From the IMG/VR virus record IMGVR_UViG_3300011339_000610: DNA of 64,000 nt. One strand, written 5' to 3'. Shown in pieces: positions 1 to 64,000 of this stretch. Positions within the stretch are counted from its first letter, which is position 1. Each line of letters begins with the position of its first letter. A program made the translations under genes and the position numbers. The notes below the pieces were generated by a model, which was not told the DNA's origin, ran no database searches, and was given only the letters and a program-made list of their open reading frames with translations. The stretch is from an uncultured virus (IMG/VR IMGVR_UViG_3300011339_000610). Taxonomy: Duplodnaviria; Heunggongvirae; Uroviricota; Caudoviricetes.

Positions 1-294
1 ATCCATATAATATGATATATCTTTTGTTATAGCATTGAATGTCATGTAATTATACAAGCAATCGATGTAAATATTAATATCTAAATTTGGCATTATATGA
101 AGTCCACTAAAAGGTTCATTACCATCTAAAGGCAAGTGCATAACAACTTTTTCATCCCACTTTGTAACATTACTTACTAATATATAAACAATGTCTATTT
201 TAGAGTTATAAACAAAATCGCCCATCTTCATTTCTTCATCAGCAATTGCAAGTAAATACCCTTTTATTTTTTTTAACTTGTACCTTGTTTTCAT
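1..294 (-). CDS. hypothetical protein, runs off the window
   Basis: ATG at 294, open to position 1 (MKTRYKLKKIKGYLLAIADEE...). GTATTACATTTG promoter at 306-317. Confidence 0.7.
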   Translation of the reverse strand, partial: MKTRYKLKKIKGYLLAIADEEMKMGDFVYNSKIDIVYILVSNVTKWDEKVVMHLPLDGNEPFSGLHIMPNLDINIYIDCLYNYMTFNAITKDISYYMD

Positions 295-325
295 CGTATT
301 TTACACAAATGTAATACTTACGATT

Positions 326-823
326 TTATTTTACAAGTTTCTTCTCAAAGTTAAATAGCCAATTCTTATCTGTTTGGTCAAATAATGCAAGCATATTCAA
401 CTTATCAGCGTATTCAGCTACTGCTTTTGTTTGTATCTCAATAAACTGCTGTAAGAAGTTAAACGTGCTCATGTCACCGTCTTCTAGGCACTCTACAGCG
501 TTCTTTGAATACTCTTGCAATAAGTTGTACTCTAGCATGTATGACGCTTCAAATATCTCTACCATGCCTTCTGCTTCAGCAGGAGTTTCCAAAGTTAAAA
601 ACTCTAGCTCTACGTTCCAGTCTGTTGCGTACTTCTCAAGGATATGTGCATGGCTTAACTCATCCATTGCTTCTACCTCAAAGTACTTAGCAGCTATTAG
701 ATATCCGCTATTTCTAAGACAATTTGAAAAGTATCTGTACAAACGATAAGCGGTTTGCTCATCTTTTAATCTTTGCGAAAGGGACTCAACAGCCCCTTTG
801 TTTAGTTTTTTAGGTGTTATCAT
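326..823 (-). CDS. ferritin (non-haem, FtnA-like)
   Basis: 165 aa four-helix pattern: E..A...Y, GY...AKYF..EA.DELSHA, LEY, TFNFLQQFIEIQ. Start overlaps the stop of the giant cargo gene (ATGA). Confidence 0.85.
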   Translation of the reverse strand: MITPKKLNKGAVESLSQRLKDEQTAYRLYRYFSNCLRNSGYLIAAKYFEVEAMDELSHAHILEKYATDWNVELEFLTLETPAEAEGMVEIFEASYMLEYNLLQEYSKNAVECLEDGDMSTFNFLQQFIEIQTKAVAEYADKLNMLALFDQTDKNWLFNFEKKLVK

Positions 824-3800
824 TTTACTTCTATTTTTGTGAAATTCTTATTAATATAATCAGCTTTCTTTATGTCAAACAATATATCAACTAATAATCT
901 TGCATCAACTCTGCTTAACTCAGATATTGGTTTTACTTTGTCTACACCGCTTGTAATATAGGTTTTGTAAAATTCAATATACTCTTTAGTAGGGTTGTTA
1001 AAGTTAGTCTTTATAATATTAAATATTTCTGACCTAACTGTCTTGTCATAAGCTTGAAATTCAGAAGGCGTTAATAATTTGTAGTCTGCATTTAATGCAT
1101 CTTCAAATAACTTATATTCTTCACTTGTTATGCCATAGTCTTTAATTAGTTCTTTCTTCTTATTTTCTATAGATTTCTCTGACTTTAACTTACCATCTGT
1201 CAATACTAATGTTTTTCTATTTATTATAGGTATTTTAACATCATTTTTAATTTCCCAATCTGTTATCTCTTTGTCTGTTTTGTCTTTAAACATGTACTGA
1301 ATTGGGAAAAACGTTTCGCCTGGGTAAAGCTTCTTATCCCTGCCCCATCTATCGTAATCAGTTTGCAATCCACCCATGTTTTCCATGTTAAAAGCTTTGT
1401 ATAAAACTTCTTTATTGTCTTGCACTACATACTTTGTAGGGTCATAGAAGTCAAAAATTTGTTTATAGATATTATCAACAGCAAGATTTGCACCTAATGC
1501 TGCTGCTTGTTTTAAAGGTATTTTAGCTACATCCTCCCATGTTCTATCTTCTGTAGGAACTTCAAATGTTTTTCCAATATTTTCAAAAAACTGTTGCAAT
1601 CCTTTTATTGGGGCTGATTCATAAAGGAATGAAGCTAATTCAAAATTATATACAAGTAACCAGTCTGCAAAACTCATCTCTTCGTAAGAACGCTCAGAGT
1701 CTTTATTAACCCCAAATGGTAAAGCAATCATAGCTAACAAAGGATTAGTCTTGTAACTGAATTTCAAATTGCCAACTCTAATTGTATACTCAGGCAATGA
1801 TTCTTTCAACTTTTCTCTATTGGATTCACCTGTACCGTAGTAACCAGCAGATGCATCAACAAAAGGAACAATTTTCCCGTCTTCATCTTCCCAGTCTATT
1901 TGAGATAAACCCCAAAATACCATGGCTAGTAAATGTCCTGTTAATACTTGCGCTAATTGCTTGTTACGAAGTTCTCCTTCTCGTTTAGCATATTCAACAC
2001 CTCTTCTTTTAAATTCTGCATCAATTGGCCCAATCTTACGTAATGTGTCTGTAATCCCTAAACCATAGTATCTCATCGCACCATATAATGGTATGTAATT
2101 TATTAGTTTCTCTGCCATTTTAAATGGAGTAGAAACAAATGGTGTTATAAGCCATAACTGAGGTATTCTTTGCGCTAAATATCCTGTTGCCCCTCTTGGT
2201 TGTCCTCTAAATGTATTTTCTCTTGCTAGTTCATTTGCGGCATCTTGAACTGTTGCACTTAGCTTTTTTGATATTATCTCTTTGGCTATTCTGTTTGCTA
2301 ATAACTTACGACTATTTGGGTCAACACCTATTCTTTTAAGTTCTTGTATTGCTTCATTTAAAGCTTGTGCTTTTATAGCATCAGTACCATAAACTTGCTC
2401 ATATACTTGTTTCTCCAACTCTTTACCCCTTAATCCTTCTGAGTATAATTTTTTACGCAACTCTCTTGTTGCTTCTATGTTAAAGTTACTCATGTAAAAC
2501 CCTTCATCAGAAGCAGGCAAATTGCGAACAAAGAAAGCTGGAGCTGTTTTATAAAGCTTAAGCAATGACGTAAAAGCTTTTTTCAACCCTAAGTCTTTTA
2601 AATCCTTCTTCTTTAATATTAAATCTTCAGACTCAAAACTTCCAAAAGTTCCTTTCTTCATGGTAGAATATCTTGATTCTCCTCCCCCATGGGCCATAAT
2701 ATCAATAAATGAAGTAAATGAGGTTACCATATTTGAAATCGCTAATCTTATTTTAGCAGCCCCCTGGGTATTACTCATTAAGTTACCTTTGTTACCTTGT
2801 TTAGCTTCAATTACCGATTGAACGAAGTTTTCTACTGATTGGTTTATAAGGTTATTTACGTTACCATATGTGTTAACAAGTGCAGTTGACACACCACTTA
2901 ATATTGATACATAATATAACGTGCTAATAATAGAACCCTTTTTGGTTTTAACGGTAGAGTTTATGTAGCTTAATAAATTTTTATTGGCCAAATTAACACC
3001 TAATGTTGTTTTAGCAGCCCTAACTTTTGCAGATAAAGCCCTAATATTTGCTGCAACAATTGGAGATACAGCAGGTATGCCGTATTTAGCCGCAAATGCT
3101 GCTTTTAAAGTTTCACTGTCTAGTGCTCCTGCTGCAACTTGATTAGCAATCATGCCGCCTAATGTTTTACCGAAAGGTTTACCATCTAGCGCATTCATTT
3201 GAGCTTCAATTTCTTTTACCTTACTAGGTGTTAAGTCCTTTACTAATTGTGCTTGTATCTTTTCTTTTAGTATTTTTCTATACTTATTGTAATAGACATC
3301 AGCTAACTTGTTGGCTTCTTTTTCTGATAGCCCGCCTTCAGTTACTAAGTTTTTAGCAATAGCCTCTTTTGTCAAGTCCGCTTCTAAATCACGCTGTATC
3401 AAATCAGATAACGTAGGTCTTTTGCCTTCTGCTGTTTTTGCGGTAGCTGCTTTCTTTGCTTTATCTTCTTGCTCTTTTACTTTCTTCTCTTGGTCTTTTA
3501 CGAATTGTTGCGCTCGTTGTAATCTTAATGCTAATATTCTATCAGCTTGTGCTTCTTCTTCTTTTTGACGCAATTCTTCTATCCTATCTCTTTCTTTTCT
3601 TCTAGCCTCTGCCGCTTTTAATTTATCCTTTTCTTGTTTCTCCCTTTCTTTGGCAGCGTCTTTTGCATATTGTTGCGCACGCCTTAATCTTAATGCTTCT
3701 ACTTTATCTAGAACCGCTTCCTCTTCTTTTTGACGCAATTCTTTTATCCTGTTTCTCTCTTTTCTTCTTGCTTCGGCTGCTTTTAATTCATCCTTGGCCT

Positions 3801-6800
3801 CTTTTTCTCTTTTTTTCTCAGCGTCTTTTGCATATTGCTGTGCTCTCCTAAGTACTAAAGCATCTGCTTTATCTAATACAGCTTGCTCATAATCTGCCTT
3901 TAGTTTAGCTAGTTTTTCACGCTCCTTTTCTAATGCTTCATCTGTATCAGTAGGTTTTTGTTTTTCAGCTAGTTCTTCCTTACGTAAAACTTCTTCAAGT
4001 TCTGTTAATGTAAGTTTTTCTCCTTTGTGATTTACCTTGTAAGCATTATAAACATCTTTAATGTTCTTTTCGTTTAACTTGCCATCCGTTATTTCTATTA
4101 TCCTTTCAATAATAGTAGCTGCTTTGTAAATACCTTGCTCAAATTGTGCTAGCACTAATTCACCTACCGCCTCAATAGCTTCATTACTCAATCCGCTTGA
4201 ACCGAAGAAGTTTATTTTGCCTAGTTTCTTTAATGCTTCTGCTTGTCTTGTCTTACCTTGTTCGTAACGGGCTTTTAGCTTATCACTTAGTTTAACATTA
4301 ACCTTTGTGGTAGAGTTAGGTGCTGACACTACAGCTTGCTGTGCTGCTGCCTTCTTAATGTCTTTTACTTTACTTTGGAAAGTTTTTACTTCTTGTTCAT
4401 ACTTCTCGTAAATATTTGGCTTTGTCTTTTTGAAATCTTCTAAGCCTTCTCTTACTTGGCCATCAATAAATGATAAAAACGCATCAGGGTTTACAGATTT
4501 AGAGAATACTGCTACTGCTGAATTAAATTGACCAGCTTTATAATGTGCCTTAAATGCTTCTCTCCTTAAGTCTTCTGATTTTTGTAAAAAATTATTGTAT
4601 TTAGCTGAGTCTCCCGCTTTTTGAAAATCTAATGCTTTTGCAAACATTCTGTCAGCAAGCAATTCGATTGCTATTGCATTTCTTGCATCCAAGTATGGAT
4701 TGTTCAAGAAAATCTTTATCATGTCGTAAGCTGCATCTAATAGCCCTTGTTCAGTATCACCATATTGAGCTAAGTATTCTTCAGCTTGGTCTAGTGTGGC
4801 CTTTTGATTCATTGTTTCGTAGTATTCTCTTTGTGCGTTTACTACGTCATTGTATGCATCACTTACAGGCATGCGCCCTTCTGCGTATGTTTTTGAACGG
4901 CCCGTTTCTTTGATGGTTGTTCCTTTTTCGCCTTCTTGAGCTTTTTTCTTCTTAGATGTATATCCCTTCTTAGGAGCTTCGGCTTCTTTGTCCTTAGCCT
5001 CTTTTGCTTTTTCTATTTCATCCTTGGTTATTACATCTTCTTTACCTACTTCACGCACATACTTGTTTACTGCAAATACTGCTTCACGGTATGATGAGAA
5101 ACCGTTTTCTTTTGCAACATCTGTTAATTCATCTCTTGCAATTGCTTGGTTTATTTCGTAATCTTTTATTGCTGATGTATCAAAGTCTTGCTCAAATAAT
5201 TCACGAACTTGCTTGATGGCTTCACTTATTTCTATACCACTATTTACAAGTGCCTTTACTGTGCTTGCTAATATATCAATTACTTTGTTTTGACTTACCC
5301 CTGACACCTTTGTCCCTTCAGGCAAATTCTTATTACGTAAGAACTCTTTTGCCTTTGCGGCCAAGTCATCTATCTTAGCTTCTGCTATTGCCTTACGTTC
5401 TGTCTTTGTAGGTTTAGCAGCTTCTTTTGCAGATGGTTTTCTTATACCGCTAATCCCATCAAACACAAAACCAAATGATTCATATAGTTTTTTTAACCCT
5501 TGTTCTGTTGTTGTGTCGTCTTGTGGTGAAATATCCAAATACAAATCTGTATTGTTTTTATCGGCCCAATCGGTTAGTTTTTTTATCAGTTCTTTAGCTT
5601 TGCCTTTGCCTCTTGCCTTTTCTTTTGTTGAAATTAATTCTATTTTAACACCATTTGTTATCGTGTCGGAAGTATCATTAACCTCATCATAAATCTCAAC
5701 CTCATTAGGTTTTATAAATATAACAGATTGCTTATCATCACTAAGAAGCATATCACCCATATCTTCTCCAAATGGATTTGTTTTGTCACCCCATTTTAAA
5801 TCAGTATCTTTAAATCCTAAATCTTTTTTAACTTTAACAAAATCACTTTCTCCTTTTTCGTTTATAATGTCATTTTCAGTTTTTGGCAGTTCTGGCAATT
5901 TATTGATTTCGTCTTGTGATTTCTTGTCAATTTCTTCTTGAAGTTTTTTTATTGCCAATGTCTCATCGCCAATTTCGTTTAATAACTCTTGATACCTTTT
6001 AGTCCTTTCTTCTATTGTACCCTCTGATTTTTTCTTTATTTCCGATATTTTATTAAGCCTTTCTTCTATTAATTCTTGTTGACTTTTAGGTGCAGATTCT
6101 TTTACAGGCTTTACTTTCGCTGCTTCTGCGGCTTTCTGCTCTGCTATTAAAGGAGTAATTAGTTTATTATATCTTTCGTAAATTTCGGTTCTTGCAACTT
6201 CGTCATTAGGGTCAGACATAGCATCATACTCGGCTTTTTCTGCCGCTCTTAAATCTGCTATACGCTCCGCTACTGGTTTAGTAGTTGGTTTTGCTTCTGC
6301 TATAGATTCTTCTAATAGTTTTTCTACTACTTTTGTTAACTTTGTTTTTTTACCTTTAGATTTATCAGCATGATATGCATCAGAGATTACATCTGATATT
6401 TTCTTCCCTGTATCTTTACCATCAACTATTCCAAAAGATTTTTCTGGAGCTAAATCAGCAATTTCTTGCCAATTATCAGAACTTTCACCTATTTTATTTT
6501 TAATCATCTCCAAAGCCTTGGCAGTGCTCTCTACATCTTTTAATGCTTCCGATACTTTAGGTGCTGTTACAGTTTTTTCTGCTGTTGGTGTTACCTCTAT
6601 TGCAGGTGCTGTAACTTCCGTAACCTTTTCCGAGACTTGCGTACCTAGTAGGTTTTCAATTTCTTGAACTATACTGTTTTTTTCTGATTCGGTTTTTGCA
6701 TTTCTTGCTTTATTTTCAAGAGCTTCGATAGTTGCAGAATCCTCTTCAATTTGTTGGTCGCTTGACTTGTCGATGTATTGCTTTGCTTGTTCATTTGTTA

Positions 6801-9800
6801 TTGATTTATTTTTTACACTTTCATTTATATATACAGTAGCCTCTTCAATAGAAACTAGAGCCTTATCGCCTAAGAAATCTAAAACCTTAGATACTGTTAA
6901 AACATCTTTAGGATTTATCCATGCTATGGCATTAACGTCTGAAACATACATAATTCCATCAATACCTAGTTTTTTAAATAACTCAGTATTTTCTATTAGC
7001 TTATCTAGTGTTGTATTATTTTCTTTAGCTAATTTATATGCATCCGCTTTGCTTATAACTACAGGCTTATCTTTTACTTTCAGCTCCAACCCAAAACCAC
7101 CTTCAGGTCTCATTGAATCTTTTTCTCCCCTATAAATTAAAAAATCAATATCTGATGGTTTTAAAGATTGTGTTGTAACTAAAAGAGTTTTTGCAGCAGC
7201 TAATTGACGCTCTCTCATTTTAATATACTCTAAAGTACTTTCTTTATTATATTTATAATCTTCAGGACTTTTAGTATCTTTTTCAGATTCAATTTCTAAT
7301 AATCTATTTTTAGCACCCTCTATATTAGATTCGTATTGTTTTATGGTTTTATTTGCATTTTCTTTAATGGATGAAATTACATTTTCTGGATTAACACCCT
7401 TATAATCACTCATAGAAACATTTACCAACGCTTCTTTAAGAAGTTTGTCTACTTTTTTTGCTACTGCCTTTTGTTCATTAAGCCTGTAAACTTTAGTACC
7501 TCCACCATATCCGTACACCTCTTCACTTTGTCCAGTAAATAATGTTATGCCAAACCAATTGTTAAAAATATTAGCAAATGGCTTACCAGCTTCACCATAA
7601 CTTTCACCTGTTTTAGGTGCATTTTCTTTAACAAAATCCTCAAATTCTGAAACAGATTCTACAGCATCTTTTGGTGTTTTAATTTTTTCGCTTTTTGTAA
7701 TCCCCCTGTAAACAATTGGCGGGATTTCAGACTGCTTTAAAGGAGCAACACCTTTTTCTTTAAGTATTTGTTTTTGTTCTTCGTTTAAATCTGTTTCTTC
7801 AAAGTTTTCATCTCTTTGAAGTTCATCATAACCTTTTAGTTTACCAACCTCACCAAACTTTTCAGTTTGTTCAGCTACTGGTGCTTGGGGTACTGTTTCG
7901 GCTTGTATATCTTCTCCCGCAACTCCTTCTTTACCTGGTTCAGCTGCCATTCCAACTCCTGTTTCCAATACATCAGTTCCTGCACTGATAGGCTCTTCAG
8001 TTCTTCCTTTTCCATCTGTTTCTTCTGTTGTTGTTTCTATTTCTTTTAATTCAGCAGGTGTCAAGTCTTTTTCAATATCTTTTTTAATATCTTCTGCAAC
8101 TGTTTCTTCAACTTGCTTATCGCCTGCTTTTGCTTGGTCCAATATAGAATCTACTATTGCACGCTGTTCTCTTGGTAAATTATTATAAGCTTCTTTTGAG
8201 GCCGTAAATAAATTAGCCCCTATAGAATTACCTGCACCCATACCCAAGGCCATAATACCTGTTAAAACAACAAATTCGGTTGCCTTATCTAATGTACCAT
8301 ATTGTTCTTTTATCTTTTCGCCTACCTCTTTCCAACTACTACTTTGTTTGTATATTTGTCCCAAGCTCTCACCAAACTCTTCACCTACTTCACCTAAAAC
8401 TGTTTTAGGGGCATCTTTTAATAACTTTAATGTGCCGCCAAGTTCTGATATTTTTTTTGCTGCTTCTGCACCTTTATTGCCAAATACTTTAAATAAGTTT
8501 TTTGCAGCACCACTTAATGCTGATTCAGCACCTTTACCTATAACACCACCAAAATAACCTGTTGTAAAGTTTAATTCATCTTCTTGGCTTGGGAATAACT
8601 TAGATACAACTTCACTTGTTGCACCAAACTTTAAACCGTTTGCTTGAGCCTTTATAAATGTATCAGCAAGCTTGCCTGTTACTTTCCCTGCTGCATTCTT
8701 GTTGATTGCATTAACGTATTTTGCTGTTGTATTAAGTCCTTTTATTTTGCCATACTTCTCAGCAAGTGTTAATAACTTTCCAATTTTGGTAACTCCTAAA
8801 GCCCCTTCTGAGATTAAACTACCAATAATAAATTCAGGCACAATAGCTAAACTTGCACCTACAGGTTCTGCAAACCATTTTGCACTATATGTTTCGTATG
8901 GCTTTGCACTTTCTTCTGCGTACTTCTTTTGTTCTTCGTATACCTTCTCGCCTATCTTGGCATCTTCTACTATTTCTTTTACGTTATTAGCAATTGTAAC
9001 TGCTGTTCCTTGCTCTTTTTGCAAGTTAGGTGCTAAACTATTACCAAATGACTTACCTAACACGCCTAATGCTGTTTCATCTGCTTGTATTGGCGTTCTA
9101 TTAAGTAATAATAATTTAGTAGCAGTTTTAAGTTTAAGCTCTTCTGCGTACAACTCATCTAATAAATCACCACCATCTTGTTCCGCCCTAATTGCATAGT
9201 CTTGTGCATACCCACCTAATGTTGCATCTCTTCCATAATCCTTATATCCTAGGTCAGCTTTTAATTGCCTAACCTTAGCGTATAAGTTATTGGTGTATTC
9301 TTCTAATTGCTCATATGGTGTTTGTGTTGGTTTTGAAACACTTGCTATTTCTGTAGCATTTTCTTGTACAAAAGTTTTTAGTGCTTCTTTTGGTTTTAAA
9401 AACGCCTTTTGGCTTATCTCTAAATTCTTTTGACGCTTTTCTATTGCTGATAATGTCTGTAACCCAAAATCCGCATCTAACTCCCCGCCCTCTATTCTAC
9501 TTGCAATATTATCGTATTCAGCTTGCAAGTTTTGCATATCTGACTGAAAATTTGCACGCTGTTTATTTTTAGCTTCGTAATATTGTTTTAATGCTTCTCC
9601 TGCTCTTTTATCATCTCCGCTTTTCTTTGCATCAAGGTGGTCTACTATTGCATTAGCTTCTACTTGTTCTGAATCATCTAAGTAGTTGTTAGCAAGTTCT
9701 TTTCGTATGCTTGCTTGCAACTCTTTTAATGTCATACCGTTTTCTTGTGCTTCTTTTTTGTTTTGAAGCAACCAATAACGGTTATTGTCGTATAGCTTTT

Positions 9801-10230
9801 GTTTTACGCCTTCTTTAAACTCTAAAGCCTTTTCTGACTTTTGTTGCTTTGTAACCATACCTTGCGCTTGTTGTTCCTCTGCGCTTAGTCTTGGTTGTGG
9901 CTTTGTAAAATCTAATTGAGTAGTAGTTTCCGCAGTCTTTGAAGGTAATTCTTGGCCAGTTGATTGAACGAATGGCGTTGATGGCTTTAGACCTAATTCC
10001 TTCGAAACACTTTGTGTAAAAGATGTTGTAGTAGGTTCTTTTTTTTTTACATCACTAAAATATCCTTCAAATTCTTTTTCGTCTTTAAAAAAGCCATCAT
10101 CTTGAATTAAAGAATACACTTCTTTTATCTTTTTAGGGTCATTAACATAACTCCTAAACTCATTCTCGTCAGCAAAGTAACCCTTATCTGAAATTAAATC
10201 GTATACGTCTTTTATTTTATCCGTTGGCAT
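820..10230 (-). CDS. giant virion cargo/ejection protein, polyvalent-type, with GNAT-like and ART-like inserts
   Basis: 3136 aa, third gene of a small-medium-giant operon behind a late promoter. Gly/Ala-rich helical segment, GNAT motif A (ARGKGKA...LYESFGF), tandem repeats. Confidence 0.7.
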   Translation of the reverse strand: MPTDKIKDVYDLISDKGYFADENEFRSYVNDPKKIKEVYSLIQDDGFFKDEKEFEGYFSDVKKKEPTTTSFTQSVSKELGLKPSTPFVQSTGQELPSKTAETTTQLDFTKPQPRLSAEEQQAQGMVTKQQKSEKALEFKEGVKQKLYDNNRYWLLQNKKEAQENGMTLKELQASIRKELANNYLDDSEQVEANAIVDHLDAKKSGDDKRAGEALKQYYEAKNKQRANFQSDMQNLQAEYDNIASRIEGGELDADFGLQTLSAIEKRQKNLEISQKAFLKPKEALKTFVQENATEIASVSKPTQTPYEQLEEYTNNLYAKVRQLKADLGYKDYGRDATLGGYAQDYAIRAEQDGGDLLDELYAEELKLKTATKLLLLNRTPIQADETALGVLGKSFGNSLAPNLQKEQGTAVTIANNVKEIVEDAKIGEKVYEEQKKYAEESAKPYETYSAKWFAEPVGASLAIVPEFIIGSLISEGALGVTKIGKLLTLAEKYGKIKGLNTTAKYVNAINKNAAGKVTGKLADTFIKAQANGLKFGATSEVVSKLFPSQEDELNFTTGYFGGVIGKGAESALSGAAKNLFKVFGNKGAEAAKKISELGGTLKLLKDAPKTVLGEVGEEFGESLGQIYKQSSSWKEVGEKIKEQYGTLDKATEFVVLTGIMALGMGAGNSIGANLFTASKEAYNNLPREQRAIVDSILDQAKAGDKQVEETVAEDIKKDIEKDLTPAELKEIETTTEETDGKGRTEEPISAGTDVLETGVGMAAEPGKEGVAGEDIQAETVPQAPVAEQTEKFGEVGKLKGYDELQRDENFEETDLNEEQKQILKEKGVAPLKQSEIPPIVYRGITKSEKIKTPKDAVESVSEFEDFVKENAPKTGESYGEAGKPFANIFNNWFGITLFTGQSEEVYGYGGGTKVYRLNEQKAVAKKVDKLLKEALVNVSMSDYKGVNPENVISSIKENANKTIKQYESNIEGAKNRLLEIESEKDTKSPEDYKYNKESTLEYIKMRERQLAAAKTLLVTTQSLKPSDIDFLIYRGEKDSMRPEGGFGLELKVKDKPVVISKADAYKLAKENNTTLDKLIENTELFKKLGIDGIMYVSDVNAIAWINPKDVLTVSKVLDFLGDKALVSIEEATVYINESVKNKSITNEQAKQYIDKSSDQQIEEDSATIEALENKARNAKTESEKNSIVQEIENLLGTQVSEKVTEVTAPAIEVTPTAEKTVTAPKVSEALKDVESTAKALEMIKNKIGESSDNWQEIADLAPEKSFGIVDGKDTGKKISDVISDAYHADKSKGKKTKLTKVVEKLLEESIAEAKPTTKPVAERIADLRAAEKAEYDAMSDPNDEVARTEIYERYNKLITPLIAEQKAAEAAKVKPVKESAPKSQQELIEERLNKISEIKKKSEGTIEERTKRYQELLNEIGDETLAIKKLQEEIDKKSQDEINKLPELPKTENDIINEKGESDFVKVKKDLGFKDTDLKWGDKTNPFGEDMGDMLLSDDKQSVIFIKPNEVEIYDEVNDTSDTITNGVKIELISTKEKARGKGKAKELIKKLTDWADKNNTDLYLDISPQDDTTTEQGLKKLYESFGFVFDGISGIRKPSAKEAAKPTKTERKAIAEAKIDDLAAKAKEFLRNKNLPEGTKVSGVSQNKVIDILASTVKALVNSGIEISEAIKQVRELFEQDFDTSAIKDYEINQAIARDELTDVAKENGFSSYREAVFAVNKYVREVGKEDVITKDEIEKAKEAKDKEAEAPKKGYTSKKKKAQEGEKGTTIKETGRSKTYAEGRMPVSDAYNDVVNAQREYYETMNQKATLDQAEEYLAQYGDTEQGLLDAAYDMIKIFLNNPYLDARNAIAIELLADRMFAKALDFQKAGDSAKYNNFLQKSEDLRREAFKAHYKAGQFNSAVAVFSKSVNPDAFLSFIDGQVREGLEDFKKTKPNIYEKYEQEVKTFQSKVKDIKKAAAQQAVVSAPNSTTKVNVKLSDKLKARYEQGKTRQAEALKKLGKINFFGSSGLSNEAIEAVGELVLAQFEQGIYKAATIIERIIEITDGKLNEKNIKDVYNAYKVNHKGEKLTLTELEEVLRKEELAEKQKPTDTDEALEKEREKLAKLKADYEQAVLDKADALVLRRAQQYAKDAEKKREKEAKDELKAAEARRKERNRIKELRQKEEEAVLDKVEALRLRRAQQYAKDAAKEREKQEKDKLKAAEARRKERDRIEELRQKEEEAQADRILALRLQRAQQFVKDQEKKVKEQEDKAKKAATAKTAEGKRPTLSDLIQRDLEADLTKEAIAKNLVTEGGLSEKEANKLADVYYNKYRKILKEKIQAQLVKDLTPSKVKEIEAQMNALDGKPFGKTLGGMIANQVAAGALDSETLKAAFAAKYGIPAVSPIVAANIRALSAKVRAAKTTLGVNLANKNLLSYINSTVKTKKGSIISTLYYVSILSGVSTALVNTYGNVNNLINQSVENFVQSVIEAKQGNKGNLMSNTQGAAKIRLAISNMVTSFTSFIDIMAHGGGESRYSTMKKGTFGSFESEDLILKKKDLKDLGLKKAFTSLLKLYKTAPAFFVRNLPASDEGFYMSNFNIEATRELRKKLYSEGLRGKELEKQVYEQVYGTDAIKAQALNEAIQELKRIGVDPNSRKLLANRIAKEIISKKLSATVQDAANELARENTFRGQPRGATGYLAQRIPQLWLITPFVSTPFKMAEKLINYIPLYGAMRYYGLGITDTLRKIGPIDAEFKRRGVEYAKREGELRNKQLAQVLTGHLLAMVFWGLSQIDWEDEDGKIVPFVDASAGYYGTGESNREKLKESLPEYTIRVGNLKFSYKTNPLLAMIALPFGVNKDSERSYEEMSFADWLLVYNFELASFLYESAPIKGLQQFFENIGKTFEVPTEDRTWEDVAKIPLKQAAALGANLAVDNIYKQIFDFYDPTKYVVQDNKEVLYKAFNMENMGGLQTDYDRWGRDKKLYPGETFFPIQYMFKDKTDKEITDWEIKNDVKIPIINRKTLVLTDGKLKSEKSIENKKKELIKDYGITSEEYKLFEDALNADYKLLTPSEFQAYDKTVRSEIFNIIKTNFNNPTKEYIEFYKTYITSGVDKVKPISELSRVDARLLVDILFDIKKADYINKNFTKIEVK
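3493..3888 (-). repeat. about 2.5 tandem 165-bp (55-aa) coding repeats
   Basis: TCTTTTTGACGCAATTCTT recurs 165 bp apart (near 3560 and 3725). Protein unit EAVLDK..ALRLRRAQQYAKDA...KAAEARRKER. Confidence 0.9.
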
Positions 10231-10233
10231 ATT

Positions 10234-11865
10234 TTATCCTTTATACTTTTTATAATCCGTTACTGTCCCGTTAGGATTTTGTTTTTTCCACTCAGGGAAA
10301 GATAGTTTTTGACCTTGCACTTTTGGTGCAGGTTTACCTGTTTGTTGTGGTGTGCTTGTTCTTGCTCCACGTCTTCCTCTAGTATTTAATTCGTTTGCTT
10401 CTTGAATTGCTTTATCAAATAAGCTATTTATAAATTCTTGATTCTTGCCTGATTGAGATGATATTACACCTGTTCTTACTACACCTGCTGGTATTAATAC
10501 ACTCTTTTGAACCACACGGTCTTGTCCATCCACCTTGCCTGTATAAGAGGCAATACCTTTTACTCTTGGCTCATAAGATGCAAGTCCTTTTTCCATTGCA
10601 GTTTTCAGAACCTTTCCATCAACCATTTGGCCTTTTTTATAATTAACACCATTAGCACCAACAAAGTCTTTAGTAGCTATTGGTACTGCGACTACATCTC
10701 CTACCTTTGTTGATTGTAACATCTTAGACTCCAATGGCATATTTGTTTCCATGTCAATAACATTTTCGCCTCTTGTATTTAAAACTTCAACCGTATTAAA
10801 TGAGTAGTTATTTCCAGTAGGAACACCCCTGTCAAATGCTTTAGTTACTTTTCTGCCTCCTGGTGTTGTTGTGCTTGCCTCTACTTGAATTGGAATAACT
10901 CCATTTGTAGGATTGCCATCTATATCTAATTTTAATTCACCTCCCCCTGCACCTAAGCTTAATTCAAACCCTCCGCCTCTTTGTGGGATATTAGACTTAA
11001 CTGTTTTTTCATTTATCTTTTCTAGCTTATCACCAATGTAAGATACTAAAGCAGCACTTTCTAATTGCTCAGGATTTGCAGTTGGATTGGCAGTTTTAAC
11101 CTTATCAACATAGGCTGCAAAACCAGCTTTGTCTTTTAAGATAATGTTTGCCTTAATCTCAGGGTCTTGTGATTTTAATAATGCAAACTCTTGAATATTT
11201 TCTTTAGGTATCTTGTAAAGTTCAAGTTGGTCTTTAGCTGTTTCGTCTACTACTTTTTGACCTGTTGGCTTAAATAACAACTCATTTTTGGTTACTACAT
11301 CTCTAAAGTCAGCTTGTAAGTCTAAATCCTTTATAGGATTAAACACGTAATCTCCGTATTCGTTTATATCAACAAGCCCTTTCAATTCAGGTTTTTGTTC
11401 GTATACCTTTTTCAAATATGCTTGGCCTTCTGCTTTAGGCATGGCAAATGCTGCCTCTATCTCAGGGGCAATATAAAAACCTTGTTTCTTTAATGATGTG
11501 AAATTGTCTAACGCTTTTGATTGTTCTGAAAGGTTGTTGAACTCCATCTCTAATTGACCTTTCTTTGCATTAACACCCATTAAATCACCTTTCATAGCAG
11601 ACTCTTGCATTGATGCTATACCTTCTGCATACTTCTTTGATGCTTCTGGTAAAAAGTGTCTATTAACTTTTGCACCTTCTAACTTTACAGCTCCCATTAT
11701 CTCTTGCAACCTCTTGGCTTTTGCCTCTGCTGCCTTTTGTTCTGCTATCTGCTTCTTTAAAGTTATGTTGCCTAGCTTGTCAACTGCCTTTGTTAATACT
11801 TGTGTAGTATCTGGTCTAAACTCACTTTGGAGTGCTAGTGCTTGTCCTAATATTGGTTCTGCCAT
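10234..11865 (-). CDS. putative virion cargo/ejection protein
   Basis: 543 aa with coiled-coil N-terminus, between the small and giant cargo genes. Confidence 0.6.
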   Translation of the reverse strand: MAEPILGQALALQSEFRPDTTQVLTKAVDKLGNITLKKQIAEQKAAEAKAKRLQEIMGAVKLEGAKVNRHFLPEASKKYAEGIASMQESAMKGDLMGVNAKKGQLEMEFNNLSEQSKALDNFTSLKKQGFYIAPEIEAAFAMPKAEGQAYLKKVYEQKPELKGLVDINEYGDYVFNPIKDLDLQADFRDVVTKNELLFKPTGQKVVDETAKDQLELYKIPKENIQEFALLKSQDPEIKANIILKDKAGFAAYVDKVKTANPTANPEQLESAALVSYIGDKLEKINEKTVKSNIPQRGGGFELSLGAGGGELKLDIDGNPTNGVIPIQVEASTTTPGGRKVTKAFDRGVPTGNNYSFNTVEVLNTRGENVIDMETNMPLESKMLQSTKVGDVVAVPIATKDFVGANGVNYKKGQMVDGKVLKTAMEKGLASYEPRVKGIASYTGKVDGQDRVVQKSVLIPAGVVRTGVISSQSGKNQEFINSLFDKAIQEANELNTRGRRGARTSTPQQTGKPAPKVQGQKLSFPEWKKQNPNGTVTDYKKYKG

Positions 11866-11867
11866 AA

Positions 11868-12722
11868 TTATTTGTAAGAAATTATATTACCCATAGCATC
11901 TCTTACAGGCAATTTCTTGACTCTGCTATCTCTATTAAAACCATAGATTGGGTTTGGTCTTCCACCAAATCCTTTTGCCGCTGCATTTTTTTGCGCTTCC
12001 ATGCTTTCTGCATCTTCCATAATACTAGCAACTTCTCTATTTGACAAATTATATTTTTTTTGTGCTGCGCCTGGTGCATTAGCCGCCATACCAAATGGGT
12101 CTTTACTATATGCTAATTCGTTACCTGCTAATCCTACACCTGCACCTAATAAGTCACTACCCATTCCTTGGATGAATTGTCTTTGTTGGTCAGCTGCTTG
12201 TCTTGATGCAGTACCTAGAGCTTGTTCTAGCTGCATTCTTCTTTGCAATGATTGTTGTGTGTTTGCTTGGTCTACACCTTGAGCTACACCTGCACCTTGC
12301 ATGAACCTGTTATAACCTAATGTTCTATTAGACCTAGCCATTCCTGCATTTTGTGCCGCAAATTGATTCTCTGCTGCTAAGTTTGCACTTCCTAATGCAC
12401 CGCCTACTGCTCTTGCTACACTGCTACCACCTAAACTAATTGCGTTTCTACGTGCTGCTTCTTGGCCAGCTGCAATCCTTTGTTGGAATTGTGCTGCTTC
12501 TGCCCCTGTGAAACCTTGTGGTTTTTGTATATCACGCAATCCCATTTGTGTATATTTTTGCACAAGTGGGTTAACTTTGAATTGGTCGTATGGTTTTTTC
12601 GCTAATTCGGCTAGTTGCCTGTTAGCTTGTTTTTCACGTTTATTAGCTTCGTAAACTCCGTATCCTTTTGTTACAAGTCCTGCCCCAGCCATTGCTAATG
12701 GGACTGCTAGTGGTAAAGCCAT
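11868..12722 (-). CDS. putative small ejection (pilot/channel) protein
   Basis: Hydrophobic N-terminus MALPLAVPLAMAGAGLV; Ala/Gly/Gln-rich, typical of podovirus ejection proteins. Confidence 0.65.
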   Translation of the reverse strand: MALPLAVPLAMAGAGLVTKGYGVYEANKREKQANRQLAELAKKPYDQFKVNPLVQKYTQMGLRDIQKPQGFTGAEAAQFQQRIAAGQEAARRNAISLGGSSVARAVGGALGSANLAAENQFAAQNAGMARSNRTLGYNRFMQGAGVAQGVDQANTQQSLQRRMQLEQALGTASRQAADQQRQFIQGMGSDLLGAGVGLAGNELAYSKDPFGMAANAPGAAQKKYNLSNREVASIMEDAESMEAQKNAAAKGFGGRPNPIYGFNRDSRVKKLPVRDAMGNIISYK

Positions 12723-12747
12723 ATTTTTATCTTAAATATTAGTTCTA

Positions 12748-12755
12748 CAAATATA
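12748..12755 (-). promoter_or_regulatory. late-class -7 promoter TATATTTG for the cargo operon
   Basis: Matches Bacteroidetes TAnnTTTG. The same octamer lies ahead of other structural operons. Confidence 0.7.
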
Positions 12756-12791
12756 GTACTTATTTATAATAAATCTAAATTGATTTGCATT

Positions 12792-12815
12792 GTATTACTA
12801 AAAGTATTACCTTTG
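12792..12815 (+). promoter_or_regulatory. promoter GTATTACCTTTG with an upstream second GTATTAC
   Basis: GTATTAC at 12792 and 12804; TAccTTTG ends at 12815. Confidence 0.75.
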
Positions 12816-12819
12816 TTGC

Positions 12820-12987
12820 ATGGAAGTTCAAAAATACACTTTTCATTATAGATACGCAGGACGTAAAGTCGTTATTACGATTGAAGCTGCATCACTAGAA
12901 GAGGCTGAGTTTGTCCTTTCTAGCACTAAAGAATTATACGTTGCATACAAAAATAACAAAGACCATGGAGAAGACAATAAAGGTTAA
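12820..12987 (+). CDS. small hypothetical protein (55 aa), probably leaderless
   Basis: MEVQKYTFHYRYAGRKVVITIEAASLEEAE...; ATG 4 nt after the -7 element. Confidence 0.65.
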   Translation: MEVQKYTFHYRYAGRKVVITIEAASLEEAEFVLSSTKELYVAYKNNKDHGEDNKG

Positions 12988-13132
12988 GAAAGAGTACAAG
13001 GGAGATATCATCCCCATTAGGATACATAAGAATAATATGTGGCTGCTTGAAAAAATAGCTGCTGAAGCGAAAGATGTTGGATTAAAAAGAAACGACTTCT
13101 TAAATGAAGTCTTGGTAAACAGGTTCTCGTAA
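12965..13132 (+). CDS. ribbon-helix-helix-like DNA-binding protein
   Basis: IIPIRI beta-strand, helix, then G(LK)RNDFLNEVL second helix. Confidence 0.55.
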   Translation: MEKTIKVKKEYKGDIIPIRIHKNNMWLLEKIAAEAKDVGLKRNDFLNEVLVNRFS

Positions 13133-13134
13133 CA

Positions 13135-13168
13135 AAAAAGCCCCAAAAATTAATTGGGGCTTCTTTTT
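13135..13168. terminator. bidirectional intrinsic terminator
   Basis: AAAAAGCCCCAA-loop-TTGGGGCTTCTTTTT between convergent genes. Confidence 0.8.
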
Positions 13169-13401
13169 TAATTAACTTTTCTAAACTGTCCTTTTCGGAG
13201 TAACAACTCAAAGTCATAGCATGGCATGTTTAATTCACTGCCTTGTTTCGTTTGGCTATCTGCGTAAACTAAGTCACATGTCCATACCTTATTCTTAGGC
13301 TCTTGATGGACTTTAGCAACCCTTACTCTGTTACCATCTGTTTTGCACTCGTACATGTCTCCTTCTTTCAAATCGCCAGTGTACTTTGTTATTGTCTTCA
13401 T
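13168..13401 (-). CDS. hypothetical protein (SH3-like)
   Basis: Likely start MKTITKYTGDLKEGD, overlapping the upstream stop. Confidence 0.6.
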   Translation of the reverse strand: MKTITKYTGDLKEGDMYECKTDGNRVRVAKVHQEPKNKVWTCDLVYADSQTKQGSELNMPCYDFELLLRKGQFRKVN

Positions 13402-13700
13402 ATTACTTTTTCGTCTTGTTCTACTTCTACTTTGTCTTCTACTTCTTGCACTTTGCGGAATCTCCATACTGCATAACCTAGTTCCTGGCTTCTGTTCAGC
13501 AATGGGATATAGAAAGGAAAGTTTATTATCTCCTCAAGCAATAAACCTGTTGCTATGCCTGAGTTCTCTAGAACCTCACGGATGGTGTACTTCTTGTCCT
13601 TCTTAATCCATATCACAGGGAAATTACACTCGTCTATCCATTCCTTTAGGTCGGGACTCTTAGTGTCGTTTATGCAAAGTACAATGTCTCCTGCTTTCAT
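13398..13700 (-). CDS. hypothetical phage protein
   Basis: MKAGDIVLCIND...RFRKV pattern common in phage SH3-like proteins. Confidence 0.7.
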   Translation of the reverse strand: MKAGDIVLCINDTKSPDLKEWIDECNFPVIWIKKDKKYTIREVLENSGIATGLLLEEIINFPFYIPLLNRSQELGYAVWRFRKVQEVEDKVEVEQDEKVI

Positions 13701-13796
13701 CTTAATATATGTGTAACTAGTTGGATGTCTTGATGTATCCCTTGGATAATCTGTGCTGCTATTAAATAGTCTGTTGCTGTTAGTGTTTGTTCCATG

Positions 13797-14228
13797 TTAT
13801 TTGTTTTTAAATTGTTCAAACCATTCTTTAGGAGTAATTACGTTATTGTGTAAGATATACAATGCATAATTTGTCATATCTTCATCACTATGCATTCTTT
13901 CTTGTTGCCATTTAGCACCTCTAATAAAATCAAATTGAGCAGTACCATTTTTATTACCTATGCTATTTCCATATTTTTCAGCAGCTTCTTCAATTGTTTC
14001 TTCTTTATTATTTATTTTTAGTTGTTCAAACCATAATTTAAGAACACCAGCTTCATTTAGGTTATCTATTGCATTTTCTGAAAAAAAATATAAATCACCT
14101 TGGTAGCTTACGATTGAAGGGTTTACATCATTTTCTTTATTTTTATTTGTTAATGCCACTGTAGATATTAACTTACGTAAATGTTTAAAGTCTGATTTTA
14201 ATAGATATGCTTGTTTTTTGTTTCCCAT
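13797..14228 (-). CDS. mosaic-family small protein (EEAA...GAKW.QE module)
   Basis: Shares blocks with 16312..16566 and 22672..23112. Confidence 0.7.
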   Translation of the reverse strand: MGNKKQAYLLKSDFKHLRKLISTVALTNKNKENDVNPSIVSYQGDLYFFSENAIDNLNEAGVLKLWFEQLKINNKEETIEEAAEKYGNSIGNKNGTAQFDFIRGAKWQQERMHSDEDMTNYALYILHNNVITPKEWFEQFKNK

Positions 14229-14232
14229 GTTG

Positions 14233-14508
14233 TTAATCGTTTAAATATTGTTCAAGTATTACTTCATTAGGGTCAGGTATCTGTACTCCAAAGATATTAC
14301 TAGCATATGCTTGCAGCTTGATGATAAACTCTTCCCACTCTGTTGTGCTTAGTTTGGTTGTGCTTTCAATTTGAAACCTTTGCTTTATCCAACTATGCAC
14401 TTCCTTATTGCTTACCGTATGGCCCAAGCCTATAAATACTTTTCTGTACACAGGAACTATTACACCGTGGTAGTATCTATTTTGTTGGCTGCTCCTTTGT
14501 TTTGACAC
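14233..14508 (-). CDS. NinB/Orf-like recombination protein
   Basis: RS..QNRYYHG...V, HSWIK, STTKLST.EW..FI..L pattern; GTG start. Confidence 0.65.
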   Translation of the reverse strand: MSKQRSSQQNRYYHGVIVPVYRKVFIGLGHTVSNKEVHSWIKQRFQIESTTKLSTTEWEEFIIKLQAYASNIFGVQIPDPNEVILEQYLND

Positions 14509-14510
14509 AG

Positions 14511-14921
14511 TTATTCTTGTTTACCTTTTTCTTTTACCCAATTCATTATTTTCTCAGCAGTAGGAAACAAGTCTTTAACATCTATCTTGCCTGCACAAAT
14601 CAATTCTACTGATGCTTTGATACTGCTTTGAGCTATGATGCTGTTTTCGTTTTTAGGTGCTGCCTTACCGAATCCTCCACCCGCAAATGGTTTTTGTGCC
14701 ATAACAGGTTTAACCACGTTCCAACTACCTCTGTCATTTGTTTTGGTTTCAAGCTCATACTCTACTTCTACACCTACAATAAACTTAGATTGCTCTTTTG
14801 TTTTTGAATTGTATAAGCCAGTATCACCATTGTTAAACTTAACTTCAAATGAGTACAATGTTCCGTATTGGCTTGTAAACTCTTTCTTAAATGTAACTAC
14901 ATCTACTTTTGCTGTTTTCAT
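14511..14921 (-). CDS. putative ssDNA-binding OB-fold protein
   Basis: Beta-rich N-terminal domain, Gly linker, C-terminal helical domain; next to the NinB-like gene. Confidence 0.45.
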   Translation of the reverse strand: MKTAKVDVVTFKKEFTSQYGTLYSFEVKFNNGDTGLYNSKTKEQSKFIVGVEVEYELETKTNDRGSWNVVKPVMAQKPFAGGGFGKAAPKNENSIIAQSSIKASVELICAGKIDVKDLFPTAEKIMNWVKEKGKQE

Positions 14922-14945
14922 AATTTTTATGTTTTTATATTTTTA

Positions 14946-15043
14946 TGTAAATTAGAGATATTCTATCTTGGACTAACCAAGCTTCTGTATTCTAAGTGAG
15001 TTTTAAGCTCAACCTCCATCTGATTTTCCCAGATTAATTTACA
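14946..15043 (-). promoter_or_regulatory. structured 5' leader of the SSB/NinB operon
   Basis: TGTAAATTA/TAATTTACA closing stem enclosing three hairpins; promoter at 15075-15086. Confidence 0.45.
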
Positions 15044-15329
15044 AAGGTTTCAATGTTTAACCTATTTCTTAATACAAATGTAATACGTTATTTTGTAATA
15101 TGCAAATTTATTTTCAGGCAACAAACATTGTTAGTGGGTATCCTCTTACTTTTTCTTTTTTTTTGCTTTCGCCATGAGATTGCTTACGCCTACGTTTATT
15201 CTAATCCAACAATCTGCGGCTTCCTCGATTGTTTACATGGTAAGGAACTAAAAGGTATGTCAAGGTCGCTAGCAATTAAAAATAAAAAAGAAAAAAGAAA
15301 CGTGTTAACACTTTAAGAAAAAAGATAAA

Positions 15330-15595
15330 AGAAAAAAGCTCCCCCCAGAAAAAAGACTATCTCGCCCCAAAAGGGGCATTTACCTGTTCCAACATACACA
15401 AGTGCATGAAGTTATCCCTTCACCTTTCGGTTGCCTGACCATGGTTTCTATCAGGCTTGTACTAAGAAATTTCACGACTTATATAAATTCATTTAAAAAA
15501 GAAACCCCCAAATACTTTTCGACAATGCAGGTCTACTTGGTAAATGAGGGTCAATAAATTTTTAGTGTTATAACGGTGCTGCATTCACCTAACTA
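15330..15595 (-). ncRNA. candidate structured RNA: kissing-loop element plus multi-hairpin domain
   Basis: Own promoter GTATTATATTTG (15602-15613), complementary loops AATGCAG/CTGCATT, G-U pairs on the minus strand. Confidence 0.55.
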
Positions 15596-15654
15596 CGAAT
15601 GCAAATATAATACTGTTTTTTAATTATGCAATACTTTTTAAAAATTATTTTCTT

Positions 15655-15735
15655 TTAGTAAAAAATAATACCCCCACACTAGGCAGGGGTACTATACCAT
15701 GAAAACAACTTAACTGAATCAACAACTAATTCACG
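15655..15735 (-). ncRNA. candidate ~80-nt sRNA
   Basis: Promoter GTATTACCTTTG (15740-15751) and terminator hairpin TACCCC...GGGGTA with T-run; no useful ORF. Confidence 0.5.
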
Positions 15736-15834
15736 ATGACAAAGGTAATACCTTTTTTATATTTAGCAAGTAAAAAAAATAATATTTGTATTTATTTATT
15801 TTTGTATTACATTTGTATCCTAAACAACAAAACT

Positions 15835-16305
15835 ATGATAGAAAACACAACTAGTGTAATGGCATTGATGCCAAGCACAAAAGACCAAATCAAATCGTTT
15901 GTACACAAAACGGTTACTGAATTAAAAGATGGATACTCTAATCCTCTTTCTTATTACATTCAACTTAAAGCAGTAGAAACTACAGTTAAAGATTTACTAG
16001 CAAACAAAGAAGTGCGTGAGATGGTCTCTACTGAAGCTAAGAAGTATGGTAAGACATTTGACTTGCAAGGAGTAAAAATTGAGTACTCAGAGAATATTAG
16101 CCCTAAGTATGACTACAGCGTGTGTGGTGATATAGCCTGGGATGACATGCAATTAGAATTAAAAGAGTTACAAGAAAAAATAAAGTTGCGTGAAACATTC
16201 TTAAAGTCTATTCCTGAGAACAGCACAATAATGGATGAGAATGGTGTACAATTATTCCCACCAACAAAAACAGCAAGTGAAGGTATTAAGGTAACACTAA
16301 AATAA
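15835..16305 (+). CDS. conserved Bacteroidetes-phage hypothetical protein
   Basis: Start moved to MIENTT, downstream of the promoter at 15804-15815; YDYSVCGD motif. Confidence 0.75.
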   Translation: MIENTTSVMALMPSTKDQIKSFVHKTVTELKDGYSNPLSYYIQLKAVETTVKDLLANKEVREMVSTEAKKYGKTFDLQGVKIEYSENISPKYDYSVCGDIAWDDMQLELKELQEKIKLRETFLKSIPENSTIMDENGVQLFPPTKTASEGIKVTLK

Positions 16306-16311
16306 AAACCC

Positions 16312-16566
16312 ATGAACAAAGAAACACTTGAAGAAGCTGCTAAACATTATCAATTAAATGATAATAAAATACATCATAATATTCAATATAGAGCTTTTAG
16401 AACTGGTGCTAAATGGATGCAAGAAAGAATGTATAGTGAGGAAGATTTAAGAGAAGCATTTAAACAATCGAGACAAGCAAAGATATTTGAAAAAAATATG
16501 CCACCTGTTTATGAAAACTTTCAACAATGGTTTGACCAATTTAAAAAGAAACAAAGTGGGGAGTAA
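16312..16566 (+). CDS. mosaic-family small protein
   Basis: KETLEEAA...GAKWMQERMYSEED...WFDQFKKK. Confidence 0.75.
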   Translation: MNKETLEEAAKHYQLNDNKIHHNIQYRAFRTGAKWMQERMYSEEDLREAFKQSRQAKIFEKNMPPVYENFQQWFDQFKKKQSGE

Positions 16567-16568
16567 TC

Positions 16569-16793
16569 GTGGATAACTACAATCAACAAGAGTTTGCAAG
16601 GAAGCTACTATATACAAGCACACTAGACCATGACCTTCAAGAAAGTATTGAAAGATGGATAGATGTCTGCGAAGATGTAGAGCTCCTTGCAAGGTTGACT
16701 GCTAAATTAAAAGATAACCAATTAGACCCAATCACATCAGGATTAAATTACACATCTAAAGATATCGGAGAACACTTAAAAAAAATATTATGA
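16569..16793 (+). CDS. hypothetical protein
   Basis: Tightly packed ORF in operon. Confidence 0.65.
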   Translation: MDNYNQQEFARKLLYTSTLDHDLQESIERWIDVCEDVELLARLTAKLKDNQLDPITSGLNYTSKDIGEHLKKIL

Positions 16794-17026
16794 TGATAAC
16801 AAACTTTGACTTACACAGATACCGCACACGCATTGGTGCAGTAGCTTCTTACAAGGAGGCAAGATTAGACCATTTACTACACGCTATAAACTCTCAAATG
16901 TTCGTAGATGAATATATTGAACAGGTAGAAGCTAGTTGGGTCTTAGATGGCTTAGAAAAAGAAGATGGGATAATACTAACAGTTGCTTGTCTTGAGTATG
17001 AAATTGCAAACGGATTAGGTTCTTAA
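16790..17026 (+). CDS. hypothetical protein
   Basis: Overlapping start/stop in operon. Confidence 0.65.
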   Translation: MMITNFDLHRYRTRIGAVASYKEARLDHLLHAINSQMFVDEYIEQVEASWVLDGLEKEDGIILTVACLEYEIANGLGS

Positions 17027-17207
17027 TAATTGAAAATATGGAATGGGATTTAGCACTAATTTTTGTGATAAGCATATTTAATTTGTTTTGCTCAGTTCTT
17101 GCATTAGCATACAATTTAATAGAAATTTCAAATAAAAATTCGGGTAAAATGTTTGCTTTGCTCATAGTTGGGCTTGCAGCATTATTTTTCTACCTTATTT
17201 CAATTTA

Positions 17208-17642
17208 ATGATATCTCGCAAAAAGAAGATATGCAAAGGCTGTGGTAAAGATGATTTTATCTTCTCAAAAGGTAGGTGCAAACAATGTGCAAGTAAAACG
17301 TACTCAAAAACACCTAAAACAAGCGATAAGACAAAAGATAGCATCAAAGCTAGCAAGATATATTACCAGGTGCAATTGGATACGAACAAGGTAAAGAATA
17401 AGGGTAAGCATATTTGCGAGGAATGCAGTAAAGAAATTAAAGAGCCAAAGGGCATGAATGTATCTCACATCATAAGTGCAGGTGCAAACAAAGCATTATA
17501 CCTTGAGCCACTTAATAGTTTTATATTGTGCGTTCCTTGCCACAATATGTGGGAGTTTGGAGATAGACAAGCAATGAATATATACCCCGAAGCAATGGAA
17601 AGAAAAGAGAAGTTAACCCTGAAGTATTATCAGGGCTTTTGA
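17208..17642 (+). CDS. NinG/Rap-like zinc-finger HNH nuclease
   Basis: CKGC...CKQC, CEEC, SHII...N..ILCVPCH. Confidence 0.7.
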   Translation: MISRKKKICKGCGKDDFIFSKGRCKQCASKTYSKTPKTSDKTKDSIKASKIYYQVQLDTNKVKNKGKHICEECSKEIKEPKGMNVSHIISAGANKALYLEPLNSFILCVPCHNMWEFGDRQAMNIYPEAMERKEKLTLKYYQGF

Positions 17643-17986
17643 TACACTTCTTTAATGTCTATATCGTACAAAGCTTTAATCAGTTTCTTTTTTAGTTTAT
17701 AGGTTGAGTCTACCATTTTAGGGGTGGACTTGCAATCTATATGCTCAACAGAACCGTCATTGTAAGTAACAAGGAAGTCTAACTTGTAAAAGCCAATCTT
17801 GCATGAGTTAACAACAATGTCGTACCTTACTTGTCTGTCCCAACTAAGTACAACGCCAGCCTTCAATTTCAAATCAAGGTTTTGTGCGTATGCCATTTCA
17901 AATCCACTATCATAAACAATCCCCTTATAAATTCTTTCGCACTTAGGCTTGATGTTGTACCTGCCTTTACTTTTCTTCCAAGCCAT
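17630..17986 (-). CDS. DUF1064-like PD-(D/E)xK nuclease
   Basis: YDSGFE...QVRY...YKLDF...IDCKS...YKLKKKL. Confidence 0.75.
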   Translation of the reverse strand: MAWKKSKGRYNIKPKCERIYKGIVYDSGFEMAYAQNLDLKLKAGVVLSWDRQVRYDIVVNSCKIGFYKLDFLVTYNDGSVEHIDCKSTPKMVDSTYKLKKKLIKALYDIDIKEVYQKP

Positions 17987-17987
17987 G

Positions 17988-19190
17988 TTATTTCTTTTTT
18001 AAGTCGAAGTAATAATCTGTGTGTTGTATCTCACCATTATGCTTAGGTATAACTTGCAATGAGAAACCACTGTAGCCGTCACCAAAGTTTCCTTGTACCC
18101 ATGCTGATGGTGGAGAGAATGCCATGAAGTTACGGTAGTCAAACTTCTTTGTTCTGTCGTATCCTATTCTGTGCAAGTCACCTTTCTCAAGATGGATGTA
18201 CTTAGTATTGATATTGTAATGGTCAATGTACTCGTTAACGAAAGCTGTAGTCTTATCATTTAGCGTGTAAGGCAGTCCTTTAAACATGTACTTGCTATCC
18301 TTGCCATGGGTAAGAATAAAGGTGTGTACGCCATATTCAAAGTGCTCCATGAACCTTTCAAGTATCGTAAACTTAACAACATCCTTTTCGTATACACGCT
18401 CAAGTATCATCTTAATTGAGATGTTGGCAATAGCACCAAACGACCCAGAGTGATTGCAATCTGTTACGTTTCTTACTTCGTAACTAGCTGCTACACCTGC
18501 ATCAATTAGTGTTTCGATTAATCTTAGCTTGCCCTTAACGTATGTTGAAAATGCTTGCTCATTAGTCATGTTCTGCTCTAAGCTGTGTCCACCTCTTGTT
18601 GTTAACCCGTTATACCCATCAAGGCTATCACCTAAATCATCAATAAGTAGCAAGTCAAATGCACCATGGCTTGCGTATTCTTTAAGCACAGATTCAATTA
18701 CTCTATCAATGTGCTCGTTGAATATTTCTTCATTGTACTCGTATCCAAATAAAGATTTATTGTTTGGGTTTGGATTTAATCCAACGTGCATATCAGACAG
18801 TGTAGCCTTAATCGCTTTTGGATTGTGAGTAGTTGCCTTCGCAGGAGTAGGGGTTTTCTTTTCAAAAGTATATCCTGTAAGTATATCTTCTAATGCTTGT
18901 GCGTAGTCAGTTTCTTTCTTTGCATTTACATTAATAGAGTAATGGTCTCCTTTGTGCCAGTAGTGCTTTACATCTTCTAGTGGAATACCAACAGCTTCGC
19001 ACTCTGCTTCTAACCCTGTGTGTGCTTTAGTAACAAGCCTTGCACGAATAGCTTTTCTTCCTGCATCTACCGTAAAGTCGTAATTGTACTTGCCGTAAAT
19101 TTGTCTTGCAGTAGCTGAATAATCATTTCCGTTTTCTTTTAGGATTTCTAAGACTTCATCCCAATGGTTGTGAATAGGATTTTTAAACAT
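17988..19190 (-). CDS. calcineurin-like metallophosphoesterase with N-terminal HTH
   Basis: SDMHVG, GDSLDG, CNH, THG and GDLH motifs. Confidence 0.75.
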   Translation of the reverse strand: MFKNPIHNHWDEVLEILKENGNDYSATARQIYGKYNYDFTVDAGRKAIRARLVTKAHTGLEAECEAVGIPLEDVKHYWHKGDHYSINVNAKKETDYAQALEDILTGYTFEKKTPTPAKATTHNPKAIKATLSDMHVGLNPNPNNKSLFGYEYNEEIFNEHIDRVIESVLKEYASHGAFDLLLIDDLGDSLDGYNGLTTRGGHSLEQNMTNEQAFSTYVKGKLRLIETLIDAGVAASYEVRNVTDCNHSGSFGAIANISIKMILERVYEKDVVKFTILERFMEHFEYGVHTFILTHGKDSKYMFKGLPYTLNDKTTAFVNEYIDHYNINTKYIHLEKGDLHRIGYDRTKKFDYRNFMAFSPPSAWVQGNFGDGYSGFSLQVIPKHNGEIQHTDYYFDLKKK

Positions 19191-19316
19191 GTTGTTTTTG
19201 GTTTAAGTTATTTTTTTTATCTAACTCTTTCATTCTTAAGGCAAATGTAATACTTAAAATTAAATTAAAAAATAAATTTTGTATTTTGTATTACAATAAA
19301 TATCTTTGCTGATACC

Positions 19317-21194
19317 ATGATTACATTCTTTAAACAAATTACCGACATCAAAAACTATCATCACAAGGCTCTATCGTTTGCATTAGAACGCATCAAGAAG
19401 CCTAAGAAGACTACTAAAGACTTGATAGACAAGATACGTGCAAGCACAGATTCTAATGAGATATCTGAGTTGAAAAAACAATTGCCGTGTGTATTATTTA
19501 GTGGAGAGTTCACATCAAGAGTTGATACAGGACTTACAAAACACAGTGGATTTATCTGCCTTGACTTTGACATGGACAGTGATGTTACGGCCCAGATGAC
19601 GAAGACGGAACTCAAGATGAGTGAGCACACTTATGCGTGCTGGATTAGTCCTAGTGGTAAAGGCGTAAAGGCATTGTTCAAAATTAAATATCCTGAGAGA
19701 CACAAGGAGCATTTTAAATCTATTCAAGTTCGTTTCCCGCATGTTGACCCTACAGGCATTAACATCAGCAGGGTGTGTTACGAAAGTGTTGATGAGAATA
19801 TCTACATTAACGAGCACTGTTCTGTTTGGGATGACTATATTGAAGAGAAGCAGTACGAAGTCGTAAAAGAAAAGATTGAAATTACAGAGGCCGTAAGGGA
19901 TGACTACGAAAAGTACAAGCGTATATTAACATGGCTTGAGAATAGAAACGATGCTTTTGTTAGTGGCCAAAGAAACTTATTTATTTTTAAGTTGGCAGCT
20001 GCGTGTTGCAGGTTTGGTATTGATATGTATGTTGCAGAAGGGTTTATTGCTACAGACTTCCTTGGAAGAGATAGCGACTTCTCACGTAACGAAGCAATCA
20101 AAGCAATTGAGAGTGCGTATAAAGCTAACGTGCATAAACAAGGTACTGAGTACTTTGAAAACAATAAGATACTTAATAGAGAAACACTTGTTGAGATTAA
20201 TCCTAAGATATTAGAAGATGGGTACAAGCTCCAGGATGTAATTTATGGTGAGCAAGTTTGGGAAGCCGCAGAATCATTATACGACAATGGGTACGAGAGT
20301 GCCGAGACAACACACATCCCTGCTGTAGACCAAATATTTAAATGGAAAAGAGGGCAGATTACATTAACGTCAGGGCTTGCAAATAGCGGTAAGTCAGAGT
20401 ACATTGAATTTCTAGCACTAGTTAAAAGTTATTACAATGGTGATAAGTGGGCCGTATATTCTCCTGAGAATTATCCTGCTGACGAGTGGTACTTTACATT
20501 TGCGGAAAGATTGTTAGGGGCGCATCTTACTCCTGAAAATAAAACGAGAGTAAGTAAGGATGTATTTAAGAAGGCATACGATTTTGTAACAGAGCATTTC
20601 TTTTATGTGTACCCCGAAACACTTAGCCCAACACCACAGACAATTAAAGCAAAGTTCTTGGAGCTGATTATAACAAAGAAAGTAACTGGCGTAATATTAG
20701 ACCCATTCAATCAGTTAACGAATGACTACGGCAAGTTTAATGGCAGGGATGACAAATACCTTGAGTCGGCATTAGGGGATTTCTCACGTTTTGCAAAAGA
20801 GAATAGTGTGTTCTTTAATGTTATTGCACATCCTACAAAGATGCAGAAGAATGCCGATGGCAACTATCCTATGCCTGATGTATTTGATTTAGCAGGTGGA
20901 GCGATGTGGGCAAACAAGATGGATAACATTATGATTTACCACAGGCCATTGAACTTGACAGACCCAACAAGTAATGCCTGTGAAATAGAAACTAAGAAAG
21001 TAAAGAAGCAAAGGTTATTTAAAAGAGGTAAGATAGAAGCATCTTTTGATTATTGGAAGAGACGTTTTATATTTAACGGGATAGACCCATTGGAGAACAA
21101 CAGGTTCATGCCAACTGAAACTCATTCCGATAAGAAACCATACCAAAGCTTTTACGATGTACACAAGGATGATAATGGCGATGCCCCATTTTAA
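19317..21194 (+). CDS. primase-helicase (BT4734/VirE-N-like primase, PriCT-like domain, SF4 helicase)
   Basis: K.QLP.V.FSG.F, HSGFICLDFD, SPSGKG.K; GQRN..IFKLAA; Walker A SGLANSGKS, DPFNQL, IAHPTK. Confidence 0.85.
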   Translation: MITFFKQITDIKNYHHKALSFALERIKKPKKTTKDLIDKIRASTDSNEISELKKQLPCVLFSGEFTSRVDTGLTKHSGFICLDFDMDSDVTAQMTKTELKMSEHTYACWISPSGKGVKALFKIKYPERHKEHFKSIQVRFPHVDPTGINISRVCYESVDENIYINEHCSVWDDYIEEKQYEVVKEKIEITEAVRDDYEKYKRILTWLENRNDAFVSGQRNLFIFKLAAACCRFGIDMYVAEGFIATDFLGRDSDFSRNEAIKAIESAYKANVHKQGTEYFENNKILNRETLVEINPKILEDGYKLQDVIYGEQVWEAAESLYDNGYESAETTHIPAVDQIFKWKRGQITLTSGLANSGKSEYIEFLALVKSYYNGDKWAVYSPENYPADEWYFTFAERLLGAHLTPENKTRVSKDVFKKAYDFVTEHFFYVYPETLSPTPQTIKAKFLELIITKKVTGVILDPFNQLTNDYGKFNGRDDKYLESALGDFSRFAKENSVFFNVIAHPTKMQKNADGNYPMPDVFDLAGGAMWANKMDNIMIYHRPLNLTDPTSNACEIETKKVKKQRLFKRGKIEASFDYWKRRFIFNGIDPLENNRFMPTETHSDKKPYQSFYDVHKDDNGDAPF

Positions 21195-21197
21195 AAT

Positions 21198-21392
21198 ATG
21201 AGAGTATACAGAAAAGGAGATATGTACACGAATGGCAAGTTCAAGTTTATAATTGACGGCATATGGTGGCGTGGTTCGAAAGCAAACAGGGTAGAGCTAA
21301 AGAATATGGCAACAGGAAAGATATTTGAATACCAGGCAGATGCATTTGAATTAGCCGTAGAAGACCAAACATTAAAATTAATTTATAAATAA
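21198..21392 (+). CDS. hypothetical protein
   Basis: ORF directly after the helicase. Confidence 0.6.
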   Translation: MRVYRKGDMYTNGKFKFIIDGIWWRGSKANRVELKNMATGKIFEYQADAFELAVEDQTLKLIYK

Positions 21393-21429
21393 AACTTGTG
21401 TATGTTATTTAATGTATTACATTTGTACC

Positions 21430-21609
21430 ATGAATTACGCACTAATAGATATAAATGGTCATATTGTTATGGAGTTTCATACGGAAGATGAGGCTATGAG
21501 TTATTCGAGAAGACTTGTTGCAAGCGCAAAAGAACACATTTCGATTTACAAGAAAGTAGCAGATATGAAGTATACGGAAGTAGTAGAAACAACAATATAT
21601 GGATATTAA
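21430..21609 (+). CDS. hypothetical protein, probably leaderless
   Basis: ATG 4 nt after GTATTACATTTG (21414-21425). Confidence 0.65.
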   Translation: MNYALIDINGHIVMEFHTEDEAMSYSRRLVASAKEHISIYKKVADMKYTEVVETTIYGY

Positions 21610-21805
21610 AACAACAGACAAAATAGTAGAAGCAGTAATGTGGAAGCTAAAGACCCGTAGCGAGATAGGCATCACAAAGTACAATACTACACTGAATGAT
21701 AGCAAGGAGACAAGATTAGCATTCCTTAGACACGCACAGATGGAGGCTATGGATTTATGCAATTACCTAGAGACATTAATACAAAAAGAAGAACACTTAA
21801 AATAA
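21599..21805 (+). CDS. conserved phage protein, possibly NTP-pyrophosphohydrolase-like
   Basis: RS..G..KY.TTL...L.HAQ.EAMDL..Y motif. Confidence 0.55.
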   Translation: MDIKTTDKIVEAVMWKLKTRSEIGITKYNTTLNDSKETRLAFLRHAQMEAMDLCNYLETLIQKEEHLK

Positions 21806-21812
21806 TACAACA

Positions 21813-22037
21813 ATGAAATATTTATTAATTATTTTACCGTTATTGGTAATGGTCTCTTGTAGTAGCGAGAAAAGAAGAAACATGACTGTTTATATGTCAA
21901 ATGGAACAGGGTTTAATTTAGCATCATGTCATATATCAGTTGATTCGGTGACTACAACCACGCCAACATCAGCAACAATATGGATTGATGGAATAAAAAC
22001 AACAGTGCATGCAGAAAGAATAATGTTATCAAATTAA
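21813..22037 (+). CDS. putative lipoprotein
   Basis: Signal peptide with lipobox MVSC. Confidence 0.65.
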   Translation: MKYLLIILPLLVMVSCSSEKRRNMTVYMSNGTGFNLASCHISVDSVTTTTPTSATIWIDGIKTTVHAERIMLSN

Positions 22038-22053
22038 ATTATAAAAAAAAACA

Positions 22054-22353
22054 ATGGAAACTAAATTCGACAATGTAATTGTAATGTTCGAAAATGAATA
22101 TTACACAGAAGGTGGCAAGTCCCCTAAGTACAAAGGTAAATTAACTGTAAACGGTGTAGAGAAAGAGTTTGCGGTATGGCCAAAAGAAAACAATGGCAAA
22201 ACATTTTTCTCAGGCAAAATCTCTGAGCCTTTTGTTAAGCAAGAGAAAATAGAAAGACAGCCAATCCAAGACCCGCTAAAAAAAGATAGAGATACGTCAT
22301 TTATTAACGACTACCCTATTGATACTACAGCCAGCGATGATTTGCCGTTTTAA
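22054..22353 (+). CDS. putative ssDNA-binding protein (DUF736-like) with DDLPF tail
   Basis: P.YKG...V.G....AVW...SG.I motif and SSB-type acidic C-terminus. Confidence 0.65.
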   Translation: METKFDNVIVMFENEYYTEGGKSPKYKGKLTVNGVEKEFAVWPKENNGKTFFSGKISEPFVKQEKIERQPIQDPLKKDRDTSFINDYPIDTTASDDLPF

Positions 22354-22363
22354 TTAACAAACC

Positions 22364-22675
22364 ATGACAAGCAACTTAGGTAAACCAGACAAAGATACAA
22401 TCTCTAAAACTTTACTTGCCACGTATTGGCATTCAAAAGTTATATCCGAGAATATACTATGGCTTAAGAAGTCAGGTGCATTGCAAGGAATAGAGAATGA
22501 CGAAATAGTGGGGGCTATCAAAGAGTTAGCCCCCAAAGCTAATCACTTTATCAATATAATAGACAAGGCTTTTGTAGATGCTAGGATTAAAAAGATGACC
22601 CTTGAAGAACAGCAAGAGTTTATCTATCAGATAATGGAAATGACAGAAGAAAAAATGAACGAATTAGTAATATGA
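22364..22675 (+). CDS. hypothetical protein
   Basis: ORF in operon. Confidence 0.65.
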   Translation: MTSNLGKPDKDTISKTLLATYWHSKVISENILWLKKSGALQGIENDEIVGAIKELAPKANHFINIIDKAFVDARIKKMTLEEQQEFIYQIMEMTEEKMNELVI

Positions 22676-23112
22676 ACAGAACATCAGTAGAATGGTTGGG
22701 TAAAGAATTAGAAGATTATGGTGACTCACAATTTTGTAAAATAGATTGGGAAACATTAGATTTACTAATTGAACAAGCCAAAGAAATGGAAAAGCAACAG
22801 ATAATAGATGCTTATAACAAATCTTTTGAATTAAGAGATAAGCCATATTCAACAGCAGATAAATACTACAATGAAACTTATGGAAGTAAGGGAAGTGATG
22901 ACCATATTGTTGACACCAACGAAATGGCAGACCAATTTCCTGATGTCAGGAAGATGGTTGAAGATAAAGTTCAAAAATTAATAGACAAAGACATATTTGA
23001 CCAAGCTACTTTAGCAATGGAAGAACATTACGGTAGTGGGTGTGAAACAGAAATAGATGCTTATTTTAGAGGAGCTAAATGGATGCAAGAACAATTTAAA
23101 ACCCATGACTAA
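22672..23112 (+). CDS. mosaic-family protein joining VEWL...YYNETY and GAKW modules
   Basis: Shares blocks with 28944..29375 and 16312..16566. Confidence 0.75.
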   Translation: MNRTSVEWLGKELEDYGDSQFCKIDWETLDLLIEQAKEMEKQQIIDAYNKSFELRDKPYSTADKYYNETYGSKGSDDHIVDTNEMADQFPDVRKMVEDKVQKLIDKDIFDQATLAMEEHYGSGCETEIDAYFRGAKWMQEQFKTHD

Positions 23113-23284
23113 TATGAGAACATTTGGATTATATATGGCACTTTGGGTAATATCAATATTAATAGCATGGAATATTTGGAAAAATTCATGCACTGAAGAG
23201 ATGTTAAAGATGGTACTAGCTACACAGATAGCTTTTATAATTTATTCATTGCTTAAGGAAGAAGATAATGTCCGCCATAAGTAG
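23105..23284 (+). CDS. small membrane protein
   Basis: Two hydrophobic segments. Confidence 0.55.
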   Translation: MTNMRTFGLYMALWVISILIAWNIWKNSCTEEMLKMVLATQIAFIIYSLLKEEDNVRHK

Positions 23285-23391
23285 CAAAATCAGGCATTAA
23301 TGATGGTTTTATGACACATTACTAGTAACAAAGAACACTAAGTATATGTTACGAATATTTGCGTATCAATGCGTATAAATAAAAAAATAAT

Positions 23392-23631
23392 ATGAACAGA
23401 ACACAAAGAAGAAACATGGCCAAGATGATTGTCAAGGGCCAGGTTAATCCAAAAGTAAGACTTAGGTACAGTACCAAGCTAGAAGAGTTCAAGCAGATGC
23501 CATTAGAAGATTTGGAGGCTATGAAGAACGTCAAGTTAAGTAACACAGATAGTTTAGCATTGCAAGATGCAATCAAATTTAAAACAGAAGAAAATGATAA
23601 CAGCGGAGACAGTACGACAGACAATAACTAA
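23392..23631 (+). CDS. hypothetical protein
   Basis: MNRTQRR start typical of phage small proteins. Confidence 0.6.
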   Translation: MNRTQRRNMAKMIVKGQVNPKVRLRYSTKLEEFKQMPLEDLEAMKNVKLSNTDSLALQDAIKFKTEENDNSGDSTTDNN

Positions 23632-24019
23632 AGAGATTATCCTTACAAAGAGATGCCACAACACTAATGTTTACGTTGCCACTCCTTATTGCAAGATAAG
23701 CGACAAGAACCAAACAGATGATGACAAGGTTAACGATATAAAGGGAATTGTTTGCAAGTACTTTGGAATAAACCTCTGGATGATTGAGTCTAGAAGCAGA
23801 AAGCGTGAAATAGTAGAACCAAGGCAAATAGCTATTACATTAGTTAGGGAACATACAAGACTTAGCTTAAAGTCAACAGGATTAAGATTTGGCGGTATTG
23901 ACCACAGCTCCGTGATTTATTCTGTAATTACAGTTAATGATTTAATTATTACAGACAAGGAATACAGAAAGAAGTTTGAACACATTAAAATGCTTGTTCA
24001 TGCAAAACTAGGAAGATAG
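23594..24019 (+). CDS. stand-alone DnaA C-terminal (domain IV) HTH protein
   Basis: SRKREIVEPRQIA..L.REHT.LSL...G..FGG.DHSSVIYS. Confidence 0.85.
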   Translation: MITAETVRQTITKEIILTKRCHNTNVYVATPYCKISDKNQTDDDKVNDIKGIVCKYFGINLWMIESRSRKREIVEPRQIAITLVREHTRLSLKSTGLRFGGIDHSSVIYSVITVNDLIITDKEYRKKFEHIKMLVHAKLGR

Positions 24020-24020
24020 C

Positions 24021-24359
24021 ATGAGTAGAATACTTTACAATAAGACTGTAATCCGTGCAAGGCAATCTTTTATCCTTGGTGAAGACTATGCCTATCCTGC
24101 ACTTGCCGCTTACCTTAGAGACAGGATAAGGAGGCATGACATGTCTATCTCAGGATGGATACGCAAGATAAATGAGGAGTATGACGTAAGGTTTAGCAGA
24201 TGCTTTGTACGGAACTTAGAGGTTAGCTTGCACCACAGGACTATTAACCTGGGGCATTTTAATATGTTTGCTATGTCTTTTAACGAAGATATATTTGACA
24301 TATACGCATTCTGCGCAAAATGGGCTAAAGAAAATAGAAAAAAAACCGTAAATTTGTAA
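24021..24359 (+). CDS. hypothetical protein, possibly DNA-binding
   Basis: Basic helical ORF. Confidence 0.55.
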   Translation: MSRILYNKTVIRARQSFILGEDYAYPALAAYLRDRIRRHDMSISGWIRKINEEYDVRFSRCFVRNLEVSLHHRTINLGHFNMFAMSFNEDIFDIYAFCAKWAKENRKKTVNL

Positions 24360-24372
24360 AAAGCAATATTTT

Positions 24373-24840
24373 ATGCCACTACCATTAAGCAGAAAGCCAT
24401 TAAGTACAAATAATGAAACTATTGATAAACCTGTAAGTAAGAAAATAGCTTATAGCAAAAATGCAGGAAGGGATATTGTGTCAGATGAATATGCTAAAAA
24501 ACATCCTCCTATTTATGTAACAAATAAAAATGACCCTAGGATAGGAGGGTATGCAGAAGCAGGTAATCAATATTTGTTTAAAGAAATAGTAAAACCTGCT
24601 ATTAAAAAACAAACTGCAACAGCAGAACAAATTAAACCATTGGACAGAACACCTAAGTTAAATAAACCTGAAAGGGTAGAACTTAGTATGAAAAAGACTG
24701 AGGTTAAAGAGTCATCAGAAAAAACTGAATTTAAACAAGGCAGAAAGTTTATGAAAGAAACAGGCTTAAGACCTGGCTTTTATAAAGAAGGTGAAACATC
24801 TGATAATTCAAACAAAAAAATACCAATAAAAAGAAGATAA
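24373..24840 (+). CDS. basic hypothetical protein
   Basis: Downstream of a TAaaTTTG element near 24349. Confidence 0.65.
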   Translation: MPLPLSRKPLSTNNETIDKPVSKKIAYSKNAGRDIVSDEYAKKHPPIYVTNKNDPRIGGYAEAGNQYLFKEIVKPAIKKQTATAEQIKPLDRTPKLNKPERVELSMKKTEVKESSEKTEFKQGRKFMKETGLRPGFYKEGETSDNSNKKIPIKRR

Positions 24841-24841
24841 T

Positions 24842-25030
24842 ATGCCACTAAAATCAGGTTCAAGTTCAAAGGTAATATCCGCTAATGTGCGTGAATTATC
24901 TACATCTAAGCCAAGTCCTGCTCGTGCTAAAGCGATAAAGACTATAGCTAAGAAAGAGGGCATCAGCCCAAAGAAAGCAAAAATCAAACAAGCAGTCGCA
25001 ATCAGTTACTCACAATCTAAAAAGAAATAG
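24842..25030 (+). CDS. small basic phage protein (MPLK.G.S..IS.N family)
   Basis: MPLKSGSSSKVISANVREL...QAVAISYS. Confidence 0.7.
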   Translation: MPLKSGSSSKVISANVRELSTSKPSPARAKAIKTIAKKEGISPKKAKIKQAVAISYSQSKKK

Positions 25031-25032
25031 TC

Positions 25033-25095
25033 ATGGCACAAATGATGAAACGCAAAGACGGTTCTACTTCACCAAAAGGGTTATACGATAAATAA
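25033..25095 (+). pseudogene. orphan 5' fragment of a small basic gene
   Basis: MAQMMKRKDGSTSPKGLYDK*, ending 1 nt before the GIY-YIG start. Confidence 0.5.
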
Positions 25096-25096
25096 T

Positions 25097-25717
25097 ATGT
25101 TAGAAATAACAGAACAGCAGTATATTAAATATATAAGGAATAAAGCTAAGGGTGGTGTTATTTATAAGATAACCAACAAAAAAAATGGCGACTTATATAT
25201 AGGAAGTACTAGTAATTTTACAAAAAGGTATTACACGCATATAAATCATATAAGAATAAATAAACAATCATGCGTTTTACTTGTTAGAGCTGTTAGAAGG
25301 TATGGAGAAGATAATTTTAAATTAGAAATTATTGAAGAATGCGAACAAAGTATTTTAATAGCTAGAGAGCAGTTTTATCTAGATACTCTTAATCCTAAAT
25401 ATAATGTTGCAAAAATTGCTGGCAGTAATTTTGGTATAAAAAGAACAGAAGCTGTTAAAAAGGAAAGGTCTTTAATCCAAAAAAACAAATGGCAAGAAGA
25501 AGAATACCGAGAGGTAATGTTATCTAAGCTTTGCAAAAACTGGAGACGAGGTGTAAACCACAGAATGGCAAAACTTAATGAAGAACAAGTAATTATGATT
25601 AAAAAGAAATTGCTATTAGGCTTAATGCCTAAACAAGTTTCTATTGAGCTTGGGGTAAGTTATGATTGTGTAAAAGATATTAAAAGAAATAAAACTTGGA
25701 AAAACGTAATTATATGA
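25097..25717 (+). CDS. free-standing GIY-YIG homing endonuclease
   Basis: GVIYKITN..NG..YIGST..F.KR...H, REQFYLD..NP.YN; C-terminal HTH. Confidence 0.9.
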   Translation: MLEITEQQYIKYIRNKAKGGVIYKITNKKNGDLYIGSTSNFTKRYYTHINHIRINKQSCVLLVRAVRRYGEDNFKLEIIEECEQSILIAREQFYLDTLNPKYNVAKIAGSNFGIKRTEAVKKERSLIQKNKWQEEEYREVMLSKLCKNWRRGVNHRMAKLNEEQVIMIKKKLLLGLMPKQVSIELGVSYDCVKDIKRNKTWKNVII

Positions 25718-25866
25718 AAAAGTTAAATAAATTAGGTGTAGAGAACTCTCTATACAACAATATCCGTGAGAAGGCCGCAAAGAACAAAAAGACAGGAGCT
25801 ACTCCTAAGAAGCCTACAAAGGTGATGTTAATGCAAGAAAAGAAGATTAAGGCTAAGTCTAAGTAA
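25714..25866 (+). CDS. small basic protein (50 aa)
   Basis: MKKLNKLGVENSLYNNIREKAAKNKKTGATPKKPTKVMLMQEKKIKAKSK; ATGA overlap with the endonuclease. Confidence 0.65.
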   Translation: MKKLNKLGVENSLYNNIREKAAKNKKTGATPKKPTKVMLMQEKKIKAKSK

Positions 25867-25868
25867 TT

Positions 25869-26135
25869 ATGGCAAAGAGTGTAAATCTAAGCGTTGGCCG
25901 AGGAGAGAAACTACCTGTAAGCAAAGGCGCAGGCTTAACAGCTAAGGGCCGTGCAAAGTACAATCGAGAAACTGGTAGTAATTTAAAAGCTCCAGCCCCT
26001 AATCCAAAGACAGCAGCAGACAAAGGCAGAAAGAAATCTTTTTGTGCAAGAATGGGCGGAATGCAAGGGCCGACTAGTAAGAATGGAGAGTTGACTAGAA
26101 AAGGTGCAGCATTGAAGCGTTGGGGGTGTAGTTGA
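25869..26135 (+). CDS. small basic phage protein (DUF6321-like)
   Basis: GLTAKGRAKYN..TG.NLKAP...RKKSFCARM...W.C. Confidence 0.75.
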   Translation: MAKSVNLSVGRGEKLPVSKGAGLTAKGRAKYNRETGSNLKAPAPNPKTAADKGRKKSFCARMGGMQGPTSKNGELTRKGAALKRWGCS

Positions 26136-26335
26136 TACACGAATTTAATAAGCCAGTACCTTGTGTAACTCCCCTTGGGGATGGATACGTTTGGTACGTT
26201 GAGAGTTCAGGCACATTAGAGAATGATGTGTTTACGGTTATACTATGCGAAGGCGGTATAGTCAGACACTTCTTGAGTGACCAAATAAATATTTGGGAAA
26301 ATAAAACATTTAGCATCAGCAAGCTTGGAAAATAA
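26132..26335 (+). CDS. hypothetical protein
   Basis: TPLGDG motif; overlaps the previous stop. Confidence 0.6.
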   Translation: MIHEFNKPVPCVTPLGDGYVWYVESSGTLENDVFTVILCEGGIVRHFLSDQINIWENKTFSISKLGK

Positions 26336-26367
26336 ACTTCTAAGTATTACATTTGCATAAACAATAA

Positions 26368-26441
26368 CGGGTTGTAGTGTTAACGGCAGCACATACCGCA
26401 TTAGGTGGTAAAGATGGGGTTCGACTCCCTGCCCTCGGCTA
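26368..26441 (+). tRNA. degenerate tRNA-like RNA; anticodon position reads TTA
   Basis: D arm GTGT/GCAC, anticodon stem TACCG/TGGTA, T loop TTCGACT. Acceptor stem only partly paired; A at position 33. Confidence 0.6.
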
Positions 26442-26453
26442 AAAACAGGTTAC

Positions 26454-26801
26454 ATGAATTTATTACTATTACTACTACTATTTTTTGTAGTTTATTATGC
26501 TATAAGGGGCATAAATTATTTGCTAGAGTATTATGACTTTACTTTTTCGTTAAAGGCTAAGAGCAAGGCACAGTTTACGGAAGCGATAGAGAAAAGATTT
26601 CCATTATTAGATGGGATTGAGCTAAGTAGATACACAATCATATTTAAGACAGACAGATATCACGCACCAAAAATAGGTGAGTACATAACTGTTTGCGGCA
26701 TTGAGTACAGGTGTATAGACCTAACAGACATCAGCGAACTGGATGACCATCTTATTGGCAATCCAATTTACGAGGTGTGCTTGTTTAGAGAAGACCTTTA
26801 G
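26454..26801 (+). CDS. membrane-anchored hypothetical protein
   Basis: N-terminal hydrophobic helix. Confidence 0.6.
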   Translation: MNLLLLLLLFFVVYYAIRGINYLLEYYDFTFSLKAKSKAQFTEAIEKRFPLLDGIELSRYTIIFKTDRYHAPKIGEYITVCGIEYRCIDLTDISELDDHLIGNPIYEVCLFREDL

Positions 26802-27001
26802 TTATAGTTAAGCAAGAAAGGAGTCTGTTCAGGCTCATGCGGCACAATACAAAAGATAGTTACACCTTCATCAGTTTCTACCGTTGCAGTCATCTCTACA
26901 CTTGTAAAGTGAAACACGCCTGTTTGATTAGGCAACATAACATAAGCTTCAGACTCACCATCCATTTCATAGAGTTCAGCTATTAGTTCATTTATAGTCA
27001 T
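26798..27001 (-). CDS. hypothetical protein
   Basis: MTINELIAEL start; acidic. Confidence 0.65.
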   Translation of the reverse strand: MTINELIAELYEMDGESEAYVMLPNQTGVFHFTSVEMTATVETDEGVTIFCIVPHEPEQTPFLLNYN

Positions 27002-27186
27002 GCTTCTTTTATTAATTTGTTGTATAATGTCTCTGCTGATTTATACTCCTTACGCACTGCAAGTTGTTCACCCCAGTCGTATCGAGAAAGTACTCCATAG
27101 TCATCACTGTCGAGGAAGTGGATTAAAGATATTTTGACGTTTTTTAGGTCAACAATAGACATTGTTGTATAGTTTGGTAGTTTCAT
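26998..27186 (-). CDS. hypothetical protein, probably leaderless
   Basis: ATG 4 nt after GTATTACATTTG (27191-27202, minus). Confidence 0.65.
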   Translation of the reverse strand: MKLPNYTTMSIVDLKNVKISLIHFLDSDDYGVLSRYDWGEQLAVRKEYKSAETLYNKLIKEA

Positions 27187-27290
27187 AATTCAAATGTAAT
27201 ACAGAGTAAGTATAATTGCAAGATAATTTCTTTTTCTTTTTTTTTTAAAATATATTTGGATAATAAATAAATTGTATTACATTTGCATAT

Positions 27291-27395
27291 AGAAAGGTAT
27301 TCGAGCGGTTAGAAAGGTGTAAATTCAAAAACATAAAGGGGTTTATAAGTTTTGAAGTTTCAACTATTGCCTGGAGTTACGCTCGATATTTTTTA
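27291..27395 (+). ncRNA. candidate ~100-nt rod-like RNA
   Basis: Promoter at 27274-27285; nested stems TCGAGCG/CGCTCGA, AGGT/GCCT, TTCAAAA/TTTTGAA, then a T-run. Confidence 0.5.
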
Positions 27396-27439
27396 TACCC
27401 GATATGGTATTATAACTCATTCAAATAAATGACAGAAAT

Positions 27440-27679
27440 ATGATAGACAAGATAATAGAATGGTTTCCAGAAGAAGAATTGTTAATAGCTCATGGTTTTG
27501 ATGCGGCTATTATTGGTATAGACGAAGAGACAATGAGATTGATTTATTCAGTGTCAAAGTGTGTAGAGATACTAAGCAAGGACATGAGTGATGAGGATGC
27601 ACTTGAGTATTTTAACTTTAATGTAAAGGGAGCACATATGGGTGAAAAAACGCCTATATGGTGTATAGATGACTTATAG
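27440..27679 (+). CDS. conserved phage hypothetical protein
   Basis: GFD.AIIG...Y....V..L...A.EYF.FN..GA..GE.TP. Confidence 0.75.
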   Translation: MIDKIIEWFPEEELLIAHGFDAAIIGIDEETMRLIYSVSKCVEILSKDMSDEDALEYFNFNVKGAHMGEKTPIWCIDDL

Positions 27680-27995
27680 TTATCCGTGTACGGGGTGTGG
27701 AGCATGTTGCCGTAGGATAGGTGGTATTGTAGAAGCTTGGGGATTAAACGATATTCCTGAGAGTGATGAAATGCACTTCCCTTATGGTTATGATGAGACA
27801 GGCAAATGTGAGATGCTAGCGCAGGATAACAAGTGTAAGGTTTATGAGAACAGGCCAACAATATGCAATGTAGAAAAGATGTTCGCATTGATGGATATTC
27901 CCAAGGATACATTTTACAAGCTAAATATAATTGCCTGTAACAACATGATGGATGAAGACAATATACATTTAGATTACAGAATAGAAACAACATGA
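27669..27995 (+). CDS. YkgJ-family CxxCxxCC cysteine-cluster protein
   Basis: CTGCGACC...C..L...C.VYENRP.IC. Confidence 0.85.
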   Translation: MTYSYPCTGCGACCRRIGGIVEAWGLNDIPESDEMHFPYGYDETGKCEMLAQDNKCKVYENRPTICNVEKMFALMDIPKDTFYKLNIIACNNMMDEDNIHLDYRIETT

Positions 27996-28300
27996 TTATA
28001 CCGTCATCTTTTAAAATGCTAGGGCAGACGATAACTGTAAAGTACGATAATAAGTATTGTAATGAGAACGAATGCTTTGGCAGGTTTATATCTTGGGATA
28101 ATACGATTATACTAGCAACCAGGTACAAGACAGAGAAGGGGTGGCGTAAATACAAGCAAAGCATAGTAGAGGCTACTTTTTGTCATGAGTTGGGCCATTG
28201 CATACTTTACCATGGCGGCAACCCTGAATGGCTAAACGAGCCACTAATAGAATTAATAGGAGGATTTTTACATCAATACGAAACAACAAAAGTAATATGA
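27992..28300 (+). CDS. zincin-like metallopeptidase
   Basis: TFCHELGH HExxH motif with a downstream E. Confidence 0.7.
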   Translation: MIIPSSFKMLGQTITVKYDNKYCNENECFGRFISWDNTIILATRYKTEKGWRKYKQSIVEATFCHELGHCILYHGGNPEWLNEPLIELIGGFLHQYETTKVI

Positions 28301-28464
28301 CAACCGAACAACCAACAATATTAAGCCTTGAGGCACATGGCAAGAAGGTAACAATACAAGCCCCAACATCAGATATCCATATAGATGAGATGATAGACAT
28401 GATAAAGAGCGTGTTATACGCAAGTGGATGGGGAAAAGAAACAATTGATAAATATATAGAATAG
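28297..28464 (+). CDS. hypothetical protein
   Basis: ATGA overlap with the previous gene. Confidence 0.6.
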   Translation: MTTEQPTILSLEAHGKKVTIQAPTSDIHIDEMIDMIKSVLYASGWGKETIDKYIE

Positions 28465-28469
28465 CAAAT

Positions 28470-28542
28470 TATCCGATGGTGTAATTGGCAACACGTCTGA
28501 TTTTGGTTCAGAAGAGTTTAGGTTCGAGACCTAATCGGATAA
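28470..28542 (+). tRNA. tRNA-Gln(UUG)
   Basis: Acceptor TATCCGA/TCGGATA, anticodon arm TCTGA-TTTTGGT-TCAGA, T loop TTCGAGA; CCA not encoded. Confidence 0.92.
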
Positions 28543-28567
28543 CAAACAAACAAACAAAATAAAAACT

Positions 28568-28942
28568 ATGACATCATTAATTTTAATCATTTTAGCAGCT
28601 GTATTAAATGCAGTAATGGACATTTTATCATACAGATATGATATAAGTGTATTTTCAAAGTATCCTAAATTTAATCAATTCACTCAGCCTGCGCTTTCAT
28701 GGCAAAACAAATGGAAAAATGGGGACAGAAAGCAAGGGGAAAAGTTCTTTGGTTCTAGCACATTCTTAGTATGGACTACAGATGCATGGCACTTATCTAA
28801 AACATTAATGCTAGCTTGCATTAGCATTGCAATCGTAACATACAGACCAATGATACACCCTGTAATAGACGCAATCGCATATTGGATTGTATTTGGTATC
28901 GTATTCGAATTATTTTGGAGTAAGGTATTCATAAAGAAATAA
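28568..28942 (+). CDS. membrane protein
   Basis: Three hydrophobic segments; SW.NKW and TDAWH motifs. Confidence 0.75.
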   Translation: MTSLILIILAAVLNAVMDILSYRYDISVFSKYPKFNQFTQPALSWQNKWKNGDRKQGEKFFGSSTFLVWTTDAWHLSKTLMLACISIAIVTYRPMIHPVIDAIAYWIVFGIVFELFWSKVFIKK

Positions 28943-28943
28943 T

Positions 28944-29375
28944 ATGAGCAACAAAGAACAAACAGCGGTTGATTGGTTATTTAAACAGCTATGGGACGAG
29001 CCAAAAGATAAGTTTACATGGTATGCAATTTTAAAACAAGCAAAAACAATGCACGAGGAGGAGATGAAACAAACTTATTTTGTATGGGGAACAGAGATGA
29101 AGATTTTGAACAATCCTACAACGAAACATACGGAGGTGATAATGAGCGGCAAAAAACAAAGCAGCGTAGAGTGGTTAGAAGAGCAAATGCCAACAGCATT
29201 TAAAAACTTGACTATTAATAAAGATTTATTTGAACAAGCCAAAGAAAAGCACAAGGAAGAGATAGAAATTGCATTTGCTAAATCATATTTAATCGGTGTT
29301 GAAGGGGTGAGTTATGATGATGCAAATAAAGCATCGGATAAATACTACAACGAAACATTTGGCAAAGATGAGTAA
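28944..29375 (+). CDS. two mosaic-family modules fused by an apparent frameshift
   Basis: QTAVDWL and QSSVEWL repeated; the first unit's YNETYG tail lies in another frame. Confidence 0.65.
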   Translation: MSNKEQTAVDWLFKQLWDEPKDKFTWYAILKQAKTMHEEEMKQTYFVWGTEMKILNNPTTKHTEVIMSGKKQSSVEWLEEQMPTAFKNLTINKDLFEQAKEKHKEEIEIAFAKSYLIGVEGVSYDDANKASDKYYNETFGKDE

Positions 29376-29550
29376 GAAGGCATTATCACGCAAAAGGTCA
29401 TTATACTTCATAAGTAAAATGGAGCACATGAAATACGAAGAAATGAGTTTTCCCCTAGCCAGGAAACACAAAATAGCATTATGGGAATGGCATAAGATAA
29501 GAAATGTAGTTTCAGAATGGCTAGAATCAAGAGGACTCAAGACAAAATAA
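29368..29550 (+). CDS. hypothetical protein
   Basis: Basic ORF overlapping the previous stop. Confidence 0.55.
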   Translation: MSKKALSRKRSLYFISKMEHMKYEEMSFPLARKHKIALWEWHKIRNVVSEWLESRGLKTK

Positions 29551-29593
29551 ACATTTGTGTATTATCTGAAAATTTAATATTATATTTGCGAAC

Positions 29594-30205
29594 ATGAGTA
29601 GAATAGAATATAACCCATCCCTTAACGATAAAGTTGCGGGACAATTAGGAGACTTAGGCGTAGAAATACAAATACCTTTAAGCTCTATAAAAGACTTAAT
29701 TATGCCTTACAAGGTGTATACTGCGCTATTGTCACAGGCTGGTCTTAGTGAACCTTTAGTTTTGTTTGATGGAGAGTTAACTATAGGAGTAACTTACTTG
29801 ATAGATGACAACGGTGGCAGTGGATGGGATTTTACAAATGTAGGTGCTCCTAATAATGATTTATTTACTTATTTTGTAGCTACTGGAACTACCCCCAATA
29901 GCTGGGGCAGTGATGCTATGCTTAGTTACAATCTAGGTGCTCCAGTAGTAACAGTATTACAGAATACAATTGGAAATATTTGGTTTACGTATGAGAATGT
30001 AGGTAATTATAACATACAATCAAATACGTTGTTTACGGTTAATAAAACATATTGTTCTGCTACATTATCTAATCATAATAATGATGCTACTAATGCAATT
30101 CTTGGCCCTGTAAATAATTCTAGTCTTAGATTAATAACCCTTTTACCAACTGATGGCCCATTCAATTCTAGTGATACATCAATAGAAATAAGAGTATATA
30201 ACTAA
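29594..30205 (+). CDS. putative virion/decoration protein
   Basis: YKVYTALLSQ...SIEIRVYN beta-rich protein behind a TATATTTG promoter. Confidence 0.55.
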   Translation: MSRIEYNPSLNDKVAGQLGDLGVEIQIPLSSIKDLIMPYKVYTALLSQAGLSEPLVLFDGELTIGVTYLIDDNGGSGWDFTNVGAPNNDLFTYFVATGTTPNSWGSDAMLSYNLGAPVVTVLQNTIGNIWFTYENVGNYNIQSNTLFTVNKTYCSATLSNHNNDATNAILGPVNNSSLRLITLLPTDGPFNSSDTSIEIRVYN

Positions 30206-30223
30206 TCTAGCAAGATAACATAC

Positions 30224-30258
30224 AAGACCACTTAGGAAAACCCTAGGTGGTTTTTTTA
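30224..30258 (+). terminator. intrinsic terminator
   Basis: ACCACTTAGG-loop-CCTAGGTGGT followed by T-run. Confidence 0.85.
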
Positions 30259-30703
30259 TGCCTATACACCACCACAGCATACACTCCGCACACAGGGGGT
30301 ATTGTGCCTGTATATAGTATCAATGTCCGTGGAACATATTACCACACCTACTTTGTGTTTTACCGAGGCCATTTTTACTAACTGCCTCACAATCAACCGT
30401 GGAACATTTTACATTCTTACCATAAATACCAAATATACCCCGTATTACATATAAAACACCCCCTTTTAACCCCCTCCCAGGGGTCACTACCCAATTATTT
30501 TTTTACCAATATAGGATGGATTATCAGTATATAGGATGGATTCTTAGGGTAACCCCATAAGATTTCACCTGCTGCTTAACCAAAAAAAAGGTATACCGCA
30601 CCTTACCTCCCACCCACACCACACAGCTAAAAACAGCTTTATACACTTATAAACCGTTATATATCAAAAGTTTAAAAATAAAATTTGCCTATAAACTTTA
30701 CCA

Positions 30704-30719
30704 TGTTTCACGTGGAACG
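30704..30719. promoter_or_regulatory. parS-like palindrome TGTTTCACGTGGAACG
   Basis: Close match to the bacterial parS consensus; half-sites CCGTGGAACA at about 30327 and 30397. Confidence 0.7.
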
Positions 30720-30882
30720 GGGAGGGGAAATAACATCCTGCTATCTGTACTTAGTCTAAATAAAAATAGTTAACATTGGTTTGAAGATAGTACAGTTTCC
30801 TTATCCAGAAAGATTCTAAATAGTTATTTATATTGTTTCTTAATAGTGCTTTTTAACATGCACTTTGCAGCCTATATAAAAC

Positions 30883-31070
30883 CTGATTAATATCATATAA
30901 ATAATTCACATAAACTGATTTTTATCATTTTATACCTTATTGCATTGGTATACTTTTGTACTTAGTTATTTGATATAAGGCACTAAGGCAAAACATGATA
31001 ATTATCATAAAAAAAAATATTAAAAACTGATTTTTATCATTGTATTACTTTTTAAACTGCTTTATGTTTG
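30883..31070 (+). promoter_or_regulatory. tandem early promoters, each with two TGAT-N4-ATCA boxes
   Basis: Boxes at 30883, 30915, 30995, 31027; TAnnTTTG at 30951 and 31063; exact 112-bp offset. Confidence 0.75.
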
Positions 31071-31110
31071 TACTCGTTAATTAGAAACACACATACATAT
31101 ATATACACAC

Positions 31111-31470
31111 ATGAAAAACAACAAAACAGCTACAGCGCAAAGCGCAACAGCTAACAAAGCAACATTAAGCACAGCAACAGCACAAACAGCTAACAAGGCT
31201 AAAACTACTAAAGTAAAACAGCCAAGCGCATACGATACGCAAGTATTAAAACGTTGGGCTAACTTAAAAGAAGAAAAAGGCAAAATAGGTTATTGTTTAT
31301 CTTTCATCAAAGCGCAAGCGGACGTTTTACAGCTAACTAATAAAGAAACTAAGCTTATAACTGAATGGCGCAAAGATGCAAGTACACTAACAGCTAATTT
31401 AAAGGCAAACAAGGCGGGCAAATATAGTGCATGGCAAATATTCCAATACATGTATAAAATTAGCAAGTAA
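31111..31470 (+). CDS. first early gene, basic hypothetical protein
   Basis: Ala/Thr/Lys-rich N-terminus with ATAQ/TANKA repeats. Confidence 0.75.
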   Translation: MKNNKTATAQSATANKATLSTATAQTANKAKTTKVKQPSAYDTQVLKRWANLKEEKGKIGYCLSFIKAQADVLQLTNKETKLITEWRKDASTLTANLKANKAGKYSAWQIFQYMYKISK

Positions 31471-31476
31471 TTTAAT

Positions 31477-32075
31477 AGGCTATTATACCGCTTTGTAAAT
31501 AGAAGCGGGCAAATATCGAATATTTTAATAGCCTCAAAGTATACCAACGTTTTAACAAATTTAGTGCGCTTCGCACACGTTGGGCAAATATACGAAAGTG
31601 TAATAAATGTACACTTGTTTAGCATAGCTTCTATGCAATTATAACAAGTTATAATTTTTTACAGTGTACCTTTCTCATGTTTATAAATTATTAGTAGTGC
31701 AGTATATGCGCATGAACATATTTTTATAACAATACCAATACAATATGTATAAAAAATGCATACTTTCATACGTATGTGCTGTATTTTTGGCAAATTTACA
31801 GGTATTTAGCTGCACTTCGGTTTGTGTAGCTACCTTATAAAATCATGGGCAAATGTCAAGAGTAAGGAAATAACAATGCTAGCGTAATTATGCGCTCAAA
31901 AAATCAAAACAATTATTATCTAATCAACTATACACGCTACAATGTGAGCGTGTGTATATATGTTATAACTTGCTTAAGTGACCCAATCTAGTGCGCAAGT
32001 TGAAATACAAAGGGTAATGAGTGCGCAATGTCGTAAAATGCGTATTATAGGTTAACCGACAATACCTACACTCGC
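31477..32075 (+). ncRNA. candidate large structured ncRNA (~600 nt)
   Basis: No plus-strand ORF; more than ten stems, G-U pairs on plus, recurring GGCAAA, possible 3' pseudoknots. Confidence 0.6.
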
Positions 32076-32096
32076 TAAACAACTAATAATAAAACC

Positions 32097-32213
32097 ATGA
32101 GAAAACTATCTATTGCCTTAGCAATGCTAGGCTTATTAATTTTAAGTTCGTGTGCAAGTAACAGACCATGTTACAAACAACAAAATTTTTTCTTCAGTAA
32201 AACAGTAATTTAA
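32097..32213 (+). CDS. tiny lipoprotein (38 aa)
   Basis: MRKLSIALAMLGLLILSSCAS lipobox. Confidence 0.65.
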   Translation: MRKLSIALAMLGLLILSSCASNRPCYKQQNFFFSKTVI

Positions 32214-32218
32214 ACAGT

Positions 32219-32302
32219 ATGAAATTGACTAAAAAAGAATTGGCTATATCGCTATTCATTGTGTGGGCTTTGGCATACTTCGCTGAACATATCGTAAAAT
32301 AA
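32219..32302 (+). CDS. tiny membrane peptide (27 aa)
   Basis: MKLTKKELAISLFIVWALAYFAEHIVK. Confidence 0.55.
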   Translation: MKLTKKELAISLFIVWALAYFAEHIVK

Positions 32303-32316
32303 TTAATTATAAAACT

Positions 32317-32556
32317 ATGGACTACATTAAAAACTTAAAAGAAATGATTGAAAGCTGTTTCACATATGGTGGTGCAGGTGTAGACAGTTACAATTACAAA
32401 ACGTACATTTTAAAGTACAAAGATAACCTGGGTGAAGACGTGTTCACCCAAGTATATAATGAACACTTGCAATACCTTACAGACAATGCGACTGTGCAAA
32501 CAAATGTGTACACTGACTGCGAAGGGCTATCTTATAACAATTTAATAATAAAATAA
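32317..32556 (+). CDS. early hypothetical protein
   Basis: YTDCEGLSYN motif; A-rich leader. Confidence 0.7.
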   Translation: MDYIKNLKEMIESCFTYGGAGVDSYNYKTYILKYKDNLGEDVFTQVYNEHLQYLTDNATVQTNVYTDCEGLSYNNLIIK

Positions 32557-32567
32557 ACAATACAATT

Positions 32568-32948
32568 ATGGGATGGACTACAATGCACAGGTATGAGCCT
32601 GTAAAAGAACTATTCACAAAGCAAATTGAATGGGGTAATCGTTACAAGGTTATTGATTGTAAAATTGTACATATGACTGAGTTATATGCGGCAATACTTG
32701 ACACACAAACTAACCAAGTAAGAGGTGAAGTATGGTTGCTTCGCTATTACAAGAGCGGCAGCTATTATAAAAACATGTTTGGTAATGTACAATATAATTT
32801 CGGGTACAAAGCTATGAATGAATCATGCGGGCCTTATTATTTTAAGTGTCCCAAAAGTGTGCTAGACAAACTTACACCAACTGAGGATAACAATGCAAAT
32901 GAATGGCGCAAACAATGCTTAGAACTAATTAACAACCGTAAAAAATAA
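32568..32948 (+). CDS. DUF6927-like early protein
   Basis: MGW...GYK.M.E..GP....CP...L..L.......A..WR..C. Confidence 0.7.
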   Translation: MGWTTMHRYEPVKELFTKQIEWGNRYKVIDCKIVHMTELYAAILDTQTNQVRGEVWLLRYYKSGSYYKNMFGNVQYNFGYKAMNESCGPYYFKCPKSVLDKLTPTEDNNANEWRKQCLELINNRKK

Positions 32949-32959
32949 ACAATACAACT

Positions 32960-33394
32960 ATGAAAGATAACTGGATTAGATTAGGTATAGAGATTGACAA
33001 CTCTACCCTAGGTTTCACTCAGACTATAAATGTGTCTGATATGATTAACACAGAGTATACACGCTTGCTTGATGAGTCTATACTCGATAATTATAAGAAA
33101 GCACTCAAAGCTTGTGGTGGTAAATTCGATATGATAACCATTAGTATAAGCCGCTCAGTTAGTTATAGCTACACGTATCAATGCCTGAAACAATACAGGT
33201 TCTTAGGTAAAAAGTCTAATGACTATAACCCTGATGGTATAGAAGGCTCTCGATACTTCGATAATATGTTTGGCGACTTTCAACCATGCGACAAAAAAGA
33301 AATTATAAAAACCATTAAAGAGTATATCAATACAGCTAACCGTATATATATAGAAGCTATTAAAGAAAACAATCAACAACTTGTAAATAATTAA
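32960..33394 (+). CDS. early hypothetical protein
   Basis: ORF in early operon. Confidence 0.7.
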   Translation: MKDNWIRLGIEIDNSTLGFTQTINVSDMINTEYTRLLDESILDNYKKALKACGGKFDMITISISRSVSYSYTYQCLKQYRFLGKKSNDYNPDGIEGSRYFDNMFGDFQPCDKKEIIKTIKEYINTANRIYIEAIKENNQQLVNN

Positions 33395-33398
33395 TATC

Positions 33399-34112
33399 AT
33401 GAATTTTAAAAAGCAACTATTAACGCACGGCAGTAGTAATGTAAAGACTGCCAAAAGTCAACATATCGCAGAGTCGTATATCTTGCACTTGTCGCCTCAC
33501 AAACTTAATTCATTCGGTAAGAATGTATGCGGTCATGCTTCCGCAGGCTGTGCCGCTGCTTGCCTTAACACCGCAGGTATGGGTAAGTTCAGCAATGTGC
33601 AGGCTGCTCGTCAACGTAAGACTGACTGGTTTTTCTCTGATACTGTCGGCTTTCTTACTCAGCTATACCGTGAGTTATACCTTATCAATGCCGAGGCAAT
33701 GTTTGACAATCGCAGTATAGCTATTCGACTCAATGGTACATCTGACCTTGACTTTATTATGCTATTCAAACTCAAGCTTGACAAAGATATACTTAACGAG
33801 TTCACACACATACAGTTCTACGACTACACTAAGAATTACAAACGTGCTATCACATACCTTGACAGTAAGTATAGCTTAACATTCTCACGCTCTGAGACCA
33901 ATGACGCTGAGTGTCGCAAGTTCCTAGAGTTAGGCGGTAATGTTGCCGCTGTGTTCAATCAATTGCCTGACACATACTTAGGCTATACAGTTATCAATGG
34001 TGACATCAATGACCTGCGCTACCTTGACCCTGCCAATGTTATTGTAGGCTTGACCGCTAAAGGTAAAGGCAAGAAAGATGATACAAACTTTGTTATACAA
34101 ATTAATAATTAA
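33399..34112 (+). CDS. phage gp88-like protein
   Basis: C..AS.GC.AACL...G, IRLNGTSD, FYDYTK, GD..DLR.LD, GL.AKG. Confidence 0.8.
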   Translation: MNFKKQLLTHGSSNVKTAKSQHIAESYILHLSPHKLNSFGKNVCGHASAGCAAACLNTAGMGKFSNVQAARQRKTDWFFSDTVGFLTQLYRELYLINAEAMFDNRSIAIRLNGTSDLDFIMLFKLKLDKDILNEFTHIQFYDYTKNYKRAITYLDSKYSLTFSRSETNDAECRKFLELGGNVAAVFNQLPDTYLGYTVINGDINDLRYLDPANVIVGLTAKGKGKKDDTNFVIQINN

Positions 34113-34141
34113 AAACATAAACAACTTTAAACAACAACAAC

Positions 34142-35026
34142 ATGACAACTAAAGAACAAACATTCGAATTACTAGAAGCTACAGGCTTAAATTGGACAGT
34201 AAACAAAATTGACCTTGTAAGTCCACAAGGTTACACCACTGAATCATTCGGCATCTTTCGCAATGATACCACTGAATGGTTAGGTACAGTAGGTAATCGT
34301 TACGTACCTATGCAAAACTACGAGTTAGCTGAGACTATCGTAGAAGCTACTAAAGGTATTGGCTTAGTTACTACTAAGGGTGGCGAGTTATCAGGAGGCT
34401 CTAAGGTATACTTACAGGCTGAGTTGCCTGATGAGTTTATCGGTAAGTCAGGCGTTAAACGTAACATCACAGCGTTAAACTCTCATGATGGTAGCAGTTC
34501 CATTGGCTTTGGTTCTTCTAGCACCGTAGTGGTGTGTACCAATACATTCTACCGTGCATACAAGGGACTTGACAAGTTCAGACATACAGCGTCAGCTAAG
34601 GAACGTATAGAACGTGCAATGCTAGACTTACGCAAGGCTTTAGATTTAGATAAGGCTTTAATGGATAACTTTAAAATAATGGCTGACATGCCTTATAATG
34701 ACCAATTAGCAGAGCGTTTAATACGCAGGCTATTCGAAGTAGAACCTATGGCATCTAAAGATAGCGTGAGCACTCGCAAACTTAATCAAGTTACCGCATT
34801 CGCTAACTCTATTGAGAAAGAAGTTAACCTAGAAGGTAACACTATATGGGCACTATTCAATGCAGTGACACGCTACACTAACCACGTAGTTGCCCCTAAG
34901 AATGCAGATGATAAGGCTGAGTATCTTATGACGGGTGGAGGCTACAAGTTTGCAACCACAGGCTACGATGAAATTATGGCATTCATAGAAAAGAATACAG
35001 CTAAAGCAAGCCACATTATATTTTAA
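34142..35026 (+). CDS. DUF932-family protein
   Basis: GLNWTV...Y.P.QN...NSHDGS...VVC.N...T.WALFNAVT.Y..H. Confidence 0.85.
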   Translation: MTTKEQTFELLEATGLNWTVNKIDLVSPQGYTTESFGIFRNDTTEWLGTVGNRYVPMQNYELAETIVEATKGIGLVTTKGGELSGGSKVYLQAELPDEFIGKSGVKRNITALNSHDGSSSIGFGSSSTVVVCTNTFYRAYKGLDKFRHTASAKERIERAMLDLRKALDLDKALMDNFKIMADMPYNDQLAERLIRRLFEVEPMASKDSVSTRKLNQVTAFANSIEKEVNLEGNTIWALFNAVTRYTNHVVAPKNADDKAEYLMTGGGYKFATTGYDEIMAFIEKNTAKASHIIF

Positions 35027-35091
35027 TATAAACCATGTACCCTAACACTTTGTTGGGGTGCATTTAAATAAACAACTTAATAATTAACAAC

Positions 35092-35301
35092 ATGGACAAT
35101 ATTAGAGTGTATGGTATTAACATTGATAATACCGAATTAGAAAACATCAATGAGATTAGCAATGACCAATGGCAAGATATTGCTGAAGAGAGTGGTCTTG
35201 TATGGTCTCTATCTACATTTGCTAACCAACTAAATGATTCAATGATTAACACGGAAAGCATACTAATAAGATTTATTAATATCTATTCATCAACTAATTA
35301 A
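35092..35301 (+). CDS. acidic early protein
   Basis: AEE.G.VWSL..F...LN motif. Confidence 0.7.
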   Translation: MDNIRVYGINIDNTELENINEISNDQWQDIAEESGLVWSLSTFANQLNDSMINTESILIRFINIYSSTN

Positions 35302-35307
35302 TACAAC

Positions 35308-35598
35308 ATGGAAACAACTCAAGAAGTATTCATTCGTTCACTATCACAAGATATTGACCGCACAAACGGTAAATTTTTTACGGTTAAATTTATTAAAAAA
35401 GATGGCACACTGCGCAGAATGACCTGCCGCACTGGTGTAAGCAAGGGAGTAAATGGCAAAGGGCTCGATTTCGACCCCAAAGAGAAAGGGCTTAAAGTTG
35501 TATGGTCAACCGATGCCGAAGGCTATCGTATGATTAACCTTGCACAAGTAAAAGAGATTACATTTAATGGTACAACCACAGTTTACAACACATTATAA
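35308..35598 (+). CDS. SH3/WYL-like beta-barrel protein
   Basis: FTV.FIKKDG..R.M.CR.GV...GYRMIN. Confidence 0.75.
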   Translation: METTQEVFIRSLSQDIDRTNGKFFTVKFIKKDGTLRRMTCRTGVSKGVNGKGLDFDPKEKGLKVVWSTDAEGYRMINLAQVKEITFNGTTTVYNTL

Positions 35599-35606
35599 AC
35601 AACATT

Positions 35607-35813
35607 ATGGATATTACAATCAATGCATTAGAACTAGCATCAGAGTTGGCACACGATATGGTATGTGCAAGATTTGACGATGATGACAACGCTATTTATG
35701 AAGGGCCAACAGATGGTATTACCGTTTACACAGACAAGGCACAAGATATATTTAATGAATGGTATGACCATTACCTACACAAAATAGAAGAATGTAACAC
35801 CAATAAATTATAA
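35607..35813 (+). CDS. acidic early protein
   Basis: ELASELA...AQDIFN.WYD.Y. Confidence 0.7.
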   Translation: MDITINALELASELAHDMVCARFDDDDNAIYEGPTDGITVYTDKAQDIFNEWYDHYLHKIEECNTNKL

Positions 35814-35817
35814 AATT

Positions 35818-36021
35818 ATGAAAGACGAAAGACAATTTTTTTGGATTGACAAATCAGGTCGTGGCTACAAAGCCGTATTCGAGTTCGCAGACTTACCACA
35901 AGATGACTCTGATGATGTAGAAACAAACGATAACGGTGACACGTTGCTATCCTGGGCAGAGAACTCTGAAGTAGGTGACGAATGGGATACAAGGACAGAA
36001 AGATATACACGAATTAAATAA
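35818..36021 (+). CDS. acidic early protein
   Basis: Asp/Glu-rich ORF. Confidence 0.7.
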   Translation: MKDERQFFWIDKSGRGYKAVFEFADLPQDDSDDVETNDNGDTLLSWAENSEVGDEWDTRTERYTRIK

Positions 36022-36029
36022 TTAATACT

Positions 36030-36203
36030 ATGCAAGCAATTACAGAATTACAATACGATGACTTAGTACATCGCATCTACGAAGCACTAATCTCAGCAGA
36101 TGACATGGGGCTTGGCGAAATGGGCACATGCAATGATGAAGCCGAAAGAATAGCCACAGAGTGGTGTAAAGACAACCAAATTAAATTACAACCTAACGAC
36201 TAA
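36030..36203 (+). CDS. acidic early protein (57 aa)
   Basis: MQAITELQYDDLVHRIYEAL... Confidence 0.65.
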   Translation: MQAITELQYDDLVHRIYEALISADDMGLGEMGTCNDEAERIATEWCKDNQIKLQPND

Positions 36204-36206
36204 CAT

Positions 36207-36407
36207 ATGTACACCGTAGTAAAGTATCCCGACAATTACAGCATGTACGCATCTGATGTGTATGCAGATTGTGTAAAATATCTAAACCAATTAGATGACT
36301 TATTCAATCGTTTCACAATTAGAACAGAGAAGACAGAAACATTCCTAACAGTTAAACATCCCATCAAGGATACAGTATACAGTATCGAATACGTAATTCA
36401 AAATTAA
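36207..36407 (+). CDS. early hypothetical protein
   Basis: ORF in operon. Confidence 0.65.
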   Translation: MYTVVKYPDNYSMYASDVYADCVKYLNQLDDLFNRFTIRTEKTETFLTVKHPIKDTVYSIEYVIQN

Positions 36408-36411
36408 ACAT

Positions 36412-36546
36412 ATGACATTTACATGCAACAATTGTGGGCATGAGTTTGAAACTCCTACCTACGTAGAAACTGGAGGCGAGTACGGTGGTACATCGCATAA
36501 AGAACCTGCCTCGCCATGCTGCGAGGATTCATTCACAGAAAATTAA
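36412..36546 (+). CDS. zinc-ribbon protein (44 aa)
   Basis: CNNCGHEFE...SPCC. Confidence 0.65.
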   Translation: MTFTCNNCGHEFETPTYVETGGEYGGTSHKEPASPCCEDSFTEN

Positions 36547-36567
36547 CAACAACTAAACAACAACAAC

Positions 36568-36780
36568 ATGAAAGACACTATTAAATCAATTCTAACGCAT
36601 TTAGCCGCTGTTATGGTACTTGCACTAATCTTGGGCAATATCATTCAGTACATGCAATGTAAGGTGCATATAGATACCATTATTTACCTACAGAAGGAAA
36701 TACAGTATCAACAAAATGTGACTATCAAAGTACTTGACAAGGTAACCGATAAGCACGGATACAGAACTATTAAAGAGTAA
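36568..36780 (+). CDS. small membrane protein
   Basis: N-terminal transmembrane helix. Confidence 0.6.
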   Translation: MKDTIKSILTHLAAVMVLALILGNIIQYMQCKVHIDTIIYLQKEIQYQQNVTIKVLDKVTDKHGYRTIKE

Positions 36781-37048
36781 CAGCACATGGATAGCAATTC
36801 AATAACACTATACAGAATAGTAGATACTAAAGGCAAGCAAATAGAGGGTAACCTTGAAAGCCATACCAAAGCAGAGCAGATGATTGCCTTATTCGAGCTG
36901 CTTGACAAACGTGAGAACCGTTATATTAAAGACTTCTATTCAATTCAACAACAATAAAATTATGTTCTTCCTACTAGCACTTGCACACTTACTCAGAATA
37001 GCAGTATGGGTATTCAATAAATTATCAAACGAATAAAACAACACAATT

Positions 37049-37258
37049 ATGACAGACTTTGAGACTATCAACAGCGAATTAAATGTTCTAAGAGTTACAG
37101 CCTTACAAGGTTATGTAAAAGAAGAGTTTGACAAGGAGACAATGTTATACGCTAAGTATGATGTTATTAACTTTGCCAAGCAATTACATCTAGGCTTTGA
37201 CTTTATCAACGAATTGCTAGAAGAGTACAATAGGCTAGCACAATTCAGTAAGATATAA
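37049..37258 (+). CDS. early hypothetical protein
   Basis: ORF in operon. Confidence 0.65.
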   Translation: MTDFETINSELNVLRVTALQGYVKEEFDKETMLYAKYDVINFAKQLHLGFDFINELLEEYNRLAQFSKI

Positions 37259-37452
37259 ACATTGTACTATTTTATATTCACCATTAATTAACACTACTAT
37301 GTACGGAAACGCAACCATGGAACAGATAAAACGTGCTAAAGAAAGCATCGCATCTGAATTGAAACTTAAGGTAAAGACTGTAATGCCTGACAAGGTATAC
37401 ACACCTGAGGAGATTGGTAGAAATATTGTTACACAATTAAAACAATCAGAAC

Positions 37453-37827
37453 ATGAGTAACATGATAATTAGAGATGGCAAGTTCTACAAGAACAATGTA
37501 GAAGTAAAGCCTGAGTTTGGCAACATGGAACAGATACGGGCAATCAGAGAGGCTGAACGAAAGGCATCAGAGAAACGGATAGAAGCTAAAATAATCCAAG
37601 AAGAAAAAACATATCACTATGCCACTATTGAGTTTACTTGTCCTGATTGCCAGAAATATAACCGAGTAGAAGTATTTGAAGATGACCCTTCTGATTGGAT
37701 TATTCACAATGTTGATGTTAATAACATTGATATAAGTTGCTCGCATTGTGATGCTGACTTTACAATTGAGGCAGATAAAGGCAAAGGCAACATGGGAATA
37801 TCATTAATATATGACCAACAAGATTAA
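37453..37827 (+). CDS. zinc-finger hypothetical protein
   Basis: CPDC...CSHC. Confidence 0.7.
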   Translation: MSNMIIRDGKFYKNNVEVKPEFGNMEQIRAIREAERKASEKRIEAKIIQEEKTYHYATIEFTCPDCQKYNRVEVFEDDPSDWIIHNVDVNNIDISCSHCDADFTIEADKGKGNMGISLIYDQQD

Positions 37828-37831
37828 AACT

Positions 37832-38074
37832 ATGAAAGTTAAACGCAAGACAACCGAGTTCGCATTGATTCAGTGCGACCTCGGCAGTAACCATTACATA
37901 TTAGATTTAAACACGCAAGAGAAAAGTCCTTTCTTTGGGCAGTCATCAGAGCTATGGAAACGAATGCGATACCATACCTTAACAAGTGTTGGCGAGTTCA
38001 ACAACCTTGCAAGGGAATGCATTAAAACGAAAGAAACAGATTTGATGATAGTGAAAAGAAACGCAGACGCTTAA
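37832..38074 (+). CDS. early hypothetical protein
   Basis: ORF in operon. Confidence 0.6.
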   Translation: MKVKRKTTEFALIQCDLGSNHYILDLNTQEKSPFFGQSSELWKRMRYHTLTSVGEFNNLARECIKTKETDLMIVKRNADA

Positions 38075-38084
38075 TTTTAAAATT

Positions 38085-38294
38085 ATGAAAATAGAAAACT
38101 TTGATATTGAGTATAAAATAGGTGACCTTGTTTACCTTGTAACAGATGTAGAGCAGTACGCAAGGATGATTACAGGCATTGGCTTGCGTGCTAATAACAA
38201 TGTAACTTACTGCTTGGCATTTGGGGCTATCGAAAGTTGGCATTACCCAATTGAAATAACCGTAGAGAAAGACTTTAGAAGCTACTTAATTTAA
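38085..38294 (+). CDS. hypothetical protein (SH3-like)
   Basis: IGD.VYL.TD.EQ..RMITG. Confidence 0.7.
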   Translation: MKIENFDIEYKIGDLVYLVTDVEQYARMITGIGLRANNNVTYCLAFGAIESWHYPIEITVEKDFRSYLI

Positions 38295-38300
38295 AATAAA

Positions 38301-38477
38301 ATGGAAAAGAAATATGTAGTAAAAGATTTTGAGTCTCAAACATATTATTGTGGTGAACCCTATGGCTGGAGAAAGGAAACGTTTCTAGCTGATTACTTTG
38401 ACACAATCGAAGATGCCGAAAGGTTTATTGACCGAGAAAATGGTAAGTTTGTAGTTGAATTGGTGTATGTCGTTTAG
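38301..38477 (+). CDS. hypothetical protein (58 aa)
   Basis: MEKKYVVKDFES...; last early gene before the convergent lysis genes. Confidence 0.65.
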   Translation: MEKKYVVKDFESQTYYCGEPYGWRKETFLADYFDTIEDAERFIDRENGKFVVELVYVV

Positions 38478-38504
38478 CAATGGCACATAACAGTCCTATT
38501 GCGG

Positions 38505-39062
38505 CTAAAGTAGTAACCCGATAATGATTCCTATTAATCCACTTGACACGGCAGCCCTAATCAAATTGGTTTTGGCTGCTTTCTTATGCTCCTTCATGCT
38601 CTTTTGCTGTGAGGTTATGATTAGGCTATCTGCTGCAATTACGTGCTTTAAATGAGTTGTAATAGTATCTTTGACAGCTGACTGCATTATACATGACTCG
38701 TAAGCCATAGCAAGCACATTGACGCTGTCTACACCGTACAGCGAAAGTATAGCACCAGTATCTGTTGGTAGTGCAAAGCTATCTATGCGTGTAATAAGTT
38801 TTATGCGCTCTTTGGGTGACATCTTCGCATACTTATTAATCCTATTGGTTAAAGCCATGCGTTCAGCCTGAATAGTTTCATTCAACACATCTACGCTGTC
38901 TAGTATTAATAACCTTTCAACCTCTACTATTGCAAGTTTATTGTCAAGTGTGGTAACCTCGGCATAATGTATCTTGTCATGGTTACATCTGTCTATTACT
39001 AGCAATGCAATGAATGCGGTAAGCATCATCACGAATATGTCCTTGTAGCGTGTTGTTGTCAT
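38505..39062 (-). CDS. putative spanin-like lysis protein
   Basis: N-terminal TM ending DRC, coiled coil, C-terminal TM; follows the endolysin. Confidence 0.55.
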   Translation of the reverse strand: MTTTRYKDIFVMMLTAFIALLVIDRCNHDKIHYAEVTTLDNKLAIVEVERLLILDSVDVLNETIQAERMALTNRINKYAKMSPKERIKLITRIDSFALPTDTGAILSLYGVDSVNVLAMAYESCIMQSAVKDTITTHLKHVIAADSLIITSQQKSMKEHKKAAKTNLIRAAVSSGLIGIIIGLLL

Positions 39063-39457
39063 TATTCTATAATTAAAAATATCTTTTCTTTCTTCTCTAC
39101 TTTTTTAAGGACTGCCATCAATTGGCGAAATGCATCTCGGCTATTTCCCAAGAAGCCATCATTCCCACTTTCAAATCCCACCAAAACACACCCCTCGGTC
39201 TGTTCCTTAGTATTGCCTGAATGAATGCGTACACCTTCAAAGTTAGGTACGTTCAACAGCAATGGCATGTAGGTCTTAAACCTATTACTCATGTTAAGGA
39301 TAATCTCATACTTACCTCTGGCAATTGCCGTCTCCCCTTTTATTTTAACCTCACGCTCTGCATCTTCCAATGTAAAGCACTTGAAGTCATGGCCCTCTAT
39401 TGTAAGTGAGCCATGCGTGTATGCCGTCTTAGGTGTACGTTTAATTTTAATTATCAT
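39062..39457 (-). CDS. endolysin, DUF5675 (L,D-transpeptidase-like)
   Basis: TLED...K..GETAI..G.Y, VPNF.G.RIH.GN....T.GC.LVG, SR.AF. Confidence 0.85.
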   Translation of the reverse strand: MIIKIKRTPKTAYTHGSLTIEGHDFKCFTLEDAEREVKIKGETAIARGKYEIILNMSNRFKTYMPLLLNVPNFEGVRIHSGNTKEQTEGCVLVGFESGNDGFLGNSRDAFRQLMAVLKKVEKKEKIFLIIE

Positions 39458-39911
39458 CAGATGGTTTGTTCTTATGCTTGTCTATCTTAGATAGAATCTC
39501 TACAAGCAATGCATTGTTTATCACCCCTAACAGTTGTAAGTTCTTTAGTATTGATACCACTTGGAATACAAGTACAGGCATCATAACAGCCTCGCTTAAC
39601 CAAAATGCACTAGGGAATCCTTGTTCTACCTTAAGCACCATGGCTAATAAAACAAAGTACGTAGTGAAGTAGTAAACTATCTTTAACGCCTTCTGCGTCT
39701 CGAACTTATTATTCTTTACAGCAAGTGTAACTCCTACCACGAAATCAATAACAATCACCCATGTGATGGCTTCGAATGCACTTGAGTTATCAATTACTAA
39801 TATCTTAAAATATCCAAATGTCGCAGCTAAGAATGCGGCACAAAAGCCAATAATAAAATCTGATACGCTTCGTATATGGGTTATGCTTAGTATTAATTCT
39901 TTAAAGGCCAT
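39447..39911 (-). CDS. holin
   Basis: 3-4 TM segments, DF..GV and SILKNL..LG motifs; adjacent to the endolysin. Confidence 0.8.
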   Translation of the reverse strand: MAFKELILSITHIRSVSDFIIGFCAAFLAATFGYFKILVIDNSSAFEAITWVIVIDFVVGVTLAVKNNKFETQKALKIVYYFTTYFVLLAMVLKVEQGFPSAFWLSEAVMMPVLVFQVVSILKNLQLLGVINNALLVEILSKIDKHKNKPSDDN

Positions 39912-39925
39912 ACTCTATACTCGTG

Positions 39926-40135
39926 TTAAATTGGTTCTACTGCTGGTGGTACATACTCTGCTTCAGGTAAATCTTTTACCCACATAAACTTTTCGTTTAC
40001 GCAGCCTTCTACTTCGCCTGAGAAAATAAAAAATACCCCATCAATATCGGGTACGGGATTAAAGTATTCGTCAGGTGCAAACTGTTGCCCTACCAATGAA
40101 TCTCGTTGCTTTATTGTTAATTTATAACCTATCAT
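39926..40135 (-). CDS. small fibre-associated protein/chaperone
   Basis: MIGYKLT start; positional counterpart of 47789..48034. Confidence 0.6.
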   Translation of the reverse strand: MIGYKLTIKQRDSLVGQQFAPDEYFNPVPDIDGVFFIFSGEVEGCVNEKFMWVKDLPEAEYVPPAVEPI

Positions 40136-40139
40136 AATT

Positions 40140-41495
40140 TTAAGGATTTTGGCGACCTAAAGTTGTTTGGAATGTTTGTGTTAAGTTGTATAGATTAGTT
40201 ATCTCAGTTGCGTTTAATCCATCAGAAATATAAGCGAATGCACATTCATATGAATTAAATCCACTAGCAGATGAAAACGCATTAACTGCAGCTAAATATA
40301 AACTGATACTTGTTGGTGTGCCACCACTTGTTGATATACTACCTGCACTTACAGCATTTCTATATATGGTTGATGAAGTACTTCCAGTTCTTGAAACTTG
40401 TAAAAATGCTTTATAATTAGTTATATTTTTTATAATTCTACCACCTGATGTATCATAACAATCATAAACTATTGTATTTGGCCCTCCTGCATTTGCTACA
40501 AACTGCATAGATTGTGATGCGCCTTGATAAGACGCTATAAATTGTCCAGATGTAGAAGTATCTGTATTTCTTGAATAATAACCTAATGATAAACTATTTA
40601 AAGTTGTATTCGTACTTGGTATAATAAATGTATCAGCGTAAGCATTTGTTCCATTTGGTTTTGCCCCTGTAATAGAGTGCGTCCATGTTCCTGCAAATGC
40701 TAATCTAAATGCAGCATTAGTGTCAGCAGCATTCATAAAGTTAAACTTATGAGTGCTTGCTGTGCCCCCAACGAATGGATACAATGCCTTCATTTTGGTA
40801 TCTAACGAATTAGATATTAACCCAATGTCAAATGTATTTAATGCTGATTTTATTATAGTATCACTTATTGCTGATGCTACCAAGAATGAATTAGTTCTAG
40901 CTGTAACTATTTGTGTTAGCGTATTGCTATCTACACTTGCTGTACCTGCTCCATTAGTTCCTGTTACTGTACATTTTATAGTAGTAGTATTGCCAGCATC
41001 CGCTTGAACTAGTGTGTATGTGCTTGAGTTTGTTCCAATAGGAGTTACTCCCCTATACCATTGGTAACTGAATGATGGACTATTAGTCCATGTACCGTTT
41101 GTAGTTGTTAATGTTTGTCCTACTGCTTGCGTTCCACTTACTACAGGTGCTACCGTATTCACAGGCGTGTAATTGCCCATAGTCAAGGTATTGCTTGTTG
41201 AATTAGCCGTACCTGCACTATTCGTAGCCGTAACTACGCAAGTTATGTTTGCCAAGCTATCCGCTACAACTGTAACATATGTGCTACTTGTTGCTCCCCC
41301 TATAGGGCTTGCACCCCTTCGCCATTGATATGTGAAAGTAGGAATAGGTATACCTGTCCAAGTTCCTGTAGTTGATGTTAGCGTGCTGCCTAAAGTTGTG
41401 CTGCCGCTAATTACAGGAGCTACTACAACAGCAGGAGGTATTGAGCCACCTGATGTAGATTTATTTATTAACCCTATCCCTAATCCTATCTTCAT
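40140..41495 (-). CDS. receptor-binding/fibre protein with two Ig-like repeats and a lectin-like C-terminal domain
   Basis: AP.ISG...G.TLT.T.GTW...YQW.RG...Y...D....I.C.VT.TN.AG twice; ALYPFVGGTA..HKFN domain. Confidence 0.7.
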   Translation of the reverse strand: MKIGLGIGLINKSTSGGSIPPAVVVAPVISGSTTLGSTLTSTTGTWTGIPIPTFTYQWRRGASPIGGATSSTYVTVVADSLANITCVVTATNSAGTANSTSNTLTMGNYTPVNTVAPVVSGTQAVGQTLTTTNGTWTNSPSFSYQWYRGVTPIGTNSSTYTLVQADAGNTTTIKCTVTGTNGAGTASVDSNTLTQIVTARTNSFLVASAISDTIIKSALNTFDIGLISNSLDTKMKALYPFVGGTASTHKFNFMNAADTNAAFRLAFAGTWTHSITGAKPNGTNAYADTFIIPSTNTTLNSLSLGYYSRNTDTSTSGQFIASYQGASQSMQFVANAGGPNTIVYDCYDTSGGRIIKNITNYKAFLQVSRTGSTSSTIYRNAVSAGSISTSGGTPTSISLYLAAVNAFSSASGFNSYECAFAYISDGLNATEITNLYNLTQTFQTTLGRQNP

Positions 41496-41498
41496 ATG

Positions 41499-41819
41499 CT
41501 ATTTCATGAAGGCATCAATAGTAACACCCTTGTAAACAATAATCTTACCGCTTGTAAGTTTTATTGTAGCTAAAGGAAACTTTAATTCGTCACCATCTTT
41601 GATAATGTACGTTGCTAAAACTGTGTTGCCATTTATATCAGTAGCTGTGTTTATTACTGCATCGCCATTCATTGCCTTAACAGCATAGAAGAAACTACCT
41701 GAAGGAGCTGTGTACGTTGCTGTATCCGCTACGATTAAAGGAACTTGCTCATATCCTAACCCCATTTGTAGGGTCTTGACTAGTAGTCTTATTTGCTGTT
41801 CGAGATTGTAACTTTGCAT
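41499..41819 (-). CDS. adapter protein, paralog of the N-terminus of 48021..49421
   Basis: NLE.QIR.L.K..Q..LGYEQVP.I.ADT...VKAMNGDAVI..AT.I.GN...IKDGDE shared. Confidence 0.8.
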   Translation of the reverse strand: MQSYNLEQQIRLLVKTLQMGLGYEQVPLIVADTATYTAPSGSFFYAVKAMNGDAVINTATDINGNTVLATYIIKDGDELKFPLATIKLTSGKIIVYKGVTIDAFMK

Positions 41820-41874
41820 AATATCTTTATTTCTACAAATATAAGTTATTTAGATTAATTCTAATTAATAAATT

Positions 41875-44800
41875 TTACCTAGGCATACGTGGTCTGTAAT
41901 ACATCTTAGCTACTGCATCTAGTATAGTAATGTCGTTAGCTGAGACTATTTTAAAGGTCATGTATTCACCCGTTATTTGGTCTCCATTAAGAGCAGGCTC
42001 AACAGCTGTGAATATGTTACCATTCTTTTGCTCGAAGTCTACTGATGTACTCTCCTGAGTTTTGGTAGCAAAATCTACAGTTGGGAAAGTTGTTTGGTCT
42101 TCCCCAGTGTTCAATCCTATGCTTAGGAATCTCTTGGTTGTATTTTGTACTTTGTTTACAACAGGTTGTACGTAGAAGTCAATACCTAGTCCATCAAAGT
42201 AAGTGTCTGTACCATTGTTTAGCTCGTATACTTTACCCCATGCACTCTTTACATTAGGTACTAGCAATTCATTGTTGTATTGGAAGTATCTGTTTGGCAA
42301 AGCACCGCTTAGTGTCGTAAATGTATTTAGCTTCTCATTAAATAGTATACTAAATATTGAATAGTAATCACCGTCTGATAATGGTATTTGTTCCCAATAA
42401 TCAGGATTTGTTAATGGATATTTATTAGCAGACATGCTTTGTGTAGCTCTGAAGAATAAAGGGTATCCATAAAAACTAACACCCACTAATGATACTACCA
42501 TACCTTCGGTATAATCACTTTCAAAACTCCACTCTGGTACTAAATTGTTATAAGCATTAGCTGATATCCATAAGTTATCCCTCTTAGTATCAAAGCCCAT
42601 TATTAAATCAAACTCATTTGCTAAGAACTTTGTGCGTGTTAAAAAGAAGTTACGCATAAAGGCATTGTCTGACAAGCACTGTATGCCATCTCTACCATAC
42701 CTAAATACTTTCTTGGTTACCTCGCTGAACCAATACAAACTTGCATTACCGTTCTTGTTAAATCCTCGGAATGAATTAGTCTGTATGTTTGTTCCATAAG
42801 TACCAACAATACTTTCTCTTTGTGCGTACACTCCACCATTCCCAATGTATATCTCTGCACCCGCATCTGACTTTAACAATACGTCAGTTTGATATGGCAA
42901 CACAGATACCGCAAACTTCTGAATAGCTATCATTGTATCGTTAATATCGTACAATGCACTTATCTGCCCGTTCTTGCCGTCTAAATCTTTAAAGTCTAGT
43001 GGTGCAATATCCCTGAAACTATCATAGCTACTACCTGTTGGTCGTTGTGCTGTGTAGTATATTCTTGTCGGGAACTTAGTTTGTATCTTTAACTTATCAT
43101 TGTAAGGCTTACTGCGTGTTAGTTTATTTGTTTGTTGGCTGTAACCTTCATCAATTAAATAAAACTCTTCATTGTCATCATCCAAGTATTGTGATATACT
43201 TTCTGCATCAGCAGGGAATAATACGCAACCTGCCTCAGAAGTCCTACGCATCTGTGTATTGTACCTATTCTGAGTATAGAAAGAAATAAAACTTTCGTAC
43301 TTAGTAGCGGTTTCTATGTTAACAGTGCCTGGAGCAGCGGATGAATATAGTAATCTTAAATAGTTTTTTTGCACGTAAGTGTCTCCACCAAATACATCAA
43401 TATTATAAATCAATCCACCATCGGAATCAGTTAAATTATAATAAGAATTAGTATCAACTACGTTAATGTTTTCTACATCTAAGGTGTTACTCGCTCTATA
43501 ATAATACCCTAAATAAACTCCATAGTCTTGTCCTACCCTTGCAGCTACAGTTGCCTGTGGGTCAAAGAAAGACACCCCTAAAGCAGCCGTATCCATAGAT
43601 GGCCTAAAAGTATCAACTTTATTTAATACTAATTTAGTGGGATTTGAAAGACCTGATAATGTATTGTAAATATATCTATCACTTGTTTCCCTAAATGGAG
43701 TAAATACAGCATCTTCAAGTATAGCGGGTGAGTTATTTGCTGCTTGGGTTGCTCTAGGGCAATAGCCCGTAAATTCCACGAAACTACCCAGCCTTAGACC
43801 TATTGATGATGCAACATTATTATTAGCTGATGCTGGGAATATTGTTGGCTGTCCCGCCATATACATTTTATCGCCTGTTTGAAATCTAACTAACTCACCA
43901 TCTCTTACAATATTGTCAGGTGCTATAAATCCTGAGTATCTTCTTACGGGGTTAAACGATGTTGGGAATGCAGAGCCGTATAAAGCACCTGTTGGATTAG
44001 ACGCATAAAATCCTGCATAATATCCCTCAGCTGCAATTTGATTTGCCATTAAGTTAATACCACAAGCAATTACTTTGGGGTTAGTTATATCTCCTCTCCA
44101 AAAACTAAATCCTACTAATTCGTTTCTTATGCTAGTAACATCTATGTCAGTAAATATAGGATGATAAACATATGGATTACCAACACCATCTGTTAATTCT
44201 ACGTCTATACCATAACCAACAACATAAGTATTAAAGTCGCTTGGTTTAATGGTATGTGTGCCTATATAATATGGAGCAGTAGTATAACCGCTCTTCTTGT
44301 GAAATTTAATATAATAAGGGTACTCTTCGTAAAGCATGTACCCCATGTTATTAGCTACGTTTTCTGCCTTTTGATATTCGTTTTCTGCTAATTGCTTACC
44401 AAAGTTAAAGCTATCAACTACTCCCACAACTGATGAAAAGCCACTAGACTGAATGTCCCATTGTGTTTCTCCTTGAACAAACCAATCAGCACGAACCTTT
44501 TCTCCTGCCGCAAGAGTCACTAATAACTCTAGATTTTCTCCAGCAGCAATTCTTTCTGTTGTGCTTCCATTTATAGTGGTTGTTGGAAGAAACCTTCCAC
44601 TCCACAATACTGCCTTTAAAGTATTGTCAGGGTTTAAATGATATACACTTACACTTGCAAAATCTAGTGAATTACCTACGCCAAAAATATTTCTAGATGC
44701 ATTACCAGAAATGGTAAAGTTCAATTTAATATTATTTACCCCTGCTGTTGATACATCTGCTGCGTAAACTCCAGTAGTGGTATTGAAAGCACTATAAGGA

Positions 44801-46443
44801 TTGCTATTAATGGTATATGGTACGGCTGTAAAAAAAGTAGAACTCGCAGTCAGGGGGTCACTTCCTCCTGTTTTTGGTGTTACCTTGTAATTTGAAACTT
44901 GAAACGCTTGTAAATTTGAATTACCAGAAAAAAGTTCTCCTACTCTTGATATAACTTTCCTGCCGCTTTTAATTGTTATTTTACTAGCTATTTCTGAGTA
45001 AGCATCAACGTCTCCGTCTATCTGTACGTTAGCTATATTGTATCTGTTCTTTTTAATTTCATTTGTTTTGCCTGTTAATATTACAGGCTTAACATTTACA
45101 ATTGCAGCAGGGTCAAATGGTGTTGAGCCTAACTCATTACCACTGTGTATTATTTCTGTAGTCTCTGCTATAATATCATATCTATCTACAAGTGTTGCAC
45201 TTGTGCCGCCTCCCTCATACTCTACACAAACTAATTCTAAAAAGTTAAACACATCTGCCATGCAGTTGGTTACCTTCAATACTATTTGCTTGGTGGTTGT
45301 CTCAGGAGTTATATCTCCTTTTATCTTAACCGCATTCCTTGGGGCTTGATTGTCTGCTTTATAAACAATGGTGTACTCGCCTATGTCATTGAATGGTGTT
45401 GTGTTTTCTATACCATTTACGCCAAACCTTACGTAATATCTTTTACCACCACTTTTTAACGAGCCGCCTGTAGCTATTTGTCTATCAACGACTACAAGTG
45501 CTTTGTTGTTAAATATCTGTAAGTTAGTCTGTACATCTACGTTATTAAGATTGTACGTGCCTAGCTTGTTTAAGTAAACGCCATCATTGCTGCCAACGCT
45601 TCCCCAATAGTATCTAAATACGGATAATGTTAAGTCATTATTACAATAAAATACTTTTGGTTTGTTAGTGTTGTCTACCCAATACACGCCTATTGTATCA
45701 TTACCTAATACCTCGGCACGCATATCAATCACTTCATCAGTAGGTAAGTTTAATTTTGAGCTACCTAATAATTTTGTGTATGTCCACGCACCATTGATAT
45801 CTCTTACAGCACATCCTATCTCACAATAGAATTGGTCAATAGCCTTGCTTAATACAAACTGCTTATCTCCAACCAATGCACTTGACAATGGCTGCATCTC
45901 TGCGGTGTATCCTATCGGCTCTTGCAAAAGTATAGTTGGCTGTAAAACCCAGTCTAGTGTGCCTGATGGTCTTGTTTCAACCGTAATATTATAACTCGCA
46001 TAGTTATTGATGTCTAATCTAAACGCACCGTTTGCAAATGCACCCGCTTCATACGGAGCACTCGTGAATGGTGTTACACTTGAAATCGTAGGCACTGATT
46101 CAAAGGCTGCTTTTAAATCAATACCAAAAGTATAAAGCCCAAGCGGTGTTACTGGTACATTTAAAATTGCAAACTGATAATATACGAGACCTGATACCGT
46201 TACTTGGTAGTCAGTTGTTGCTGTTGTTATAAATGGGAATCTATACCAGCTATATTGCGGGGTGATATTAGGAATAGTATAACCTAACTTTGTACCTTTC
46301 ATCCTACGAATACCACCTAACGTATTTGTGTCATCAACAAAATGCTCTATGTCGTTGCCATCAATATATCTTTCTGACTTAACTGAACGTAAATCATTGT
46401 CACTATCTAGTCCTCTAAATACAAAGTTTTGATTATCCTGCAT
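41875..46443 (-). CDS. crAss-type muzzle / tail stabilisation protein
   Basis: 1522 aa; GLDSD N-terminus, FGGDTY, G.I..L and FNEKLN.F motifs; follows ring proteins. Confidence 0.75.
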   Translation of the reverse strand: MQDNQNFVFRGLDSDNDLRSVKSERYIDGNDIEHFVDDTNTLGGIRRMKGTKLGYTIPNITPQYSWYRFPFITTATTDYQVTVSGLVYYQFAILNVPVTPLGLYTFGIDLKAAFESVPTISSVTPFTSAPYEAGAFANGAFRLDINNYASYNITVETRPSGTLDWVLQPTILLQEPIGYTAEMQPLSSALVGDKQFVLSKAIDQFYCEIGCAVRDINGAWTYTKLLGSSKLNLPTDEVIDMRAEVLGNDTIGVYWVDNTNKPKVFYCNNDLTLSVFRYYWGSVGSNDGVYLNKLGTYNLNNVDVQTNLQIFNNKALVVVDRQIATGGSLKSGGKRYYVRFGVNGIENTTPFNDIGEYTIVYKADNQAPRNAVKIKGDITPETTTKQIVLKVTNCMADVFNFLELVCVEYEGGGTSATLVDRYDIIAETTEIIHSGNELGSTPFDPAAIVNVKPVILTGKTNEIKKNRYNIANVQIDGDVDAYSEIASKITIKSGRKVISRVGELFSGNSNLQAFQVSNYKVTPKTGGSDPLTASSTFFTAVPYTINSNPYSAFNTTTGVYAADVSTAGVNNIKLNFTISGNASRNIFGVGNSLDFASVSVYHLNPDNTLKAVLWSGRFLPTTTINGSTTERIAAGENLELLVTLAAGEKVRADWFVQGETQWDIQSSGFSSVVGVVDSFNFGKQLAENEYQKAENVANNMGYMLYEEYPYYIKFHKKSGYTTAPYYIGTHTIKPSDFNTYVVGYGIDVELTDGVGNPYVYHPIFTDIDVTSIRNELVGFSFWRGDITNPKVIACGINLMANQIAAEGYYAGFYASNPTGALYGSAFPTSFNPVRRYSGFIAPDNIVRDGELVRFQTGDKMYMAGQPTIFPASANNNVASSIGLRLGSFVEFTGYCPRATQAANNSPAILEDAVFTPFRETSDRYIYNTLSGLSNPTKLVLNKVDTFRPSMDTAALGVSFFDPQATVAARVGQDYGVYLGYYYRASNTLDVENINVVDTNSYYNLTDSDGGLIYNIDVFGGDTYVQKNYLRLLYSSAAPGTVNIETATKYESFISFYTQNRYNTQMRRTSEAGCVLFPADAESISQYLDDDNEEFYLIDEGYSQQTNKLTRSKPYNDKLKIQTKFPTRIYYTAQRPTGSSYDSFRDIAPLDFKDLDGKNGQISALYDINDTMIAIQKFAVSVLPYQTDVLLKSDAGAEIYIGNGGVYAQRESIVGTYGTNIQTNSFRGFNKNGNASLYWFSEVTKKVFRYGRDGIQCLSDNAFMRNFFLTRTKFLANEFDLIMGFDTKRDNLWISANAYNNLVPEWSFESDYTEGMVVSLVGVSFYGYPLFFRATQSMSANKYPLTNPDYWEQIPLSDGDYYSIFSILFNEKLNTFTTLSGALPNRYFQYNNELLVPNVKSAWGKVYELNNGTDTYFDGLGIDFYVQPVVNKVQNTTKRFLSIGLNTGEDQTTFPTVDFATKTQESTSVDFEQKNGNIFTAVEPALNGDQITGEYMTFKIVSANDITILDAVAKMYYRPRMPR

Positions 46444-46447
46444 ATCC

Positions 46448-47122
46448 TTAAATTATTGCGTTCATTCTCCAAGTGTTCAACCTTGTTTCAAGGCTGCTTG
46501 GTAAGTTCTGAATACCTTTAACTGCTTTCTTGTTTAATTTATATTCCATCTCCCATGCACTTCTGATGTCAGCTGGCATTCTCTCAGGGTATACCTGACC
46601 GTACTTCCAACATGCATAAGCTACTAATACGCTATCCATTAATTCAGGGATAACTATTTCTCCATCTTCATCTACATTCGTTCCTAGGTAGCTTATAATG
46701 GCCCTTAGTGATGATATGTCACTTGAGAAATATAAGTACTTGCCGACTTGCGTTACAGTCCCGTATCTTACAAATGGGCCGTATGTAGCTATATCGGGGT
46801 CGTAGCTAAAGAATGTGTTGTCTATAAACTGAGGAACAATCCAAGTACCTTGGTTGTTATTGTCAATTAAACGTATTGGATTTATCTTATCGAACTTTAC
46901 AAAGTCACATGGTAACAGTGCCACCAAGTTTTCTATTTCAATATAAGTTTCCTTCCTTATAAACAAAGAAGGTACACGGCTTTTCTTCAAGCCTTCTACA
47001 ATTACATCTTTTAGTAACAAGTCCTCGCTTGTTGTATCTCGCAACCTTAAACGCATCTTAGCTCCTGCTAATATCGAATCTAATGTGGTTGTTTCAAAAC
47101 TTCCTATGCCTGAGTCTATCAT
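46448..47122 (-). CDS. crAss-type tail ring protein
   Basis: LPCD...ISY.G..VDEDG...IP; synteny before the muzzle. Confidence 0.7.
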   Translation of the reverse strand: MIDSGIGSFETTTLDSILAGAKMRLRLRDTTSEDLLLKDVIVEGLKKSRVPSLFIRKETYIEIENLVALLPCDFVKFDKINPIRLIDNNNQGTWIVPQFIDNTFFSYDPDIATYGPFVRYGTVTQVGKYLYFSSDISSLRAIISYLGTNVDEDGEIVIPELMDSVLVAYACWKYGQVYPERMPADIRSAWEMEYKLNKKAVKGIQNLPSSLETRLNTWRMNAII

Positions 47123-47787
47123 TTAGTATTTGCCTTAATAGGGTTAACGCTTAATGTATCAGCACCGTCTGCCACAGTATCTTGTGCTAATCCCATTTCC
47201 ATTCTTGCTCTTTGTATAAACAAATCTTTCATTATTGCAATCGTAGATTCGTCTATAGGATACTCGCTAGTATACCAATTGAATCCTGGGATATCCATTG
47301 GGTTTGTGAATATCCCTTGTATTTGAAAGCCTTTTAATATCTTGTTACCGTATATCTCTAGTTTATTGCCTGTGTATATGTAAACTATTTCTTTGCCTCT
47401 TAAGAATCCACGCTGCTTTAAATAAGCTACCTCTGTTTTAGTGAATGCTCTTTTAAAGGTTATTGCCTCCTGTGCATTACCAACATATACAAGCCCATCA
47501 GTCTTGTCGTTAATTCTTACTGTGCTTGGAACGTCTATTACAAGGTACTCTGCATTCTTGTCCTGCTCACTTGGCGTGATTGTAAACTCCATTGTTTGCA
47601 ACCATTGGCCACTAATTGTTTTGTTGGCAGCCTGTGTTCTACTACCGTTATACGAGAGTATGATAGCCTCTGCCCTTAACTGCGGCAGTAGCTCCTCTAC
47701 GTATTCACTGTCCCACTTACCATTAGAGGTATTGGTAGCTGCGTTTACGCTTCGTATAAGTTCATCTATAATGTAAGATGTTATCAT
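47119..47787 (-). CDS. crAss-type tail ring protein
   Basis: GIF.NP...YPID motif; synteny. Confidence 0.7.
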   Translation of the reverse strand: MITSYIIDELIRSVNAATNTSNGKWDSEYVEELLPQLRAEAIILSYNGSRTQAANKTISGQWLQTMEFTITPSEQDKNAEYLVIDVPSTVRINDKTDGLVYVGNAQEAITFKRAFTKTEVAYLKQRGFLRGKEIVYIYTGNKLEIYGNKILKGFQIQGIFTNPMDIPGFNWYTSEYPIDESTIAIMKDLFIQRARMEMGLAQDTVADGADTLSVNPIKANTK

Positions 47788-47788
47788 T

Positions 47789-48034
47789 TTATAATGCGTT
47801 TAATATTGGTTGTACGACTTCAAATTCGGTTGGCTTTCCTAGCACTACCTCCAATGAGTCGTTAAAAGTAATATACCAAAACTGTGGTGTATCCAATTCT
47901 GCTACTTGATAATTAACCCAATTCTGAGTTACATCATCAGGTGATACTGGAATACCATAATAAGTGTCTACACTTTCTCTTGCATTTATTGCGTCTTGTT
48001 CTGTCGTAAATTTATATCCGTTAATAGATGGCAT
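47789..48034 (-). CDS. small fibre-associated protein/chaperone
   Basis: GYKFTTE..A..A......YYGIP; overlaps the fibre gene end. Confidence 0.65.
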   Translation of the reverse strand: MPSINGYKFTTEQDAINARESVDTYYGIPVSPDDVTQNWVNYQVAELDTPQFWYITFNDSLEVVLGKPTEFEVVQPILNAL

Positions 48035-49421
48035 AGTATGTATTTATATTTGTTGAAATTCCTGTTCTATTAGCTGTTTGATTAGAGTAGTAAATCACTA
48101 TTTCTTGTACTGTACCATCCAAATACCCTGTGCCTGAAGATGTTGAAGTCTGTGCTCCAATACTTGTTTTTGTTACATTCAAGTTTAAAGCCCCTGCTGC
48201 AGTTACTTCTGCGTTATTATTTACTTTGTTAGCTACTTGTGTGCCTGAGTGTATTGAAGAAACTAATGTTTGTGTTGCATAAGTAATTGCTGTATTTGCA
48301 ACTCCTCCTGACGTAAACGAACAAACTTCTTGCAATAATGCATTTCTAATTATTGGGATATAAGCACCAGCATCATAGTCATTGCCGTTTCCGCCTTGGC
48401 TTAACACCCTACCGTAATTATACGATGCATTATTCATAGCAAAAACACCAAAGTTAGATTCAGTGGTAAGCGTTTGACTCCATACTCCTTCTAGCCCTGC
48501 AAGTGACCCTGATGCAAATTGGATGCTTGGCTTGCCGTTTTGCAATAGCACACTGCCTGCACTTACAATCTGTGGTTGATTACCCGCTGTTGATTGAAGC
48601 GAGTTCCTTGTGTTTCCTGATTGGTCATACCATGTAGTAACAAAGGCATTACCCGCACCCGCAAATGTTGTAAGAGCTGATGTATCTAAGTTACCACTTG
48701 TCGTAAACCCAATGTTTAGTTCTGCATTGTCACTTGACCTACGTACACGAATAGCTGAACTGCCATAGTAAGCACCTCTTAATAAACGTGTAGAGTATGC
48801 AGCAGCTGCACTTGGATACGCATCTAACATTGTAGAAAGTATTGCCAAGGTGTTACTACTAGCACTTGCACTTCCTGCATCATTTACAGCCGTAACCTGA
48901 CAAGTAATGTTTTGTCCTGCGTCAGCTGTTACTAAAGTGTAAGTTGAGGCGTTAGTTCCTATGTTTGTAACCCCACGCTTCCATTGGTAGCTGTATGTTA
49001 TTGGCAAAGTTCCTGACCAAGTACCCGTGGTAGATGTAAGCACTTGGCCAACTATTGCTACGCCACTTATTGCAGGAGCTAATGTGTTTGTTGGAACAAC
49101 TGGTATAGGTTCTATATAATCTAAAGTTGATTTATATGCTATTAAATTTCCACTTGCTAATGTAATCTTTTTCAAGTTACACTTAAACTCATCACCATCT
49201 TTAATCGTAAGGTTTGTTAATGTTATGTTTCCATCTATGCCTGTAGCTGTAGCTATAACAGCATCACCATTCATGGCTTTTACGCAATAATATATAGACC
49301 CCCTCGAAGCTGTCTTCTGATTGGTATCAGCTATAATATCAGGCACTTGTTCGTACCCTAAATTCAGCTGAACCGATTTTAGTAAAGTCCTTATTTGCGC
49401 TTCTAAATTGAAATCTGCCAT
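48021..49421 (-). CDS. receptor-binding/fibre protein: adapter, Ig-like and lectin-like domains
   Basis: AAAAYS.R.L...Y...AIRVRRSSDN.E..IGF, FVTTWYDQSGN, Q....QP.I. Confidence 0.75.
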   Translation of the reverse strand: MADFNLEAQIRTLLKSVQLNLGYEQVPDIIADTNQKTASRGSIYYCVKAMNGDAVIATATGIDGNITLTNLTIKDGDEFKCNLKKITLASGNLIAYKSTLDYIEPIPVVPTNTLAPAISGVAIVGQVLTSTTGTWSGTLPITYSYQWKRGVTNIGTNASTYTLVTADAGQNITCQVTAVNDAGSASASSNTLAILSTMLDAYPSAAAAYSTRLLRGAYYGSSAIRVRRSSDNAELNIGFTTSGNLDTSALTTFAGAGNAFVTTWYDQSGNTRNSLQSTAGNQPQIVSAGSVLLQNGKPSIQFASGSLAGLEGVWSQTLTTESNFGVFAMNNASYNYGRVLSQGGNGNDYDAGAYIPIIRNALLQEVCSFTSGGVANTAITYATQTLVSSIHSGTQVANKVNNNAEVTAAGALNLNVTKTSIGAQTSTSSGTGYLDGTVQEIVIYYSNQTANRTGISTNINTYYAIY

Positions 49422-49538
49422 ATGTCAATATCTTTTACTACAAATATAACTATTTAGAACGATTTTAAATTACAATTTTTACTTGCTTTTGTGGAATCAA
49501 TCGTATTACATTTGTTTTCATAAATACAAATTTATTTT

Positions 49539-49838
49539 ATGAAAAGTTTAAACGATATTATAACACAAGCATATACAGGCATTAAACAAGAACTGTATTG
49601 TGTAGATAAACTTATTGGAAGTACTCATGAAAACATGGAGGCAGCTATATTAAAAATAGTAAAGGCCGCTATATTAGAAACAGCGAGTAGCAATTACAAC
49701 ATGGAATTGTTATGTGCCTATGCAAAAGAAAAGTTGCAGCAAGACCTTGATGATAGTGTTAACGAAACAGCTGCGCTTGAAATAATTAAATTAACTGAAA
49801 AAATTGGCTTTACGGACTTGGCCGAAAAGATGTACTAG
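49539..49838 (+). CDS. moron-like hypothetical protein opposite the late operon
   Basis: Own GTATTACATTTG promoter at 49503-49514. Confidence 0.7.
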   Translation: MKSLNDIITQAYTGIKQELYCVDKLIGSTHENMEAAILKIVKAAILETASSNYNMELLCAYAKEKLQQDLDDSVNETAALEIIKLTEKIGFTDLAEKMY

Positions 49839-50455
49839 ACTTCGTTTTGTCTTAGCTCTGCTTCGCTCATGTTGTAGTAACCATCTTCTCTTGTCATCTG
49901 TGCGGCAAGATTCAGTGCGTTGTTGATTATACCTTGCACGTTTTTATCTGTGAATGGTAAATTTTGCGTTACTGAAGTTACATCTATTGGGAATGTCTCC
50001 CTGAAGTATAATCCTTTTGCTTCTAAGCAAGTTTCTGTTGTAGGATACAACCTAATGTCATTGTTGGTATAATCGTACTTAGGATAGCGGATGTTACCCT
50101 TTAATGGGCTTATCTTCTCTTCGTCTCTTAATTGTCTTGAATACTCGTAATAAGTTACACCACCTTTTACAAACTTACACGCCATTGCTATTAATCGCTC
50201 AAAGTTAGGCATCATTGTGCTAGTTTGAGATACATCTAACGCATTGCTCACTGGCGTTGCTGTGAAGTTTATAATGTAAGTTGTAGCTTCATTCTCTACT
50301 GCTAGGTTCAAGCCATACCCATCCATTATATTGTAAAGGTATTGTGTTTGAGCCTTCTCAAATATATAGTTTAGCTTTGTGTTGCTGAACGTCCCTGATT
50401 GTAGGGTATCCCAAAAGGTGAAGAATCTATCCTTTATTTCTATTCCGCTATACAT
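49835..50455 (-). CDS. crAss-type tail ring protein
   Basis: F...WD.L.S......N..F.KAQ; synteny. Confidence 0.65.
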   Translation of the reverse strand: MYSGIEIKDRFFTFWDTLQSGTFSNTKLNYIFEKAQTQYLYNIMDGYGLNLAVENEATTYIINFTATPVSNALDVSQTSTMMPNFERLIAMACKFVKGGVTYYEYSRQLRDEEKISPLKGNIRYPKYDYTNNDIRLYPTTETCLEAKGLYFRETFPIDVTSVTQNLPFTDKNVQGIINNALNLAAQMTREDGYYNMSEAELRQNEV

Positions 50456-51305
50456 ATAAGTTCGAGTAGTTAGTGTTAATAATGTCTAATGTATTTTGCA
50501 TAGCTGTTAAGTCTACACTAATACCTTTTTCAAAGTTGATGATATTTGAATGCAATAATGCATGCACTTGCACAAAGTTTGATTGTAAACTTGTTCCGCA
50601 TTGGCCTACTGATATTGCACTGATGTACTTCTCATATACTTGGTAAGCATACTTGTAAGTCATAAAGTAAAAGGTTGTGCTACCGTATAATTTTACAACT
50701 TGATTTGTACCTACTAAATTTTCAAAAAATGAAGCTCCAAACAACGTAAATACTTCTCCAGGATTATAAATCATTCCTGTATCATCAATAACTATTTTGC
50801 CATTACCGACTACAATATAAGTACTAGCACCAAGAGTGTCACCTTGCAAGTACTCTGTGGTATACACATCATATTCACATGTAAAGATATTGTCAGGGAA
50901 GTACAAGTTATCAGGTATACCTGTTTGACTAGGTACAAATTGCTCATAACCTTCTGTTGCAGGGTCGTAGCTTGTTACAGGGCTATAGTATCCTGTTTCG
51001 TTTATCTGAATGGTTGCAGGAGGAGTAACGCTTACATCCACACGGAATATAAACGTATCTCCCGCATTGAATATCTTTCCGTCAATAGTTATTGTGCCTG
51101 TACCCACAAATTCATACTCGTAGTTCGCCTTTAACGAAGTTACATTAGTTTGTATGTTTGCTCTTGCACTTACACTCGAAAATACAAATCGTGTTGCATT
51201 CACGTCTGTTACTTCGGGATTTGGCGTGCCATAATTAGAAGCATCTGTCACACGTAGTGTGGCTAAATCATCTATATTATAACTAACTATTGCTTCTATG
51301 TCCAT
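50448..51305 (-). CDS. putative tail hub/structural protein
   Basis: L.V.D.S.Y and PD.I...Y motifs; synteny. Confidence 0.55.
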   Translation of the reverse strand: MDIEAIVSYNIDDLATLRVTDASNYGTPNPEVTDVNATRFVFSSVSARANIQTNVTSLKANYEYEFVGTGTITIDGKIFNAGDTFIFRVDVSVTPPATIQINETGYYSPVTSYDPATEGYEQFVPSQTGIPDNLYFPDNIFTCEYDVYTTEYLQGDTLGASTYIVVGNGKIVIDDTGMIYNPGEVFTLFGASFFENLVGTNQVVKLYGSTTFYFMTYKYAYQVYEKYISAISVGQCGTSLQSNFVQVHALLHSNIINFEKGISVDLTAMQNTLDIINTNYSNLYV

Positions 51306-51496
51306 TATTCAGTTTCTTTTTCTAGATTTGGAGATTCTTTTTCTTGCAATGATTTGTGTATCTCTGCAATTTGCGTGTTAACCTCGGTTAGACTCTTCTT
51401 GTAATTTTCCGATACTGCTATTGCTGTTTCGTAACTTGCAATTAAATCATAAGCCTTTGCTTTTAGTTCCTGTAATTCTTGCTCTTTATTTTTCAT
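51305..51496 (-). CDS. small coiled-coil protein
   Basis: ELKAKAYDL heptads, after a fibre gene. Confidence 0.6.
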   Translation of the reverse strand: MKNKEQELQELKAKAYDLIASYETAIAVSENYKKSLTEVNTQIAEIHKSLQEKESPNLEKETE

Positions 51497-51506
51497 ATTT
51501 ATAAAA

Positions 51507-52865
51507 TTAAATTCCTGTTATAAACCATGCTCCCACTCCACCATTTGCTGCTGCCGAATATTTCACAATTATACTTGCTGCTCCTGCTGCTCCACCTGTT
51601 AATACAATAGGTATATTAACACCCGCATTGTGCCCAAATATTACTTTGCTAGATGTAAGTGTTAATGTTTTTGCTTCTTCAGAAAGAATTGATATTTCCT
51701 GACCATCCATAGGAGCTGTAGGCAAAGCGACACTCATTGTATTATCAGAAGCTGGCCCTAATATTACACCATATTGATTATTTGAAGGGAAAGTATATAC
51801 AAGCCCCGCCACATTCCAATACACAAATCCACCTAATGCAAATCCTTTTCTGAACTGCACATTCCCATCTGCATAAAAAGTCTGTCCAATAGTAGCTGAA
51901 TGAAAGTCTAATTTTGTATTGTTTGAGAATATAAATCCGTTATTCCTTATATTCACATAGTTGCCACTTACACCTTCTGCTCTTAAGTTTGCACCAAATC
52001 CTACTGCGGAATTGTATACCCTTAAAACAGTATCTGCCGAACCACCTGCGTATTGTTGAATATCTACATCATAAGCAGGAATATTTGTATTTACGCCTAT
52101 TCTAGCTCCTGTATCAAATATGATGCTATTAGTAATTGTGTCTGAAGAAAACAGAGAGAACTTAGTTACATAGTTACCAACTCCGCCTGCTTGTGTTATA
52201 ACACCTGAAGTTTTAATTTCAATTGAGCCTGAAGTATTAACAATACTTATACCAGCACCAGCTGTTAGAAGATTCTTAGTCCAAGATGTTCCATTGCCTA
52301 TTAATAATTGGCCATTTGCAGGGGCAGCTGAAATGCCTGTACCGCCTTTGTTAGCAGTTAATACTCCGCCTAAATCACTTAAATTTATATTTGCAAAGTC
52401 TAATGCAAATGATATAAGTCCAGAACTTTGTGAAACAGTCAATCCTATACTTCCCATTATCCTTCTGCCTTCGTAGCCTGTACCATTACTAGCAAGGACA
52501 TAGTTATTATTAACTAAAGATGTTAATCCTAATCCTCCTTTTGCAATAGGGATTACAGGCAAATCTCCAGATACTAAACTCCTGAATGTAGGAGTACCCG
52601 CTGAACCATTAGGACTTGCAAAAAATCTATTAGCAGCCTGAGAAGTAAACGTAGCTGTTAAACTACCTGATGCGGTTACGGGACTATTTGTTACCGTAAA
52701 TATATTAGGCAAGGTTAATCCTACACTTGTTACAGTGCCAGAACTTGAGCCTGCTATAGCTATTTCTAATGCATCTATTGCGGCTTTTAAACGCTTGAAG
52801 TTCTCGTCTTCTTGTGCGTATGTTAATGCTACTCCTTGTCCTAATCTTAAATTTAATTCTTGCAT
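51507..52865 (-). CDS. tail/head fibre protein
   Basis: LT..Q.D.NF anchor, GTVTSV, GGTG repeats, Gly/Ser/Thr-rich. Confidence 0.75.
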   Translation of the reverse strand: MQELNLRLGQGVALTYAQEDENFKRLKAAIDALEIAIAGSSSGTVTSVGLTLPNIFTVTNSPVTASGSLTATFTSQAANRFFASPNGSAGTPTFRSLVSGDLPVIPIAKGGLGLTSLVNNNYVLASNGTGYEGRRIMGSIGLTVSQSSGLISFALDFANINLSDLGGVLTANKGGTGISAAPANGQLLIGNGTSWTKNLLTAGAGISIVNTSGSIEIKTSGVITQAGGVGNYVTKFSLFSSDTITNSIIFDTGARIGVNTNIPAYDVDIQQYAGGSADTVLRVYNSAVGFGANLRAEGVSGNYVNIRNNGFIFSNNTKLDFHSATIGQTFYADGNVQFRKGFALGGFVYWNVAGLVYTFPSNNQYGVILGPASDNTMSVALPTAPMDGQEISILSEEAKTLTLTSSKVIFGHNAGVNIPIVLTGGAAGAASIIVKYSAAANGGVGAWFITGI

Positions 52866-52866
52866 C

Positions 52867-53175
52867 TTATTGCGGGTTTGACTTTGTATATCCTGTTTCT
52901 ACGTAGCCATCTTCAACATATCTTTCCATTGTATCAACACTTTCCGTAGTACCTTGTAAAGCCTCCACAAATAAGTTGTTTTGAACCAAGTCTGACCCAA
53001 TAAACTCTATTGCTTTGATGTAATAGTTTGGTGTTGCATTTGCGTCCATAACTTTGTTGTAATAAGCTTGTGCTGCTTGAATTTGTAATTCAGCTGCTAT
53101 AGTTTGTGTGCTTTGGTATAAATAAGCCTTGGCATCTACTACAATCTCACTTATTTGAGCCTTAGTCTTGAACAT
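52867..53175 (-). CDS. structural hypothetical protein, probably leaderless
   Basis: ATG 4 nt after TATATTTG (53180-53187, minus); YVEDGYV motif. Confidence 0.65.
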   Translation of the reverse strand: MFKTKAQISEIVVDAKAYLYQSTQTIAAELQIQAAQAYYNKVMDANATPNYYIKAIEFIGSDLVQNNLFVEALQGTTESVDTMERYVEDGYVETGYTKSNPQ

Positions 53176-53204
53176 AGCACAAATATACAACTTTTAATAG
53201 AAAT

Positions 53205-53238
53205 AAAAAAAGCCACCTTTTACAGTGGCTTTTCTTTT
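53205..53238. terminator. intrinsic terminator
   Basis: AAAAAAGCCAC-loop-GTGGCTTTTCTTTT. Confidence 0.8.
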
Positions 53239-53239
53239 A

Positions 53240-54433
53240 TTAGTTATTGTTGTCTACGTTGGTAGGGTCATCCTCAAGTATTACACGCTCTGATTCTCTT
53301 TCAAACCTGTAATTTCTTTCGATAAAGTCATTTAAGTACTTAATAGCGTAAGAATATACGGGCAAGAACTCTTCTGTGTTAAAGATTGCCTTTATTTCTT
53401 CTACCTTCTCTTCGTATTTTTCTTTGCTCTTTACAGCACTCAGGCCAATGCACTTTGCACGCACCTTCTTCTGTAGTTTAGATTCTGTCTCAGTTCCTCT
53501 GAAACCTGACTGACTTGCTTTCTTTTCTAGATGTTTGAAATCAATAGTCTCTGCTTCAATAGATTCGATTGGTTTTGAAACTGTTACGTTAAACCCAACA
53601 AGTGTCTCTACGATTCTACGCTTGTAAACATCTGTCATTAATGTCTCTTGCAATGCATGCATTCCTATTGCTACAATATCACCACCATCTAAGTAAAAAG
53701 TTTCTCCATTTTGAGTAATAGCCGTTTTAGGCAACTCAGGAGTACCGATATTCTTGTTAAGGGCAATCTGTATCAATGTAATGATATCTCTTTGCTTGTT
53801 GTTATAAATAGAGAAGAAGAAGTCAGGATTGTCGTTCATCTTCATCATAGCCATGTTAAATAACTTTGAATCATCAAACAAGTCAACACCTGGCAATCCA
53901 TAAGCATAACAGAAGTCTCTGAATGATTTGATGTCTGAGTTGAACATTTTAGTCAACATAGAGCCACCTTCAATTTTCTTCTTATTCATCTCAGCCTCTA
54001 ATTGGATGTTCTGAGTAATGTCAATTAATTCAAATGCATGGTGCAAGTTGTTTCTATTTGTGTCATTACCGTTTCTATCACGCACAACAACGTGGTCATG
54101 TATTTTCATGAAGTCATGGAATGCTCTTACTAATGCATTCTTTTGCTTCTCGTATTTGTCTTGGATGTTTTGCTCGTCTTCATCAGTTAAGTAACTGAAT
54201 GTCTCAGTGTAGATAAACATGCCTTGTTTTGTAGGGTCTGGATGTGGTTCACGCATTCTTAATGTGTGGTTGTACACAATGTTGTCTCCCTCTTCCATTT
54301 CCATTGGAGCACGATTAAGGATTGTCCCGTCTTTTAGTAATGTGTTAATAACCCCCGCACGAGAGTTATATGAAGTACCTTTAATTACATTAGAAGCATA
54401 CCTGCTTAGAACTTTAAATTCAATTTTTGCCAT
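53240..54433 (-). CDS. conserved structural-module hypothetical protein
   Basis: Start MAKIEF downstream of the promoter at 54457-54464. Confidence 0.7.
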   Translation of the reverse strand: MAKIEFKVLSRYASNVIKGTSYNSRAGVINTLLKDGTILNRAPMEMEEGDNIVYNHTLRMREPHPDPTKQGMFIYTETFSYLTDEDEQNIQDKYEKQKNALVRAFHDFMKIHDHVVVRDRNGNDTNRNNLHHAFELIDITQNIQLEAEMNKKKIEGGSMLTKMFNSDIKSFRDFCYAYGLPGVDLFDDSKLFNMAMMKMNDNPDFFFSIYNNKQRDIITLIQIALNKNIGTPELPKTAITQNGETFYLDGGDIVAIGMHALQETLMTDVYKRRIVETLVGFNVTVSKPIESIEAETIDFKHLEKKASQSGFRGTETESKLQKKVRAKCIGLSAVKSKEKYEEKVEEIKAIFNTEEFLPVYSYAIKYLNDFIERNYRFERESERVILEDDPTNVDNNN

Positions 54434-54493
54434 TTTTTTACCTGTTATAAGTATTACAAATATACTATAATTTATATATAATACAAAAAAATA

Positions 54494-54514
54494 AAACACC
54501 TCCGAAGAGGTGTT
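54494..54514 (-). terminator. terminator after the capsid genes
   Basis: AACACCTC-CGAA-GAGGTGTT; reads UUCG loop on minus with a T-run. Confidence 0.8.
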
Positions 54515-54556
54515 CTATATGGGAAAATATGAAAGAAAAAAAAGAGAAAACAGGTC

Positions 54557-55498
54557 TTATAAAGGTAAGTTTCTCCAAGCAGCGTATTTGAAGGTAGCAG
54601 GACCAGCAGCAGTGGTTAAAGAACCAAATGCAGTAGTTAAGCCTATTATACCTGTGATACGAGTGATGTCGGTACTTATTACAATGTAATCACCGCCTCT
54701 ACCACCTAAAGTAGCAAAAGTAGCTGCACCACCTGATAATGCAATAGCACCAGTTGTAATTGTTACAGCTGCAGTTGTAGTTGCAGGGGCAGAAATGATT
54801 ACTCTGAAACCAGCTTGCAATCCTGTTAATGTACCATAAGTACCTAATAGGTCAGCATAGTTAGTTGCGTCAGATTTTACAAGGATTACAGCAGAATTAC
54901 CATTAATCGAGCTGATTAATACTTCAGTGTAAGTGTTAGTTGCAACAATGCTTGCAGCGGCATTAAAGCCACCTGCATTGTAATAACCAGCAGTACTTGG
55001 GTATTTAGCAATTAATGAAGTACCTGTTCCTGCACCTACTGTACCAGTAGCAGTAGAGATGCTTAATTTAGCATCAGAAGTTACTAAGGTAAAGATTGCG
55101 AAACCAGGCTTTGCAGTTACAACTAAAGTAGTGCTTGATGTAGCAGTTACTGATAACTCAGGCATACTGTTGATAGCAGCAGCAAACGCAGCAGCAATTT
55201 CAGTGTTGGTAGCAGTGCTATCAGAAGTTACAGTCAAAGGTACGCTTGAAACCATACCGCTGTTTACATCGCTGCAAACTAAAGACATAGTATAAAGTGC
55301 ATTGCTAGTTACTGTACTGATTGTTACTGTAGAAACTTGCGCTAATTCAGGTACATAAGGAGTAACGGTCATGTTACTAATTCCAGATGCTTTGAAAGCA
55401 GGTGAACCTTGTAAGTTTAGATATCCGCTTGAATCTACATAGGCATCCGTGCCTAGTGCGGTTACTGTATTTAATACGTTTAATAATGTTACGCTCAT
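54557..55498 (-). CDS. auxiliary capsid/decoration protein
   Basis: Thr/Ala/Ser-rich, directly after the major capsid gene as in crAss-like phages. Confidence 0.65.
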   Translation of the reverse strand: MSVTLLNVLNTVTALGTDAYVDSSGYLNLQGSPAFKASGISNMTVTPYVPELAQVSTVTISTVTSNALYTMSLVCSDVNSGMVSSVPLTVTSDSTATNTEIAAAFAAAINSMPELSVTATSSTTLVVTAKPGFAIFTLVTSDAKLSISTATGTVGAGTGTSLIAKYPSTAGYYNAGGFNAAASIVATNTYTEVLISSINGNSAVILVKSDATNYADLLGTYGTLTGLQAGFRVIISAPATTTAAVTITTGAIALSGGAATFATLGGRGGDYIVISTDITRITGIIGLTTAFGSLTTAAGPATFKYAAWRNLPL

Positions 55499-55530
55499 TT
55501 TATATTTTTATTATTTTGTTAAACAATTAA

Positions 55531-56874
55531 TTATGCTGAAGCGTAATGGAACATACATTGTGCAGGGTTGTTAAACTGGGTAGTTTTGTTCCAGTTAACC
55601 TCAACTGTACTTGATAATTTACCATTAACACCTTCTTTTACAGGACGGCCCATCATGTCTGTCATACCTTTAACTTCGGTTACAATCATGTCAGGTACAC
55701 CGTAGTAGTAATCAGATACGAATGGTAAAACACCACCATTTTCTGTAGGACAAGGAGCTGCATTCATCCAAATCGCTGATTTAGAACGTACAGTTTCGCC
55801 TGCAAATAATGTAGATGGTTGCCAAATGTTCGGGTTGTTCAAGAACTCATCCATAATTAAGTGGAAAGTAAATCCTGAGTAGTAGTAAGACATAATGTTC
55901 AAACCTTTAACGGTTTTACCACCTAATACGTTAGTATCACCCGCAGTAGTTACGTATTGTTTAAACACGTTCTTTTGCAAATCTTGGATGTAGCTAGAAC
56001 CAGCAACGATGATAACCTCTTTAGAAGAGTAACCCCCGTTATTGATGTATTGTTGGATTGCTTCGTTAAATTCAGTTTCAGTCACAGCAGTATTAATTGC
56101 ACGAGACGTTCCACCTTGGTTTTTAATCTGCCAAATCAATGAACCACCAACTGGGGTAGATGTGTTGAAATTTGCAGGGATGTCACCAACCATACGGATT
56201 GAATAAGTTTGTTGCAAACGACCTAACATTTGAGTTACTTTATTCAAAGCATAGTATTGAGTGCCATTGATGTTCTTCAAGTACGTGAACTGATTAGCTT
56301 CTGAGAAGTTAACAGTAGTAGTATCAGAGATAGAACTTACAATGTTTTGGTAAGGCACAGGCATGGTGAATAAAGTGCTCTTGCTTAGACGATTGTCACG
56401 GTCTGTAACGTCTCCTCTATCAGATGCTAATTCTCCAATTACGAAATCACTTGCAGTGAATGCAGTTGAACCATTAGGGTTTGATAAAAAACCAATAGTT
56501 ACTGTACCTGCTGAAGCAGTTTTGATGATACCTAAAGCACCGCTTTTAGATTGAGTCATGTTACCAACACGAATAGCTTGGAAGGTAGGGTCAGACCATC
56601 CTAATACTAAGTCAGTACCAACAGCAGAACGGCTTGCAATTGTTGCAGCAGCCCAGTCATTTGGTTGACGATAGATTTGGAAGATAGGAGTTTTTGCGCT
56701 TACTAATTGGGGTTTACCAATTTGCTCGGCAATTGCAGAGATAACACTACGTGAAAACGCTGGTGCTAACTTTGGTACAAGAGGTTCTACTTGACGCTCA
56801 TTGATACCATAATCCGTAAATACCGATACTAACGGTAAATTCGGGTCGATAAATGTTGAATTTGGAAATGCCAT
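55531..56874 (-). CDS. major capsid protein
   Basis: 447 aa, position portal-scaffold-capsid, strong high-expression codon bias. Confidence 0.8.
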   Translation of the reverse strand: MAFPNSTFIDPNLPLVSVFTDYGINERQVEPLVPKLAPAFSRSVISAIAEQIGKPQLVSAKTPIFQIYRQPNDWAAATIASRSAVGTDLVLGWSDPTFQAIRVGNMTQSKSGALGIIKTASAGTVTIGFLSNPNGSTAFTASDFVIGELASDRGDVTDRDNRLSKSTLFTMPVPYQNIVSSISDTTTVNFSEANQFTYLKNINGTQYYALNKVTQMLGRLQQTYSIRMVGDIPANFNTSTPVGGSLIWQIKNQGGTSRAINTAVTETEFNEAIQQYINNGGYSSKEVIIVAGSSYIQDLQKNVFKQYVTTAGDTNVLGGKTVKGLNIMSYYYSGFTFHLIMDEFLNNPNIWQPSTLFAGETVRSKSAIWMNAAPCPTENGGVLPFVSDYYYGVPDMIVTEVKGMTDMMGRPVKEGVNGKLSSTVEVNWNKTTQFNNPAQCMFHYASA

Positions 56875-56901
56875 TTTTTATTTTTTAATTTTTATGTTTG
56901 G

Positions 56902-57972
56902 TTAATATGTTCTGTTGTCCAAGTCTTCTCTAATAATTTGATTAGCAGTTCTTGTATCTGTTGTTGGAGAGGTTGATACTACTGAGCCTAATGGGTCAAC
57001 ATTCACTCTCCCTTTTAATGTTTCACTCTTGCCTAGGTCATATGCCGCTTTTAAGTTCTTCTCATAGTTAGCTACTTTATGTGCAAACAATGTAAAGTTC
57101 TTTACGTCAAATGAACCGTCTTGCTTTGTAAATGGTGCGGCCTGTGGGTTGAACAATTCTTCATACACTTTCTGTATTCCTTGTACATGCTCATCAGCTA
57201 GCTCGATACCATATAGGTTTTGCCCTTTGATTTGGCTTGTGAAATCAACTAGTACCTCTTTCTCTTTCTTGTAGCCTTCCATAATCTGATTGATTTGGTC
57301 TTGCTGAGAAACTGGCTTCATTGACTTTGCGGCCTCTTCTAATTTTTGGATGTAATCTGACTTAGGTGTTTTGCTTGCTAATTCTGCACGCAATGCCTTT
57401 TCCATTTCAGACTTTACAATACGGCTTGAATATTCATCGACATTCTTGTAAGCCATGTACTGCTCTACTTCGGAAGTTAATTCTTCAGCAGTTAAGTCAG
57501 GATACTCAAGTCTTATGTTTTCTGCTACTAACTCTGTTAGCGACATCTGACCATAATCTTTGCTCATCAACTCAGAAGCGTACTTCTTAATGTCAAATTC
57601 ATCAAGCATACCATACTGCTCTAAAGCGTCTACTAAAGGATTTGATTTTAACCTTTGTAATTCTGCTTTGTAAGATTCTAGTTCTTGCATGAACTCTTCA
57701 CTAGCTATTGGCTGTGCTGAGTCTTTTGTTGGGTCTGATTCATCCTTAAATAAATCGGGTGTTTCAAAGAACGATGGCTCATTTGTTTGAACCGTTTCTG
57801 TTGTTTCGGCTGCTTGTGTGGCAGCTTCTACTTCATTTGTAATCTGTGTTTCAACTGGGTCTGCACTTGCAGCTTCAGTTGATGGCGTACCTGCGGGTTC
57901 ATCTGAACTGTATCTTTCAGATAAAAATGCCGTCAAGTCGTCATTTTCAACTTCTAAACCTGTATTTTCCAT
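56902..57972 (-). CDS. scaffolding-like protein
   Basis: Acidic disordered N-terminus and helical body; between portal and capsid. Confidence 0.65.
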   Translation of the reverse strand: MENTGLEVENDDLTAFLSERYSSDEPAGTPSTEAASADPVETQITNEVEAATQAAETTETVQTNEPSFFETPDLFKDESDPTKDSAQPIASEEFMQELESYKAELQRLKSNPLVDALEQYGMLDEFDIKKYASELMSKDYGQMSLTELVAENIRLEYPDLTAEELTSEVEQYMAYKNVDEYSSRIVKSEMEKALRAELASKTPKSDYIQKLEEAAKSMKPVSQQDQINQIMEGYKKEKEVLVDFTSQIKGQNLYGIELADEHVQGIQKVYEELFNPQAAPFTKQDGSFDVKNFTLFAHKVANYEKNLKAAYDLGKSETLKGRVNVDPLGSVVSTSPTTDTRTANQIIREDLDNRTY

Positions 57973-58078
57973 TTTCCTTAATTTTTCTCATACAAAAATA
58001 ATTGTTTAGAAACAATATAAATTGTATATTTGTTATGTAATCAGTATTGTGCGCATAACCTATACGCAAAAAAGCATT

Positions 58079-58300
58079 ATGCAGGAAAAAGTAAAGAGAA
58101 AGGCAGAGATTAGGGTATACACTATACCCACTTTTAAACAGACAATGAAAACATACGCAGCAGAAATGGGAATGTCAGATTCTGACTTCTTAATCTATTG
58201 CTATAACTTTTGGCTTGAGATAACTACAAACCCAAATAAGCTCCGTGGAGATGTCACCAAAGAAATTTATAAACTACAAAACAAAAAAGCCAACGATTAA
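58079..58300 (+). CDS. ribbon-helix-helix-like protein
   Basis: EIRVY...K..M...A...GMS.SDFL; own TATATTTG at 58025. Confidence 0.6.
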   Translation: MQEKVKRKAEIRVYTIPTFKQTMKTYAAEMGMSDSDFLIYCYNFWLEITTNPNKLRGDVTKEIYKLQNKKAND

Positions 58301-58317
58301 GTTGGCTTTTCTTTTTA
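58284..58317. terminator. bidirectional terminator
   Basis: AAAAAGCCAAC-loop-GTTGGCTTTTCTTTT. Confidence 0.8.
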
Positions 58318-60447
58318 TTGCATTTCTTGTTCTAATTGCTTTTGGAGTATCATCTTATCTACATCGCCTTCTTGCTTCATTGCCTGCCCCTCTAATGCTG
58401 TCTGTTGTCCAATTTCTGCGCTGGCTACTTGTGCATCAGCTGCTTGTGCTGCCATGGCTTGCTGTTGCTGTTGGGCTTGCATCATCTCTTGTTGCTTGCG
58501 GTCTATCTTCTTCGATACTACACTTTCTATATAGTTGTACATCTCTGTTTTTGTTTTGATACGGGCAATATTTGCAAATACCAATTCATCTTCAGGGTCA
58601 TTCGTAGCATTTGCACGTTGCATGTAGTACTGTACGAACATTGCACGTTCTTGGTCACTCAAGAAGTCTTGTAATCCTAACGACATTGCAAAGTCTTTCA
58701 TCTGCATATCTTTGATGTCTTTTGTCTCTACAAATTCCACCATTGCATCACCTACTAGAAGAGACATTGTATCTTCATCAGATTCGGCCATGATTGTTTT
58801 TGCAAGGTCTGCACTATACTCAAGAAGTCTTAGTGTCCATGTATAGAATGTAGAATAGTAACTTGACATTCCTTTACTAGCACTTTCTAAGTTCATCCTT
58901 AGCGTATCCTTACTTTGGTAGTTTGTTACCATACCACGTGAGTTTGCAGGCATAGAAATGATATCATCCATGTAAGCTCTTAGCCTATCTATTAATTGGG
59001 ATAAACCAAGTATAGACGGGTCTAACGTCATATCTATTGTTTCTATTAACTTGCTATTACCTTGTGGGTCATCTATATCACGGCTTGGTAGAATCACCAT
59101 ACCCGCTTGGGTTAATTGTGCAAGGATATCAGGACTTCTCATCCCCTCTGGCATAGCATCAGCATACATTACATAACGCTTACCTTTTGAGTTGTATACT
59201 AATTGGTTTAACTTAGTTTGGAAGTAATCCTTTAGCTTTTGGTATTCTTTTAACCTACCTGCTATACCCATGCTTACCCCCATTACGGTGTCAGCACTTG
59301 CTACAATATAGCATGAGCGTTGGCTTGAAGAGTCTGTCTTATCAAACATTTGGTTTGGACTTTCTCCATAATCCTTTACGTACTTGTTGCCTATAAGCCA
59401 AACTTGACGTAAGCAAGGAGACCAAATCTCATCACCATTTTCATCTATTCCTTCGTACTTTAAACTTCTCCATTCTGCATGAACAATAGCTACCATAGGA
59501 ATACCGACAGCTGTACTTCTCCACCAAATAAGGTTGTTACCCATTGGTACGTTGTACGTTGCCCAAATCGTATTTCCTGCATCGGCCATTGCTTCTATAT
59601 CTTTACGTTCTTCGGGAGTCCATTTAAACATTGTCAATAACTCAGGCACAGTTCTTTCAAAGTACTCACCCGAAAATCTATCGTTTCTATGCTGGTCTTG
59701 TGATTGATAGTTGTCCCATATTAGGTTCTGTGGCTCGATTAATCTCCACTTAGGTTTACCATTCTGTGCATACACACGGCAACCTATAACACCACCTATA
59801 CCATAATATGCAGCTTGCTTTTCAAAGAACTCATTACCATAGTTAAATTGGAATGAATATCTTGCAAGGATTATGTATAGATTCTCTAACGCATCTTTGT
59901 AGTCTGCGAAATAAGCTTCTACTTCATCAACATTGTTAAAGTCCATATCCTTAATTGGCTGAACCTCTAACCCTGTTAATTCCTTTACGTAGTCTGCAAA
60001 TGTTTTGTTCCTTATATTGAATAAAGCTAAATCACGCAATAATTTCTTTTTGCTGATTAAGTCAGTACTCATTGATTGCACATTAATGATTTCAGGTACT
60101 TGCGCCACTAGTGCAGAAATAACGCCTATGGTATGCTTTATTAGTGCCTGTATATCCTGACCTCTAAACATAGGAACAGGTATGGCGTTGTTTAGTTCAT
60201 CCTTTGTGGCAAACGCATAATCTGTATCTACATTCTTACCAAACCAATAACTTGCATTTTGTAAGTAGTCTATTACCCAAAACTTTGGAGTAGCCGTAGC
60301 ACCTCTACCTTCAGGTGTAAAATTGTAAACTACTTTATTCCAATTACTTGCAACAAATCGGGCATTGTTCATATAATCTTCCTCGGTAAACTCTTTCTGA
60401 GTTTGTGAGGGTTGCCTTATTATTGAACCTGGAGGTACTTGATACAT
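58315..60447 (-). CDS. portal protein
   Basis: 710 aa after the terminase; LK.YQ, Gln-rich C-terminal barrel. Confidence 0.8.
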   Translation of the reverse strand: MYQVPPGSIIRQPSQTQKEFTEEDYMNNARFVASNWNKVVYNFTPEGRGATATPKFWVIDYLQNASYWFGKNVDTDYAFATKDELNNAIPVPMFRGQDIQALIKHTIGVISALVAQVPEIINVQSMSTDLISKKKLLRDLALFNIRNKTFADYVKELTGLEVQPIKDMDFNNVDEVEAYFADYKDALENLYIILARYSFQFNYGNEFFEKQAAYYGIGGVIGCRVYAQNGKPKWRLIEPQNLIWDNYQSQDQHRNDRFSGEYFERTVPELLTMFKWTPEERKDIEAMADAGNTIWATYNVPMGNNLIWWRSTAVGIPMVAIVHAEWRSLKYEGIDENGDEIWSPCLRQVWLIGNKYVKDYGESPNQMFDKTDSSSQRSCYIVASADTVMGVSMGIAGRLKEYQKLKDYFQTKLNQLVYNSKGKRYVMYADAMPEGMRSPDILAQLTQAGMVILPSRDIDDPQGNSKLIETIDMTLDPSILGLSQLIDRLRAYMDDIISMPANSRGMVTNYQSKDTLRMNLESASKGMSSYYSTFYTWTLRLLEYSADLAKTIMAESDEDTMSLLVGDAMVEFVETKDIKDMQMKDFAMSLGLQDFLSDQERAMFVQYYMQRANATNDPEDELVFANIARIKTKTEMYNYIESVVSKKIDRKQQEMMQAQQQQQAMAAQAADAQVASAEIGQQTALEGQAMKQEGDVDKMILQKQLEQEMQ

Positions 60448-60504
60448 ATTAATATTATTTTATTACAAATATAGTCTATTTATATAAAACAAAAAAGTAA
60501 CACC

Positions 60505-62361
60505 TTATACAGCCTTACCTGTATTGATGTCGTAACTCTCCCATCCCATCAATCCATCTCTTAATTGTACGTACCTTACGCCTATTACTTCTTGTCTTTT
60601 CTTTGTATTAGTCGTACCCTCTAATATGTCTCCTGAACCAAAGCCCCATATTGCAGCGGCAAAGGCATCTAAGATATCCGTATTGGCATCGTTACCCTTT
60701 TGGGCATCTTGTATCAGCTCTATAAACTTAACACGCTCTGCATACTTTTTAAAGTACCTGTTCATTTGCGTGTACTGCCAATCAATAATTGAATCTACAC
60801 GATAGAACCATGGCTTCTTTGTATTTACCCATCCGCTTTTGTTTAAGTCCTTACGGGCAATAATAGTGTTTGCCATACCTAGTCGCTGTATCTTTTCTAC
60901 TAATACACCTCCCGTGGCATTTAACTCACCTGCTATCTTTGCATTACCGTACTTGTTGTAGTACTTCAGAATACGTATTACAGTATCAAACGTAACCTCA
61001 AAATCCTTGGGCCGTTCAAGGTATGTACACACAGGACTGAACTCTGAATCAGATTGTGGATGTATACCCTTCATTACTATAAGTGCAAACTTAGAGTTAC
61101 CACTTGCACCACTCGTATTGTCGGTACTCATTGTGGCATCTATCCCTAGCACGTAGTTTGTATTTTGCTCAGGATGCTGATATATTTTAATATTGCTCTT
61201 AGCGTTAGGCACTGCTAGCATATCATCTTCACGCTCAACTACAGAATAGTTACCTATGCTTGGTTGGTTACTTGGGATGTTCAGATGTTTTGCTTGTAGA
61301 TTAATTCTTTCTATTGCGTAATCATCCCATCTACTGCTACCACCAAAATCAAAGATGTCTTCTATTGTTAGTGGATGATTCTTGGTATAAGCCTTTAAAG
61401 CTTCACCGCCATCATTTAGTTTTGCCTTCTTTTCTCTTTCTTTTAATATTTCTTCTTCTGCTTTCTTGTGGTCGCTCCATCCATTAGTCATATACTTGCC
61501 ATAAGTTGCAGGCAAGAACAATGGCTTGATATTCATAGCATCCGCATTTTGCCAAATGTTCTGTATCTTATGGATGTGTTCTGCACCCATGTTTGCTTCG
61601 GCTGTTCCTCCTAGTACTAATGTACCTGCAATCTTGCCATCGGTATCCTTAAAAATCTCAATAGCCGAGTTAAAGAAAGTCATCAGTCTTGGCATTAGAC
61701 TTGCCTCATCTGCGAATCCGTATATCGCTCCACCCCCTGAGAAGTTTGTAGCGGCCTTCTCGCTTTCTTGCGTATCTCTGCAATAAAGATTACTTGTGGC
61801 ATACTTCTCTTTCCCGTCATCATTGATGTACTTCATGCCTATTGATAAGAACGATTCATTCGCAGTCTCATTCTTTGCAAGCACATCGGGCCGTACATAT
61901 GGGCTGTCTAGATTATCATACGCTACCATTGTCTTTTCTTTAAACAATGTTGCTAATGTTTTCTTATCCTTGCTTGTGGCTACGCAATTACTATTTGGAT
62001 ATACCCTTGAGAAATAGAATGGTAATGCCATGCCTATACTTGAGAAACCAACACCACGGGCTTTTAGAAAGTAAAGAGCTGAACCTTCTGCTTTAGCGTC
62101 TTGTATAGCCCTGAATATTTCCAAGTCAGCATCTCGTACAGTTGGCCTGAATATCCTACCTGTAACCCTATCCTTTAGCTTTATTTGGGTAGCATAGTAA
62201 TATAGAGCACCTGTCATGTCCTCATACCCTTCTATCCATCTGCGCTTTTCTTCTACCCAATACTTTTGCTCATCTAGTTCTGTTCTGAATATAGTGGGTA
62301 TTGGTTGGTATGTGAAGATAGGAGACTTGGGTTTTGTATTATCAATAATACTTAAACTCAT
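60505..62361 (-). CDS. terL: terminase large subunit
   Basis: LKARGVGFS Walker A, DEA Walker B, GGTA, LGID nuclease, D.LDA. Confidence 0.9.
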   Translation of the reverse strand: MSLSIIDNTKPKSPIFTYQPIPTIFRTELDEQKYWVEEKRRWIEGYEDMTGALYYYATQIKLKDRVTGRIFRPTVRDADLEIFRAIQDAKAEGSALYFLKARGVGFSSIGMALPFYFSRVYPNSNCVATSKDKKTLATLFKEKTMVAYDNLDSPYVRPDVLAKNETANESFLSIGMKYINDDGKEKYATSNLYCRDTQESEKAATNFSGGGAIYGFADEASLMPRLMTFFNSAIEIFKDTDGKIAGTLVLGGTAEANMGAEHIHKIQNIWQNADAMNIKPLFLPATYGKYMTNGWSDHKKAEEEILKEREKKAKLNDGGEALKAYTKNHPLTIEDIFDFGGSSRWDDYAIERINLQAKHLNIPSNQPSIGNYSVVEREDDMLAVPNAKSNIKIYQHPEQNTNYVLGIDATMSTDNTSGASGNSKFALIVMKGIHPQSDSEFSPVCTYLERPKDFEVTFDTVIRILKYYNKYGNAKIAGELNATGGVLVEKIQRLGMANTIIARKDLNKSGWVNTKKPWFYRVDSIIDWQYTQMNRYFKKYAERVKFIELIQDAQKGNDANTDILDAFAAAIWGFGSGDILEGTTNTKKRQEVIGVRYVQLRDGLMGWESYDINTGKAV

Positions 62362-62678
62362 ATTGCTTTCGTGCCGCTTTTATCGCTACGTTTGGATGCT
62401 GTATCTACTTGCTTCTGTTCCTCAGGATTCATCTTGCCCCTTAGATATTCTAGCTTATCGTACAAGGTGTCTATGCTTGTGATGAATTTATGTGCCTTAT
62501 CAAATGCCTTCATGTCTGCATCACCGCTATCTGGGTCATACTTCAGGCTCGTAGGCTCGTTAGTTAAATCTTGATTCCAAGTATTAATCTGTTTTAGTAT
62601 TGCAAGATACCCGTCTTTCAAAGGGCTGTCTTGGTATACGCTTAACTTCTTTTTTAACTCTTCTATATCTTCTTTCAT
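62358..62678 (-). CDS. putative terminase small subunit
   Basis: Small helical ORF overlapping the terL start; position only. Confidence 0.45.
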   Translation of the reverse strand: MKEDIEELKKKLSVYQDSPLKDGYLAILKQINTWNQDLTNEPTSLKYDPDSGDADMKAFDKAHKFITSIDTLYDKLEYLRGKMNPEEQKQVDTASKRSDKSGTKAI

Positions 62679-62683
62679 ATTAC

Positions 62684-62974
62684 CTATTTCTTTGTTGACT
62701 TCCCGTTTGCCCCTTGCCGTGCCCTGTTTGCTGACTGAGACTCTTTGGTTAGCTTGCCACTTTTTAAATGGCTTGCATCTTTACCGTCTTTATTCCCGTA
62801 TGTTCCTGCATCTCGGTTTGCTTTGTTTAGCTCAGTACGATATTGCTTACGTTCATCTGTAGCATGGTACTTCTTATCGTAGTCTGCCTTCTTCTTGGCA
62901 GCGTCTCTGTTTTCGTGATAGAACTTAGCACTTCGTGAAGTACCTTTCTTTGTACCCGCTAATGTGTTTTTCAT
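62684..62974 (-). CDS. basic HNH-like protein
   Basis: DGKDASH...S.NRAR motif near the terminase. Confidence 0.55.
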   Translation of the reverse strand: MKNTLAGTKKGTSRSAKFYHENRDAAKKKADYDKKYHATDERKQYRTELNKANRDAGTYGNKDGKDASHLKSGKLTKESQSANRARQGANGKSTKK

Positions 62975-63687
62975 TACCCTACTATTTGGTATTGTATTGA
63001 AATAGATGCATCTGTATTAGTTCCTCCTGTTGTAAGTATATCAGGATTAACTACTAATATATCTACTCTTCCTAAAGCAAGTTTTTGACTTGCAATAATT
63101 GGATAACCATTACCATCATAGACTAAAGTAACAATAATTTTAGATGTAGCTGTTATTTGGTCAGAATTTATTCTAAAATATTGACTTGATTTTTTATTAA
63201 CTACTTGTGTAAAAATGGCTGTTCCACCTTGAACCCCATTCATGGTTACAGCAGTAACACCTGATACAGAGAGGGTATAAACAAATAAGTTTTGTTTAGT
63301 AGATAAAGCATTTAGTGTATATTCATTTGCATTAGTTTCAGCTGTGGCTGCGGCTGTTGCGGCTGCTGACGCTGATGTTGTATCTACATAAAGCTTTGTA
63401 GCTGCATCTTGATTAGCAGTTGGTGTGCCAAGTCCTGTTATCTTGTTTGTGGCCATTGCGATAGGGCCAGACATAGTTCCACCAGTTGTAGATAGCTTTG
63501 TAGCCAATCCCGTATTCACAGCTGTTACAGTTGGATACTTTGTGTTCGTTCCGTCTGTAGCTAAACTGTTTTGCTTGTTAGATACGTTTTCTTTACCGCC
63601 AATTAATAAGTTAACCTTTTGTGTTAATAGGTTAACTAACTGTGTTAATTGATTTTCGTTGAATATACTTTTTAATTGTGGTATCAT
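62974..63687 (-). CDS. fibre-like structural protein
   Basis: GGTMSG.I.M..NKITGLGTPT..QDAATK.YVD motif. Confidence 0.7.
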   Translation of the reverse strand: MIPQLKSIFNENQLTQLVNLLTQKVNLLIGGKENVSNKQNSLATDGTNTKYPTVTAVNTGLATKLSTTGGTMSGPIAMATNKITGLGTPTANQDAATKLYVDTTSASAAATAAATAETNANEYTLNALSTKQNLFVYTLSVSGVTAVTMNGVQGGTAIFTQVVNKKSSQYFRINSDQITATSKIIVTLVYDGNGYPIIASQKLALGRVDILVVNPDILTTGGTNTDASISIQYQIVG

Positions 63688-63929
63688 TATTTTACGCTAA
63701 TTATTGTGGTGTCTAATACTTGGTCTTGCAATGCGGTGTTACTATCTTGGGTCTGTATCGCAAAATCCAAGTAGTCTATCAGCAAGGTGGTTAGATTTAC
63801 ATCTAGTGGCTTAATGGTAGTATAGCTTGCGTTGGATGCATAGTTAAACATTCCCTTGACAAATGTCGTACATACCTTGTCAAATGTCGCTCTTCTATAT
63901 GGCTCTGTTCTTAATGAATACATTAGCAA
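63687..63929 (-). CDS. hypothetical protein
   Basis: Coupled to the downstream gene. Confidence 0.6.
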   Translation of the reverse strand: MLMYSLRTEPYRRATFDKVCTTFVKGMFNYASNASYTTIKPLDVNLTTLLIDYLDFAIQTQDSNTALQDQVLDTTIISVK

Positions 63930-64000
63930 GGAAGGTTTTTAATTTGTGAAACTTGTACCATACCAAACTCTAGCAATGCTGTAGCCTGCTCGAAACTTAC

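What the first reader, a model, noticed from the sequence alone, without database searches (positions are those of the whole stretch)
31477..32075. Candidate ~600-nt highly structured ncRNA in the first-transcribed region
Seen: no plus-strand ORF in an otherwise packed operon. Stems include AGGCTATTA/TAATAGCCT, CCGCTT/AAGCGG, CCAACGT/ACGTTGG, GTGCG/CGCAC, GTACACT/AGTGTAC, GCATAG/CTATGC, AATTATAAC/GTTATAATT, long-range CTCATG-TTTATAA (31674) with TTATAAA-ATCATGGG (31835), AGCTGCAC/GTGTAGCT, AGCGTA/TGCGCT, TACACGCT/AGCGTGTG, AACTTGC/GCAAGTT and GAGTG/CACTC. G-U pairs favour the plus strand. GGCAAA recurs four times, at least three at helix 3' ends. The 3' domain has possible pseudoknots ACCC/GGGT and TGTCG/CGACA. 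Inference: a large phage RNA in the size class of ROOL or GOLLD, possibly new, made immediately on infection and perhaps partnered by the basic protein 31111..31470.
Basis: partly seen in the sequence, partly recalled or inferred. Interest (0 to 1): 0.85.

Follow-up and report, generated by a model that had tools for sequence, protein, structure and literature searches.

The report
Modular folded RNA, freshwater crAss-like phage
The gene-free 626 bases are a real, evolutionarily maintained folded RNA region of an uncultured crAss-like phage, made of a small three-armed junction, swappable middle hairpins and a knotted 200-base end piece; it matches no catalogued RNA and its job is still unknown.

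Summary
Window 31471-32096 has no ORF conserved on either strand. It lies in a crAss-like phage (muzzle protein, 3136-aa giant protein).

Relatives came from six metagenome contigs, found through the conserved 119-aa gene just upstream. They show two plus-strand RNA domains kept by compensatory change:
- M1 (31477-31534) is a 58-nt three-way junction. All 132 cells pair and 14 of 22 pairs have double changes; 0 of 500 shuffles reach this.
- D3 (31876-32074) has six helices, an H-type pseudoknot (ACCC/GGGT) and a kissing-loop contact (TGTCG/CGACA). All 177 cells pair and 5 pairs have double changes; 2 of 500 shuffles reach this.

The middle modules are swapped or deleted between relatives. Rfam gives nothing.

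Limits: only 4-6 distinct sequences, no RNA data, unremarkable local folding energies, and D3 conserved no better than other shared blocks. Expression timing and the protein partner are untested.

The closest parallel is the pair of unexplained abundant early intergenic RNAs of Cellulophaga phage phi14:2. No homology to them was found. Earlier notes of this scan report similar RNA islands in other crAss-like phages.

The parts
30224..30262 (+). Intrinsic terminator ending the upstream operon: a 13-bp hairpin followed by U7
   Evidence: MFE -17.9 kcal/mol, z -4.61, 0 of 200 shuffles as good. The block is 86% identical in L093.
30878..31085 (+). Two 112-nt direct repeats with TGAT..ATCA palindromes and TAnnTTTG boxes (30951-30958, 31063-31070). 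Probable regulated promoter region of the transcription unit that carries the RNA.
   Evidence: D1, 73% identity; box positions. In one search the box 35-40 nt before the ATG is kept in 4 of 6 sequences. The Bacteroidota -7 consensus is recalled from memory, not tested.
31111..31470 (+). Conserved 119-aa protein gene: disordered basic N-terminus, helical C-terminal domain, unknown fold
   Evidence: 25 homologues at 39-100% identity; alignment; pLDDT above 90 for residues 61-119; no fold match (best Z 4.5).
31471..32096 (+). The whole non-coding structured-RNA region
31477..31534 (+). M1: 58-nt three-way junction. Outer stem of 9 bp; hairpin A of 7 bp with loop G[UCA]AAAUA; hairpin B of 6 bp with loop CGN.
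   Evidence: 7 sequences (6 distinct), gapless. 132 of 132 cells paired, 14 of 22 pairs with changes on both sides, 0 of 500 shuffles reach this. 28 of the 31 variable columns lie in stems. z -3.38.
31544..31582 (+). M2: hairpin CCAACGT/ACGTTGG with inner GTGCG/CGCAC, followed by GCAAAUAU. L091-L093 carry a different stem with a conserved loop.
   Evidence: (columns 112-159, some double changes and some broken pairs)
31600..31669 (+). M3: hairpin module present only in the window and L089. Absent in L092, L093 and L099, and replaced in a contig of run X14.
   Evidence: gap at columns 199-242; joint 31525->31670 with 95 other letters in between; z -2.31.
31670..31733 (+). Conserved sequence block at the 5' side of the middle domain
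   Evidence: 94% identity to L093 and L099, 91% to L092
31671..31860 (+). M4: variable middle domain (190 nt here, about 260 nt in relatives), including the conserved helix ..CYGUA / UUACRG.. and the loop UUUGGCAAA
   Evidence: in L089, L092 and L093, 57 predicted pairs, 13 with double changes, several broken.
31876..32074 (+). D3: conserved 3' domain.
- P1: 31881-86 / 31891-96
- Conserved A-rich single strand: 31897-31928
- P2: 31929-38 / 31947-56
- P3: 31967-73 / 31995-32001
- P4: 32018-23 / 32069-74
- P5: 32024-27 / 32039-42
- P6: 32048-52 / 32064-68
   Evidence: 47 pairs, 177 of 177 cells paired, 5 pairs with double changes (P1 1, PK1 1, P4 1, P6 2). 2 of 500 shuffles reach this; slid controls give 0. 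The CM R1 finds it in all 5 sequences that reach it and nowhere else.
31981..32015 (+). PK1: the P3 loop ACCC (31981-84) pairs with GGGU (32012-15), forming an H-type pseudoknot
   Evidence: A-U changes to G-C, and C-G changes to U-G, in the relatives
32029..32061 (+). PK2: kissing contact between the P5 loop UGUCG (32029-33) and the P6 loop CGACA (32057-61)
   Evidence: complementary in all 4 distinct sequences but invariant, so compatible and untested
32097..32213 (+). 38-aa ORF with a lipoprotein-like signal, the first ORF after D3 in the window only
   Evidence: absent in L089, and replaced by a different ORF in L093 and L099. In all three lineages the start codon lies 19-22 nt after P4.
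32219..32302 (+). Conserved 27-aa hydrophobic ORF (MKLTKKELAISLFIVWALAYFAEHIVK)
   Evidence: 93-94% nucleotide identity to L093 and L099.

Best explanation
The region encodes a genuine plus-strand structured RNA that is specific to a small clade of freshwater crAss-like phages.

Shown here:
- It is non-coding.
- Two domains are held in shape by compensatory evolution. M1 is a three-way junction right after the stop codon of the 119-aa gene. D3 is a 200-nt domain with a pseudoknot and a kissing-loop contact, ending about 20 nt before the next start codon.
- The hairpin modules between them are exchanged, lost or replaced between relatives.
- In M1 the loops and junctions are fixed while the stems drift. 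This is the signature of an RNA whose loops are read by something.

Inferred:
- The RNA is made rightward, together with the 119-aa gene, from the promoter-like repeats at 30.9-31.1 kb. An intrinsic terminator closes the preceding operon, and no terminator separates the RNA from the genes after it.
- By analogy with phage phi14:2, the intergenic part most likely accumulates as a stable non-coding RNA, possibly cut out of the message.
- The rigid D3 scaffold, its conserved 32-nt A-rich single strand and the M1 loops would then bind a protein or a ribosomal component, either from the host or the co-inherited 119-aa protein, rather than regulate one particular gene.

I put the reality of the fold at about 0.9. 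The confidence given below is for the 'stable, trans-acting RNA' reading.
For: - Covariation: M1 and D3, with slid-partner controls far lower in both.
- Independent single-sequence folds of each homologue give the same M1 architecture from different stem sequences.
- G-U pairs exist only on the plus strand. The whole-region z is -5.72 on the plus strand against -0.55 on the minus strand.
- No ORF is conserved in frame.
- D3 is followed by three different first ORFs in three lineages. This argues against control of one specific gene.
- The conserved unpaired stretch 31897-31928 varies at only 3 of 32 positions.
- Precedent: in the crAss-like phage phi14:2 two long intergenic regions in the rightward early module are transcribed above most genes from the earliest time point and do not decline. 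Their function is unknown (passages of bioRxiv 10.1101/2020.03.07.982082).
- The layout here is the same: two long gaps flanking a small ORF.
- Terminator before the unit; conserved promoter-like box.
Against: - There is no transcript evidence of any kind for this phage.
- Only 4 (D3) to 6 (M1) distinct sequences are available. The D3 double changes fall on just two splits of the tree: window against the rest, and L089/L092 against window/L093.
- D3 is 88-90% identical between relatives, no more than other shared blocks of these mosaic genomes, which run at 74-95% and include coding ones. Conservation by itself therefore proves nothing.
- The nested-fold energy of D3 is ordinary: z -1.54, with 16 of 200 shuffles as good. 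Local z-scores are unremarkable.
- No promoter or terminator delimits a separate RNA. D3 ends at a constant 19-22 nt before a start codon, which fits a cis-acting leader just as well.
- No sequence or structure homology to the phi14:2 region was found, so the analogy is positional only.
Confidence: 0.42

Rival explanations
1. The region is a set of cis-acting untranslated elements of one polycistronic early message, not a free RNA. M1 would be a 3' structure that stabilises or marks a processing site for the 119-aa gene's mRNA. D3 would be a 5' leader that protects the downstream message after cleavage, or sets up or regulates translation at the A-rich start region 19-22 nt behind it. The middle hairpins would be spacers.
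For: - M1 starts 7-40 nt after the stop codon in all 7 sequences.
- D3 ends 19-22 nt before a start codon in all three lineages, although the ORF differs.
- No terminator lies between D3 and the following genes (and my reading).
- The middle part is dispensable or replaceable.
Against: - The first downstream gene differs in each lineage, so no constant regulated target exists.
- 600 nt is very long for untranslated spacing in a tightly packed phage operon.
- In the only crAss-like phage with transcript data, the analogous intergenic RNAs behave differently from the neighbouring early genes: they are more abundant and do not decline.
Confidence: 0.33
2. One of the conserved domains is a catalytic or otherwise known type of RNA that sequence models miss. 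Examples: a self-cleaving ribozyme that cuts the early message into pieces, an antitermination RNA of the HK022 put type, or a degenerate relative of the tmRNA that phi14:2 carries at the equivalent place.
For: - D3 has a compact pseudoknotted, kissing-loop architecture with many invariant unpaired positions, as small ribozymes and RNA polymerase- or ribosome-binding RNAs do.
- phi14:2 has a tmRNA gene inside its long intergenic gap.
- Earlier notes of this scan report ribozymes in such islands of other crAss-like phages (unchecked).
Against: - No Rfam match even at E<=10 in the window's region, or at E<=1 in five homologous loci.
- ARAGORN finds no tmRNA in the window.
- The P4/P5/P6 junction has no unpaired strands at two of its three corners, unlike hammerhead or purine-riboswitch cores. 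That comparison is from my recall of those families.
Confidence: 0.12
3. The conserved hairpins act in DNA, not RNA: a replication origin, an operator cluster, or hairpin promoters for the virion RNA polymerase in the manner of phage N4.
For: - Just upstream lies a region with iteron-like repeats, palindromes and a flip of GC skew.
- The crAss-like virion polymerase transcribes single-stranded DNA in vitro, and its early promoters have no known motif.
Against: - The fold needs G-U pairs that are A-C mismatches on the minus strand, including invariant ones. The minus strand is the template for rightward transcription.
- Pseudoknot and kissing-loop pairings covary or are kept, which is unexpected for duplex DNA elements.
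- M1 and D3 each occur once per genome, not as a promoter series.
Confidence: 0.06
4. Nothing functional: an AT-rich mosaic spacer whose stems are chance hairpins carried along by recent common descent.
For: - Ordinary local z-scores.
- D3 is no better conserved than other shared blocks.
- Few sequences are available.
Against: - The M1 outer stem has four entirely different sequences that all pair perfectly: 9 of 9 pairs with double changes.
- All 14 variable paired columns of D3 keep pairing.
Confidence: 0.04

Closest known systems
Early long intergenic non-coding RNAs of the crAss-like Cellulophaga phage phi14:2 (g004-g005 and g005-g006 junctions; Drobysheva et al., bioRxiv 10.1101/2020.03.07.982082; passages read)
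   Same: - The host virus is crAss-like.
- Two long gene-free gaps flank a small ORF inside the rightward (replication/early) gene block.
- The gaps lie on the same strand as the genes.
- Function is unknown.
   Different: - No sequence or covariance-model similarity was found.
- The flanking proteins are unrelated.
- Expression is shown there and unknown here.
- One phi14:2 gap holds a tmRNA gene, which this window lacks.
Large phage- and prophage-associated structured RNAs ROOL and GOLLD (Rfam families; the properties given here are recalled)
   Same: - Size class of several hundred nucleotides.
- Multi-domain fold with pseudoknots.
- Phage association, with a tRNA gene nearby (tRNA-Gln at 28470).
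- No known function at discovery.
   Different: - No match to any Rfam model at the gathering score or at E<=10.
- Only the two end domains are conserved here, and the middle is swappable.
- The distribution is a single narrow phage clade.
Structured intercistronic elements of phage early messages, such as the RNase III processing hairpins of T7 and the put antitermination RNAs of HK022 (recalled)
   Same: - Folded RNA sits between early genes on a polycistronic transcript.
- It begins directly after a stop codon and ends directly before a start region.
   Different: - These are much longer and multi-domain.
- M1 is a three-way junction, not a long irregular duplex.
- No processing or antitermination test was possible.

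Membership tests
Any Rfam 15 family (including ROOL, GOLLD, tmRNA, ribozymes, riboswitches) | Covariance-model score at or above the family's gathering threshold | tested here: not met
   the only hit in the 64-kb window is a tRNA; at E<=10 only four chance-level hits appear in 30400-32400 (mir-297 x3, DdR6; E 6.4-9.6), none of them in M1 or D3; nothing in the RNA region of L089-L093 at E<=1.
tmRNA (as in phi14:2 at the analogous locus) | tRNA-like acceptor and T-arm, plus a tag reading frame, as detected by ARAGORN or Rfam RF00023 | tested here: not met
   ARAGORN finds only tRNA-Gln in the window; no RF00023 hit. As a positive control, the phi14:2 locus gives a tmRNA at 4031-4500 and RF00023 at 46 bits, E 4.5e-16.
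phi14:2-type early intergenic lncRNAs of crAss-like phages | Long gene-free gap, on the sense strand, inside the rightward replication/early module of a crAss-like phage | tested here: met
   The gaps at 30206-31110 and 31471-32096 flank a 119-aa ORF in the plus-strand block that holds primase-helicase, GP88 and DUF932 genes.
phi14:2-type early intergenic lncRNAs of crAss-like phages | Abundant transcript from the earliest time point that does not decline | not testable with these tools
   One search lists no RNA holder. The phage is uncultured.
phi14:2-type early intergenic lncRNAs of crAss-like phages | Sequence or structure homology to the phi14:2 RNAs | tested here: not met
   blastn gives only short, weak matches to L085, none of them between the window's RNA region and the phi14:2 intergenic gap. 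The CMs R1 and R2 give no hit in the phi14:2 gap.
Protein-sponge RNAs (CsrB/RsmZ type) | Many copies of one short motif displayed in loops, with the copy number conserved among homologues | tested here: not met
   GGCAAA occurs 4 times in the window (0 of 1000 shuffles) but only 2, 1 and 2 times in L089, L092 and L093. In M1 the AAAUAU following GC is the 5' arm of hairpin B.
Gene-specific cis-regulatory leader (riboswitch or attenuator) | Constant association with one downstream gene family and an expression platform (terminator or start-site sequestering helix) | tested here: not met
   The first ORF after D3 differs in the window, L089 and L093/L099. No terminator follows D3. The start region is A-rich and unpaired in the folds. 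The constant 19-22 nt spacing to a start codon keeps a general leader role open.
N4-type hairpin promoters for a virion RNA polymerase | Short hairpin extruded on the template strand, repeated upstream of several early transcripts (recalled definition) | tested here: inconclusive
   The plus-strand-only G-U pairs and the single copy per genome speak against it. No transcript 5' ends are available.

The most novel reading that the evidence does not exclude
crAss-like phages keep an 'RNA slot' at the head of a replication-module operon and fill it with different translation- or host-directed RNAs. In phi14:2 the slot holds a tmRNA plus an unknown RNA. Here it holds a new ~600-nt modular RNA whose near-invariant pseudoknot and kissing-loop domain (D3) and three-way junction (M1) form a previously unknown class of phage RNA. 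That RNA might work as an RNP with the orphan 119-aa protein, or be catalytic. It would act in trans on the host's ribosome, RNA decay or defence machinery.
Probability: 0.15. Interest if true: 0.8.

Novelty: new variant of a known kind. Interest (0 to 1): 0.58.

Why it matters
crAss-like phages are among the most abundant viruses known, and their early gene expression is poorly understood. The one studied member makes large amounts of unexplained early intergenic RNA.

This window gives a concrete, covariation-supported fold for such an RNA in an uncultured freshwater relative. The fold consists of a 58-nt three-way junction and a 200-nt pseudoknotted domain. Relatives treat the intervening hairpins as exchangeable modules.

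The finding offers defined, small targets (M1 and D3) for structure probing, cleavage assays and pull-downs. It adds a new family for RNA databases. If the RNA proves to be trans-acting, it would point to a so-far unknown way in which these phages handle the host.

Tried and rejected
1. Relatives in IMG/VR.
- Searches with the proteins 31111-31470, 32568-32948, 32960-33394 and 29594-30205, with GP88, and with alignment A1 gave no locus with homologous RNA.
- The GP88 relatives L005-L009 are not syntenic.
- Two DNA-pattern scans of viral contigs found 0 matches.
- G001 is a 100% identical copy over this stretch and so is uninformative.

2. Genome contigs. The 24-mer pattern found 0 matches. The gapped pattern found 44 loci. 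None of the 44 gives a significant match to CM R1: the best is 12.4 bits, E 2.2, over 59 of 209 model positions. I treat them as chance hits.

3. GenBank phages. blastn in 'distant' mode found nothing for 31100-32320. For D3 it gave only 7 chance-level fragments, each covering at most 19% of the query at E>=0.2.

4. Expression. No RNA holder was listed among 20 runs, so there is no evidence either way. The laid contigs show relatives covering the region. X13 has a 4834-nt contig over 31022-32089 with 55 differences. X14 covers 31820-32307 with 17 differences. The table of differing letters was cut off before the RNA region, so these variants could not be used for covariation.

5. GGCAAAT as a minus-strand Bacteroidota -7 box (TAnnTTTG). 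Only 4 minus-strand boxes fall in or at the region, and the motif is common genome-wide (134 sites). In M1 the motif is part of a covarying hairpin. Rejected.

6. GGCAAA as a sponge motif. The copy number is not conserved.

7. The 33-aa ORF at 31890-31991 as a small protein. Rejected because of the frame shift in L093 and L099.

8. Function of the 119-aa protein. Searches gave nothing usable: no family at E<=0.001 in Pfam or PHROGs, Foldseek against PDB (best E 1.9), VIA-align wide (best Z 4.5), ESM Atlas.

9. Earlier notes of this scan for this genome or sequence: none.

10. Distant homologues of the 119-aa protein (L094-L098, 28-31% identity) carry neither M1 nor D3. Their records are not held for whole-record search.
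Full report
**Context**

The window comes from a crAss-like phage. ORF 41875-46443 (minus strand) matches the Crassvirus muzzle protein (PF25731, E 2e-31). There is also a 3136-aa giant ORF, portal-like and terminase-like genes, and a primase-helicase. The plus-strand gene block running from about 19.3 to 37.8 kb holds replication-type genes.

The finding lies inside this block. It is not at its start.

**What precedes the region**

The 203-aa gene ends at 30205. A textbook intrinsic terminator follows at 30224-30256 with a U7 tail (z -4.61). After it come about 850 nt without ORFs. This stretch is C-rich, carries iteron-like repeats, and shows a flip of GC skew.

Two 112-nt direct repeats follow. 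Each has a TGAT..ATCA palindrome and a TAnnTTTG box (30951, 31063). The box nearest the 119-aa gene is kept in 4 of 6 relatives. The Bacteroidota -7 consensus is my recollection, so 'promoter' is an inference.

The 119-aa ORF (31111-31470) is a real gene. It has 25 homologues at 39-100% identity and a strongly conserved C-terminal helical domain. It has no recognisable family or fold.

**Checking the observation**

The region 31471-32096 has only two short plus-strand ORFs. It matches no Rfam family at the gathering score or at E<=10.

As one piece it folds better than shuffles on the plus strand. The plus-strand z is -5.72, from only 20 shuffles, against -0.55 on the minus strand.

Energy alone is weak evidence:
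- 150-nt windows inside the region average about z -1.25 on the plus strand.
- Similar or stronger values occur elsewhere in 27-36 kb.
- D3 alone gives z -1.54.

**Finding relatives**

IMG/VR contains only a 100% identical copy, G001. Protein-anchored and pattern searches there failed.

The profile of the 119-aa protein retrieved 11 metagenome loci out of 192 pattern matches. Six of them are homologous at the DNA level over the region: L089, L090, L091, L092, L093 and L099. L093 and L099 are identical across the aligned RNA region. L090 and L091 end shortly after M1. The five distant loci (L094-L098) lack the RNA.

**M1 (31477-31534)**

In all 7 sequences that reach it, a 58-nt element starts 7-40 nt after the stop codon. 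It aligns without a single gap.

Its parts are:
- a 9-bp outer stem;
- hairpin A: 7 bp, loop G[UCA]AAAUA;
- the junction dinucleotides UA and G[CU];
- hairpin B: AAAWAU / AUWUUU, loop CGN.

The outer stem exists in four unrelated sequence versions, and all pair perfectly.

Counts:
- 132 of 132 cells are paired.
- 14 of 22 pairs have changes on both sides.
- 0 of 500 shuffles reach any of the five measures.
- Slid controls give at most 5 such pairs and at most 50% paired cells.

28 of the 31 variable columns lie in stems, and only 3 of the 14 unpaired columns vary. Each homologue folded on its own gives the same architecture.

I chose the segment boundaries by the outer stems. The invariant inner columns fix the register, so the alignment had no freedom.

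**D3 (31876-32074)**

This domain is alignable in all 5 sequences that reach it (4 distinct) at 93% mean column identity. I derived the following fold:

| Element | Coordinates | Note |
|---|---|---|
| P1 | 31881-86 / 31891-96 | |
| Single strand | 31897-31928 | conserved, A-rich, 32 nt |
| P2 | 31929-38 / 31947-56 | |
| P3 | 31967-73 / 31995-32001 | |
| PK1 | 31981-84 / 32012-15 | ACCC in the P3 loop pairs with GGGU downstream |
| P4 | 32018-23 / 32069-74 | closes a three-way junction with P5 and P6 |
| P5 | 32024-27 / 32039-42 | |
| P6 | 32048-52 / 32064-68 | |
| PK2 | 32029-33 / 32057-61 | P5 loop UGUCG complementary to P6 loop CGACA |

Counts:
- 47 pairs in total, and 177 of 177 cells paired.
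- 5 pairs have double changes: P1 1, PK1 1, P4 1, P6 2.
- 4 pairs have one-sided G-U changes.
- 2 of 500 shuffles reach this.
- Slid controls give no double changes and at most 54% paired cells.

All 14 variable paired columns keep pairing. The other 19 variable columns are unpaired. P2, P3, P5 and the kissing loops never vary, so they are compatible but untested. RNAalifold recovers P1, P2, P3 and P5 independently.

Its TGTCG/CGACA pairing is best read as a loop-loop contact.

**The middle (31535-31875)**

This part is modular.
- M2 is shared with L089 but has another stem and a conserved loop in L091-L093.
- M3 is present only in the window and L089.
- M4 is 190 nt here and about 260 nt elsewhere, with whole hairpins gained or lost.
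- A contig of run X14 replaces 31525-31670 with 95 other letters.
- Several middle helices covary. On the three-sequence alignment of L089, L092 and L093, 13 of 57 predicted pairs have double changes and some are broken.
- A 64-nt block (31670-31733) and the loop UUUGGCAAA are conserved.

**Coding or DNA-level alternatives**

The same nucleotides fall in different frames in L093 and L099, because of a 1-nt deletion. No ORF on either strand is shared.

The fold contains G-U pairs, 11 of 177 cells in D3 and 7 of 132 in M1. Some are invariant. All would be A-C mismatches on the minus strand. This places the structure on the plus strand, the sense strand of the operon. It argues against template-strand hairpin promoters and against duplex-DNA elements.

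**Results against a strong reading**

- These phage genomes are mosaics. Other blocks shared by the window and L093 are 74-95% identical, including coding ones, while the 119-aa gene is a divergent allele at about 34% amino-acid identity.
- D3's 88-90% identity is therefore not evidence of unusual constraint. Only the pattern of its substitutions is.
- The D3 double changes sit on two tree splits only.
- The GGCAAA repeat occurs 4 times in the window (0 of 1000 shuffles) but 1-2 times in the relatives. Two more copies are codons of the 119-aa gene.
- No RNA data exist.

**Likely function**

The unit appears to be transcribed rightward, with the 119-aa gene, from the repeat region. No terminator lies between D3 and the following small ORFs.

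D3 ends 19-22 nt before a start codon in all three lineages, yet the ORF differs in each:
- a 38-aa lipoprotein-like ORF in the window;
- the conserved 27-aa ORF directly in L089;
- another ORF in L093 and L099.

This fits two readings. One is a general leader or processing function. The other is an independent RNA that merely sits at an operon junction.

The only experimental precedent is phi14:2. There, two long intergenic regions between g004 and g006 are transcribed rightward above most genes from the first time point and do not decline, with function 'to be determined' (passages read). The layout is the same as here: two long gaps flanking a small ORF.

I therefore favour a stable non-coding RNA that presents fixed loops and a conserved single strand to a protein or the ribosome (0.42). 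Next comes a purely cis-acting set of untranslated elements (0.33). Smaller weights go to a missed catalytic or known-type RNA (0.12), a DNA element (0.06) and no function (0.04).

**Comparison and novelty**

The RNA is not a member of any Rfam family. It shows no homology to the phi14:2 locus. It is not a tmRNA.

It belongs to the known but unexplained kind 'early intergenic structured RNAs of crAss-like phages'. Earlier unchecked notes of this scan describe further such islands, some of them modular, on other DNA.

Searches of the paper library found only the phi14:2 preprint bearing on this. Its supplements were not seen.

I rate it a new variant of a known kind: a new RNA family with a well-supported partial fold, a narrow distribution and an unknown function.

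Noticed in passing
L085 (phi14:2, NC_021806) 4031-4500, plus strand: ARAGORN predicts a 470-nt tmRNA (tag GSSVQKLAMVA*). Rfam RF00023 scores 46 bits (gathering score 47), E 4.5e-16. It lies inside the long gap between g004 and g006, where the preprint reports abundant 'long non-coding RNAs' of unknown function. No tmRNA feature is listed in the record for this stretch. One of those RNAs is therefore probably a phage tmRNA. Assigning it to the g005-g006 junction is my inference.
   Followed up: partly
window 30260-30740: This is a C-rich, ORF-free stretch behind the terminator. It has paired short repeats, CCGTGGAACAT[AT]TTAC at 30327 and 30397 and ATATAGGATGGATT at 30509 and 30529. GC skew flips from about +0.2 to -0.27 over 30000-31200. 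Part of it (30304-30484) is 86% identical in L093. It could be an origin or regulatory region, or a further RNA.
   Followed up: partly
window 30878-31085: Two 112-nt direct repeats (73% identical). Each has a TGATnnnnATCA-type palindrome and a TAnnTTTG box. This looks like a pair of operator-controlled promoters in front of the 119-aa gene.
   Followed up: partly
window 32219-32302: A 27-aa hydrophobic ORF (MKLTKKELAISLFIVWALAYFAEHIVK) is identical in protein sequence in L093 and L099. It is 93-94% identical in DNA to them, although the ORFs around it differ. It may be a conserved small membrane peptide.
   Followed up: no
window 32097-32213: A 38-aa ORF with a lipoprotein-like signal (…LLILSSC…) is present only in this phage. 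L089 lacks the segment, and L093 and L099 carry an unrelated ORF there.
   Followed up: no
L009 767-2123: Another phage contig shares only the GP88 gene (66% identity). It also has a 1.35-kb ORF-free stretch at the head of its plus-strand operon, with many local hairpins and no similarity to this RNA.
   Followed up: no
window 31721-31727 with 31957-31963; window 31463-31469 with 31967-31973: RNAalifold proposes two long-range helices kept in all 5 sequences. One is UAUARCA / UGUUAUA. The other pairs the last codons of the 119-aa gene, AGYAAGU, with ACUUGCU; ACUUGCU is also the 5' arm of P3. They might tie the domains together or offer an alternative to P3. There are no double changes, so they are untested.
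   Followed up: no
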